64,000 nt of DNA from Macrostomum lignano. Lineage: Eukaryota. This document shows positions 1-64,000 of the stretch, piece by piece. Made by a program: the position numbers and the translations under genes. Every line of letters starts with the position of its first letter. Positions within the stretch are counted from its first letter, which is position 1. The stretch is from the NCBI GenBank assembly GCA_002269645.1, contig NIVC01000578.1, positions 5,036 to 69,035 on the forward strand, read 5' to 3'. The notes under the pieces are model-generated. The model saw only the letters and a list, made by a program, of their open reading frames with translations. It searched no databases and was not told where the DNA came from.

Positions 1-3000
1 ACCGATTTGGCGGCCAACCAAAGAAGTCGCAAAAATGCCCAACAAAAAAACCCAAGTAGTAGTACAAAGTAGCCGACGAGGCATTTTGGCTAAATAAAAC
101 AGTCATAGTTACTCCTGCCGTTTACCCAAAGTTGCGTTAATTTTGTTCTAGGGTTTTTTACATATAAGTCACATTTTTGGCCAAAAAGTACGTCACATTT
201 TTGTTAAAACTAAGTCGCATGGCCAACTGAAATTTGGGGGTTGCGCATGTATGACCTGGAGACTGAACTATAGGACCAGACCTAGCAATTACCTGAGCTA
301 CTGCTGTGGGAAATCAATGAGAAATTAGCCCCAGCACTAGATACATTAGCAATTGCTAGAAATGGACCAGCCTAACCTACCACTACAAGCTAGCAATTGC
401 CACTTTGGCAATTGAAATGGCCACCACTATAACTGCAATTTAGCTCTACAACAAGACTGAAGGTCAGCAGCTAGGGCTTTGTTATACCTTGGTGGCTCTG
501 GCCATTGACCACTTAGCTATCTAGCATAGAAGGCTACCCATTACCAGTAGAACAACTTTGCTACTGTGCTTATATTGCAAGCTTGGCTACAACTTTGGAC
601 CAGTCTCAAGTGGCCCTGCTTGACAATATTGCATGCAATATATGGCTGGCCAATTAAGAAAACCAAGCCCTAGTGCACTATAGCAAATACCCATAACCCA
701 GCAAAACATAAGTATGGATTTTGACCACATTTTGGTGCTCCTTGACTGCCATATGGTGATCTAGCATAGCAACCCAGTTGGCCTCAGCAGAAGAGGTGTC
801 ACTAGCCAGAAAGGGTGGCACTTGAATGCCAGCAGATAGAACAGCAGTGCCAGCACTGGTGGCAGTCATGCATTGTTATTGGCATCAGCTTCCTCCGATG
901 TGCGTTGGCTGCCAAGGTCAGCTGACCCTGATGTCTCTCCAACATCAGCATGTAAGCAACTGCCTGTGTGCATTGACTCTGCAGCATTGAACTTTGGCAG
1001 TTGCTCATTGGCCAGGACCTTTTCAAGCGCCATCTCTAGACACAAAAAATATCTGACCTGCTGTTGCAGTTCCTCCATCTGTGTGTTGATTTCTGCAACT
1101 GGACTGTATGTCAGTCCAGCTCAGTCTCTGTATATATAGGTGTGAAAGGAATACATCAGGGAGGGAGTAAAAAGTGTTGCATAGTGGACACAATTACCTT
1201 GCACTGGCCAAGAGATATAGCAGCAAGATGTTGCTACAGTTTGAAAGGTATAATACTGCAACCATGTGTTCACTTACTTCTGGCATCGGACAAGTCATAG
1301 AGGTAGGATGTATCAAGCTGCAGGCCACAGCATGACCTAACCTGCTTATACAATATCAATAGATAGTGACCCATTAAATATATATGCACCCTTTTTTATG
1401 TAGACTTGTAAAAAACCTGAATTTTTTCAGACCATCACTGATGGGACAGCAAGCGTCACCAATGGGATAATGTTTAGAGTCACAAGTTTATATAACAACA
1501 TGCACCTATACAGCTTAAGCTTATATATAAGCATCTTAACTACCTAGTTTTGCATTGATAAAGAAAAGAAAAATTAAGCAAGAAAACTGTAAGAGTTATT
1601 TTTGGCAAGGAAAAAAAATGCATCCCAGCTTATATTTTAGAACGTTTCTTGATTGCATTTCAAATGTATTTTGACCACATCATGCCATTTTGAACGTTTC
1701 TTGACCATATTTGACCACATTTTGATTATAAGTTGACCATTTTTGATTGCATTTATTTAACTGCAAAATGGGCAAGGTAGACTGTTTTTTTTTTACTTTC
1801 ACAGCAAAATTTTTTGATGGGAAGGACTAAGAGATCCAATGTTCATTTTGTCAAAGCAGCACTCTTATGCCTATGGTAAAAGAGGCTACCATATTGATTT
1901 TTTTAGACTTGTAAAATAAAGACTCATCCCTTTGTCCCAAGACTGGCCCTGACTTTCAACCCTAAAGTGTTCCTTCATATCATTTTATAATTGTCCTATT
2001 TCCTGGGTTTAGTCTTTTTTCTTGTGGTTAGTACATCTTTTACTTTTTCTAGCCTTGTCTCTCCTTTGCTTGCTTTTTTACTTTATCTATGATTTAAATA
2101 TATTTCATATATCTACCATTTGCTATTTTGTGTTTAACCATTTTCATGTCCTCCCTTGCCCCTCGGCCAATGCTTGTCCTATTTTAACTAAAACCTACTG
2201 TCTAGGTTTGTCCACTGAATATTTTCTGGGTTTTTAAATATACCCACTTTATACTGCTCTACATTAACGGTTTTTTCTTATTTTCTTACTTATTTTTTTT
2301 GAATATTCTAGATTATTTTGCATTTTTCTTATTTACTACCCATTTATTGCTTGAACCCCATGTAGATTAGCCTTTTTGCAATGCAGCTCCTTCATTTTAT
2401 CATATGCAATCAATTCTAAGCTGAACTTGATCAATAAATAATGATTGTTCAAGTGCATTTATTCTTTGATAAGCCCAAAGCTTTATCTTAAATTGCCTAT
2501 GGGGAAAAATAACCATATTTTCCAACTCTAAGTAAACTTTAAGAATTAGATATTCTATAAATATTATATAAATTATAACTATAATTAGCAATATTATATT
2601 ACTAATAATAAGCTTCAACATAAATCAATGCATTTTAAAACCTTGGTATTAAAGGACTTTAATGGCTGTGCCTAATTACAACTAGGCCCTACTCAACAAT
2701 AGTCTTAGCTACCTTTCTTTGAAATTGAAAACCCATAGGCCCTGGCAGATAGAATAACCCTATAAACAAAATTCACAAGATTTGACCATGTGATATTTCT
2801 TTTAGCTTTAAACATAAAAACTCTAATTCAAATGGCAGTTGAACTTTTTAAATTTTGAGTTTGCCACAACATTTCAATTTTTTTGTTTTGCAACTACTCT
2901 CATCTTACAAATAATCTTAGTTATTAGCCAATATAAGCTAGGCTATTTAGGTCTATGAATTATTAAGTTTAAAGATTAGGGTATATTAGCAATAGATATT

Positions 3001-3106
3001 ATTTATTCATTGCTTAGTCTTATCAAAAAATAATTGACCACTAAGTTAAATGGCATATGACAAGTATGAAAACAGAAAAATAGAAGGAAATAGAATAAAA
3101 ATAATT

Positions 3107-4092
3107 TGGCATTCCTTTGTTTTACGATCATTTTTCCACCCACATTTCGGTTCACGATCCCCATGTAATTTTTCATATAAATGATCATAGCTTGCTTGAA
3201 ATAAACAAAAATTGTTAAACTGAGCTTATTCGTTACATTAAAAAAAACTGAACGGAATAGCCGACAAATGGTTTCTTTCATGGCATGGCAATGACAAGGA
3301 TCCTATATATCTACTTTGGTTTACGATCATTTAAACGGAAGCAATACATGTATGATGTAAATGATTATGAACCAAAGCTAGCGTATGTGTGTAAGGGGGT
3401 TTTGGTGTTTTACAAGCTCTATCTGAAATCGATCACTATCTCAATATATGGCTAGCTTTGGTTCACGATCATTTACATGTATTTTTTCCATTTAAATGAT
3501 CGTGTACCGAAGCTGAGGGGGGGGTGTCGAAGACATATGTAGTCATATATTTATTTGGTGGCTTGTTGGCGATTGAAATGTCATCTTGAGTTAACGTGCG
3601 CTCCCAAGTAACTTGATGCTTTATTATTCTCTGCACGCTGCCACCCCCCTCAGCTTTGGTTTACAATCATTTAGATGTAAGCAATATATGTCAATGATCG
3701 TGAATCGAAGCTAGCCATGTATTGAGATAGTGATCGATTTTAGATAGAGCTTGTAAAACACCAAACCCCCCTTACATACATACGCTAGCTTTGGTTCACG
3801 ATCATTTACATGTATCTCTTCCATTTAAATGATCGTAAACTGAAGTGGATATAGGATCATCTTTGGATTCTTGGAACTGTGAAATGGATCACTATAGGCC
3901 CTAACCCCTTTACCTTCTTGTTTCATTTGAACATGCAGCTAGTGTTATGATGGATAAATAAAAAGGATTGGAGTGCTTGTCTACACAGTTTTTTTTTGCA
4001 TTTTGATGAAATAAACAACAATTTTGTATCTTCCCTATCTCTCCAATGGGGATCGTCACTAATTTCAATGATCGTAAACAAAAGGAATGCCA
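3107..4092. mobile_element. Foldback/MITE-like non-autonomous DNA transposon with nested internal palindromes
   Basis: 25-bp TIRs TGGCATTCCTTTGTTTTACGATCAT (3107-3131) / ATGATCGTAAACAAAAGGAATGCCA (4068-4092), 2 mismatches. ATAATT flanks both sides (3101-3106, 4093-4098). An internal imperfect palindrome spans ~3295-3860, and the motif (T/A)CGATCAT recurs in both orientations. Confidence 0.7.
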
Positions 4093-4733
4093 ATAATTTT
4101 ATACTAAGTTTTTTACTACTAGTCTACTAGGGCCTCCAGTCGTCTTGTCGCTGGATTGACTGGAAGCCAGCCTAAAAGTCTAAAACATGCATGCCTATTC
4201 AACTGTTTTAAGGCCTATTTGATTTCTATAAAGCTTTATATTTGACGACTGACATAAAAACGAGATAAAAGATTCATAAATAGTTTCTATTTATTTTATA
4301 AACACTTCCAAACCAAAAAATGACATATAAAAACAGATTCATAATATGTTTCTTTTTTAATAATAGCCAATAGGCCTACCCTTAGATTTATTGTGAATTT
4401 ATAAAAAAATGCTCCCTACATCTACATACGTTTTTAAAAAGTTTTAATGGTAAAACTAATTAAATACGGCTTATGCTAGTTTCACAAAGTTATTCTTTTA
4501 ATTAAGTTTGCAACACAGTAAATAAACTTTATTATTTTGTTTCTTAATCTTTAAAAGCTTTATTTAGTACACGATGATTGTATTGAGCGCATTTTTAACA
4601 TTTGTAAACTTCGCAACTTCCGTTTCCTGGAAGGGTTTTAAGCTAATGCGTTTAAGCTAGAATATGTTCGCGGTGTAGTAGGGAACACACGCGTCTTTAT
4701 TTTTTGCATTTCTGTACTACTCATAACAACAAA

Positions 4734-7700
4734 ATGCCCATTAATAAGCAGGGTAAGTTACTGTTCATGTAATTAATACTAATATGTGACATCTCAAACC
4801 TGTAAATTGCTACAAAAGTGTTGCTCATTTCATTCTTTTACTGAGGTGTCAAATAATATAAGATAGGAAGCTAGCTAAATAAATTAGGAGTTTGGAATAT
4901 CATTCTACAACACTACTCAAAATGTGTTTTGTCTGTAGCTTTGAAGAAGTAACAAGTATTTGAATAATTGAATTAATTGATTTTGACTTTCTTAATCTAA
5001 ATATACTAAATCTCAAAGGTTTGTATGTCCATAACGCTCTAGAGATTGCAATTCTTGACCAATTGGAATACTATTTTTATTGTTTAATAGGTATTTTTTC
5101 ATTAGACTAAATGATTTTTGGATTGAGATCTGAATTAAGGTGTTTCATAATTTCATTTTTCATATTAGTCTTCATACTATAGTATGAAATACATCCAAAC
5201 ATATAATGTTTAAAATAGGCTAGGCCCAACGCATTTTTTGTGAATTAAGATTTACACTATTAGATGTGTTGTTATATGAAAAGGAACTACTATTAATTTT
5301 AGGTAAAAATAAATAAAAATGCATATTTTAGTTAAAAATACATGCAACAAGGACACCTTGATATCTGAAATGTGTATGGTAAAATATTGTATTTATTATA
5401 TGCTAGAGGCTTAAGTTCATCACTCGAACGATTCAGGCATTATTGAATTACATTCTCAGTTTACTCTGCATGCTTTGCCATTGTCAATCCTGCATGCTGA
5501 CTTGTCAAATGAGAATGCATGCAATTGCAATTTAGCATTTTTTCTCTGATTCAGTTATAGTTTCTGCTTGCTTTTTTGAGAATTCACTCAATAATCAAAT
5601 TTACAAAAAAATAATTCAAGCAAACAGAAATATGATGATATTCACTGGCCAGTAATAAAACTAATTATAAATGCTGTAAAGTAACAAACGCTGTCAGTTT
5701 GATTGACATTCTCTGTCACAGATTTATTCACTACACAGATTTTACTCGATTTCACCTAAGTAAAAAAGTCGATCACTTGAACTTCTTGGGGCCTCTGGAA
5801 CAGCCGAGTCCATCATCATTGAGCATGCACCAGCTGCCAGCGTGACAGAAGCGATGCCGCCCCCTCCATTTCCGATGTTCTCCGCCTGAACAGTCCCAAA
5901 TTCAATGCAGTCTGGAGTAGTTTCCCGTCCCGGCGCCTTCCGCCCTCAGAACTCAGAGGAGGAGACGCAGCGGCTGTGGGGCAGGAAAGACAGGGGATAA
6001 TCAATGTGATTGACTAAATGAGTGGTAGGGGAGAGGCGCAGACTCCATTCCCGAAGACTTGCTGGTTTGGGGACTTGGCCGCAACCAACTCATGCATGAG
6101 ACTCATTGCACCTCATTGCGCTTCGCTTCCTCTTTCATTCTTGCTAAAGAAAACTTTTCTGTCAACGAGGTTTCTGCCGGCTTCGCCCCTCCCAGTTCGC
6201 CCCGCTGCATCTGCTGACTAGCGGCTGTAATTCAGGTTGAAAGAATGAACTTTTGCTGCACTGCACCCGAAATTTGTCTTATTAAATGGAATCTCACTAA
6301 ATTCACGTTTAAAACACTGAAGGTTCATAGAAACTTGAATTATTACATGTCTGTTGCTCTGGACAGTGAAATTATATCGTTAAAAAAAACCAACCTTCTT
6401 AGAAACCCGACCTTTCTGTAGCAAAAATCAATGAAGCAGATTTGATATCCGGATCTACTTTAATCTTTAGGATCTCAGTTCAAGGCAACGCCGTATGCCT
6501 TTGCCAGCCCTTTCCCCCATAGTCTGCTTCACCGATCCAAGTGACAGGCTCTAATCCGATCAAACTTATTTAGGTTTGTGATTAACACTGCAACTATAAG
6601 CTATATTGCTGCTAGTATCAATTGGGCAAATTTGCCAGCGCTCACGCATGTCTACTGTGCTCAATTCCGTTTGACAGACGCGACTCGAGCCCTGGAGCTG
6701 CTTGAGCAGTACCAGACTCAGCTGAACGCGACCGAGGACGCTAAGCTGAGGGCCGCCATCGAGCGAGTCATTCGAATCTTCAAGTCCAAGCTGTTTAATG
6801 CTCTTGTCGGTGAGTGCAATAGTTACAGCTCATAACGGACTGAACTGTATTTTGGGAACACAAACATCTCTAGCTGTGCAGTCTCAGTTCACCCCCACCG
6901 GCCCTAACACAGAAATTCAAGAGTTTTACGAGGTGACGCTGCTGGATGAGAACAAATCGTTGGAGCAGAAAGCGATGGAAACTCAGCGAGTTGCCGACCG
7001 ATGGGCCGACGGGCCTCAGTCTGCGAATGGACCGACGAGGCAGCAGAAGGTGAGTCGCTTTTTGGCAAGCTGACGGAATAACCAGTGGCTGAGTCAGGCT
7101 ATTCAGTGACTGGATAACAGGCTATTCAGTGACTTGATAGCAGGCTGTTCAGTGACTGGATTACAGGCTATTCAGTGACTGGATAACAGGCTATTCAGTG
7201 ACTGGATAACAGGCTATTCAGTGACAGGATAACAGGCTATTCAGTGACTGGATAGCAGGCTGTTCAGTGACTGGATTACAGGCTATTCAGTGACTGGATT
7301 ACAGGCTATTCAGTGACTGGATAACAGGCTATTCAGTGACTGGATAACAGGCTATTCAGTGACAGGATAACAGGCTATTCAGTGACTGGATAGCAGGCTG
7401 TTCAGTGACTGGATTACAGGCTATTCAGTGACAGGATAACAGGCTATTTAGTAACTAAAGTAAACAATCCAGTGCTGGAAAAAGTTGTAAGAGAAAGGTC
7501 TTTAAGGTCTAGAGCCTCCTGAGCAGCTTTGGTACTTACGTGGCACACTGTCAGGGCTGCAACACGTTATCGATCGGTCTAGCATTGATTTGCTTTTAGT
7601 GGGAAAAAAGTAAGACCTTTTTGTGTGCTTGCATCTGCTGTACTCAAATTCTAAAACTCTTGCGTGAGTTGCCGCTACCGGCCAATTGGATTTGCTTTCC

Positions 7701-10700
7701 CATGCAGCCTCCAGCCGAACCGACTGCTCCGAAGGCCAACTAGTAGAGCACTCTTGGCACAATTCTCGGTGCACAATTAGCCATGGTAGTCGAGCCCGGG
7801 TGCAAACTCGATTTTGGTGAGCGCTCGCCGACTTCAAGTCATTGAGAATTCAATTTGCAGTCCTGTTTCTCTGTCTCTCTCCGGATGTCTTGCAGCCATT
7901 TCTGTTGAAATGTTTTCGGAACGAGAGTCGTAGAAGAAGCGGAGAAGAATTGCAGCAGTTTGATTGCAGGTGCGCCCACTTCTGCCGCTGTCCCGAAGCA
8001 GGCAGGCGCTTACACGGGGTGTAAAAAGCGGCTTTGACCTAATTGACCTATTTTGCTTAGACCTAAATTTCCAAAGCAATCCTATATTTCTGACCCATGC
8101 AGGCTTGTTCGGCCTACCCTAACGACGGGAAGTCAGAATTCTGAAAGCTGGAACCGAGCCCAGGCTTAATTCCATATACGAGCTATAAGTAGCCAAATAT
8201 GTATGCAGAATAAAAAAGTTCAGCATCGTCTCAGAGATGATTCAAACTGCCTGCCTGCCATGCCATTAAGCTGATGCGATGTGACATGCTCAATACCCGC
8301 GGGAGTGCCGGGAAAATGGAAATGCAATTTTAGAGACTTACTTTCCTGTGGAGAGTGCATCTGGTCCAAAGATGGGACTAAGTTGTTCAGGCCTTGCCGG
8401 CTACCTACTACTTACTCTCCGGGCAAGTAGTTGCTGCGCAAAAAGCTGTCGATTTATGGTAGAAGCTGAAGCACGAGTATTAAGGCCCTGAACAAAACCG
8501 GAATTTGAAGCGAGCGAAAAACAAGTCGGCTACCCTCACGTGGAAAACTTTGCACGCACGTCCCCCGCTTTTTCTAGAAACCTGCCGCACCGTCATCTCC
8601 GCCGCTGCCACCGCCGGACTCGTCCGTCGGCGCCTTCGAGGTGGTGCTCCGTCGACTCGCCGGTCAGGGCTTCGGCTTCAGCATCGCTGGCGGAGTCGAC
8701 GAGCCGCACCAGCCCGGCGACAGCCGCCTGTTCGTCACGAAGGTCGCGCCGGGTGGCGTAGCCGAATCCGACGGCCGGATGTCTGTCGGTGACGTCATTC
8801 TGGCCGTGAACGGCGTCGACGTCACCTCTGTGTCGCACGAGGCGGCCGTATCGGCGCTGAAGATGTCGGGCGCTCAGCTCAGTCTCCTCATGTTGAGGCC
8901 GCCGCCTCAGCCGCAGCCGGCTTTGAAACCGACAGCTGAAGCTGCGCCTCTGCCGGCTGAGCCGCCAGTTACCATGGAGACTGGCACTGAGGCCAACGGA
9001 GGTACATTTCTACCTGCTTGAGTTTTTTAGCTGCTAATCCAGTAAATTCCAGGAATGTTTATCTTAATGACTCGTCATGTCAGAGATTTACTTCTCGACT
9101 TCTCGAACTCACCTCGGACTCACCTCTCGGACTCACCTCCTCGGACTCACCTCTCGGACTCACCTCTCGGACTCACCTCTCGGACTCACCTCTCGGACTC
9201 ACCTCTCGGACTCACCTCTCGGACTCACCTCTCGGACTCACCTCTCGGACTCACCTCTCGGACTCACCTCTCGGACTCACCTCTCGGACTCACCTCTCGG
9301 ACTCACCTCTCGGACTCACCTCTCGGACTCACCTCTCGGACTCACCTCTCGGACTCACCTCTCGGACTCACCTCTCGGACTCACCTCTCGGACTCACCTC
9401 TCGGACTCACCTCTCGGACTCACCTCTCGGACTCACCTCTCGGACTCACCTCTCGGACTCACCTCTCGGACTCACTATTGAAGCTTCTCCCACCCAATGC
9501 GTCTCCCGTGTTGCAGGCGGCGGCCCGCTGGAGGTGACGCTGTCCAAGACGGCCCGCGGCCTGGGCTTCAGCATCGCCGGCGGGACGGACAATCAGCACC
9601 TGCCTGGCGACGACTCGATCTTCGTCACGAAGGTGATCGACGGCGGCGCCGCGCAGCACAGTGGCCGCATCGGCTTCGGCGACCGCCTGCTGGCCGTTGA
9701 CGGCCGCCCGTTGACCGCCTGCACCCACCAGGAGGCCGTGGCCACCCTCAAAGCCACCGGCGACCGGGTCCGCCTCACCGTTGGCAAGGCGACGCCCGAG
9801 GAGGTCGCCCTGCTCATTGAGCTGGATGAGGCTGCTCGGTTGGAGGAACAGGAGGCTGAAGCTGCGGCTGCTGGTGAGTTGCTGACTCATCTGTATGTGC
9901 TCAGCTATGGTTGCTGACTCATCTGTATGTGCTCAGCTATGGTTGCTGACTCATCTGTATGTGCTCAGCTATGGTTGCTGACTCATCTGTATGTGCTCAG
10001 CTATGGTTGCTGACTCACCTGTATGTGCTCAGCTATGGTTGCTGACTCATCTGTATGTGCTCAGCTATGGTTGCTGACTCATCTGTATGTGCTCAGCTAT
10101 GGTCTCTGACTCATCTGTATGTGCTCAGCTATGGTTGCTGACTCACCTGTATGTGCTCAGCTATGGTTGCTGACTCATCTGTATGTGCTCAGCTATGGTC
10201 TCTGACTCATCTGTATGTGCTCAGCTATGGTTGCTGACTCATCTGTATGTGCTCAGCTATGGTTGCTGACTCATCTGTATGTGCTCAGCTATGGTTACTG
10301 ACTCATATGTATGTGCTCAGCTATGGTCTCTGACTCATCTGTATGTGCTCAGCTATGGTCTCTGACTCATCTGTATGTGCTCAGCTATGGTTGCTGACTC
10401 ATCTGTATGTGCTCAGCTATGGTCTCTGACTCATCTGTATGTGCTCAGCTATGGTTGCTGACTCACCTGTATGTGCTCAGCCAGTCTCTGATTGGTTGCT
10501 GGCTTACCATTGCCATTTTACTGTAAAGTACTTTTATATGTCTTGCGGTATTTCGCACCTCTATTTAAAGAAGGGTCTTTTCACTCTACTTGTATCAGTA
10601 GTGCGAGGTGTGCAATTTCGTTGAGCTTCCATTCAAATTAGTTAATTTTCAACCAGATCTGTTTGTCAATTCATTCATATTGCGCTTAACTACTCGGTAG

Positions 10701-13700
10701 TAGTCAGTACAGATTTGCATATAAATAAAATTTGGACGTTGCGTTTCGATTGGCGGAATTTGAAACTGTTGCTGAAGGTAAGCCCGAGTCCCGCTGGATC
10801 ATAACCAGATTACTAAAGCTAGCTGCCTGTCGCATTCATATTATTAGTGTTGCCGACACACCTACGGCAGAATGCTACACTGTCTCCTGAGTCTGCCTAT
10901 AGACCTCACTGCGAGTAGCGCTCATGATTTAATAACGGACCGTAACTTCTCACTTTGCTCTTGAGTTCTTTTAGACCCCCCCAGGTTAATGTTTAATCAG
11001 CCCCATTCATTTGTACCTTTGGCTTTGGAAACAGGCTGAGAGTTTCAAGCATTCTGAGTTGACATGCTTTGCGTTTCTTTTTGTCATTTCTCTCGCTCAG
11101 GCTGGGTCTGGGCGCATGTGTCTCTCCACGCATTACACTGAGTTTGAGCATTTTATTCTGCGTGTACGGGTGGGTCAGCTGACCCAACCAATAAGTCTGT
11201 ACAGGTGGGTCAGCTGACCCAGTCAATAAGTCTGTACAGATTGGTCAGCTGACCCAGCCAATAAGTCTGTACAGGTGGGTCAGCTGACCCAGCCAATAAG
11301 TCTGTACAGGTGGGTCAGCTGACCCAGCCAATAAGTCTGTACAGATTGGTCAGCTGACCCAGTCAGTGTGTAGAGATTGGGTCAGCCATCTTCTGACCCA
11401 GTGAGTGTGTAGAAATTGGGTCAGCCATCTCCTGACCCAGTCAGTGTGTAGAGATTGGGTCAGCCATCTCCTGACCCAGTCAGAGTGTAGAGATTGGGTC
11501 AGCCATCTCCTGACCCAGTCAGAGTGTAGAGATTGGGTCAGCCATCTCCTAACCCAGTGAGTGTGTAGAGATTGGGTCAGCCATCTTCTGACCCAGTGAG
11601 TGTGTAGAGATTGGGTCAGCCATCTTCTGACCCAGTGAGTGTGTAGAGATTGGGTCAGCCATCTCCTGACCCAGTGAGTGTGTAGAGATTGGGTCAGCCA
11701 TCTCCTGACCCAGTGAGTGTGTAGAGATTGGGTCAGCCATCTCCTGACCCAGTCAGAGTGTAGAGATTGGGTCAGCCATCTCCTGACCCAGTCAGAGTGT
11801 AGAGATTGGGTCAGCCATCTCCTAACCCAGTGAGTGTGTAGAGATTGGGTCAGCCATCTCCTAACCCAGTGAGTGTGTAGAGATTGGGTCAGCCATCTTC
11901 TGACCCAGTGAGTGTGTAGAGATTGGGTCAGCCATCTTCTGACCCAGTGAGTGTGTAGAGATTGGGTCAGCCATCTCCTGACCCAGTCAGAGTGTAGAGA
12001 TTGGGTCAGCCATCTCCTGACCCAGTGAGTGTGTAGAGATTGGGTCAGCCATCTCCTGACCCAGTGAGTGTGTAGAGATTGGGTCAGCCATCTCCTGACC
12101 CAGTCAGAGTGTAGAGATTGGGTCAGCCATCTCCTGACCCAGTCAGAGTGCGGAGCCTGGGTCAGCTGATCAGCAGATTCTGAGTTCATTGATTATTCAT
12201 TTATAAATGGCATTGAGTCCGACAAGCTTCCGCTTTTTGTTCAGAAATGCTTGCATTATTAAATGCCCTTTGGATTTTGCTGATAGGCAATCGAAGCATT
12301 TTTGTTTTGAGTTCTTTCTAATAATTTTAAGAGACTCTTCCTCAGAACTAAAATAATTTTGAGTTCTATCTACTTATTGCCTTTTCTGTTTGCTGACGAA
12401 TGAGTACTTTATCAAATTCTTATTTTTAGCAATTTCCTCTAAGAAATTAATTTGATGCAGCGGCAGTATTCTGGACCCCCAACCGCCCTCACTCACTGCA
12501 GGAGGGGCCGCTCGCGGACTGCCCGGCTCGACGAGACCCAGCGGATCCGACGCTCAGCAAAGGCATGGTAAGTGACTGAGCTGCATGACCATACACTGAC
12601 TGAGCTGCATGACCATACACTGACTGAGCTGCATGACCAAAATCTGACTGAATTCATGACCATAATCTGACTGAATTTATAAAAAAATCTAACTAAACCC
12701 ATGACCATAATTAATCTGACTGAATTGATGACCATAATCTGAATAAATCCATGACCATAATCTGACTGAATCCATGACTATACCCTGACTGAATCCTTGA
12801 TCTGCGTGTACCATGACAATACACGCAGAGCTGACTGAATCTATGACAATAATCTGATGATATTCGCAGTCATGAGGTCACAATGCAGTCATGAGGTCAC
12901 AATGCAGTGCAGAGTCATGAGGTCACAATGCAGTCATGAGGTCACAATGCAGTGCAGAGTCATGAGGTCACAATGCAGTCATGAGGTCACAATGCAGTCA
13001 TGAGGTCACAATACAGTCATGAGGTCACAATGCAGTCATGAGGTCACAATGCAGTCATGAGGTCACAATGCAGTCATGAGGTCACAATGCAGTCATGAGG
13101 TCACAATACAGTCATGAGGTCACAATGCAGTCATGAGGTCACAATGCAGTCATGAGGTCACAATGCAGTCATGAGGTCACAATGCAGTCATGAGGTCACA
13201 ATGCAGTCATGAGGTCACAATGCAGTCATGAGGTCACAATGCAGTCATGAGGTCACAATGCAGTCATGAGGTCACAATGCAGTCATGAGGTCACAATGCA
13301 GTCATGAGGTCACAGTGCAGTCATGAGGTCACAATGCAGTCATGAGGTCACAATGCAGTCATGAGGTCACAATGCAGTCATGAGGTCACAATACAGTCAT
13401 GAGGTCACAATGCAGTCATGAGGTCACAATGCAGTCATGAGGTCACAATGCAGTCATGAGGTCACAATACAGTCATGAGGTCACAATGCAGTCATGAGGT
13501 CACAATGCATCCGCCCCTCTACCCGCAGCGGGATTTCAAGGTCCGCCCGACGGCGCCCGAGCAGCAGCAAGAAGTCCAAAGGACTCGGCGGCCTGTTTGG
13601 CGGCGGCAAGAAGAAATGAAAACAAATTGTGCTCCTTGCTGCTTCAAGAAGAGACAGAGCGCCTCTTCCCGTGTCTCGACAATGCCTTGTACTTTTTTGG

Positions 13701-16700
13701 ATCGGCTTAACCAGTGAAATTTTCTGAGTTTTAATTCTCTGAGGTGTTACTTAATTAGTAGTGCCGCTGTCACTTGTCGCTCCTGTCACTAGTCACCGAA
13801 CCGTTAAAAACATTGATCACTCATCATTAATCATTATTTACACATCAACAGTTTTTCCCCAATGACTGAAAGTTTTTGTTTTACCGAGAATACCCAATCT
13901 TTACATTGCATTGTCGCAGCTGGTCAATTCGACATTCCCAGTTTATTCTCTCAATAAACTGTAGCGTTTTAGACAATATACTTGCGATCGTGTGATAATG
14001 ATAGCTTAGTTTCACGTTTTTCCTCAACCAATTTCAAAGTACACAATATACTTTGAAAAAATCGGTCTCGAGTTCTCCCCATCAGTACCCGGTGGTCCGC
14101 GCCAGTTATTTTTGCAATCGGGAGCTGCCCGTGGAAGCAAAATCCGGTCTGGCGCAGCTGGCCAAGGCAGCGCTGCCGAAATCCCCCTCCCCGCCCAGCG
14201 CAGCTTTGACTCTGATGGCAGCTAAGGGGATTTCGCGCCTGAGAAATGCATAGTGGGGATCGGCAGTGCTGCACTCTGTTGTGTCCCCACACTCGCTGGC
14301 CCTGTAATCACTGCTCTCACTGATGCTGCCGCGTCTCCCCACCCCCCCCCCCCAACTCGCTGTGTTTTTTGCTCCGCAGCCGTGCTCATTCATTCCTTCA
14401 TCGGCCCCGGGGGGGGGCTGTGACAGACTGCATGGCTGACTGGCTGGCTGGCTCGGTTTCAATCAGGCAGCGCAGATGAAGCAGAGAGGCTGCTGCAGCT
14501 CTGCCATCGGATATAATTTCAATCCGGTCCGCAGCGCCATGCGCGGTAATTACTCGAGGAGGGGGGAGGCTGATGAGGCGCACCACGCACACGCGCACTG
14601 GGCCGGCTTTGGTTCCCATCGGGTCGGCTTCTCCACTTCCCGGCCTGCTGCTGGTGTGCGGTTTCCGCCAGTGTGTGCCGAGGGCTGCGGGCCCGCGCGC
14701 TTCATCGGCTGCGGACAATGCGGAAGCGATCTGGGGGATTCTGCTCCCCCATTCAAATCTGCCGGTGCTGCTTTCTGCTCTTCTGAGCAGCTCATCAGCT
14801 CCGCGTGTTGCAGAATTCGCATATAGAGCTTGTGTAGGCATGTCCGGGTGACGGATGGCGTGCTGTCTTCAGGTTTGTGTAGGCATGTCCGGGTGACGGA
14901 TGGCGTGCTGTCTTCAGGTTTGTGTAGGCATGTCCGGGTGACGGATGGCGTGCTGTCTTCAGGTTTGTGTAGGCATGTCAGGGTGACGGATGGCGTGCTG
15001 TCTTCAGGTTTGTGTAGGCATGTCAGAGTGACGGATGGCGTGCTGTCTTCAGGTTTGTGTAGGCATGTCCGGGTGACGGATGGCGTGCTGTCTTCAGGTT
15101 TGTGTATGCATGTCCGGGTGACGGATGGCGTGCTGTCTTCAGGTTTGTGTATGCATGTCCGGGTGACGGATGGCGTGCTGTCTTCAGGTTTGTGTATGCA
15201 TGTCCGGGTGACGGATGGCGTGCTGTCTTCAGGTTTGTGTAGGCATGTCCGGGTGACGGATGGCGTGCTGTCTTTAGGTTTGTGTAGGCATGTCCGGGTG
15301 ACGGATGGCGTGCTGTCTTCAGGTTTGTGTAGGCATGTCCGGGTGACGGATGGCGTGCTGTCTTCAGGTTTGTGTAGGCATGTCAGGGTGACGGATGGCG
15401 TGCTGTCTTCAGGTTTGTGTAGGCATGTCCGGGTGACGGATGGCGTGCTGTCTTCAGGTTTGTGTAGGCATGTCCGGGTGACGGATGGCGTGCTGTCTTC
15501 AGGTTTGTGTAGGCATGTCCGGGTGACGGATGGCGTGCTGTCTTCAGGTTTGTGTAGGCATGTCAGGGTGACGGATGGCGTGCTGTCTTCAGGTTTGTGT
15601 AGGCATGTCAGGGTGACGGATGGCGTGCTGTCTTTAGGTTTGTGTAGGCGTGTCAGGATGACGGATGGCGTGCTGTCTTCAGGTTTGTGTAGCATGTCAT
15701 TGTGACCTACCGTACATGTATTCTTTGACGCTTTTGTTTCATCTTACTAATCATAGAAAGATTTATTAGACTGTGTAAGTCAGGAGTTCAGATGAGTTGT
15801 TACCTACAGCTAACAACAAACTTTCGAATTTGGGACCTGAGGGGTTGCTGGAATCTCAGCAGCTTATAGCAGCGCTGCTAGAAGCGTCTGATAGAAGCTT
15901 CAGTAAGCAGCTGACAGAGGTGAGGACTCTGAGCCACTGGGCACGCGCAGAGTTTCTCATACACTTCTTAACTCGGCGTGTTAGCTCAGCACAGCTCAGC
16001 CCACCGCCCCTGTAGGACTCAGCTAAGCACCCAAGGTGAGCCGTGGTGAGGCGGCGGTAAAAGTCCCGCACTGACTGGCCCCGGCCTCAGTGGGGGAGCA
16101 GCTCCCCCTTAATCCCGAGCAGGCCATAAGTGGAATTGGGCATTTCACTTTTTACACTTTTATGACCTGCGATCGCCTTCTGCCGCCTTCTACGCTGCCC
16201 CCCCCCCCCCCGCGTGTGGGACTTCGCGGCAAGGCCTGGATGCCCGCAGCTGCCTCCTCCCTCGCTTATCTTCCTACGGTTGTCTTTCCCCCTCCAGTCG
16301 GGGCTAAATTTATCCCTGAAACAGCTTCCTACCGCTTGTACTCCCATCGATCCCTGATCCCCTGGGGAAGTTCCGGGTGGCAACTCGAACGCCTGTCTGC
16401 CTGCCAGGCCGCCACGAAGAAGCTGAAAATAAACAGAAGCTGCAGCGCGACCCCGCCGCTCACCTGGCGCCTTCCAGCGCATCTTTCAGTTGAAACCTCT
16501 GCTTTTTGGAAGCAATTTTAGAGAGCCAAAGCGCCGCAAGCTAACGCTGCCTCTCTCTGCCCCCCTCTGCACTCTCGCTGAACAGCTTCCAGTGGCTCAG
16601 CGGGCGGCAGCCTTCGACAGTCGCGACCGCGGCAGCGTCGACTGCGTCAGCGGCGGCACTCGCTGTCGGCTGTTGGAGAGGCGCACTTGGACGGCGAACT

Positions 16701-19700
16701 GAACGGTTGGACTAGGTGAGTAACGGCAGATGTGTGAATTAAAAATCTAGGTCTGTGAATGAGCAATGCAGATGTGTGAATGAGGACTTCAGGTGTGTGA
16801 ATGAGAAGTTCAGATGTGTGAATGAGAAGTTTGGATGTGTGATTGAGCAATTCAGATGTGTGAATGACTATTTCAGATGTGTGAATGAGGACTTCAGATG
16901 TGTGAATTAGGAATTTAGATGTGTGAATGACTATTTCAGATGTGTGAATTAGGAATTTAGATGTGTGAATGACTATTTCAGATGTGTGAAGGAGGAGTTC
17001 AGATGTGTGAATGAGGAGTTCAGATGTGTGAATGAGGAGTTCTGATATGTGAATGAAGAATTCAGATGCGTGAATGAGGAATTCAGGTGTGTGAATGAGG
17101 AATTCAGGTGCGTGAATGAAGAGTTCAGATGTGTGAATGAGGGAATGCTAATAATAAACACAGCCAGAGACAAGAAAAGCCACATAATAGAGGCCAATAG
17201 GCAATATGGGTGATGGCCAATGGTCCAGTTTCTAAGCCATAGCACTCATTATTCAAGAAATTTCAACTCTTTCATTCCGGATCGCGGAAGTCATTCGATC
17301 TGCGCCTTGCGATTTTCTCCGGCGGTCAATGCGGCCGGTCTGCCTCCCCCGGGACCGTCGGTGGACCGGCCGAAGTCTCCCACGGCAGGATGCGTACTGG
17401 AATTCTTTCAAGTCGCCGGCCTCCCATTTCCCCTCACTAAAAGGTCCGGGTCAGAGATCCGCAATGCCTATTTGCTATTCAAAGCGGCCTCAAATCTCCC
17501 TTAACTCCCGTCGGACTCAAACCGGCAACCTACCAACGCGAGTCTGGGGTTCGAATCTTAGTCCAACTTCTTCCTGGCCTCCTCCGTTGCCCCCCCCCCA
17601 GACTCTCCGCTCGTTTATCGGTCGACTTGCCGCCACGCATCGCTGACTCAAATCTGCTCAGCCTGCCCAGGCCTGAGCGCTGCGGCAGCCTCGGCCAAGC
17701 AGCATGCAGGAGCCGGACTTCCTGCCCCTCAGCTGCCTGACAGGGGACTCTCCCCTCTCCCCCTCTCCTTCTCTCTCCCTCTCTCCCTCTCTCCCTGTCT
17801 GCCTCTATCTCCCTCTCCCCCTCTCGCCCTCTCCCTCTCTTCCCCTCTCCCTCTCTTCCCATCTCCCTCTCACCCTCTCTCCCTCTCTCCCCCTCTCCCT
17901 CTCTCCCCCTCTCCCTCTCTCCCCTCTCCCCCTCCCCCTCTCCCTCTCTCCCCATCTCCCTCTCTCCGCCTCCACCTCTCTCTCCCCTCTCCCTCTCTCC
18001 CCCTCTCCCTCTCTCCCCCTCTCCCTCTCTCCCCTCTCCCTCTCTTTCCCTCTCCTCTCTCCCCCTCTCCCTCTCTCCCCCTCTCCTCTCTCCCCCTCTC
18101 CCTCTCTCCCCCTCTCCTCTCTCCCCTCTCCCTCTCTCCCCTCTCCCTCTCTCCCCCTCTCCCTCTCTCCCCCTCTCCCCTCTCCCCCCTCCCTCTCTCC
18201 CCTCTCCCTCTCTCCCCTCTCCCTCTCTCCCCTCTCCCTCTCCTCCTCTGCCCCTCTCTCCTCTCTCCCCCTCTCCCTCTCTCCCTCTTTCCCCTCTCCC
18301 TCTCTCCCCCTCTCCCTCTCTCCCCCTCTCCCTCTCCCCCTCTCCCTCTCCTCCTCTGCCCCCCTCTCTCTCTCCCCCTCTCCCTCTCTCCCCTCTCCCT
18401 CTCCTCCTCTGCCCCCCTCTCTCTCTCTCCCCCTCTCCCTCTCTTTCCCTCTCCCTCTCTCCCCCTCTCCCTCTCTCCCCCTCTCCCTCTCTCCCCTCTC
18501 CCTCTCCTCCTCTGCCCCCCTCTCCCTCTCTCCCCCTCTCTCCCTCTCTCCCCCTCTCCCTCTCTCCCCCTCTCCCTCTCTCCCCCTCTCCTCTCTCCCC
18601 TCTCCCCCCTCTCCCTCTCTCCCCTCTCCCTCTCTCCCCTCTCCCTCTCCTCCCTCTCTCCCCCTCTCCCCTCTCTCCCCCTCTCCCTCTCTCCCCTCTC
18701 CCTCTCTCCCCCTCTCCCTCTCTCCCCCTCTCCCTCTCTCCCCCTCTCCCTCTCTCCCCCTCTCCCTCTCTCTCCCCTCTCCCTCTCTCCCCTCTCCCCT
18801 CTCCCTCTCTCCCCCTCTCCCTCTCTCCCCCTCTCCCTCTCTCCCCTCTCCCTCTCTCCTCTCCCCCCTCTCCCTCTCTCCCCCTCTCCCTCTCTCCCCT
18901 CTCCCTCTCCTCCTCTGCCCCCTCTCCCTCTCTCCCCCTCTAATTCTCTCCTTCTCTCTCCCCGCCTCTCCCTATCTCTCTCTACCTCTCTCCGCTCCGT
19001 GTCTCCTACCTACCTCTCTGAAGCATCCTCTCACTCTTTCCCAATCTCTCCACTCTCCACTTCTCATTCTCACCCTGGATCTCCCTCTCCCGGTATCAAT
19101 TTCCTTCCCCTCCCTCCACCCCGCTAGCCCGGTGCCCCCCAGCAGCAGCCGCTGACCCCAGCAGCAGGAAGTCGCAAGGCGCTGCCGCGGTCTTGGTGGG
19201 ACTCGAGCAGCGGTGGCCGAGAGTGCAGCGGCGGCCGCGGTCACCGATCCGCCTGCCTCTGCCACTCCCTCTCGCTTCCCAGCTCCTCTCCGCCTCGCCA
19301 CTTCCCACTGGCTCTCCCCGAGCTGCCATGGGGATTTACGCGCCCTCTTCTCCCTTCCTGCCCTCGCCCCTCTGCCCCGCTACCGAAGGCCACACTTTCC
19401 CCGCCCCTTCTGCCAGTAAATATATAGAGGCTGCGGCCGAGGGCGGGCAGAGAGGAAGAAGAGGCCCAAGCCCCTCCCGTGCCGCAGCCGCATCCGCCGC
19501 AGTTTCCAAGCCCCATCGCCCCGAAACTGCTTGTTCCTCTTTGAACTGGCGGCCTGCAGCAGACAGCAAGAAGCAAGCGGAACGCAAGAAAAGTTTCTTT
19601 CTCCATCGCTGCCCCCAGGCGAAGCCGAGCCGTAGAATAAAGGAGACGCTTCCCCTTTTCCCCGCCGGGGCCGAGGCCTCCCCCGCATAGCAGCGGCACG

Positions 19701-22700
19701 CTAAACAGTTTATCCCTGCTCAGCGACTGAGCACTGCCTGCCCTACAAGAGGTGAGTTGAGCTGCCGCGCACTTCTGACCGATTAGCCATGCCTACAGGG
19801 TCCTCAGCTCAGAGCGGTGGCTCAATTTTCTTAATTAAATGGAAGCATTGCTTTTGCGAGCTTTCATCGCCTGAGCCAGCATGCAGTGTCTTCCGCTGGG
19901 CTTCTGTAGGTGGAACTTTCCAATTTGAAAAAATGGGCCGCTTATTTACCAACCCTGACACAAACCTTTCCCCAACACAAACTCATTCCCTGACATAAAC
20001 TCGTTCCCTGACACAAACTCGCTCCCTGACACAAACTCATTCCCTGACACAAACTCATTCCCTGACACAAACTCATTCCCTGACACAAACTCATTCCCTG
20101 ACACAAACTCATTCCCTGACACAAACTCATTCCCTGACACAAACGCATTCCCTGACACAAACTCATTCCCTGACACAAACTCATTCCCTGACACAAACTC
20201 ATTCCCTGACACAAACGCATTCCCTGACACAAACTCATTCCCTGACACAAACTCATTCCCTGACACAAACTCATTCCCTGACACAAACTCATTCCCTGAC
20301 ACAAACTCATTCCCTGACACAAACTCATTCCCTGACACAAACTCATTCCCTAACACAAGCCTCAGCACCTGTCACGCAGTCAAATGATTCTCAAGAGTCA
20401 GTCAATGAAATTTGACCAGTCAGGAACTGCCAAACCCACTTCAACAACCAGGCAAGAGCAGAAGTCTGTAAGCCAGTCAGACCTGAATGAAGACATGCGG
20501 CTGACAAAAACTAGCAAAGTTTACCATAGAAACCGGTAATTCCATCTGAACTAATTTGCTCTGACCAATCTGTGCTGGATTCCTCTGCCCCATGCTAACC
20601 TCTCATTCATAATTGCACAATTTTCTTTGATTTTTACTCGGGCCAAGATATTCCAGGAAATGCATGCAGCAGTGTTTGAGCACATGTCCTACTGCCCATA
20701 TATGCATGCCTAAACTGACTTGGTCAGGGTTTTACGACCTGCTCTCAACGTATTGACCGGGCTTGGGTGAATTTTTTTAACAAGAACTCGCGGCTGGAAT
20801 GCAAGTTTTTTTACTGTTTTCTCTTAGATTAGTTTCCGCTTCTTGGGCTGGGTGGGGCTGGCGCGCTGCGCTTAGAAATGCGCTGAGTTTGGCTGGCAGG
20901 GACTCGAGCCTTGGAATTGGGTTTGATTTGAGTGAGGCGGTGAGCGAGACAGTGAGTAAGGCAGTGACAGGCAGTGAGTGGGACAGCGAGTGAGATAGTG
21001 ACAGGCAGTGAGTGAGTGAGACAGCAAGTGAGTCAGCAAGTGAGACAGCAAGTGAGACAGCAAGTGAGACAGCAAATGAGTCAGCAAGTGAGACAGCAAG
21101 TGAGACAGCAAGTGAGACAGCAAGTGAGACAGCAAATGAGGCAAGTGAGACAGCAAGTGAGACAGCAAGTGAGACAGCAAGTGAGACAGCAAGTGAGACA
21201 GCAAGTGAGACAGCAAGTGAGACAGCAAGTGAGACAGCAAGTGAGTCAGCAAGTGAGTCAGTAAGTGAGACAGCAAGTGAGACAGCAAGTGAGACAGCAA
21301 GTGAGACAGCAAGTGAGATAGTGAGTCAGCAAGTGAGTCAGCAAGTGAGTCAGCAAGTGAGTCAGTAAGTGAGACAGTAAGTAAGGCCTGTGAATAAGGC
21401 TGTGGGTAAGAGGTTGAGTAAAACATAGAGTGAGGCAGTGGGTGAGGCAGTGAGAGAGGGGATGCGTTGAGCAGTTTGAAGACCCAGTTCAGGCTGGAGT
21501 TCTCAGCCCGGGCTCCGCAGGCCATCGGAGATGCCCCCCCCCCGATCCCAGGGCCATCATTCAAAGCTGATTAATTTCGCAGCTTATGGCACGAGCTCAG
21601 TTTCACAGGCGCCCCGCTCATCCCTGCCAGGGTTGTCTCAGATTTTCTGAGTCTGATGAATGCCCCGCCCAGGCTGAGCCCGCCGGGAGGGACAGGCAGG
21701 CAGGGGGAGAAAGGCTCGGGAAGAAATTATCCCGAAAATATCCCCCCGCTCGACATGGGAAATTGCGGCGCGAGGAAGTTCTTCCAATCTCCAGTTTATT
21801 AGAAATTATGCCTCGACCGCTTGCCCACTTTGGCCAGCCGTGATTGATGGCTGCGGCCTACCGGGCTTCCCCAGCAGCAGCTGATTGATCCCCGCCGCCC
21901 GGGGAGATAAAAATCCCCGGCTCCAGCAATCTCGGATTTTGTGGCCTTTGCTGGGCAAAAACCTGCAGGTTTCTTCCGACCTGATTTTGCCTGTCTAACA
22001 GGTGCAGATTGAGTCTGTCTAACAGGTGCAGATTGAGTCTGTCTAACAGGTGCAGATTGAGTCTGTCTAACAGGTGCAGATTGAGTCTGTCTAACAGGTG
22101 CAGATTGAGTCTGTCTAACAGGTGTAGATTATGCCTGTCTAACAGGTGTAGATTATGCCTGTCTAACAGGTGTATATTATGCCTGTCTAACAGGTTCAGA
22201 TTATGCCTGTCTAACAGATGTAGATTATGCCTGTCTAACAGGTGCAGATTGTGCCTGTCTAACAGGTGCAGATTGTGCCTGTCTAACAGGTGTATATTAT
22301 GCCTGTCTAACAGGTGTAGATTATGCCTGTCTAACAGGTGCAGATTGTGCCTGTCTAACAGGTGCAGATTGTGCCTGTCTAACAGGTGTATATTATGCCT
22401 GTCTAACAGGTGTAGATTATGCCTGTCTAACAGGTTCAGATTATGCCTGTCTAACAGATGTAGATTATGCCTGTCTAACAGGTTCAGATTATGCCTGTCT
22501 AACAGATGTAGATTATGCCTGTCTAACAGGTGCAGATTGTGCCTGTCTAACAGGTGCAGATTGTGCCTGTCTAACAGGTGCAGATTGTGTCTGTCTAACA
22601 GGTGTAGATTGTGCCTGTCTAACAGGTGCAGATTGTGTCTCTCCAACAGGTGCAGATTGCGCCTGTCTAACAGGTGCAGGTTTTGCCTTAACAGGTATCA

Positions 22701-25700
22701 GACGGTGGCCAGGACACAGAAGCAGTGGCCATTGTTATTTCGGGGCCTTATCAACCCAAATGAGGTGAGCATTACCCACCCAGCAGCCAGACAGATGCAG
22801 GCCCGCCTACAGACCCTGGACGGGTTGTCTGCTCTGGGAGACTGGCAAAAATTATGCATAGATGAGGCCGCATCCCGCTTTGCTCTAGGCCAGGGAGATC
22901 CTGAACCAGGATCTGGAAAGCCAGTTCTTCCTCAAATCCTCATTTTCCAGACGCGATTGGGCTGGCAGGTGCTTGATGTATATTTTTATTAACTCGATCT
23001 CATTTTAATGTTGACAAGAATTCTCAGCATCTCACTTCAAAGTCATCTCGATTTCCTAGATATGGACTGCGTAGTGCTTCCGATGGAACTCTAAAAAAGC
23101 AAAAAAATCTACATTTTTACAGGTACCGATAGATTTCATGACGTCCAACAGTTTGACTCCATTGTCTCCAATGACGGACACTGAGTCAGTCAGGAACCCC
23201 GCCAGGAAGTCTGGGGATTTGGCAGGAGTCCGCGCTCCAGACTCTGGTTCAAGGCCTCCTTGGCCAGGCCCTGTAATTTACCCCCCCCCCCCGAGACCGC
23301 ATCGGGGTGTGCGCTCACATTGATTGATGAAGCCAGGCCTGATTAAGATCGGCCAGGAGTCTGTGACGCATTTTGAGCAGCGCCGCATCGCCGGGTGAAT
23401 ATCGTCTGAGAGTAGTCGAACTTTGTTGTTCTTTGCTCCCAACGGGATAATTTTAGACCGACTCTGCTGACGCGCGGGGAGCAAGGGGGAGTATTTTCCT
23501 CTGGGATTCAGAAATAGCTCTTCCCCTCGCCCCCTCTCCCGCCTCCTCTTTCCTAAGGGCGGGGGCTGATCGATCAGCAGCATCATCATCGCTCTCAGGC
23601 ATCCCCCGATCTATTTATAGAAGCCGAGAGTTCGGGCTATTTTCGGGCAGGGGTTGCGTCACTGCTTGCAGAAGAGAGAGGGGGAATCCCGCCTAGGGCT
23701 GAGCTGCAGCTGGCAGAGCCGCCCCCGCTTATCCGACCCGGTTGAGCAGCTCCTGCGCTGCCAAATTTCTGTCTTTTTTTATCTCAGCTGCCTGCTGCGC
23801 CTTTCCGCCTCCACTTGCTGTGCCGCAGCCAGTTTGAATAGTGAGCTGATAAGCAGCAGGTTGGGGGGGGGGTCTTATCTCCTAGCGCTGACCCCGCAGA
23901 CAGACAGGCCCAGCTTGGAGACACCCGGCCCAGAGCTGGGGGTGCATTGTAGCTTCTCAGCCGAGCTGCTGCCACCTTCACCCCAACTCCCACTTCTCTT
24001 CAGTGCAGCTGACTTGGGATCTGGGAAAACCAGCAGCTGCCAGACTGGGAATCGATGGAGAGAAAAATCCCGCCTCGGAAGGCGTCTCTTGCGGAAACGT
24101 TTGACAATTTGCAGCAGAATCTGACATGAACTGGCGCCATCGCTTTGAGTATCAGGGATGCACCACTGTGTGTTAAATAGAATGCCTTAGGCTCTCTAAG
24201 CGTCAGGAATGTAACACTCTCTGCGCCTTTGGAGTTGGCCCTCACGGGTGGGTGGAACTCCATTTTCAAATGGAACTTTCTGTATCCCAACAGTTCACTT
24301 TTACACTGGCAGCATCATTTCTCAATGAAACAGAACGCTTGCATCGGAGATGAGCCGCAAATCCCGGCAGAGATAAGCAGCAGGCTCAGACCGCCTGCCG
24401 TCTGTCAGGGGGAGGCGGGGGAGGCAACGCCAGCCTGGGGAGGCCAAGGAGCAGCCTGTGTGACAGCGGCTCATTTGTACGGCCACCCAAAACCCCCTCA
24501 ACTGCTTCCCCCCAAAAAAGCCGGCCTGGCAACAAATCAGCCAAGCGGAAGGCGGTGACACCAGCCAGACTCCACTCTGCTCAGCTGCTCAGCTACCCCC
24601 CCCTCCTCCAGCCTGGCATTGGGGCGCGGTGGGCACCCAGTGGTAAAGGGCAGGGGATGACAAGCAGGCGGGCGGAACCAGAGCATAAAATAACAAGCGG
24701 CAGCCCGGCGCGCTACACCATCTTCATTCATATTCAAGTCACTTGACGAATTTCCGCAGGGAGCCCCGCCAGGTGCTGCTGAGCCTCGACCCCGGTTGCA
24801 GCAGCTCCGGCAGCAGCAGCGCCAACGGCAGCAGCGGCGGAGGCCCCGGCCTCGGCTTCAACATTGTCGGCGGCCAGGACGGCGCCGGCGTCTTCGTGAG
24901 CGGCCTGCTGCCAGGCGGCATCGCCGAGCGCTCCCGACGACTGCGCCGCGGTGACCAGCTGCTGGCGGTGAACGGCGCCGATCTCTGCCGGGCCGGACAC
25001 TGCGAAGCGGCCGCGGCTCTCAAATCGGCGGTCGCGGCGGCAGCAGCGGCAAGCAAAAGCGGCAAGGCGGGCGCGGTGCAGCTGCTGGTCGCCTACCGGC
25101 CAGAGGAGTTCACGCGGTTCCAAGCGCGGGTCCTGCGCGCCAAAGAGCTTCAGCAGCAACAGCAGGCAGCGGCCGCGGCGGCAGAGGCAATGCTCCCAAC
25201 GGCTGATGCTGACGGTGACGCGGACGTCGGCACGGCGACGCTGAAGACAACGCAGAAGCGCAGCGTCTACGTCCGAGCTGAGTTCGACTTCGACCCGGCG
25301 CGCGAGTCCGGGCTGCCGAACCGCGGCATCGCCTTCCGGCGCGGCGACATCCTGCACGTCACCAACGCCTCCGACGACGAGTGGTGGCAGGCGCGCCGAG
25401 TTGGCAACTCCGGCAGCCAGGCCAGCTTCGGCATCGTGCCGTCCAAGCGACGGGTTGAGCGGCGCGAGCGGGCAAAGCTGCGCAAAGTCAACTTCAACAA
25501 CAGCCGCAGCGGCAGCGGCGGAGGCGGCTCGACCGAGACCAGCCTCGACGGCAGCAGCGGCGGCAGAGGCGGCGGCGGCTCGCTGGACCGCAGCTCCGCC
25601 AAGAAGAAGCCGTCATTGCTGCAGCGGCTGCACATCGGCCACCACCACCACCACCACCATCACCACGACCACCAGTCCGGCCAGCAGCAGCGAAGCCTCC

Positions 25701-37050: not shown

Positions 37051-38146
37051 ATGGAAACCTGCAGAGCAGCCCCTGTCTGCCTGCTGCTCATCGCAGTCTG
37101 TGCCGCTGCTGCCGAATCCAAGGGCCCCTCCGAGTTGGAGCTGCTGACCGGCTACTGCCCGCGCCTTCCAACTGAGCCTGCGGATGCGACCGGCGTCAGC
37201 GAGTCCGAGTGCCTACTTCGCTGCCATCTGAGTCCTGACTGCCGCCTGTCCATGTACCAGCGACTCGCCAAGGCCTGCCACAACTTGAACTCGGTGCCGC
37301 CAATGTCGGAAAGCTGCAACTCCCAGACGGCCGTGCGAGGCAAACTGCTTCCAAAGCCGGCCGCCTTGAAGTCTCTGAGCTTCTTCTCCAAGCTCGTACT
37401 ATTTTACGATTTCAAAAAAGGCTTCGGAAACTTCGTAGATCCGTACCGGAACCCAGCTGAGCCAGTGAATATCGCTGGCCAGAACTCTATCGACGGAGTC
37501 AAACTGAAGGGCTCAAGCAGCTCCTACGTGAAGGTCTCGACGCCTGGATTAAACAAATATTTCATTGACGGGCAGTTCAGCTTCTTCTTCCGCGGAAAGT
37601 TTAAGCAAAGTAGTTCCTCGTAAGTTGAAAACTAGTGTATGAAGTCTACCGTTTTTGATACCTCCACATCTTTAATAAAAAGCGTATTCGTCATTAACTT
37701 TCACGAGCAGGTGCCTCGGCTCATTCGCCGGCAGCCTGATGCATTCGTCCTTCTTCAGCAACTGGTGGGTAAAAGATGATTCAAAAATTCAGGCCAAGGT
37801 TCATATGCATTTTTTCTCGGGAGACTATTATGAGACATCATGGACCAGCCAATCTACAGCGTTGAGTTCGGACTCGGTGCAACGAGATGTCAGCATTGGA
37901 CTCAGCTACAATGGCACTAATTTTGCACACCAAGCGTTCTTCAATAGCTCTGCACTGGGAAAGAACAGCTTGAGCTCAAGTTCAGGATCTACTGGGGAAT
38001 TTCCAAGCTTCCATGACAACCTGCTTATTGGCAAGTGCATCAGTGACAGCATTGAGCCACTCGACGGCTGGGTGCAGTGCTGGGCTCTGGTGGCCGGCAC
38101 CTTAAATCTAAGCCAGTTCCACGAGCTGCACAGCCTCTGCAACTGA
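37051..38146 (+). CDS. Small secreted protein: signal peptide, PAN/apple-like Cys motif, LamG/concanavalin-like domain
   Basis: Exons 37051-37619 and 37711-38146 (phase-2 GT-AG intron). Hydrophobic N-terminus CLLLIAVCAAAA, motif ECLLRCHLSPDC...Y.....C, then a beta-rich LVLFYDF...SSSYVKV region. AATAAA at ~38198. Domain labels come from pattern recognition only. Confidence 0.6.
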
Positions 38147-38874
38147 GCCCGGAATTCTCGCATGGAAACATTTTTGTTATACTTCAAAAACATGCATTAA
38201 TAAACTTTATGTAGGCTTTCTATGAAAAGCTGTCAGAAGCTGTTTGGGCTTAGAAATCAAATAAACTGATATATTTCAGCATTGGAGGCCGTTCTCTCAG
38301 CCTATTAGTCATCTTTTGGATATGCATTAAAAATGAAGCATTTTTTCTTCCTATGGTTTGATACGCTGTGCATAAAATTTCTCTCGACGCCCATTTTTGT
38401 TGCAAAGTGCGTTGGCGAAACAGAATCTTTCCGTTTTTATGACTAAATTTTCGATATCTCACACACAAGCGGCCTACGAAGCCGCTCTATCCGTCCCTCG
38501 GGTCCTTTGAAACTTCACAATGGCAATCCGGCTCGCTCAGGGTTTTTGCGTCTTCTCAGCACTCTTCGCTCTATTCATCTCTTCTCTTTTCTCTTCCAAT
38601 TCTCTCTTCTCTCTTCGTTATCCCCTCTCCTCTATACCCTCCTCTGGCCCGCATTCATGCGCTAGATTATCTATCGTTTATTGAGAACATTGAGAATTGA
38701 GATCGGTAATTGATAATATAATATATACAGAACCAGAGCAATAGCTCTGTTGGTGCTAAGGACTTTCTCTCATTCATAAAATTAATCAACTCTACGTCTA
38801 CATCTGACTCGACAATTTGTTCCAACCAGCGCAATGCAAAAAACATTCTTTGCTAAATTCGTGTAAGAATGCAA

Positions 38875-39305
38875 CTGCATTTTGAGCGTTGCCGCTATCC
38901 GGCAGCCTCATGTTGCTTCTGTCTTGAAATAAAAACGAAATCGAGATAAAACAGATTGGAGGAGCCGGGGTTTGAACCCGGGGCCTTTCACATGCAAAGC
39001 GAACGCTCTACCTCTGAGCTACACCCCCTGCTGACTTGGTTGGCAACTGAGCAGCCTTTTCTGCGCTCTGAGAGGAAGGAAATTTTTGATCTATTAAACG
39101 ATTGATTTCACTCCCACGGAGCGGAATTTCTGAGTGCACTCTCTGCTCGCTTGAATTGTGGGAGCTTCAGGAGCACACCGAATCCCATTCAATCCTACTG
39201 GTAGTAGTACATTGAGCAAAGTCATGGGACCGAGGCGCTTGAGATGATGATCAACTTCGACAAAGGGGACAGTAGCTGGGCTATTTATTTGTTATCTTTA
39301 AAAAA
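38875..39305. repeat. ~430-bp direct repeat copy 2 containing tRNA-Ala
   Basis: Homologous to 35906-36310, with scattered substitutions and indels outside the tRNA. Confidence 0.9.
38957..39028 (-). tRNA. tRNA-Ala (anticodon TGC), second copy
   Basis: Identical 72-nt sequence to 35988-36059. Confidence 0.9.
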
Positions 39306-39500
39306 CAGTTGGATTAAGGCTTAAATTAGATATTTGGATACACTAGTTAGTTTCGTTTTCAGGCTAGTGTTGATTGCATTTAACTATCAGGACTAAACGC
39401 AGAGACTGTTCTGATTTAAAGTTGCAGAAATAGAGAGTGGCGGGAGAGAAAACTATTAGAACATAACCCGTTAATCCTTGCTGCTTCAAGTTACCGCAGC

Positions 39501-42500
39501 TCACTCGGCGTATTGGTTGTCGGCCAGACCTCGAAGCTTGTTAAGCCGAAGCCCCTTGACGGCGTAGGTCATCTGGATGCCCAGCCCTTTAATGGACTTG
39601 TAGCCAACCGGCTCGAACTCGAAGTACTCTTTCAGGTATTCAACTGTGTCCACTAAGCACTGGATCATGTCGGGTGCGCCGTTCGAGTACATTCTAGACG
39701 AGGTGTTGACGGTGTTGCCCCAGCAGTCGAAGGCGGGCTTATCGCGACCGATGGTTCCTATGGTTTTTCCGATGTGACAGGTATGTGCAAAGTGTAAGTG
39801 AAAATGATTGACATCTTGAGTTTTCGACGATGTGAAATTAGAAATCACACTCAGAGGCCGCACTCAGTCAGGAATTTGTCCTTTTTGGGTTAAACCATAA
39901 GACGATAATGTAAAACCTCAAGCTGTAGTCAATCTGCATGTTTCTTACCTGCGATGAGGTCGCCCACACAGAAGCCGATCTTGAAGCGGATACGAAACGG
40001 GTCGGACGGATCATAGGCCTCCTTGTCGGTGAGGCGAGCCCTCGTGTTGATCTGGTCTTCGATTTGCCTGAACGCTGGCACCTTTGAGTGGACCAGGTTA
40101 AGACAGTACAGCATTAGAGCGATGTGCGGAGCTTTCGGAGACTTCTGCTTGGTCACCGGGTTCATGGATAGGCCTGAAACAGCGAGGTACGTGTCCCGGT
40201 AAGATTTAATCTTGTCGATGAACTGCATCCGGCCCAGCTCCTCGTCCATGGCGCACAGAATGCTGTTGAGAGCCACAATCTCCATGGCGGTCTGCCGGCC
40301 CACCTGTCGGCTGTCTGTGTTAGAGGCGGACTGGCTGGGATAATACTTGCGGAACCATTTAGCCAGCGTATCGTCGCCTGCCCAGAGGCAGATGAAGGCC
40401 ACCGAAGCCGGCGAGATGTTCTCGTGGTGCAGCGCAAAGTCACCCTTGAGCGCTTTCTCCATGATTAGCATGGATTTTTCGTCGGTGTTCGAAATGGCTA
40501 TGAGCTTCGGCACAATGTTCAGCGGGTACAGGTCGAATATGACGCGGTTGATCTTCTGCTTGTCCTCGCTGGCCTTCACCATCTCCTTGTTGGACTGGTA
40601 CGTGGCAAAAAACTCCGTGCGGATGGCTTTTTGGCTAAACAAAGGTTTCATTTTATTAGACACAAGGGGCTGTTTGCACACTGGAGCATTTAAAGCGACA
40701 TTGTCCCGCAACCGGCGAGTGGATCGAAATACTGCCCATTCCGCCGACTTCTACAGAGCAGGCACACAAGCTCGCGGATACGGACGCATTCATACGCACA
40801 GGTACACACTCACACAGGGCTGTACAGCTGCGGCCCTAACTTCATTTATTGTTAGGCATGTACACTTCACTGTGCCTTGGGGGTTGGCCCTCAAAGGGCG
40901 TTAATGGCAGACCCAAGCCAAGATTCCAATTTTCCCCAAATTAATGTGACTGCACTTGAAATCGAGCCTGGGTCGCTGGCACATCAGAGCGCTGAGCTGC
41001 ACCACTAGGCTACGACACACCCAAATTAAGGTTTCAGTTTAGGTCATAAAAGGAGTTTAACTACGGTTGCCTACACCACAAGCATGGATGCGCTGTCTTA
41101 AAGAAGCTCATTTAAGTTTACCACAGTTCCCAGTTCCCAGTTTAAGCAACTTCTTAACCCCAAGTCATCAATGACAAACCGCAATTTCTGAATGGTAGGT
41201 AGATGGACGTCACTGAGCCCAATAGAAAGAAGGAACAAAAGTGATGTGGAGATTTTAGCAGAACATCTCACCGGAATATTGTCAGCGGGATGCAGAACAG
41301 TAGAAAGGCCAGCGCAAACATCGAGTAGGTCAGATACTGCTCCGGCAGCATGTAGGCGTATTCCTTTCCGGTCCTCTTACGAAAGTTAAGCGAAATCGTG
41401 ACGATAAAGTGCACGCTAAGCTTGAAAAACAGGTTAAGAATATTGGTAGTGAAGCTGGTGGTGTGCATGAGCACATTGCTGAGCATGGCCGTGTCCATCA
41501 GGCGAACAAAAACGTACACAAGAGTGTTGATCTCAGTTGCGTTGTAGAGCTGACTCTCGTAGTCAAAGTTATCTTTATTGACTGCCTCACTGTTGTCCAC
41601 TGAGAAGAGAAAATATTAAGGAATATTAAAAAATACAAGGACAAAAAGTGCGAAAACACTACTGAGCCACCCGCGATTGTCACTCACCAATGGTGCCGAG
41701 CATTTTGAGATGACGGAGAGCGCACCGTCTGCCAATCAGCGAGAGTAGAAGAATCGGGTAGCTGAGCATGAGGAACTGGAAGCCCTGAAAGAACTTCTCA
41801 TCGTAGAGCAGGTAGTACAGGCGCAGCAGGACGGACTCTCGAGTGTCCACCCGATTCAGACGGCAGTAGCGATGCGTGGCCCGCTGCTTGCGCTCGTTGT
41901 GCACGTTAAACTTGGCATCTATCAGCAGCAGCGCCACCACAAAGGCGTCCACGATGAAGGTACTGCCGATAAGCATCAGGATGTCGGAGTCAAAGTAGTC
42001 TAGGAAAGTGTAGAAGCAGGTGATGGTGAAGATGGCGTTGAAGACCAGGAGAACAGCGTGATCGTAAACTGGCGAGAAGATATAACTGAGCCGGGCCACT
42101 TCGAAACCCAGGTGGTTTGCAGGCAGAAAGTAGCGGATCCGGTACAAATACTCGAATGTTATCTCCCGGAAGTAGCCAAGATATCTGAGCAGTGTGTGGC
42201 ATTGTTTTTACGTCTGCAATACATACGAGCTGATAGCAAGCACAGAAAATATAGAAGTTGAAGAATTCATTTAAAGCTTACGTGAAATTTGGCTTCAGTA
42301 AATGTTTAAGCTCGTGCTTGTTGCTTTTAAGGCTCTCAATGAGGCCGGTCTCTTCCATGGCGTTCTTGCGGACCCGGCGTTCCGACTGGGCCTATAGGAA
42401 ATTTTATTGGTTTACAGACTGCCTTTGCCTTGTTCAAAACAATTGTGTTGTTGACTACAAGTCACTCCTACGGCAATTGAGTTTACCTTCCTAGCTCGAT

Positions 42501-45500
42501 CTTCCTCGCTGTAGCCCTTGCGGCTGGCCACGCCTTCAACTCCGGTCAGCTCGAACGGCACTTTCTCTCTGTTAAACGCCTTCTTTGTCATCGGGCTGAT
42601 GCTGCCGTCGCGGCGCTTCCACACAACGATGCAGCGCTGCATGCGGGAGCTGATCTGCGCCTGAAAAAAAGTTTTTTCACCCGTTTCGCTTTTTAAGGTT
42701 CTGGGTTGTCTAGGAAAGGCTTTAACAACGAGCTGACCTGTTTCAGCGCCTCTGGCGAGTAGGTTTCGATAAACTTCTCCTTCTCGCGGAGCGCGATGTC
42801 TCCAGCCGGATCGTCATCACCGGCGCCGGGTTCGGAGCCGCGCCGCGGAATGCGACGGGCACCAGATCCGCCGCCCTTGGTGCCGCGCGACTCCGGGATC
42901 AGCTTCCTGCGGCGCCGCATCATGGTCATGCTCTTGGCCAGATCCTCTGGCGAGTAGTACTCGGGGTCCGAGCTGTCTTTGAAATCGTACGAACTCAACC
43001 TAGGCAATAGTAGGGTGGTTTTGTTACACATCTGTTCAAAACCAGCACAGTAATATAAGTATTGCACTGTTAGTAGCGCAACTCAATTTCGCAGTTGTTG
43101 TTGGCGAGCAGGTGATGGCACTTGAACGAGATTCGCACGTGACCCTTCTCGCCGCCGCTCTCCATCTCGTTTGCCATGAGCGAGTCGTCCGAGTAGATGT
43201 CGAATTTGTAGCGAGACGCTCCAAGGATGACGGCGTTGAGGCTGCCCCAGTGCACTCCGATCCGCATATCCACGCGCTGCTCATCCGGCAGGCCCATGCT
43301 GTCATTGAAGGCCTTCAAAATATTGAAAGATTGCCAACTCGTTTTGGGCTGCTTAAAATAATCTGTGCTGTTGCAAAAACCGTTTTGGTTGTGTCGCACC
43401 TTACCTGAATTTTTTCGCACATCTCCAGACCCATGGCCACTGAGCAGAGCACGTAGTACACCTGACAGCAGAGATGTTTTGTCAATGTTTTGTCAATTTG
43501 TCGATGAGTCGTGTTTATTCCAAGTGAAATTTTATCGCTGACGATTTACAAATTTACGATCATTAATTCCGAATATACTTCGTTTACTTTGTCCTAAATT
43601 CTTGGCTCTAGCATTGGCGGGAGCGAGAACTCAACGCTAATGCACTAATGACCCACACCCAGAACGTTCTGTTACAGCCAAAGTTTTGTGACACGGACAA
43701 AACCAGCTGAGAAAAATTGCTTCGAAGATATCGAAAAACTTTTCGAGGATGCAAAATTGGATGACGAGACTTCAGCATCATAATTTAAGCTTCTGATCAC
43801 GGTAGAGGCCCAGCTAGTCGTCTGTGACATTGACGAGAAACGCAGAAGAGCTTCACGAGCATAAAAAGGATTTCAGAGCAACTGAGGTTCAGTTCCAGAT
43901 CACCAACCTGCCTGAGGTGCCTGTCTAGTCGTTCTAGCCAACTAGTCCAGAAACTTTGTTCTTGTCGACATTTTCATCCACTGTTTTACTTTGGGCTCCA
44001 TTCCGGTGGTGATTCAGTTGGCATCCCTTTATCGTTTTTTGATGCTAAACAAGTTGGCATAGAACGCTTTACACAGTATGACGAAACAAATACGCGGAAA
44101 GCTCACCTGGTTCCGCTGCGACTCTTTGCTCGCAAACGCCTGGACGGTGCTCAGCCGTTTCTTCTCCGTCATGGGCACGCCGGACACGCAATAGTAGCAA
44201 TCGCCCAGGGTACCGATTTTCTCAATCTGCAACCGACTGGCCGAGATGTCAAAGGCGCCATAGATTCGATTGAGAATGTGCACCACCTCGGAGGCGCTGC
44301 GGCCCGCTGACATCATGGTGAAGTTGACGATATCGGCGAAGAGCATCGAGGCAAAGATGTACTCCTCGTGGTACGGCACGATTAAACCTGTGTTGTTTTT
44401 GCGCAACAGGCTCTGGTTGAACTTGAACTTCTCGTATGGCTCCACAACGATCTTTGGCATCACTTTGCGGACCCATTCTTTGCTGAAATAAGAACACCAA
44501 TGTGGAGATATGTTAAGCCTGTAAATATAAGTGACAAAGGCTTCTAATAATTACCGAATAGAGCCTTCCTCTTCGTTCTTCTTGATGAGTGCAAAGTTCT
44601 CCACAAGGGTTCCAAAAGTGTTGTTGGTTCTGACGATGCTCACAATGCAGGCGTATAGTCCCACCATGTTGCACAGCAGCAGCTCTACCAGGTCCACGAT
44701 CAGGCTGCTACTGTAGTGGAAAGCCTTCTGCGCATCCAGCGCACGGTGGAATGCGGTGGAGTAGTACAGGAACAAGATGCTCGCTACTATTGAGAAGAGC
44801 AGCGCCATGCGGAATCGCAGGATTCGTGACAGGTAGATGGTTAGGATCAGCGACGACTTCATGATGCCCAAGTTCAGAAAGTTTAGCGACAAAACTGTGC
44901 AAGAAAAGCGTGTGTTGCGAAAGCTTACAATATTGGTCACTCTCGTGTCAAAGCACGATGCATTACCGCGCGCTTATTCGGTAACAAAAAGTCAACCAGT
45001 CTACTCAATTACTCTGAGGAGGGGGATTTTTCATTAGCATTAGTATCGTGTTCCCTCATTGGAAACTATGACTAGAATCAAACCTATTAACATTATCAAG
45101 CCTATCAAGCCTAGAATCAACATTATTATATTGCTCAATTTTTCCATTGCAATACATTCAGGCGTTGCTTCATGAGGTAAATTAAAAATCAGATGGGACC
45201 TAATTCGGCACTCACGGATGACAATGAGCGCGTACAGGCTGATAAGCACGAACGCCATGCTTCCATGCACGGCGGCCTTTGGCAAGCAGTCCGGTAGCGA
45301 CATGACATTCATGATTGACGCGGACGCAATGAACATCATGATGAAAGGCGCCGTGTTCATAGTCTGGCCGGAGGCCTCATCAAACGTGGAAATGGAGACC
45401 AGCTGGAAGATTCCGAATGCAATGATGTAGTAATAGGCCAGGTCAATGTACGCGGTGGTCAGGACCTTGTCAAACTTGGTCAACTCCTGGCCAAGCGATT

Positions 45501-45760
45501 GGTAGACGAACTTGAACTCAAACAGGGAGTTGCTATCCTGCAGCTTGAACATGCGCCGCCAGGGCATGCACACCCGCTGCACAACCTCCACGCAGTCGGC
45601 TTCATCGCCATCTTCTTTCTGCTTTGAGAAGCGCCGAGTGATCTGCTCGAGCAGGCGTTGCTCCTCAGGCGACGCCGACGGCGCGAAACTTTTTTGCGAT
45701 TGACCGCCAACCATCGGCAACGTTTGGTACTCGGTTTGGTCTCGCCTGGCTTTTGAGTCT
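39501..45760 (-). CDS. Membrane-bound (class III) adenylate cyclase, TM-C1-TM-C2 architecture
   Basis: Exons (-): 45760-45216, 44894-44555, 44482-44107 (C1: MLFADIVNFT...EKIGTLGDCYYCVSG), 43461-43405, 43312-43083 (MRIGVHWG...FDIYSDDSLMANEMESGG; weak donor), 42999-42738, 42660-42487, 42391-42282, 42184-41688, 41599-41272, 40634-39949 (C2: KIKSYRDTYLAVSGL, FKIGFCVGDLIAG), 39757-39501 (FDCWGNTVNTSSRM). A start micro-exon at 46252-46239 is possible. Confidence 0.85.
40651..41027 (-). mobile_element. tRNA-derived SINE in adenylate cyclase intron
   Basis: The reverse complement begins ...GTCGTAGCCTAGTGG (A box)...GGCTCGATTTC (B box), is colinear with 48901-49264 and ends in an A-rich tail. Possible 9-bp TSD AAGGTTTCA (40642-40650, 41028-41036). 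Confidence 0.8.
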
Positions 45761-46336
45761 CTAGAAATGTATTACTATGTAGATTATCAAAAAGCTACTC
45801 AAACTCTCGTCTCTGTAAATACAAAGCTAAAGCTGCCATTTTTTTCATTGTCAAACCAATCATCAACTGTCTATGGTGAGTTCAGCTCAACTGACGCTTG
45901 AAAGGAGTGCGTGGCGAACTTTATCGAACTTTATCGAATAAATTAAATGCGTGCATCTCGCCGAGAGCAGTGAATTAAGGTTAAATCTGAAACCCTTAAA
46001 AACATTCAGAAACAGGCACGGCATGCGTTAAATTGAAAGTGGCACATAGAGAGTAACAGTGATACAAAAGATAAAGAGAATCTTGAAGGGGCTACTTGTC
46101 GAATGTCAAATGACATTTATAGAAAATGGTTTTCAATTTCATTTCAGAGCAGCATCTTCGCTCCCACCACAGCCTCGCTGCAGTCGCATGCAGGTTGCCA
46201 AACGACGCAGAAAAGTTGAAGGTCTTGAGACCAAATACCTGATACACTTCATGGTCAAGCTGAGCTATTGTTACAATCTCAAATTTGCAACTCTCCATTA
46301 AGCAAATTTTGAACCGCTTATAAATGACAGATAGCC

Positions 46337-46757
46337 AGTAGTATTATACCATACAAAATTGCCAGCAAAACATTTGTCAGAAACAACTAATATTAACTCT
46401 TATTAAGGATAAATTTAACATTTTTCACTCCATTTTCGCTCGTCTTCACTACGCTCAACTCGCTCCGTTCATCCTCGCTTCATTTCGGTCAAAATGTGAA
46501 ATTTATCCTTAATAAGAGTTAATATTATTTTTTTCCGACAAATGGTTTGATGGCAATTTTGTATGGTACCTAACACTTCCAACACTTCCAAACACTTCCA
46601 AAACTTCCAACTCTTCCAACTCTTCCATCTCTTACAACACTTCCAACACTTCCAAACACTTCTATCTCTTCCAACACTTCCAACTCATCTAACACTTCTA
46701 TTACACACTAACCCGACCGCGCCCCGCAGGGGCTTGGGGCACAAAAGATTTTTTCTG
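46337..46757 (+). repeat. Left terminal inverted repeat of the Polinton (internal hairpin plus AACACTTCC ladder)
   Basis: Reverse complement of 53786-54151; carries more AACACTTCC-type units than the right copy. Confidence 0.92.
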
Positions 46758-46766
46758 TTACTAAAA

Positions 46767-46937
46767 ATGAACCGAGTTTACAACTTTTCAGTAAGTGATA
46801 CTTTTGAAACTGTTGCTAAAAATGCAGAGATAATAAAACAGCATATATTAAATGGAGTAATCGATGAAGTTTATTTAAAATGCGACAACGGGCACGAACA
46901 AAAACTTTATCCTCTAGAGTTAGATGGAGTTATATGA
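46767..46937 (+). pseudogene. Truncated Polinton ORF with a C..GH putative Zn-ribbon start
   Basis: MNRVYNFSVSDTFETVAKNAEIIKQHILNGVIDEVYLKCDNGHEQKLYPLELDGVI* ends at the switch to GC-richer DNA. A resemblance to ISXO2-like transposase N-termini is a guess. Confidence 0.35.
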
Positions 46938-47801
46938 TTTAGAACAAGAGCCACCTCGATCCCTGCATCCGGCTCAGCGCTTCTGACTGGAGCCGCATCA
47001 AAGTGACCATGACTGATTCCTGGTCACTGCGGTTATGCAATAGGTGAGCAGTATACTCCGGGTAAGGGGCTCTCGCCTGCCAGAGTTTTCTTGCAACGCC
47101 CCACCCGACGCTGCGACGTCGATGAGGCTCACCTCGGCAACGCCTTGTCCCAGCAGCACAGGCGGACACGTCGGACGAACCATTGGTCCACTTTTCTGCG
47201 CTGCAGGCCCCACCACGCTAACGACGGATCACCACAATGGCATACGTACCAGCAGCATCATCATCAGCACAACCATCCACTGCTGCCGCTGCCCTCGGCC
47301 TCAAGGATGCTGGTGCCTATGACCTCAACTGGCCCACAACGCCACCGGCCCGCAGCTCGATCTATCAGCAGCATAGTGCTCACACTTTTGGACAGTCCTT
47401 GAACACCCGCCATCGAGCCAGCCAAATACTCTACATGCTTTCGATTTCTGTGCTACTAACACTTTCACATTACCAATTTAGACGCCCCAACCTGGACTTC
47501 AACTGCCGGTGACCCCAGTCGTTTTCATTGCGTTAGTGGCAAAGTAATCGCAGCCGACCCAGCCGTTTGCCACAGCAGCTGAGCTCCGACGAGCATAATA
47601 CAAGAGCAACATTGTCTGGCTCTGGGGGGAGTTGTGTAGCGGACACATGTACTTTTGACAGAGTCAGCCACTGCTGCTCAAACTGTTTATGGCCCAAATA
47701 AACTCGAGCCGTAAAAGGCCCAGCCGCAGAACTTTATTAAAAGACAAGCGGTCTTCATCTCGCCGCACGCGAGCCGCTTCAATATCCATGAAACCACCAT
47801 C

Positions 47802-48170
47802 AATTCAACTAACAAAAAATTAATTTATGATCAAATTCCAAAACATGACAAATCCCCTATATTATTTGATGATTGCATTAACGATGGCGATCAAGAATTG
47901 CAAAAAGAAATTTTTATTAGCGGTAGAGGAGATGGAATTGGAGCACTTTATCATACTCAATCATTTAGGGAATTACGAGCGTAGATTCAATTATAAAAAA
48001 GAATGCAAGTTGTTGTGTAATGTTTGATTTAGTTGGTTATGATTTACAAAATATACATAGAAGATTTAATCCTGGAAGGGAATCAAAACTATTTAAAAGT
48101 ATGTGTAAAAAATTGGGATGATAGTCAATGCAAACATATATATCAGTCCAAGATTGTAACGGAACAATAG
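47802..48170 (+). pseudogene. A32/FtsK-like packaging ATPase remnant (Walker B onward), frameshifted
   Basis: Reads PILFDDCINDGDQELQKEIFISGRGDGIGALYHTQSF*, matching hhhhDD...F..GR....h...TQS, then VMFDLVGYDLQNIHRRF in another frame. Walker A is missing. Confidence 0.7.
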
Positions 48171-48235
48171 AATTTTAACAGATATATTACATGAGAATGA
48201 GGAAGAGGAAACGGAATAAAATTCACTCTATAAAA

Positions 48236-49400
48236 ATGGTTAAAAACTTAGATGCTATAAAACAATTGGTTGATAGAACAAGTTCAAGATTTGGCACAAC
48301 GTTACAGTTTATAATGACAAAAACCGAACAACGGATTCAATTGCGCGATCCTTTACAACTCGATCAAAGTTTAAGTTATCAAGTTGGATTAATTTTATTT
48401 TCGGTTTTCAATATGCCACAATTAATTAATGCATCAAATAATCAATTTAGATATTCTAAAGATTCTGGAGCAAATTGGACAACATTTAGTGTTAATCCGG
48501 GAGCATATAGTTATACGGATTTGAACGCATATATCGGGGGAGAATTAACAGCTAATGGTGATTGGGTAGCAGGCACAATTGTTATAGGAGTTGATTTACC
48601 ATCCGGCAGATTCACACTATCATTAGGATCTGGATATCAAGTTGATTTTAAAATTGCAAATTCACTTAGAACCATATTAGAATTTAATTCCAGAATTGTT
48701 ACCACATCAAGCACGGGCGATACCGTAGGAAACATTGAAGGCGGAGTTAATACAATTAATATAACAACTGATATCTCAAACGGTGGCTATATAACAGACG
48801 ATAACGGATTTTTGGTTCAGCGTGGAATTATATATTCAATTCCATTTCTGGCTGTTCCAATTGGAGAGAAAATGATTGTTGCACCCAAACCCCAATATAT
48901 AGGAGGCCGTAGCCCAGCGGTACCGCAGCTGCTCTGGTGTGCCAGCGACCCAGGCTCGATTCCCAGTGCAGTCACATTAATTTGGGGCTGAATTGGAATC
49001 TCGGCTTGGCTTTGCTCGTGCAATTAATGGCCTTGAGAGCCAACCCCCCAAGGCGCAGTGAAGTGTACATGCCTAACGATAAAATAAAGTTAGGGCCACT
49101 GTACACTCCTGTGTGAGTGTGTGCCTGCGTACGTATCCGCGCGCTTGTATGCCTGCTCAGGGGAGTCGGGCGGAATGGGCAGTAATGCCTCTCACCGGTT
49201 GGGCCTATGTCGTTTAAAGTGCGCCAGCCAGGGCGCGCACAACCCCCTGCCTTTAAAATAAAATAAACCCCAATATATTATCCTTTAAATCAATATAATA
49301 TTCAATCTATTTATATCAGAATTTTTTAGATGAAACCAAAAGATTAATAAATTTTGGTGGACAATCAATAACAGTAATTTTACGAATAAAGCAAGTTTAA
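48236..49400 (+). pseudogene. Polinton minor capsid (penton) gene interrupted by a SINE
   Basis: Motifs DPLQLDQSLSYQVGL, NNQFRYSKDSGANWTTFSVNPGAYSYTDLN, YQVDF, INITTDISNGGY, IIYSIPF...PIGEKMIVAP. After the SINE it continues PLNQYNIQSIYIRI / LDETKRLINFGGQSITVILRIKQV* with two frameshifts. Confidence 0.78.
48901..49264 (+). mobile_element. tRNA-derived SINE nested in the Polinton penton gene
   Basis: A box TAGCCCAGCGG, B box GGCTCGATTCC, TAAAA tail, 14-bp TSD AAACCCCAATATAT (48887-48900, 49265-49278). Homologous to 40651-41027. Confidence 0.88.
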
Positions 49401-49619
49401 TTAGATTAAAAATGGGTTATAGAATTACTTTAAAAGAACAATCGAAAAAAGTCAAAATAGCAAAAAACAGTTATGAAATTGAATTAACAAAATTGAAACA
49501 GCTTCAAGCAGAAAAAACAAGAAAGGAGCTATTAAAACAACCGACTAATAAACTAACAAAAACAAAAAGTTTTGCAATAACTTGAATGACTTTGAGTTGG
49601 AATGCTTTTAAACAAAGAT

Positions 49620-50074
49620 ATGGAGATGACACAAACAAATAATATAGAACTAACAAATTGGGCGCGGCAATTAAAAATAAAACCATTCCGATGTGTTATG
49701 CGTGATGAAATAAAAAATTTACTACAATATGGATCATTCATTGTTAATATTGAAACAACCAAAGAAAATGGTGTACATTGGTCAGCAGTTTATTCAAAAC
49801 CAAAACTTGTTTACTTTTTTTATTCTTATGCATTACCTCCATTGCAGGAAAAAAAGATAAATTTAATTATACCAAAAATCGATTATGTGGAGATTATCAT
49901 GAACAATTTCAAACCTTTGATAAAAAATATTGTGGACAAGCAGCTTTGTATTTTTGTATCGAATTAACAACTCGGCCAATGGCCGCGACTCATTTTAATT
50001 TAATAAAAATAGACATTAAAAATGATATTTTCTGGAACCCCCTCATGGAACGGGACAACACGCACAGGTGGTAA
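49620..50074 (+). pseudogene. Adenain-like (C5) maturation cysteine protease, frameshifted
   Basis: FIVNIETTKENGVHWSAVY...YFFYSYALPP (His; the usual FDS is mutated to FYS), then in a second frame EQFQTFDKKYCGQAALYFC (Gln, Cys). Confidence 0.8.
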
Positions 50075-50505
50075 TGGTGATTCAGGTGGAATTAGTGTTA
50101 CATTTGGAGACAATAGGTATATTAATGAAGATGAAGGATATAAAGAAAACTGAAATAGATACTAAATTAAATTTAAAACGGAATATTTCAAATTCATTTA
50201 ATCAAACTGAAATAGATAATTCAATAAATTTAAAACGGAATATATTAGATTCATATAGTCAAGCTGAAGTTAATTCTGTAGTTAATGCAAAAAGAGATAT
50301 AAGCGATTGCTATTCTCGAACCGATTCTGATTCGCGTTATGTTCAAACCACAGCAACTGGACCCTTGGATATGAGTAACAATCAAATTATAAATGTTGCA
50401 ATTACAACGAATAACTCCGTAGTTGATAAGAACTATGTTGATAATGAAATTGGTAGTCGTAGTTGCAATATAAATATGAATAACTCTTCAATTGTTGTTG
50501 GATAA
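50022..50505 (+). pseudogene. Fibre/tail-like repeat protein fragment
   Basis: Repeats of ~19 aa (TEIDTKLNLKRNI / TEIDNSINLKRNI / AEVNSVVNAKRDI) and LDMSNNQIINVA...KNYVD, a pattern typical of viral fibre proteins. Frameshifted after the first ~43 codons. Confidence 0.5.
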
Positions 50506-51910
50506 ATTATTTCTTGAATTTCATTAATATAGTTTGCTTCTTGCTTTGTCTTTAAGTATTGCTTCATTTTGTCTTCAACTCTAACAAAATCTTTAAACCA
50601 ACATTTTAATGTTAAACTTGAACATGTAAGAGTATCAAACAATGTCATTCCACCAATTGAATATGCAATTTCATTATACTTATGAATACACGCACATAGT
50701 GAGATATCAAATTGTAAATACTCATACGCTCGTACCATTCGTCAATCCGTTCTAAATAATCGTTCTCACTCATATCATGAACCATTGATGTCTTACACAA
50801 ATCTTCTCTAATTTTCATAGATGTACAAAAAATTTTAAACTCATTGATGCCTGTTGAAACGAACAAAGCATTATAATTGTTTGTTTTGAATCTTTGTGAT
50901 TCTTTTTTATCTTTATTTATAAAGGCTAATACGTCTTTTGTTGTATAGTCATTTACAAAAGTTATTGATAAGATTCCTCTTGGTGTTTTAAGAATTTTAC
51001 ATGGTTTAAAATTGCAAAATAGTGGTATATATGAATCGAATCTGGACGAGTTGTGCGCTATCAAAACAATATTTTTTGGCATAATTGAAAGAAGATGTTT
51101 AAACATTTTTCTGTTTAGCTCGTATTATCGTTTAAATATGTTTCAAAATCAAATATAACTACATCCGCTTTAGTTGGATTTGTTGATGTGTTAAAGGTTT
51201 TATCTCACTAATGTTTTTGCTCGTTGGTTCTTTGAATACTATTTTATAATTGTCTTTTATCCGTTCTAATCTGATTCCTGTCTGTTTATTGGATATTAAA
51301 CAATAATGACCAATGTGATAATCGTTCGAGTGATAATAATTTAACAATAGCCAATCGTGTATAATTTTTCTTTGGGGCTTTGGTTCTATTCCTCGATTCG
51401 TTGGATTATATAAAGCCATATTCAAATTAAATTATTCGTTGAATTTTCCTATTCTTGAATTTGTCATTAAACCTCTTTGGGTTCTTGAATCATTCAACCA
51501 AGCTCCATATGCTTCTTTGGGTGGTGCGCTATCACCATAAATAAATTGAACATACTTATAGAAATAGTTTTTATCAGATGGTATATAACAATAATCGTCT
51601 TGGTACTCTTCTATTTCACATATTACGTTAGTGCCCATACCTTGCTTTGATCTTTCATGTTTCAGTGTAATTATATTTGGTGTCATTTTGAGTCTTCCAG
51701 AAAACACATTAGATTCATATCATAGTTTTCAACTAGATGTTTAATCCAAGCTTGAAACTGATTTATATCATAAAATGATACCAAGTATTGATTAATTTCT
51801 TCGCGATCATCTCCACTATTAAGATAAAAGTATTGGACTCTTGCATTAGTTATTTCAACACTATATCCATTTAAAATTTGTGTTTCTATAAAATCTAATA
51901 CATTCTGCAT
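50500..51910 (-). pseudogene. Protein-primed family B DNA polymerase, N-terminal and 3'-5' exonuclease part only, multiply frameshifted
   Basis: Colinear fragments include LIAHNSSRFDSY (ExoII-like HN...FD), EWYEYLQFDI (ExoIII-like Y...D) and TLTCSSLTLKCW. No polymerase-domain motifs are visible. Confidence 0.72.
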
Positions 51911-51974
51911 TGGCTCAAATCGATAGACTCTGATAAACTCTTCAAGCGATATTTCGGGTTGTGGATTCCTTGGT

Positions 51975-52229
51975 TTACGACGTGGCTTTTTTGATTTTTT
52001 CTAACTCTGCTATTCTTGCTTCATATCGTGCGTTTTCTATTAACCTTCTCATTTCATATTCTGCCCTAATATTTGATGCTAATTCTTCTGTTTGTTGTTG
52101 TTGTCTTTCTCTTTCAAAGTTTCTTTGGCGCATTTCAATTTGCTCAATTTGTCTTTGTAATCGATTGAGCTGTGCGCGCTCGTTGGCAAGAAGTTGTCGA
52201 ATCTGATTTGGGGTTAATATTTGTTCCAT
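51975..52229 (-). CDS. Small Polinton coiled-coil protein (84 aa)
   Basis: Intact ATG ORF rich in Q/R/E heptads, lying inside the element. Confidence 0.5.
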   Translation of the reverse strand: MEQILTPNQIRQLLANERAQLNRLQRQIEQIEMRQRNFERERQQQQTEELASNIRAEYEMRRLIENARYEARIAELEKIKKATS

Positions 52230-52311
52230 TTTATAGCAAAGAATTTATAGAATGTTTGATTGAATAGTTTTTTAATTTGGGTTTTTGTGGCCTAGACCCC
52301 CCACTAGTCGC

Positions 52312-53190
52312 CTACTTGAGTTCCGCTTTTGGTAACAGTAATCCTTTGCCTGAAACGGTTCCTTGTAGAAAAATACCAGAACCTGCTTTTGGTCTCATTT
52401 CGAGATATAATCCGCTTCCATCATGTTTTTCAATTATGTTAAAATCTTTTCCTAATTTATTAAAAATCTTTTGAACTGCTGGCCTAAAGTTGGCTCCAAC
52501 ATTATCAAAAAATCCTTTAGCTTTTTCGCCGGTTTTTTCTAAAGTTTGACCAAATTCATGCAATTTATCTGCTACAATTCCGTCACCATGAGTTGTGCCT
52601 TTTAGAATTAGCCCAGTGCCGTGGGTTGTTCCTTGTAACATTAAACCTTTTCCAGCTGCTAGTCTGGCTTCTGCATTTCTTTTTTGTGCCGCTGTTGCCG
52701 AACTGCTATTAATGGCATCTATAAGTTTTGTTTAAATTGAGCGTCCTGTGTTATTTGCTGTCTTTGGAATTCAACCTCTCGTTTAGCTTTTTCATCTGCA
52801 GCTTTTTTCTCATTTACTGCTTTTGCAATTCCAGCTGCTCCGCCTGCTAATCCACCAGCTGCTTCGATTCCTGCAAAAATTATTGGTAGCAAAGTTGCAA
52901 GTGGTAATATGCCCCCTTGTTTTGCTTTTAATTCTCCTAGTTGTTTTCTATTATCATGAATTCTTTTGGCTGCTAATGTAGTTGCTCCTGCTGCTCCAAG
53001 TCCTAAAAGAATTGGTAGAATGGGCAATAATCCACCATCCTTTTTTGTGTGTCTCTATTAAAAATTTCACATCCGATTCTGTTAATCGATAAGTTTTATT
53101 GTTATGTTTAAATGAAATTGGTCTTCCTTCTTGTGCATATTTTGCAGCTAGTTTAAATGTATCCATATCATAATCTAATATTTTTCCCAA
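52312..53190 (-). pseudogene. Polinton core-protein-like ORFs (adenovirus pVII/pX-like motifs), frameshifted
   Basis: Motifs KDGGLLPILPILLG, KQGGILPLATLLPIIFAGIEAAGGLAGGAAGIAKAVN and GSGLYL...GSGIFL. The GG-hLP motifs resemble protease-processed core proteins. The frameshift at ~53045 joins ORFs 52954-53190 and 52719-53027. Confidence 0.6.
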
Positions 53191-53333
53191 CCTATCTAAT
53201 CTTTTTAGGATGGTGTGACTAGAATTATTCCAATTTAAGCAGGCTACTATTTCAGCTAAGAAATATATTCTATTTTCATCGTGATCTCCTCCCCAATAGT
53301 TTGGTGATAAAAACTGAGTCCATTTTTATATGA

Positions 53334-53744
53334 CTAAAACTTCTTTAATCCTTTTCCGCCTTTAATCGAGTTTAACACTTTATTAAAATCTTGGATGTCT
53401 TTATTGCTCAGAGGGGTGCTTTTAGTGGGTGTTTCAGTAGGCTGTGCGGCTTGGGCTGTTTCTTGTGCTAGCTTTAAATCTTTCATTGCTTTTATTTGAG
53501 AAATGGTGTCGTTAAAATCATTCATTTTTTTGAGCTCCTCTGCTGCCTTAGCTGCTTCTATTCCACCTTTAACCGCATTGGTTACTGAGCCGGCTGCTGA
53601 TCCCGCTTGTGCTATTAGTGGCATATTATCTTTAACTAAATTTGCTGCCGTACCTTTCATATCAAAAAGGCCTTCACCTCTATATTCTACTGGGTTTCCA
53701 ATTTGTATTTCATTCAGATTGTATGCGTGTGTTATGCGTGTCAT
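53334..53744 (-). CDS. Polinton small putative virion protein (136 aa)
   Basis: Intact ATG ORF beside the right TIR, with YRGEGLFD and a terminal IKGGKGLKKF Gly-rich motif. Confidence 0.55.
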   Translation of the reverse strand: MTRITHAYNLNEIQIGNPVEYRGEGLFDMKGTAANLVKDNMPLIAQAGSAAGSVTNAVKGGIEAAKAAEELKKMNDFNDTISQIKAMKDLKLAQETAQAAQPTETPTKSTPLSNKDIQDFNKVLNSIKGGKGLKKF

Positions 53745-53785
53745 TTTTGTCTATTTTTAGTAACAGATTAGAGATTTAGTATATT

Positions 53786-54151
53786 TAGAAAAAAGCTTGT
53801 GTGCCCCAAGCCCCTGCGGGGCGCGGTCGGGTTAGTGTGTAATAGAAGTGTTAGATGAGTTGGAAGTGTTGGAAGAGATAGAAGTGTTTGGAAGTGTTGG
53901 AAGCGTTAGAAGTGTTAGGTACCATACAAAATTGCCAGCAAACCATTTGTCAGAAACAACTAATATTAACTCTTATTAAGGATAAATTTCACATTTTGAC
54001 CGAAATGAAGCGAGGATGAACGGAGCGAGTTGAGCGTAGTGAAGACGAGCGAAAATGGAGTGAAAAATGTGAAATTTATCCTTAATAAGAGTTAATATTA
54101 GTTGTTTCTGACAAATGGTTTGCTGGCAATTTTGTATGGTATAATACTACT
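53786..54151 (-). repeat. Right terminal inverted repeat of the Polinton
   Basis: Reverse complement of the left TIR; contains perfect 78-bp inverted arms at 53920-53997 and 54064-54141. Confidence 0.92.
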
Positions 54152-55300
54152 ATAGCCTTTTCAGATCTCGTGCATTCGCGTACAAAACGATGACATGAAA
54201 ATAATCGCTAAAAAGTCGTTGCAAACAACTTTCTAGTGACTCTAGCGACTCTTGTGACTTTTTAAAAACTCGAACGCATCTAATGCGATGAGTGGGCGAC
54301 TGTTGCGTCACAAGCGCGATAGTTATAGAATTGTAAGAGTCACGAAAGAGTCATCCAGGATTCGTTATGTTGGCGCTCAACTTCGCTAAAGATGTGACTC
54401 TGACTCATCAAGCAATGCAAATGTGCTTCAAACACAACTCAGTGACTCTTGCTACAGCGACTCTACCACACGTAGGACTCTACGGTCTCAGATTCTACGA
54501 CTCTATGGTCCCAAAGTTGCTATACCGTCGCACCAGAGTCACTTGCCTCGCCCCAAAGTCGTTTCAGAGAGTCGCAGATAATAAAAGGTTTCGACTCTTG
54601 GACGACTCTGTGGCGACCCAAGTGACTCTGGAACGCTTTTTGGTCTAAGTGTCGTTTTCATCGGGAGTTCCCAGCAAGTCGCAACCGACGGCAAAAATGC
54701 CTGCCTCGTAGCCTAGGCCAGACTGACTCCTGCTCTGCTCGCGGCAATTTCTATGCGGCAGGCAAAGAATCTACGAGCCAGTTTTTCATAGTGAATAAGA
54801 AGCAACAAAGCAAGGAATCGCGGGCATTTCGCCATCGGAGTCAATTGATAAGATTTTGGCTTTTCATTAATATTTTCGAACATTCGGATCAAGTACAATT
54901 CACTGCTTAGTAATTATGCAGCTCTTGTGCAAGCATTGGTGACAACAAATATTTTAGCCCTTTGCTAAGCTGTCAATACAGCAGTTAATTTGAAAAAAAA
55001 CCAGGTATAAAAATAGACCCTTGCGCCGCCTTGTACAGCCTTTGTGCTTAATCTGTAAGGGCATAGCTGCACTGCAGCAGAGGAGAGAGAAGAGAGAAGA
55101 AAGGGCGGCGGGCAGCAGTGTACACTGCATAGCATACAAGAGTGTGACGGCTTTTCATTGTGCGTTGCCTATAGCAACCAATTGGGGGAAGGGCGGAAAT
55201 TCAAATTACAGAGCTGCGAGGGCAATTTTGATACAATCTATGCAGTTGCTAAACCTTGAGTCAGCTAAATTTTCTACGATATTCTTCAGGATCCGATAAA

Positions 55301-57981
55301 ATGATGCAGGCCAGCTTCACTATTGGCGTGGTAAGTCGGCTTGGTTGCAGATTTGAGCCAGAGGCGCGGCCAGGTAGGGACAAGGGGGCCACCGGTGCTA
55401 AAACCCCCAGTGCTAAAGCCCCCAGTGCTAAAGCCTCCAGTGCTAAAGCCCCCAGTGCTAAAGCCTCTAGTGCTAAAGCCTCCGGTACTAAAGCCCCCGG
55501 TGCTCAAGCCCCCCGTGCTAAAGCCTCCAGTGCTAAAGCCTCCGGTACTAAAGCCCCCCGTGCTAAAGCCCCCGGTGCTAAAGCCTCCGGTGCTAAAGCC
55601 TCCGGTGCTAAAGCCCCCAGTGCTAAAGCCTCCAATGCTAAAGCCTCCGGTTTCTAAAGCCCCCAGTGCTAAAGCCCCAGGTACCAAAGCCCCAGGTACC
55701 AAAGCTCCAGGTACCAAAGCCCAAGGTACCAAAGCTCCAGGTACCAAAGCCCCAGGTACCAAAACCCCAGGTACCAAAGCCCCAGGTACCAAAGCCCCAG
55801 GTACCAAAGCCCCAGGTACCAAAGCCCCAGGTACCAAAGCCCCAGGTACCAAAGCTCCAGGTACCAAAGCTCCAGGTACCAAAGCCCCAGGTACCAAAGC
55901 TCCAGGTACCAAAGCCCCAGGTACCAAAGCCCCTGGTGCTAAAGCGGCACCATTAAATGAAGTGGGCACCTTAAGAGGCCGCCTCCAAGTCAGAAATACA
56001 GGCTACCTAATGGTTTAAATTTCAATGCACCCCGCTTCCCTTCGAGTTCAAACCATTCTTTTTATTTTTTGTTACTCTTTGCATTTCAGCCGTCTGCCCC
56101 AAGTTCGAGACCGTTCCCGCAGCATCTGACGCCCCATCTAGCACAGATGGGAGTCCCGATGGAACAGGCTATGGGTGAGTGTGTGAAATCATTGCTTAGA
56201 TAAATACTACAGAGTCTGCATCCCGAAGTTCTCGTAGACGATTACCCTAGAAAATATCAGAATATATTTGCTGTACCACAAAACTTTATAAGCCCTTGTA
56301 GTTCTTTGTTCTGTAATCATACTTGCATGAAAACCAATTTGAAGATCGGCAATTAGCGCGTGCGACTCTGGCTTGATTCTGGCTTGATTCTGGCTTGATT
56401 CTGGCTGATTCTGGCTTGATTCTGGCTTGATTCTGGCTTGATTCTGGTTCTGGCTTGATTCTGATTCTGGCTTGATTCTGGCTTGATTCTGGTTCTGGCT
56501 TGATTCTGATTCTGGCTTGATTCTGGCTTGATTCTGATTCTGGCTTGATTCTGATTCTGGCTTGATTCTGGCTTGATTCTGGCTGATTCTGGCTTGATTC
56601 TGGCTTGATTCTGGCTTGATTCTGGTTCTGGCTTGATTCTGATTCTGGCTTGATTCTGGCTTGATTCTGGTTCTGGCTTGATTCTGATTCTGGCTTGATT
56701 CTGGCTTGATTCTGATTCTGGCTTGATTCTGATTCTGGCTTGATTCTGGCTTGATTCTGACTTGATTCTGGCTTGATTCTGGCTTGATTCTGGCTTGATT
56801 CTGGCTTGATTCTGGCTTGATTCTGGCTTGATTCTTGGATCTCGTGCAGTTCTCGCCCATGAGGCACCCCAAAGGCACGGAGAGTGTGCGGCTTGATGAT
56901 CCTGATGATAGAAATTAGGACCACCGTGTACTTGTGTGAGCATATCCCTGTGTACTCGCACGCATCCGTTGTGCTCAAGGGTCAGATGAATGGGCGTGAC
57001 TCACTGCTCGCCTCCCCGCTGGCTACAGCTCAACTACAGTAGCTGAATTATGCTGATTTTGGCCGTAATGGGCGGTGCGCTCTCGCTTTGGGTAGCTAAG
57101 CCGTCAAAAAGACGCCCGATTTACCCGCGCACTACTGAAAACAACTTGCTCATCTCCTTTGCTTCCAGGCTACTGGAACACCTTCAACCACTTCGACTTG
57201 GACGGCTCCGGCACCATCAATGTGCAGGAGATGGTGACCGGCTTGCAGCTCATGGGACAGTGCCCCACGCCCAGCGATGTGCAGAACATGATGATGCAGG
57301 CCGATCAGAGTGAGTCTGCCTACTGCGATGGGTCGTCAAGCTTTTGTTCGTGTCTTTTGCTTTCTTGCGCTTCTCGTCATACCATTTAGACTGAGACTGG
57401 ATTTAAATTAGATTAATCATGATTAAAGCCTTGATTGAAATGCTTTCAGAGTAGCAATGATAATCGAGTATTAATCATCAGTGCCTGCTGACACGAGTAA
57501 ATTAAGTCCTCTGCAGGTGTCACTGGGGTATTGTCAGTTTATTGCTTATTCGCCGTTTCCCACAGACCACGACGGTCAGGTGGATTTCCTGGAGTACGTA
57601 AGGGTGACTCACGCGCGAGTGCAGCCACCGCAGGCGGTGCAGAATGACCTCATGACGGCCTTCCGCGTGTTCGACAGGGACGGCAGCGGCTACCTGGACG
57701 CGAATGAGCTGCGAGCGGTGCTCTGCCAGCGCGGCATGAAGGAGAGCGACTTTAACCATGTGATGTCCCTGGTGGACCTGGACCGCGACGGCCGCATCAA
57801 CTACAACGAGTTCGCCGGGCTGATGACTCGGCCGCTGGAGACAATGATGAAGCAGCAGCACGGCAAGGGGCACAAAGATGGCAAGCATCACAAGGACAAG
57901 AAGGACAAGAAGCACAAGAAGCACAAGAAGCACGGCAGCGGCAGCGGCAGCGGCAGCGGCAGCGGCAGCGACAGCGACTGA
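55301..57981 (+). CDS. Calmodulin-like four-EF-hand protein with Lys/His-rich and Gly-Ser tail
   Basis: Phase-consistent exons 55301-55330, 56090-56174, 57169-57309 (DLDGSGTINVQE), 57566-57981 (DQNHDGQVDFLE across the junction, DRDGSGYLDANE, DLDRDGRINYNE). The first two exons are less certain. Confidence 0.85.
55390..55945. repeat. 15-bp minisatellite (AAAGCCCCAGGTACC variants) in intron 1 of the calmodulin-like gene
   Basis: Tandem array; explains the KAPGT/KPPVL ORFs. Confidence 0.93.
56368..56836. repeat. 11-bp minisatellite (TTCTGGCTTGA) in intron 2 of the calmodulin-like gene
   Basis: Tandem array; explains the SSQNQARIKPE ORFs. Confidence 0.93.
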
Positions 57982-59647
57982 AGCAGTTGCCGGTGTGAAT
58001 AGTCAGAATAATGCTTAGCTTACTTATGCTTCTTTTGACTTGTTAAAAAAATCTGCTTATGAACGGGGGCAGCCAAAGCAGAAGAGCGCTGTGCTGTGGA
58101 GGCCGCAGGTTTTCGCTGTAGAATGCATTGTCGAGATCACGGGGTTTTGCAGGTTTTTAGCACCAACTTTTTCTTACCTTCTGGACTCCATAAGTTGATT
58201 CTTTTAATAACTGATCTATTTAATGCGTAATTAAACAAAACATATCACAAAAGACTTGAATGCAACGCATGGAAAACTCCATTCAGGAAAAGTGATTTTC
58301 TGCGGCGAAAACTCCAGCAAAATTCGCACGGTGCAGCGTCCATTCTAGCGCATGTGCCCACTTGCCCGAGCGTCTGAATTATGAAAATCTTTGCAATATT
58401 TTGATCCTGTACTTGTACCACTGCAGCCGATTAACTTGCTGGTTGTTTATAATTTTCTTATATCAAGGTAGGTCTGCTCGATGCATACTTTATGAGATTA
58501 GCGCAAACACAGAAGCTGAAGATCAAATTCATGACATGGAAGTAAATGTTTCCCATGCAGTAAGACGTGCATAATGATACGATTTTAGCCACCTGGAACG
58601 AAAAATCTCTTTAAGCCATTTCGATGAAAGTTATTTATTCAGGAAAATTCTTGTTTTTGTTTAACTTTATTACAATTTTTAGTTTTTGTCTCTACAAAAT
58701 ACAGCCTGTCTCGTTCCTAAAATATACCTTTCTGTTACCAATCTTATATGCTTTGCCTTTTTCCACTTTATTCTTAGCAAATATTCAAACTATGCGGATG
58801 TTCCATTTGCAGATGTCTACAACTCCCTTGCTCACCAGCACAAACATTTTGTGGCCAATAATTAAAATTTCAAGAAACTGCTTGAAAAAATTTAGCAGAT
58901 GATCCGCTAAATGCAGTAGCTCCAGCCAAATTTAAAGTCTCTGGCAGCACCAAAGCCGAACATTTCTGCGTACAAAACGGCAAGAACATGCCCTTCTGTC
59001 GGCGTGCTTCATGCGCGCTTTTAGCGAACAACTACAAAGCCAGTCTGTGCATGGACTGCATTTGGTTTAATTGCTAACAGCAATATTTACACACCCCTTG
59101 AAAGTGTACAATTTAATTAATTTTTCGCTAAATTAACGCTCCTTTGCATTGCCTCATAAAAAGTTTATTGTAAAGATGCAAGCGAATCACTGATGAGCTT
59201 TACGATGAGGCTTCAAGGTTCGCTTAATTCAACTCTCTAAATATGGGGTACAGTCTGGGCCGCAGGTATGTACGCAGGTCTAGAGGGAGGGCTGCAGAAG
59301 CGGATAAGTGCGTGCGTGTCTTTTCACAGTGCAGGGCACGTCGAATCGAATTCTTAGTCACTTTTGTTTACTCGCGAACGAACAGACCGACCAGGCCAAC
59401 ACGCGCTCGTCTCGCTGAGATTCACCGGACGCCTACTTGTTCAGGATAAAGCGACCAAATTCTGGGCTTCGCTCAGTGCACGAATAAACAATTCTGGACG
59501 AATCTGCATAGCAGGTCAACTAATGCTTCAGCATTATTAACACTTCCTTCTAAGAAAATTTACGACAGCTAATACCAGCTTAAAATTTAGCTAACATATT
59601 ATATTGAAATTCGAAAAAGAGGCTCTGCAATTTGAATCTGCAATCGA

Positions 59648-62186
59648 ATGGCCTCGGGCGGCCCCAAATTACCTGCTGACCTGCAGGAATGTCTGAACTG
59701 GCTGCAAAACTGCTTTCGCTACGACGAGCAAGAAATTTATGAGTCGCTGCGTTGCATTTTCGGGCCAGGAAACGCGAGCCTGACCGACATAATTAACGTA
59801 CTTCGAGACGGGATCGTACTGTGTCAGCTGGTTGTCATCCTCAGCGATGGCGCCGTTCGACGCAGCGAGCTCAAAGGATTTCGACTCATTACGCTGAATT
59901 CGGTTTGCGTCTACCGCGACAACATCTCGGCTTTCCTGAGCGTCTGCCAAAACTTTTTCCAGCTGAAGGAGAGTATGCTTTTCACACCCGACGACCTCAT
60001 TGACCGAAAAAATATTGACAAAGTAATTTCGAGTCTAGCTTTGCTCAGCCAGTCCCCGAAGGTCGACCAGTCGAGGTTTCCTGGCTTCCAAGTGTCCGAC
60101 AGTCTGCGCGTGGCTCTGCGGCACTTGAGCACAAATACAAGGCAGCCTGCCTGGTCCGAGCTCTCTGAGTCGGTCGAGCGACTTCGCTGCAACATGGTTG
60201 ACATCTACAGCGACCAGTTGACAGTCTACACTGAGACTGAGGGCGTCTATGGGAGCCTCGTGGACGACTATGAGTACGAGCTGGACGATGGCGACGACCC
60301 GCGGGTAGGCAACTGGCAGCAGCTGCTGCTCAGTGAGAGGAACTACACGCACCTGCTCGAACAGCTGACTACCTACTCAAACAGTCTAAAAGGGACAGTC
60401 GGAATGGCTGCGGAGCCGGCATTTCACTACATCCCGGCCTTGTACGAACTGCACGCTCGCTTTCTCGCACGGTTGGAGTGCATCGCGCGCATCAACCCAA
60501 TCGCCGATCGGCTGCGCGCAGTTTGCGCCTGTATTGCCAAGAAGAAGCTTCAGCTCTGCATTGTCTACCGCGATTACTTGGTGAACATGCCGCAAGCCAT
60601 CGAGTGCGCCGATCGGCTGCAGCGGAGCTCAGGGCTGAGTCAGACGGCCAGTCACCTGCTGCCGCATCATCCTCTTCGCGATTTGCTGCTGGCCCCGCTG
60701 CAGCGGGTGCAGCGGTATCCCGACATATTCAAGGCCTGTAAGGAGACGCGGGCAGCTATGGAGGACTTCATGGAGGTCTGCTGCTATACCCAGTCCTACA
60801 AAGAGAACGAATCTGTCATTCAGGTATTACCTTCAGCTGATATCCATAATAATAGATGAAGCTGATAAATCCTATATACTAAGTCGTTTTCTATGAGATG
60901 TTAAAACATATTTCAGGTACTTGACCGTGTGCAAGCCGGCATCGCAAACCTGGATCGCAGTTTGCAACTGAGAGACTTTGGTAGTCTGTTGGTCGAGGGG
61001 GAGGTGCGCCTCTCACATCTGTCTTACGACAAGTCTGACAAGGACAGTCGAAGCGTATACTGCTACCTTACGGGTGAAGTGCTGATAGTGTGCAAAATTG
61101 TCGGCGACAAAAAGTCCAGCGGCCGCCTGGAATTCTTGTACAGCATCAGAATTCCGGAGAAGTGCATGATTCAAACCGAGGAGGCCCCGCGATATAAAAG
61201 TTGGCGCTGGCTGCTTACAGTTCAACAGCCAGAGGGAGCCACGCCCGACAGCACCATAGCGGACGACCTGCGCTACCGAATGCAGCTCAAGTCCCATCGA
61301 GTGCAGCAGAACTGGCTGGCTGCTTTTAAAAGGGCCGTATCAGTGCGATATCCGCCAAATCACAACTCTTTCGGGCATATTTTCTGCCTTATATAAGTCT
61401 AGAGCCCGTGAATTGTCGTGAATGCAACCGAATCATTTTGCCCGGCTACGGGCTCGGTTATCGCTGTCGGATTTCAGGTCGCGTGGTGCACCGGGACTGC
61501 ATTCCTTCAGCTCCAAGGCAACGCAGATTTGAGCACTCCCCGTCCCAGCAGCTGGCCTCGTCAACCCCGCCGCTGACTCCTCCACGGCAGAGACCTCAGC
61601 CAGCACAAATGCCGGCGATGGCGCCACAACCTCAACCGCCGCGGTCACCTTCTCCGCCACCACCACCTCCACTAACACCGATAGTGCCAAAACAGCTGCC
61701 ACCGCCGCCGCCACCACCGCCACCGCCGCCACCACCGCCATCGTCACAGCAGTGTGTCAGAGCACCTGCAGACGCCCAACGCGGTCCAGAGACCCCATCA
61801 GACATGTTCATGTCGGACGATTCCGATGAGGAGAATAACTCGAAAGGCGGCCCTCCAGGAATCGACTACCACTGTCACAACGAGGGCGTTGCAGCAGGCT
61901 GGCATGGCCGAATGTCCCGCGGAGCAGCCTGGGCGAAACTGCTGCGAGTCCCGATCGGTATGTACCTATTGCGCTGCAGCCACGGCCTGGTGTAGATGAG
62001 CACATTCTATCCTATCGAGCGTCTGACACCGTCCGGCACAAGAAGATTTTCGAGGCGGACGGTCAGTTCTATCTGGAGGAGAAAGCCACAAAGTTCACGA
62101 GCATTCGGGAGCTGTTGCTGCACTATGCTAGCCCTAAAGCACTGAATGATGCGTGCATCGATGTGAGGCTAACAGAGCCAGTCTAA
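59648..62186 (+). CDS. vav: Vav-like Rho GEF (CH, acidic, DH, PH, C1, Pro-rich, SH2) with two apparent 1-bp frameshifts
   Basis: Exon 59648-60823 (CH: LRDGIVLCQL; acidic YGSL/YEYE; DH: SERNY...LLLAPLQRVQRYP). Intron 60824-60916, then PH. C1 (H-F...C..C...GYRC...HRDC) is in a shifted frame from ~61381, and the SH2 (WHGRMSR...GMYLLR / VRHKKI...FTSIRELLLHY) is completed in another frame from ~61983. Confidence 0.8.
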
Positions 62187-63913
62187 TTACACTGCTGCGC
62201 CGCTGTAGTTTGGGGTCTGGTTTCAAAATAGTCCTTCTCGGTCGTGACAATGTTTGGGCTACATGTAACGCACATGCGTGTATTGTATCTACTTATTCGT
62301 GAGCCTACGTAAGTGTCAATATTTCAACGCAAGAAAGCGACGACGGCCTAGCAAATTCCCTTTCTGTGCCAGAATCCTTAAGTGCTCGACGAGTTTCCTC
62401 AGCCTTAAAAGTATTGTTTTCGTTTTAAAAAAATAGTCACCTAATCTATGCCTCACACGTTACATGCACAGAAAGCGAGACTTGTGATGCCTGGTACATT
62501 ATTCAAAGTGACTGTCAACTTTTAAGTTTTCGAAGTCAGTTACATGTATTAATTTCTGTTTATTTGGTGCTTCTCTCTGCCTTTTTACTCGAGCCAGCCA
62601 AGTCAAAACCCCAGTCCCTACACTTCTTGTACCCGCGGAGTCTTTTCTCTAGCCAACGTGTTTGCCATTGATCTGTCGACTAAAAACCTTTGGCGACAAC
62701 TTGCTAATTATTTGTAAACTTAGCTATACGAGTGCGTAAGTAGTGAGATTTCACGGGTCTGCTTGTCTCTTTTATTAACAAAATCATTGTTGCATACAAA
62801 AAGTCCGAATTCAACAAGAGCTTTGTAAATTTTCATGCAATTCCAACTCCGATTTTAACCTTAATGTCGAGCTGGTTATGCCTAGAAATTCCCCTTTCAG
62901 CTATAATCATGCAGTGAGACTCAGTCGCACATGAAACTCTGAGCAGAAGCAGCAAGTTGCTGCTGTTGCATCCTTGCGACGGAAATTGCCCCAACTAAGA
63001 AGAAATTGTCTGCTCCCGGTAAAAGGAAGTTTGACTAAGCAAAAGTGAAAGCAAGTAAAAAAAAGAAGAGAGCTGAGCAGATCGGCTCCGCATTGTCGAA
63101 ACCTTTTTGATTGACTGCTTCTAAAAAAGCAAGCGTAAAAATCGTCTTAGCAAAAAATAGATTTAAACTGGGCTGTCTTTTGAAAGACACTGGTCTTTCA
63201 ACCCAACCAATCTTTGTTGCGAGAGGCGCCTGCGAGAGTAAGCTGAAAATTAATATTCTAAAAACTTTTGGGTTCCAACTTTCGACTTTTAGCTTCGTTA
63301 TCTAGGCAGGATGGTGTTTCATCTTGGTCGTCTCATATGCAAGCAAAGCAAATCTTAGGCAAGTGACGTGAAGCATGAGTTGTAGTTTACCACCCAGCTC
63401 CTAGTCAGGAACCACTGCATATCAGACTATCCCTGTTTTTATTGCAGCACATGATAGTAATAAGGAGAACAGAAAAATATTTGCGAATCATTCGTGATCA
63501 TTTTTGAAGGACTTCCAAATTGTCAAGGCGTCAATAATTTACGATTCTTCTCTTTAAAAGACTGCCAAAAAACAGAGGGTGTCACGGTGAATATTCCAAA
63601 GCATTGAAGCTTAGCAAAGTCAGCTGACGCGATCTTTTGATTCTGTCACGAATCGTGAAAATGTTGTTGCTTAAATTGAATAATAAATAATGCTTCAATT
63701 TTCGACTTTCCGAGTTTCATTTTACCTACTACTTCCTTTTCCTATTTGCACGTCTCAAGGTTAGCAGCCGCACCCGGCAACGACCTGCCTATCAAAGTGG
63801 GTTCTGACCAGTAAGTTACATTGTAGGTGCCTGCTTCAGTGAAGAAGCAAATCTAACCCGCCACATTAGTTCAACGAAGCCGGGAGACGTCACCTCTCGG
63901 CTACTCGGTAAGG

Positions 63914-64000
63914 ATGGACGAGCTGACAATCCGTGACATTCGCGGATTTGTTCGAGACTCCGACGAGATGAAGATCGCAGACGCCAGCTCTTCTTCTGCT
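63914..64000 (+). CDS. Possible start of a gene running off the window
   Basis: ATG-initiated open frame MDELTIRDIRGFVRDSDEMKIADASSSSA with host-like codon usage; too short to identify. Confidence 0.3.
   Translation, partial: MDELTIRDIRGFVRDSDEMKIADASSSSA

Follow-up and report, generated by a model that had tools for sequence, protein, structure and literature searches.

Polinton/Maverick elements are defined by terminal inverted repeats (TIRs) of 100-1500 bp, by (AGT)2 or (AG)3 tips and by a target-site duplication of 5-8 bp, usually 6 bp (PMC8097293; 10.1101/2023.08.22.554363). The words "hairpin" and "palindrom" are absent from the main text of these two papers; their supplements and repeat-database entries may differ. 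On Polinton end structure the literature consulted holds one direct precedent, a 2026 preprint, which in the part available describes palindromes in the TIRs, beside the target duplication, of Halocafeteria virophages and PLV subtype 4 and proposes a role for them in replication (10.64898/2026.07.28.741278). Those palindromes occur mainly in non-pPolB elements and measure 52 nt in subtype 5. In adenovirus and PRD1 the textbook route for the displaced strand is a panhandle, for which direct evidence is lacking in the account consulted (PMC11886824). Parvovirus ends such as those of AAV carry long imperfect fold-backs (PMC11575299), and bidnavirus ends, as described in PMC4061559, form no hairpins of the parvovirus type. 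At quasi-palindromes, template-switch mutation overwrites one arm with the other (PMC8604942; PMC8794818); when the switch is intramolecular, the spacer is left uninverted (PMC8604942).

We have analyzed a window of 64,000 nt from Macrostomum lignano (contig NIVC01000578.1), in which an earlier note had described a Polinton with a long hairpin inside each TIR. The element and its relatives are like animal Polintons/Mavericks in their (AGT)2 end motif, 6-bp duplication, long TIRs and, in relatives of 17-19 kb, the set of polymerase, integrase and ATPase; unlike the animal Polintons described, each TIR here holds a long fold-back cassette, of which there are two forms, type A and type B, unrelated in sequence and interchangeable. 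Like the Halocafeteria virophages and PLV subtype 4, they have palindromes in the TIRs beside the target duplication, but here the family is a pPolB family, the arms are ~80 nt and the loops 66-142 nt long, one form excludes the tip, the stems covary and end types are exchanged. As in the adenovirus/PRD1 panhandle, a duplex origin would be regained by intramolecular pairing and homology restored too, but here both partners would lie within ~250 nt of the same end, making the pairing local and not end-to-end. The replacement of one arm by the other around an uninverted spacer recalls quasi-palindrome mutation; here, however, the tracts span tens of bases, the spacer is 66 nt and the product has been carried to both termini of a mobile element. 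With parvoviruses such as AAV the family shares a long imperfect fold-back at both ends, but there is no flip/flop, no Rep/HUH gene was found in the two relatives scanned, and the type A tip is unpaired.

The Polinton copy in the window

The element occupies 7,815 bp (46337-54151, no strand assigned), begins with AGTAGT and ends with ACTACT, and is flanked by the 6-bp target-site duplication ATAGCC (46331-46336 on the left and 54152-54157 on the right, both + strand). One short-read contig spans the empty insertion site, so the insertion is polymorphic. When 12 proteins from one full-length relative were used as tblastn queries, the window copy gave matches to parts of the ATPase gene, to three unnamed genes, to a PX-like gene and to the polymerase in its N-terminal half; neither the integrase nor the polymerase domain was found with these queries. 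The A32-type packaging ATPase fragment lies at 47817-48143 (+ strand), where it is matched by the family protein that matches PF04665. The polymerase gene is in broken pieces from which the PF03175 region is absent (50478-52244, - strand), and a further gene, likewise broken, weakly matches Adeno_PX (core protein X) at 52315-53217 (- strand). The window element is a non-autonomous, internally deleted derivative of a Polinton.

A Pfam scan of two full-length relatives of 17-19 kb identified a PF03175 polymerase, an rve integrase and a PF04665 ATPase, the rve matches (E values of 2e-7 and 1e-6) being slightly below the Pfam cut-off. For the double jelly-roll capsid, penton and maturation protease there are candidate ORFs without an informative match (single-sequence model pLDDT of 30). 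Judged by its sequences, the family is a bona fide Polinton/Maverick: TIRs tipped with AGT repeats and a 6-bp duplication are joined, in the relatives, by a protein-primed family B polymerase, an integrase and a packaging ATPase.

Several other features of the window were recorded. A very high-copy repeat lies inside a Polinton gene (48900-49265; contig depth >190,000 in all four runs), and no tRNA was called in it. A GC-richer segment (46940-47730) is unmatched in the full-length relatives C13 and C581 and is probably a second insertion within the element. Host minisatellites are present at 55293-55984 and 56329-56785, with periods of 15 nt and 11/17 nt.

Hairpin geometry at the two ends

At both ends the hairpin starts 10 nt inside the terminus and consists of two 78-nt arms 66 nt apart, exactly where the earlier note had placed them. 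The left arms (46347-46424 outer and 46491-46568 inner, + strand) are 92% complementary; the right arms (53920-53997 inner and 54064-54141 outer, - strand) are 100% complementary. The 10-nt tips (46337-46346, + strand, with the (AGT)2 motif, and 54142-54151, - strand) are left unpaired in the predicted fold. That a single strand could form terminal hairpins, as had been suggested, is borne out by folding the TIRs as single-stranded DNA (z of -13.6 for the left and -19.6 for the right; none of 100 shuffles was as stable). The loops (46425-46490, + strand, and 53998-54063, - strand) have the same orientation relative to their own tips. The left loop is C/T-rich with a CGCT-type motif about every 15 nt; on the 5'-terminal strand the loop composition is 8 A, 26 C, 8 G and 24 T, and it is predicted to be almost without structure on either strand (-1.1 and -1.4 kcal/mol). 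Inward of the left hairpin are degenerate 9-nt CCAACACTT-type repeats (46569-46700, + strand) and, near the inner TIR boundary, a small GC-rich stem-loop (46721-46733, + strand), a similar one of which follows both end types. A supposed similarity between the loop motif and the Rep-binding repeat of AAV was dropped.

The six mismatches of the left arms lie at 46370 and 46417 in the outer arm and at 46528, 46531, 46536 and 46550 in the inner arm, and five of them are C>A or G>T. Each site is covered by short-read contigs with 0 differences from the window (runs X1, X2 or X8), which rules out assembly error and bears out the about six left differences first reported. Every mismatch is private to one arm, and at no site do both right arms stand against both left arms; by this comparison the six are point changes in the left end. 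If changes were equally likely in either end, all six would be in the same one with a probability of ~0.03, which is suggestive only. Conversion of the right end, along the lines of the asymmetric repair or conversion that had been hinted at, therefore fails as an explanation of the left/right difference; conversion did take place, but at an earlier time, and its result is common to both ends.

Type A ends across the family

Type A ends, to which those in the window belong, were gathered by similarity and tip pattern. There were 59 tip-like matches, 56 of which start with AGTAG; three of the 59 were inner-arm matches and were dropped, and the remaining 56 ends represent 34 distinct junctions. 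Tip, outer arm, loop and inner arm are all present in 38 of the 56, and the fold-back is kept in at least one copy at 30 of the 34 junctions. One of the 18 ends without the full set is the C2173 end with a reversed loop. The usual form is imperfect: a stem of ~25 bp is followed by a 20-nt bulge in the inner arm, then by a variable middle part and finally by the inner stem; it is found in 18 of 21 distinct ends that were aligned (20 from the set of 56, plus C3733).

In this alignment the outer stem is 96% paired, and five pairs are changed on both sides. None of 500 shuffles came as high and slid controls were paired at 28-43%, although relatedness alone can beat shuffles. The inner stem is only 67% and 57% identical between ends, and pairs with its own partner at 87.5% of positions versus 61.7% with the partners of other ends (register taken as the best of nine offsets); 16 of its 21 columns contain more than one Watson-Crick pair type. 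The loop (93% identical) is more conserved than the inner stem, and the bulge is 90% identical. Hence the compensatory changes that the earlier note proposed to look for are present, and the one-off local inversion that it named as the alternative is not what the relatives display. A reading of the cassette as structured RNA was rejected, there being no Rfam match and hardly any changes of the G-U type. Relatives of the cassette beyond this genome were found neither by pattern in viral and metagenome contigs nor by integrase in viral contigs.

Of 11 type A elements whose two ends were paired, 9 have a perfect target duplication. The duplication is perfect in the C1052 insertion, where, as in its duplicates, both ends lack most of the inner arm and there is no fold (z of +1.7).

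Overwriting of one arm by the other

From comparison with relatives, the perfect arms of the window are derived from the bulged family form. The window end has 7 differences from its nearest relative, C665, in the first 178 bases, two of which make up a matched pair; beyond this point the window has, where C665 has a bulged inner arm, a duplicate of its own outer arm, and the family bulge is lost. Likewise C925 and C1680 differ from C1377 at one position over the first 172 nt and then lose the bulge. These two ends are identical to each other over 290 nt although their junctions differ, which shows that the end was propagated in its corrected state. Overwriting runs from outer to inner arm in the window, C925 and C1680 and in the type B end C1307, and from inner to outer arm in C581 and C393. 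In two lineages insertion went on after loss of the conserved bulge. Changes of this kind are common to the two ends of an element, which in 4 of 11 paired elements have 0 or 1 differences over 250 nt.

Very probably the arms are matched by intramolecular template switching during replication of the element, followed by TIR-TIR homogenisation that carries the result to the other end. The polymerase would briefly copy one arm from the other and so keep both matched. The absence of loop inversion is what intramolecular, and not intermolecular, template switching is expected to give.

Three observations concern rearranged ends. C665 (L004), C632 (L038) and C4756 (L047) have one junction and two end variants, both of which are fitted by read contigs; in one the inner arm runs on until it falls 1 nt short of copying the whole tip, and in the other there is a deletion from arm into loop. 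A 242-bp perfect palindrome with two tips is located at the window's insertion site in C2173 (75438-75679). It was rejected as proof of a between-arm deletion: its left flank has three empty-allele variants and its right flank is that of the filled allele, the target duplication is imperfect, read contigs cross the empty site, and, among the pieces listed, the three-difference read contigs fit the C665 and C632 copies better than C2173 by their starts and ends. It may be a haplotype chimera in the assembly. Lastly, a 335-bp type B mini-element (C12:947145-947479, L123) has two outer arms around a sequence like the right-end loop and a perfect 6-bp target duplication, which suggests that deletion between arms of opposite ends can occur.

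Type B ends and a second family

From 150 scored integrase matches, 28 loci with contig room were typed by reading 3 kb outward: 21 are type B and 4 type A, one is interrupted, one is truncated and one meets another end. All 25 recognisable family ends among these loci are predicted to fold; they represent two unrelated sequences, and the loop is poor in G. Only CCAACACTT-type repeats are common to type A and B end sequences. Tip-pattern matches number 180 for type B versus 47 for type A. The type B arms are ~80-90 nt, include base 1 and surround an A/C-rich loop, which in four measured cases is 99-142 nt long with 0-4 G; two ends that were folded gave z of -12.5 and -15.5. The first 27 nt of type B ends are 95.8% paired with their own partner versus 81.6% crosswise (14 distinct ends).

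The 345 nt adjoining the TIR were used to build a tree of 36 out of 40 rows, the window being among the 4 too short. Along it the A/B label changes 8 times, at least 4 of them forced, and A and B are separated in none of 200 bootstrap trees; a tree of this kind does not distinguish exchange of the cassette from recombination within the element body.

A second Polinton family, with an integrase 62-64% identical, yielded 13 ends in 16 stretches (L108-L120; L107, L112, L121). Ten of these have a 25-bp palindrome that includes the tip; the other 3 have a different end without a long hairpin (z of -1.3; only a 19-bp inverted repeat). At L106, where a family integrase lies some 1.3 kb away, an AGTAGT-tipped end unrelated to A or B has a tip-inclusive palindrome of ~20 bp (z of -4.7).

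Comparison with parvovirus-type ends

Loop orientation is uniform. Of the 56 type A ends, 52 have the loop one way round, 3 lack it and one has it reversed (C2173, an unconfirmed contig), which is 52 of 53 scorable ends; in type B it lies one way in 44 of 44 ends, these being the ends with a listed tip among 46 loop-junction matches, within the matches listed. Some parvovirus ends keep a single orientation, so that the lack of flips is not decisive. No Pfam match to an HUH/Rep endonuclease was obtained in 21 ORFs of at least 150 aa from two full-length relatives. The 3' end of type A leaves 8-11 nt unpaired, while that of type B is paired to base 1. Signs of protein priming, namely the AGT-repeat tip and the PF03175 polymerase, are retained in the family. 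Given the absence of flip/flop and of an HUH/Rep match in the ORFs scanned, the unpaired 10-nt tip and these retained signs, the likeness to parvovirus-type ends that the earlier note drew is not supported. The accompanying idea of a structure beyond the standard protein-primed model fares better in one respect: two-sided stem changes, together with an unrelated end type that folds alike, make a structural role plausible, although the signs of protein priming are kept. An accessory HNH-like gene with a weak endonuclease VII match is found near the integrase in one copy (L063:3341-3928); as a candidate hairpin resolvase it was rejected, since it is absent from the three other stretches tested and from the window and thus is not general.

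Possible roles of the fold

We give an even chance to the combined reading that the hairpins are the window's copy of a family fold-back end cassette, that their arms are matched by arm-to-arm copying and that the fold is a local origin. Protein-primed strand displacement would leave one strand single, and a duplex origin is needed at its 3' end. A local fold at each end of the displaced strand would rebuild the duplex start site without having to find the far end, and the G-poor loop would not compete with the duplex. The folded 3' end would present, in type A, an unpaired template tail of 8-11 nt beside the duplex and, in type B, a fully paired tip. It may serve as a putative replication origin, a step to which we give slightly less than even credence. 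In phi29 duplex origins outdo single-stranded ones, with an optimum at 6 unpaired nucleotides, but origin activity falls when the non-template strand exceeds the template in length (PMC4150772); since this is the geometry of a locally folded end, it counts against a local origin. As an analogy, then, the phi29 data cut both ways. Against the fold being necessary are the fold-less C1052 insertion and the loss of the bulge. The second-family ends without a long hairpin (3 of 13) also count against the combined reading, as does the presence of the cassette, among the sequences searched, in this genome only.

The C1052-type ends also fit a neutral by-product, in which occasional fold-back of the polymerase makes or re-perfects inverted copies at the ends and nothing matters beyond the tip, the loop motifs and the outermost 25 bp, all of them as binding sites for proteins on duplex DNA. 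Overwriting is frequent and goes in both directions, sequence conservation peaks in the loop and outer stem, and the covariation is no proof of selection on the fold because template switching alone yields compensatory changes (PMC8794818). Yet two unrelated cassettes are alike in arm length, in a G-poor unstructured loop and in orientation, and the bulged form persists in 18 of the 21 aligned type A ends, neither perfected nor decayed, which makes a mere by-product rather unlikely. Alternatively the fold could serve another step, by giving the integrase a duplex end on a single-stranded intermediate, by protecting the end or as a packaging signal. Its location at both ends and its conservation at the level of structure fit any step of end recognition, but type A leaves unpaired the very tip that an integrase must engage, and we consider this improbable. 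Self-priming as in parvoviruses, directly in type B or after trimming of the 8-11-nt tail in type A, has in its favour that type B palindromes reach base 1, so that the folded 3' end would be a recessed primer, that phi29 polymerase trims 5-nt 3' tails (PMC4150772) and that such a model was proposed for Halocafeteria virophages (10.64898/2026.07.28.741278), but is the least probable in the face of a lack of the flip/flop shown by AAV (PMC11575299), no HUH/Rep match in the relatives scanned, the retained tip and AGT repeat and an HNH-like gene that is not general.

The local-origin reading can be extended, more tentatively, to Polinton ends in general: these may be modular origins defined by structure, in which an own fold-back at each end replaces the long-range panhandle, repairs itself through template switching and can be exchanged between co-resident elements for an unrelated sequence with the same shape.

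Conclusion

On the sequences compared here, the family has a family-wide, self-correcting end structure, the unexpected part of which is that two unrelated cassettes of the same predicted shape occur on one body. Terminal palindromes are thus not limited to the non-pPolB relatives. The restart of synthesis on the displaced strand of Polintons has so far only been modelled, and the two unrelated natural cassettes, with their bulged, corrected and fold-less variants, are short substrates for separating shape from sequence. The shape probably helps to copy the ends of the element; if the modular-origin reading is true, one family would have two origin types with near-identical proteins.
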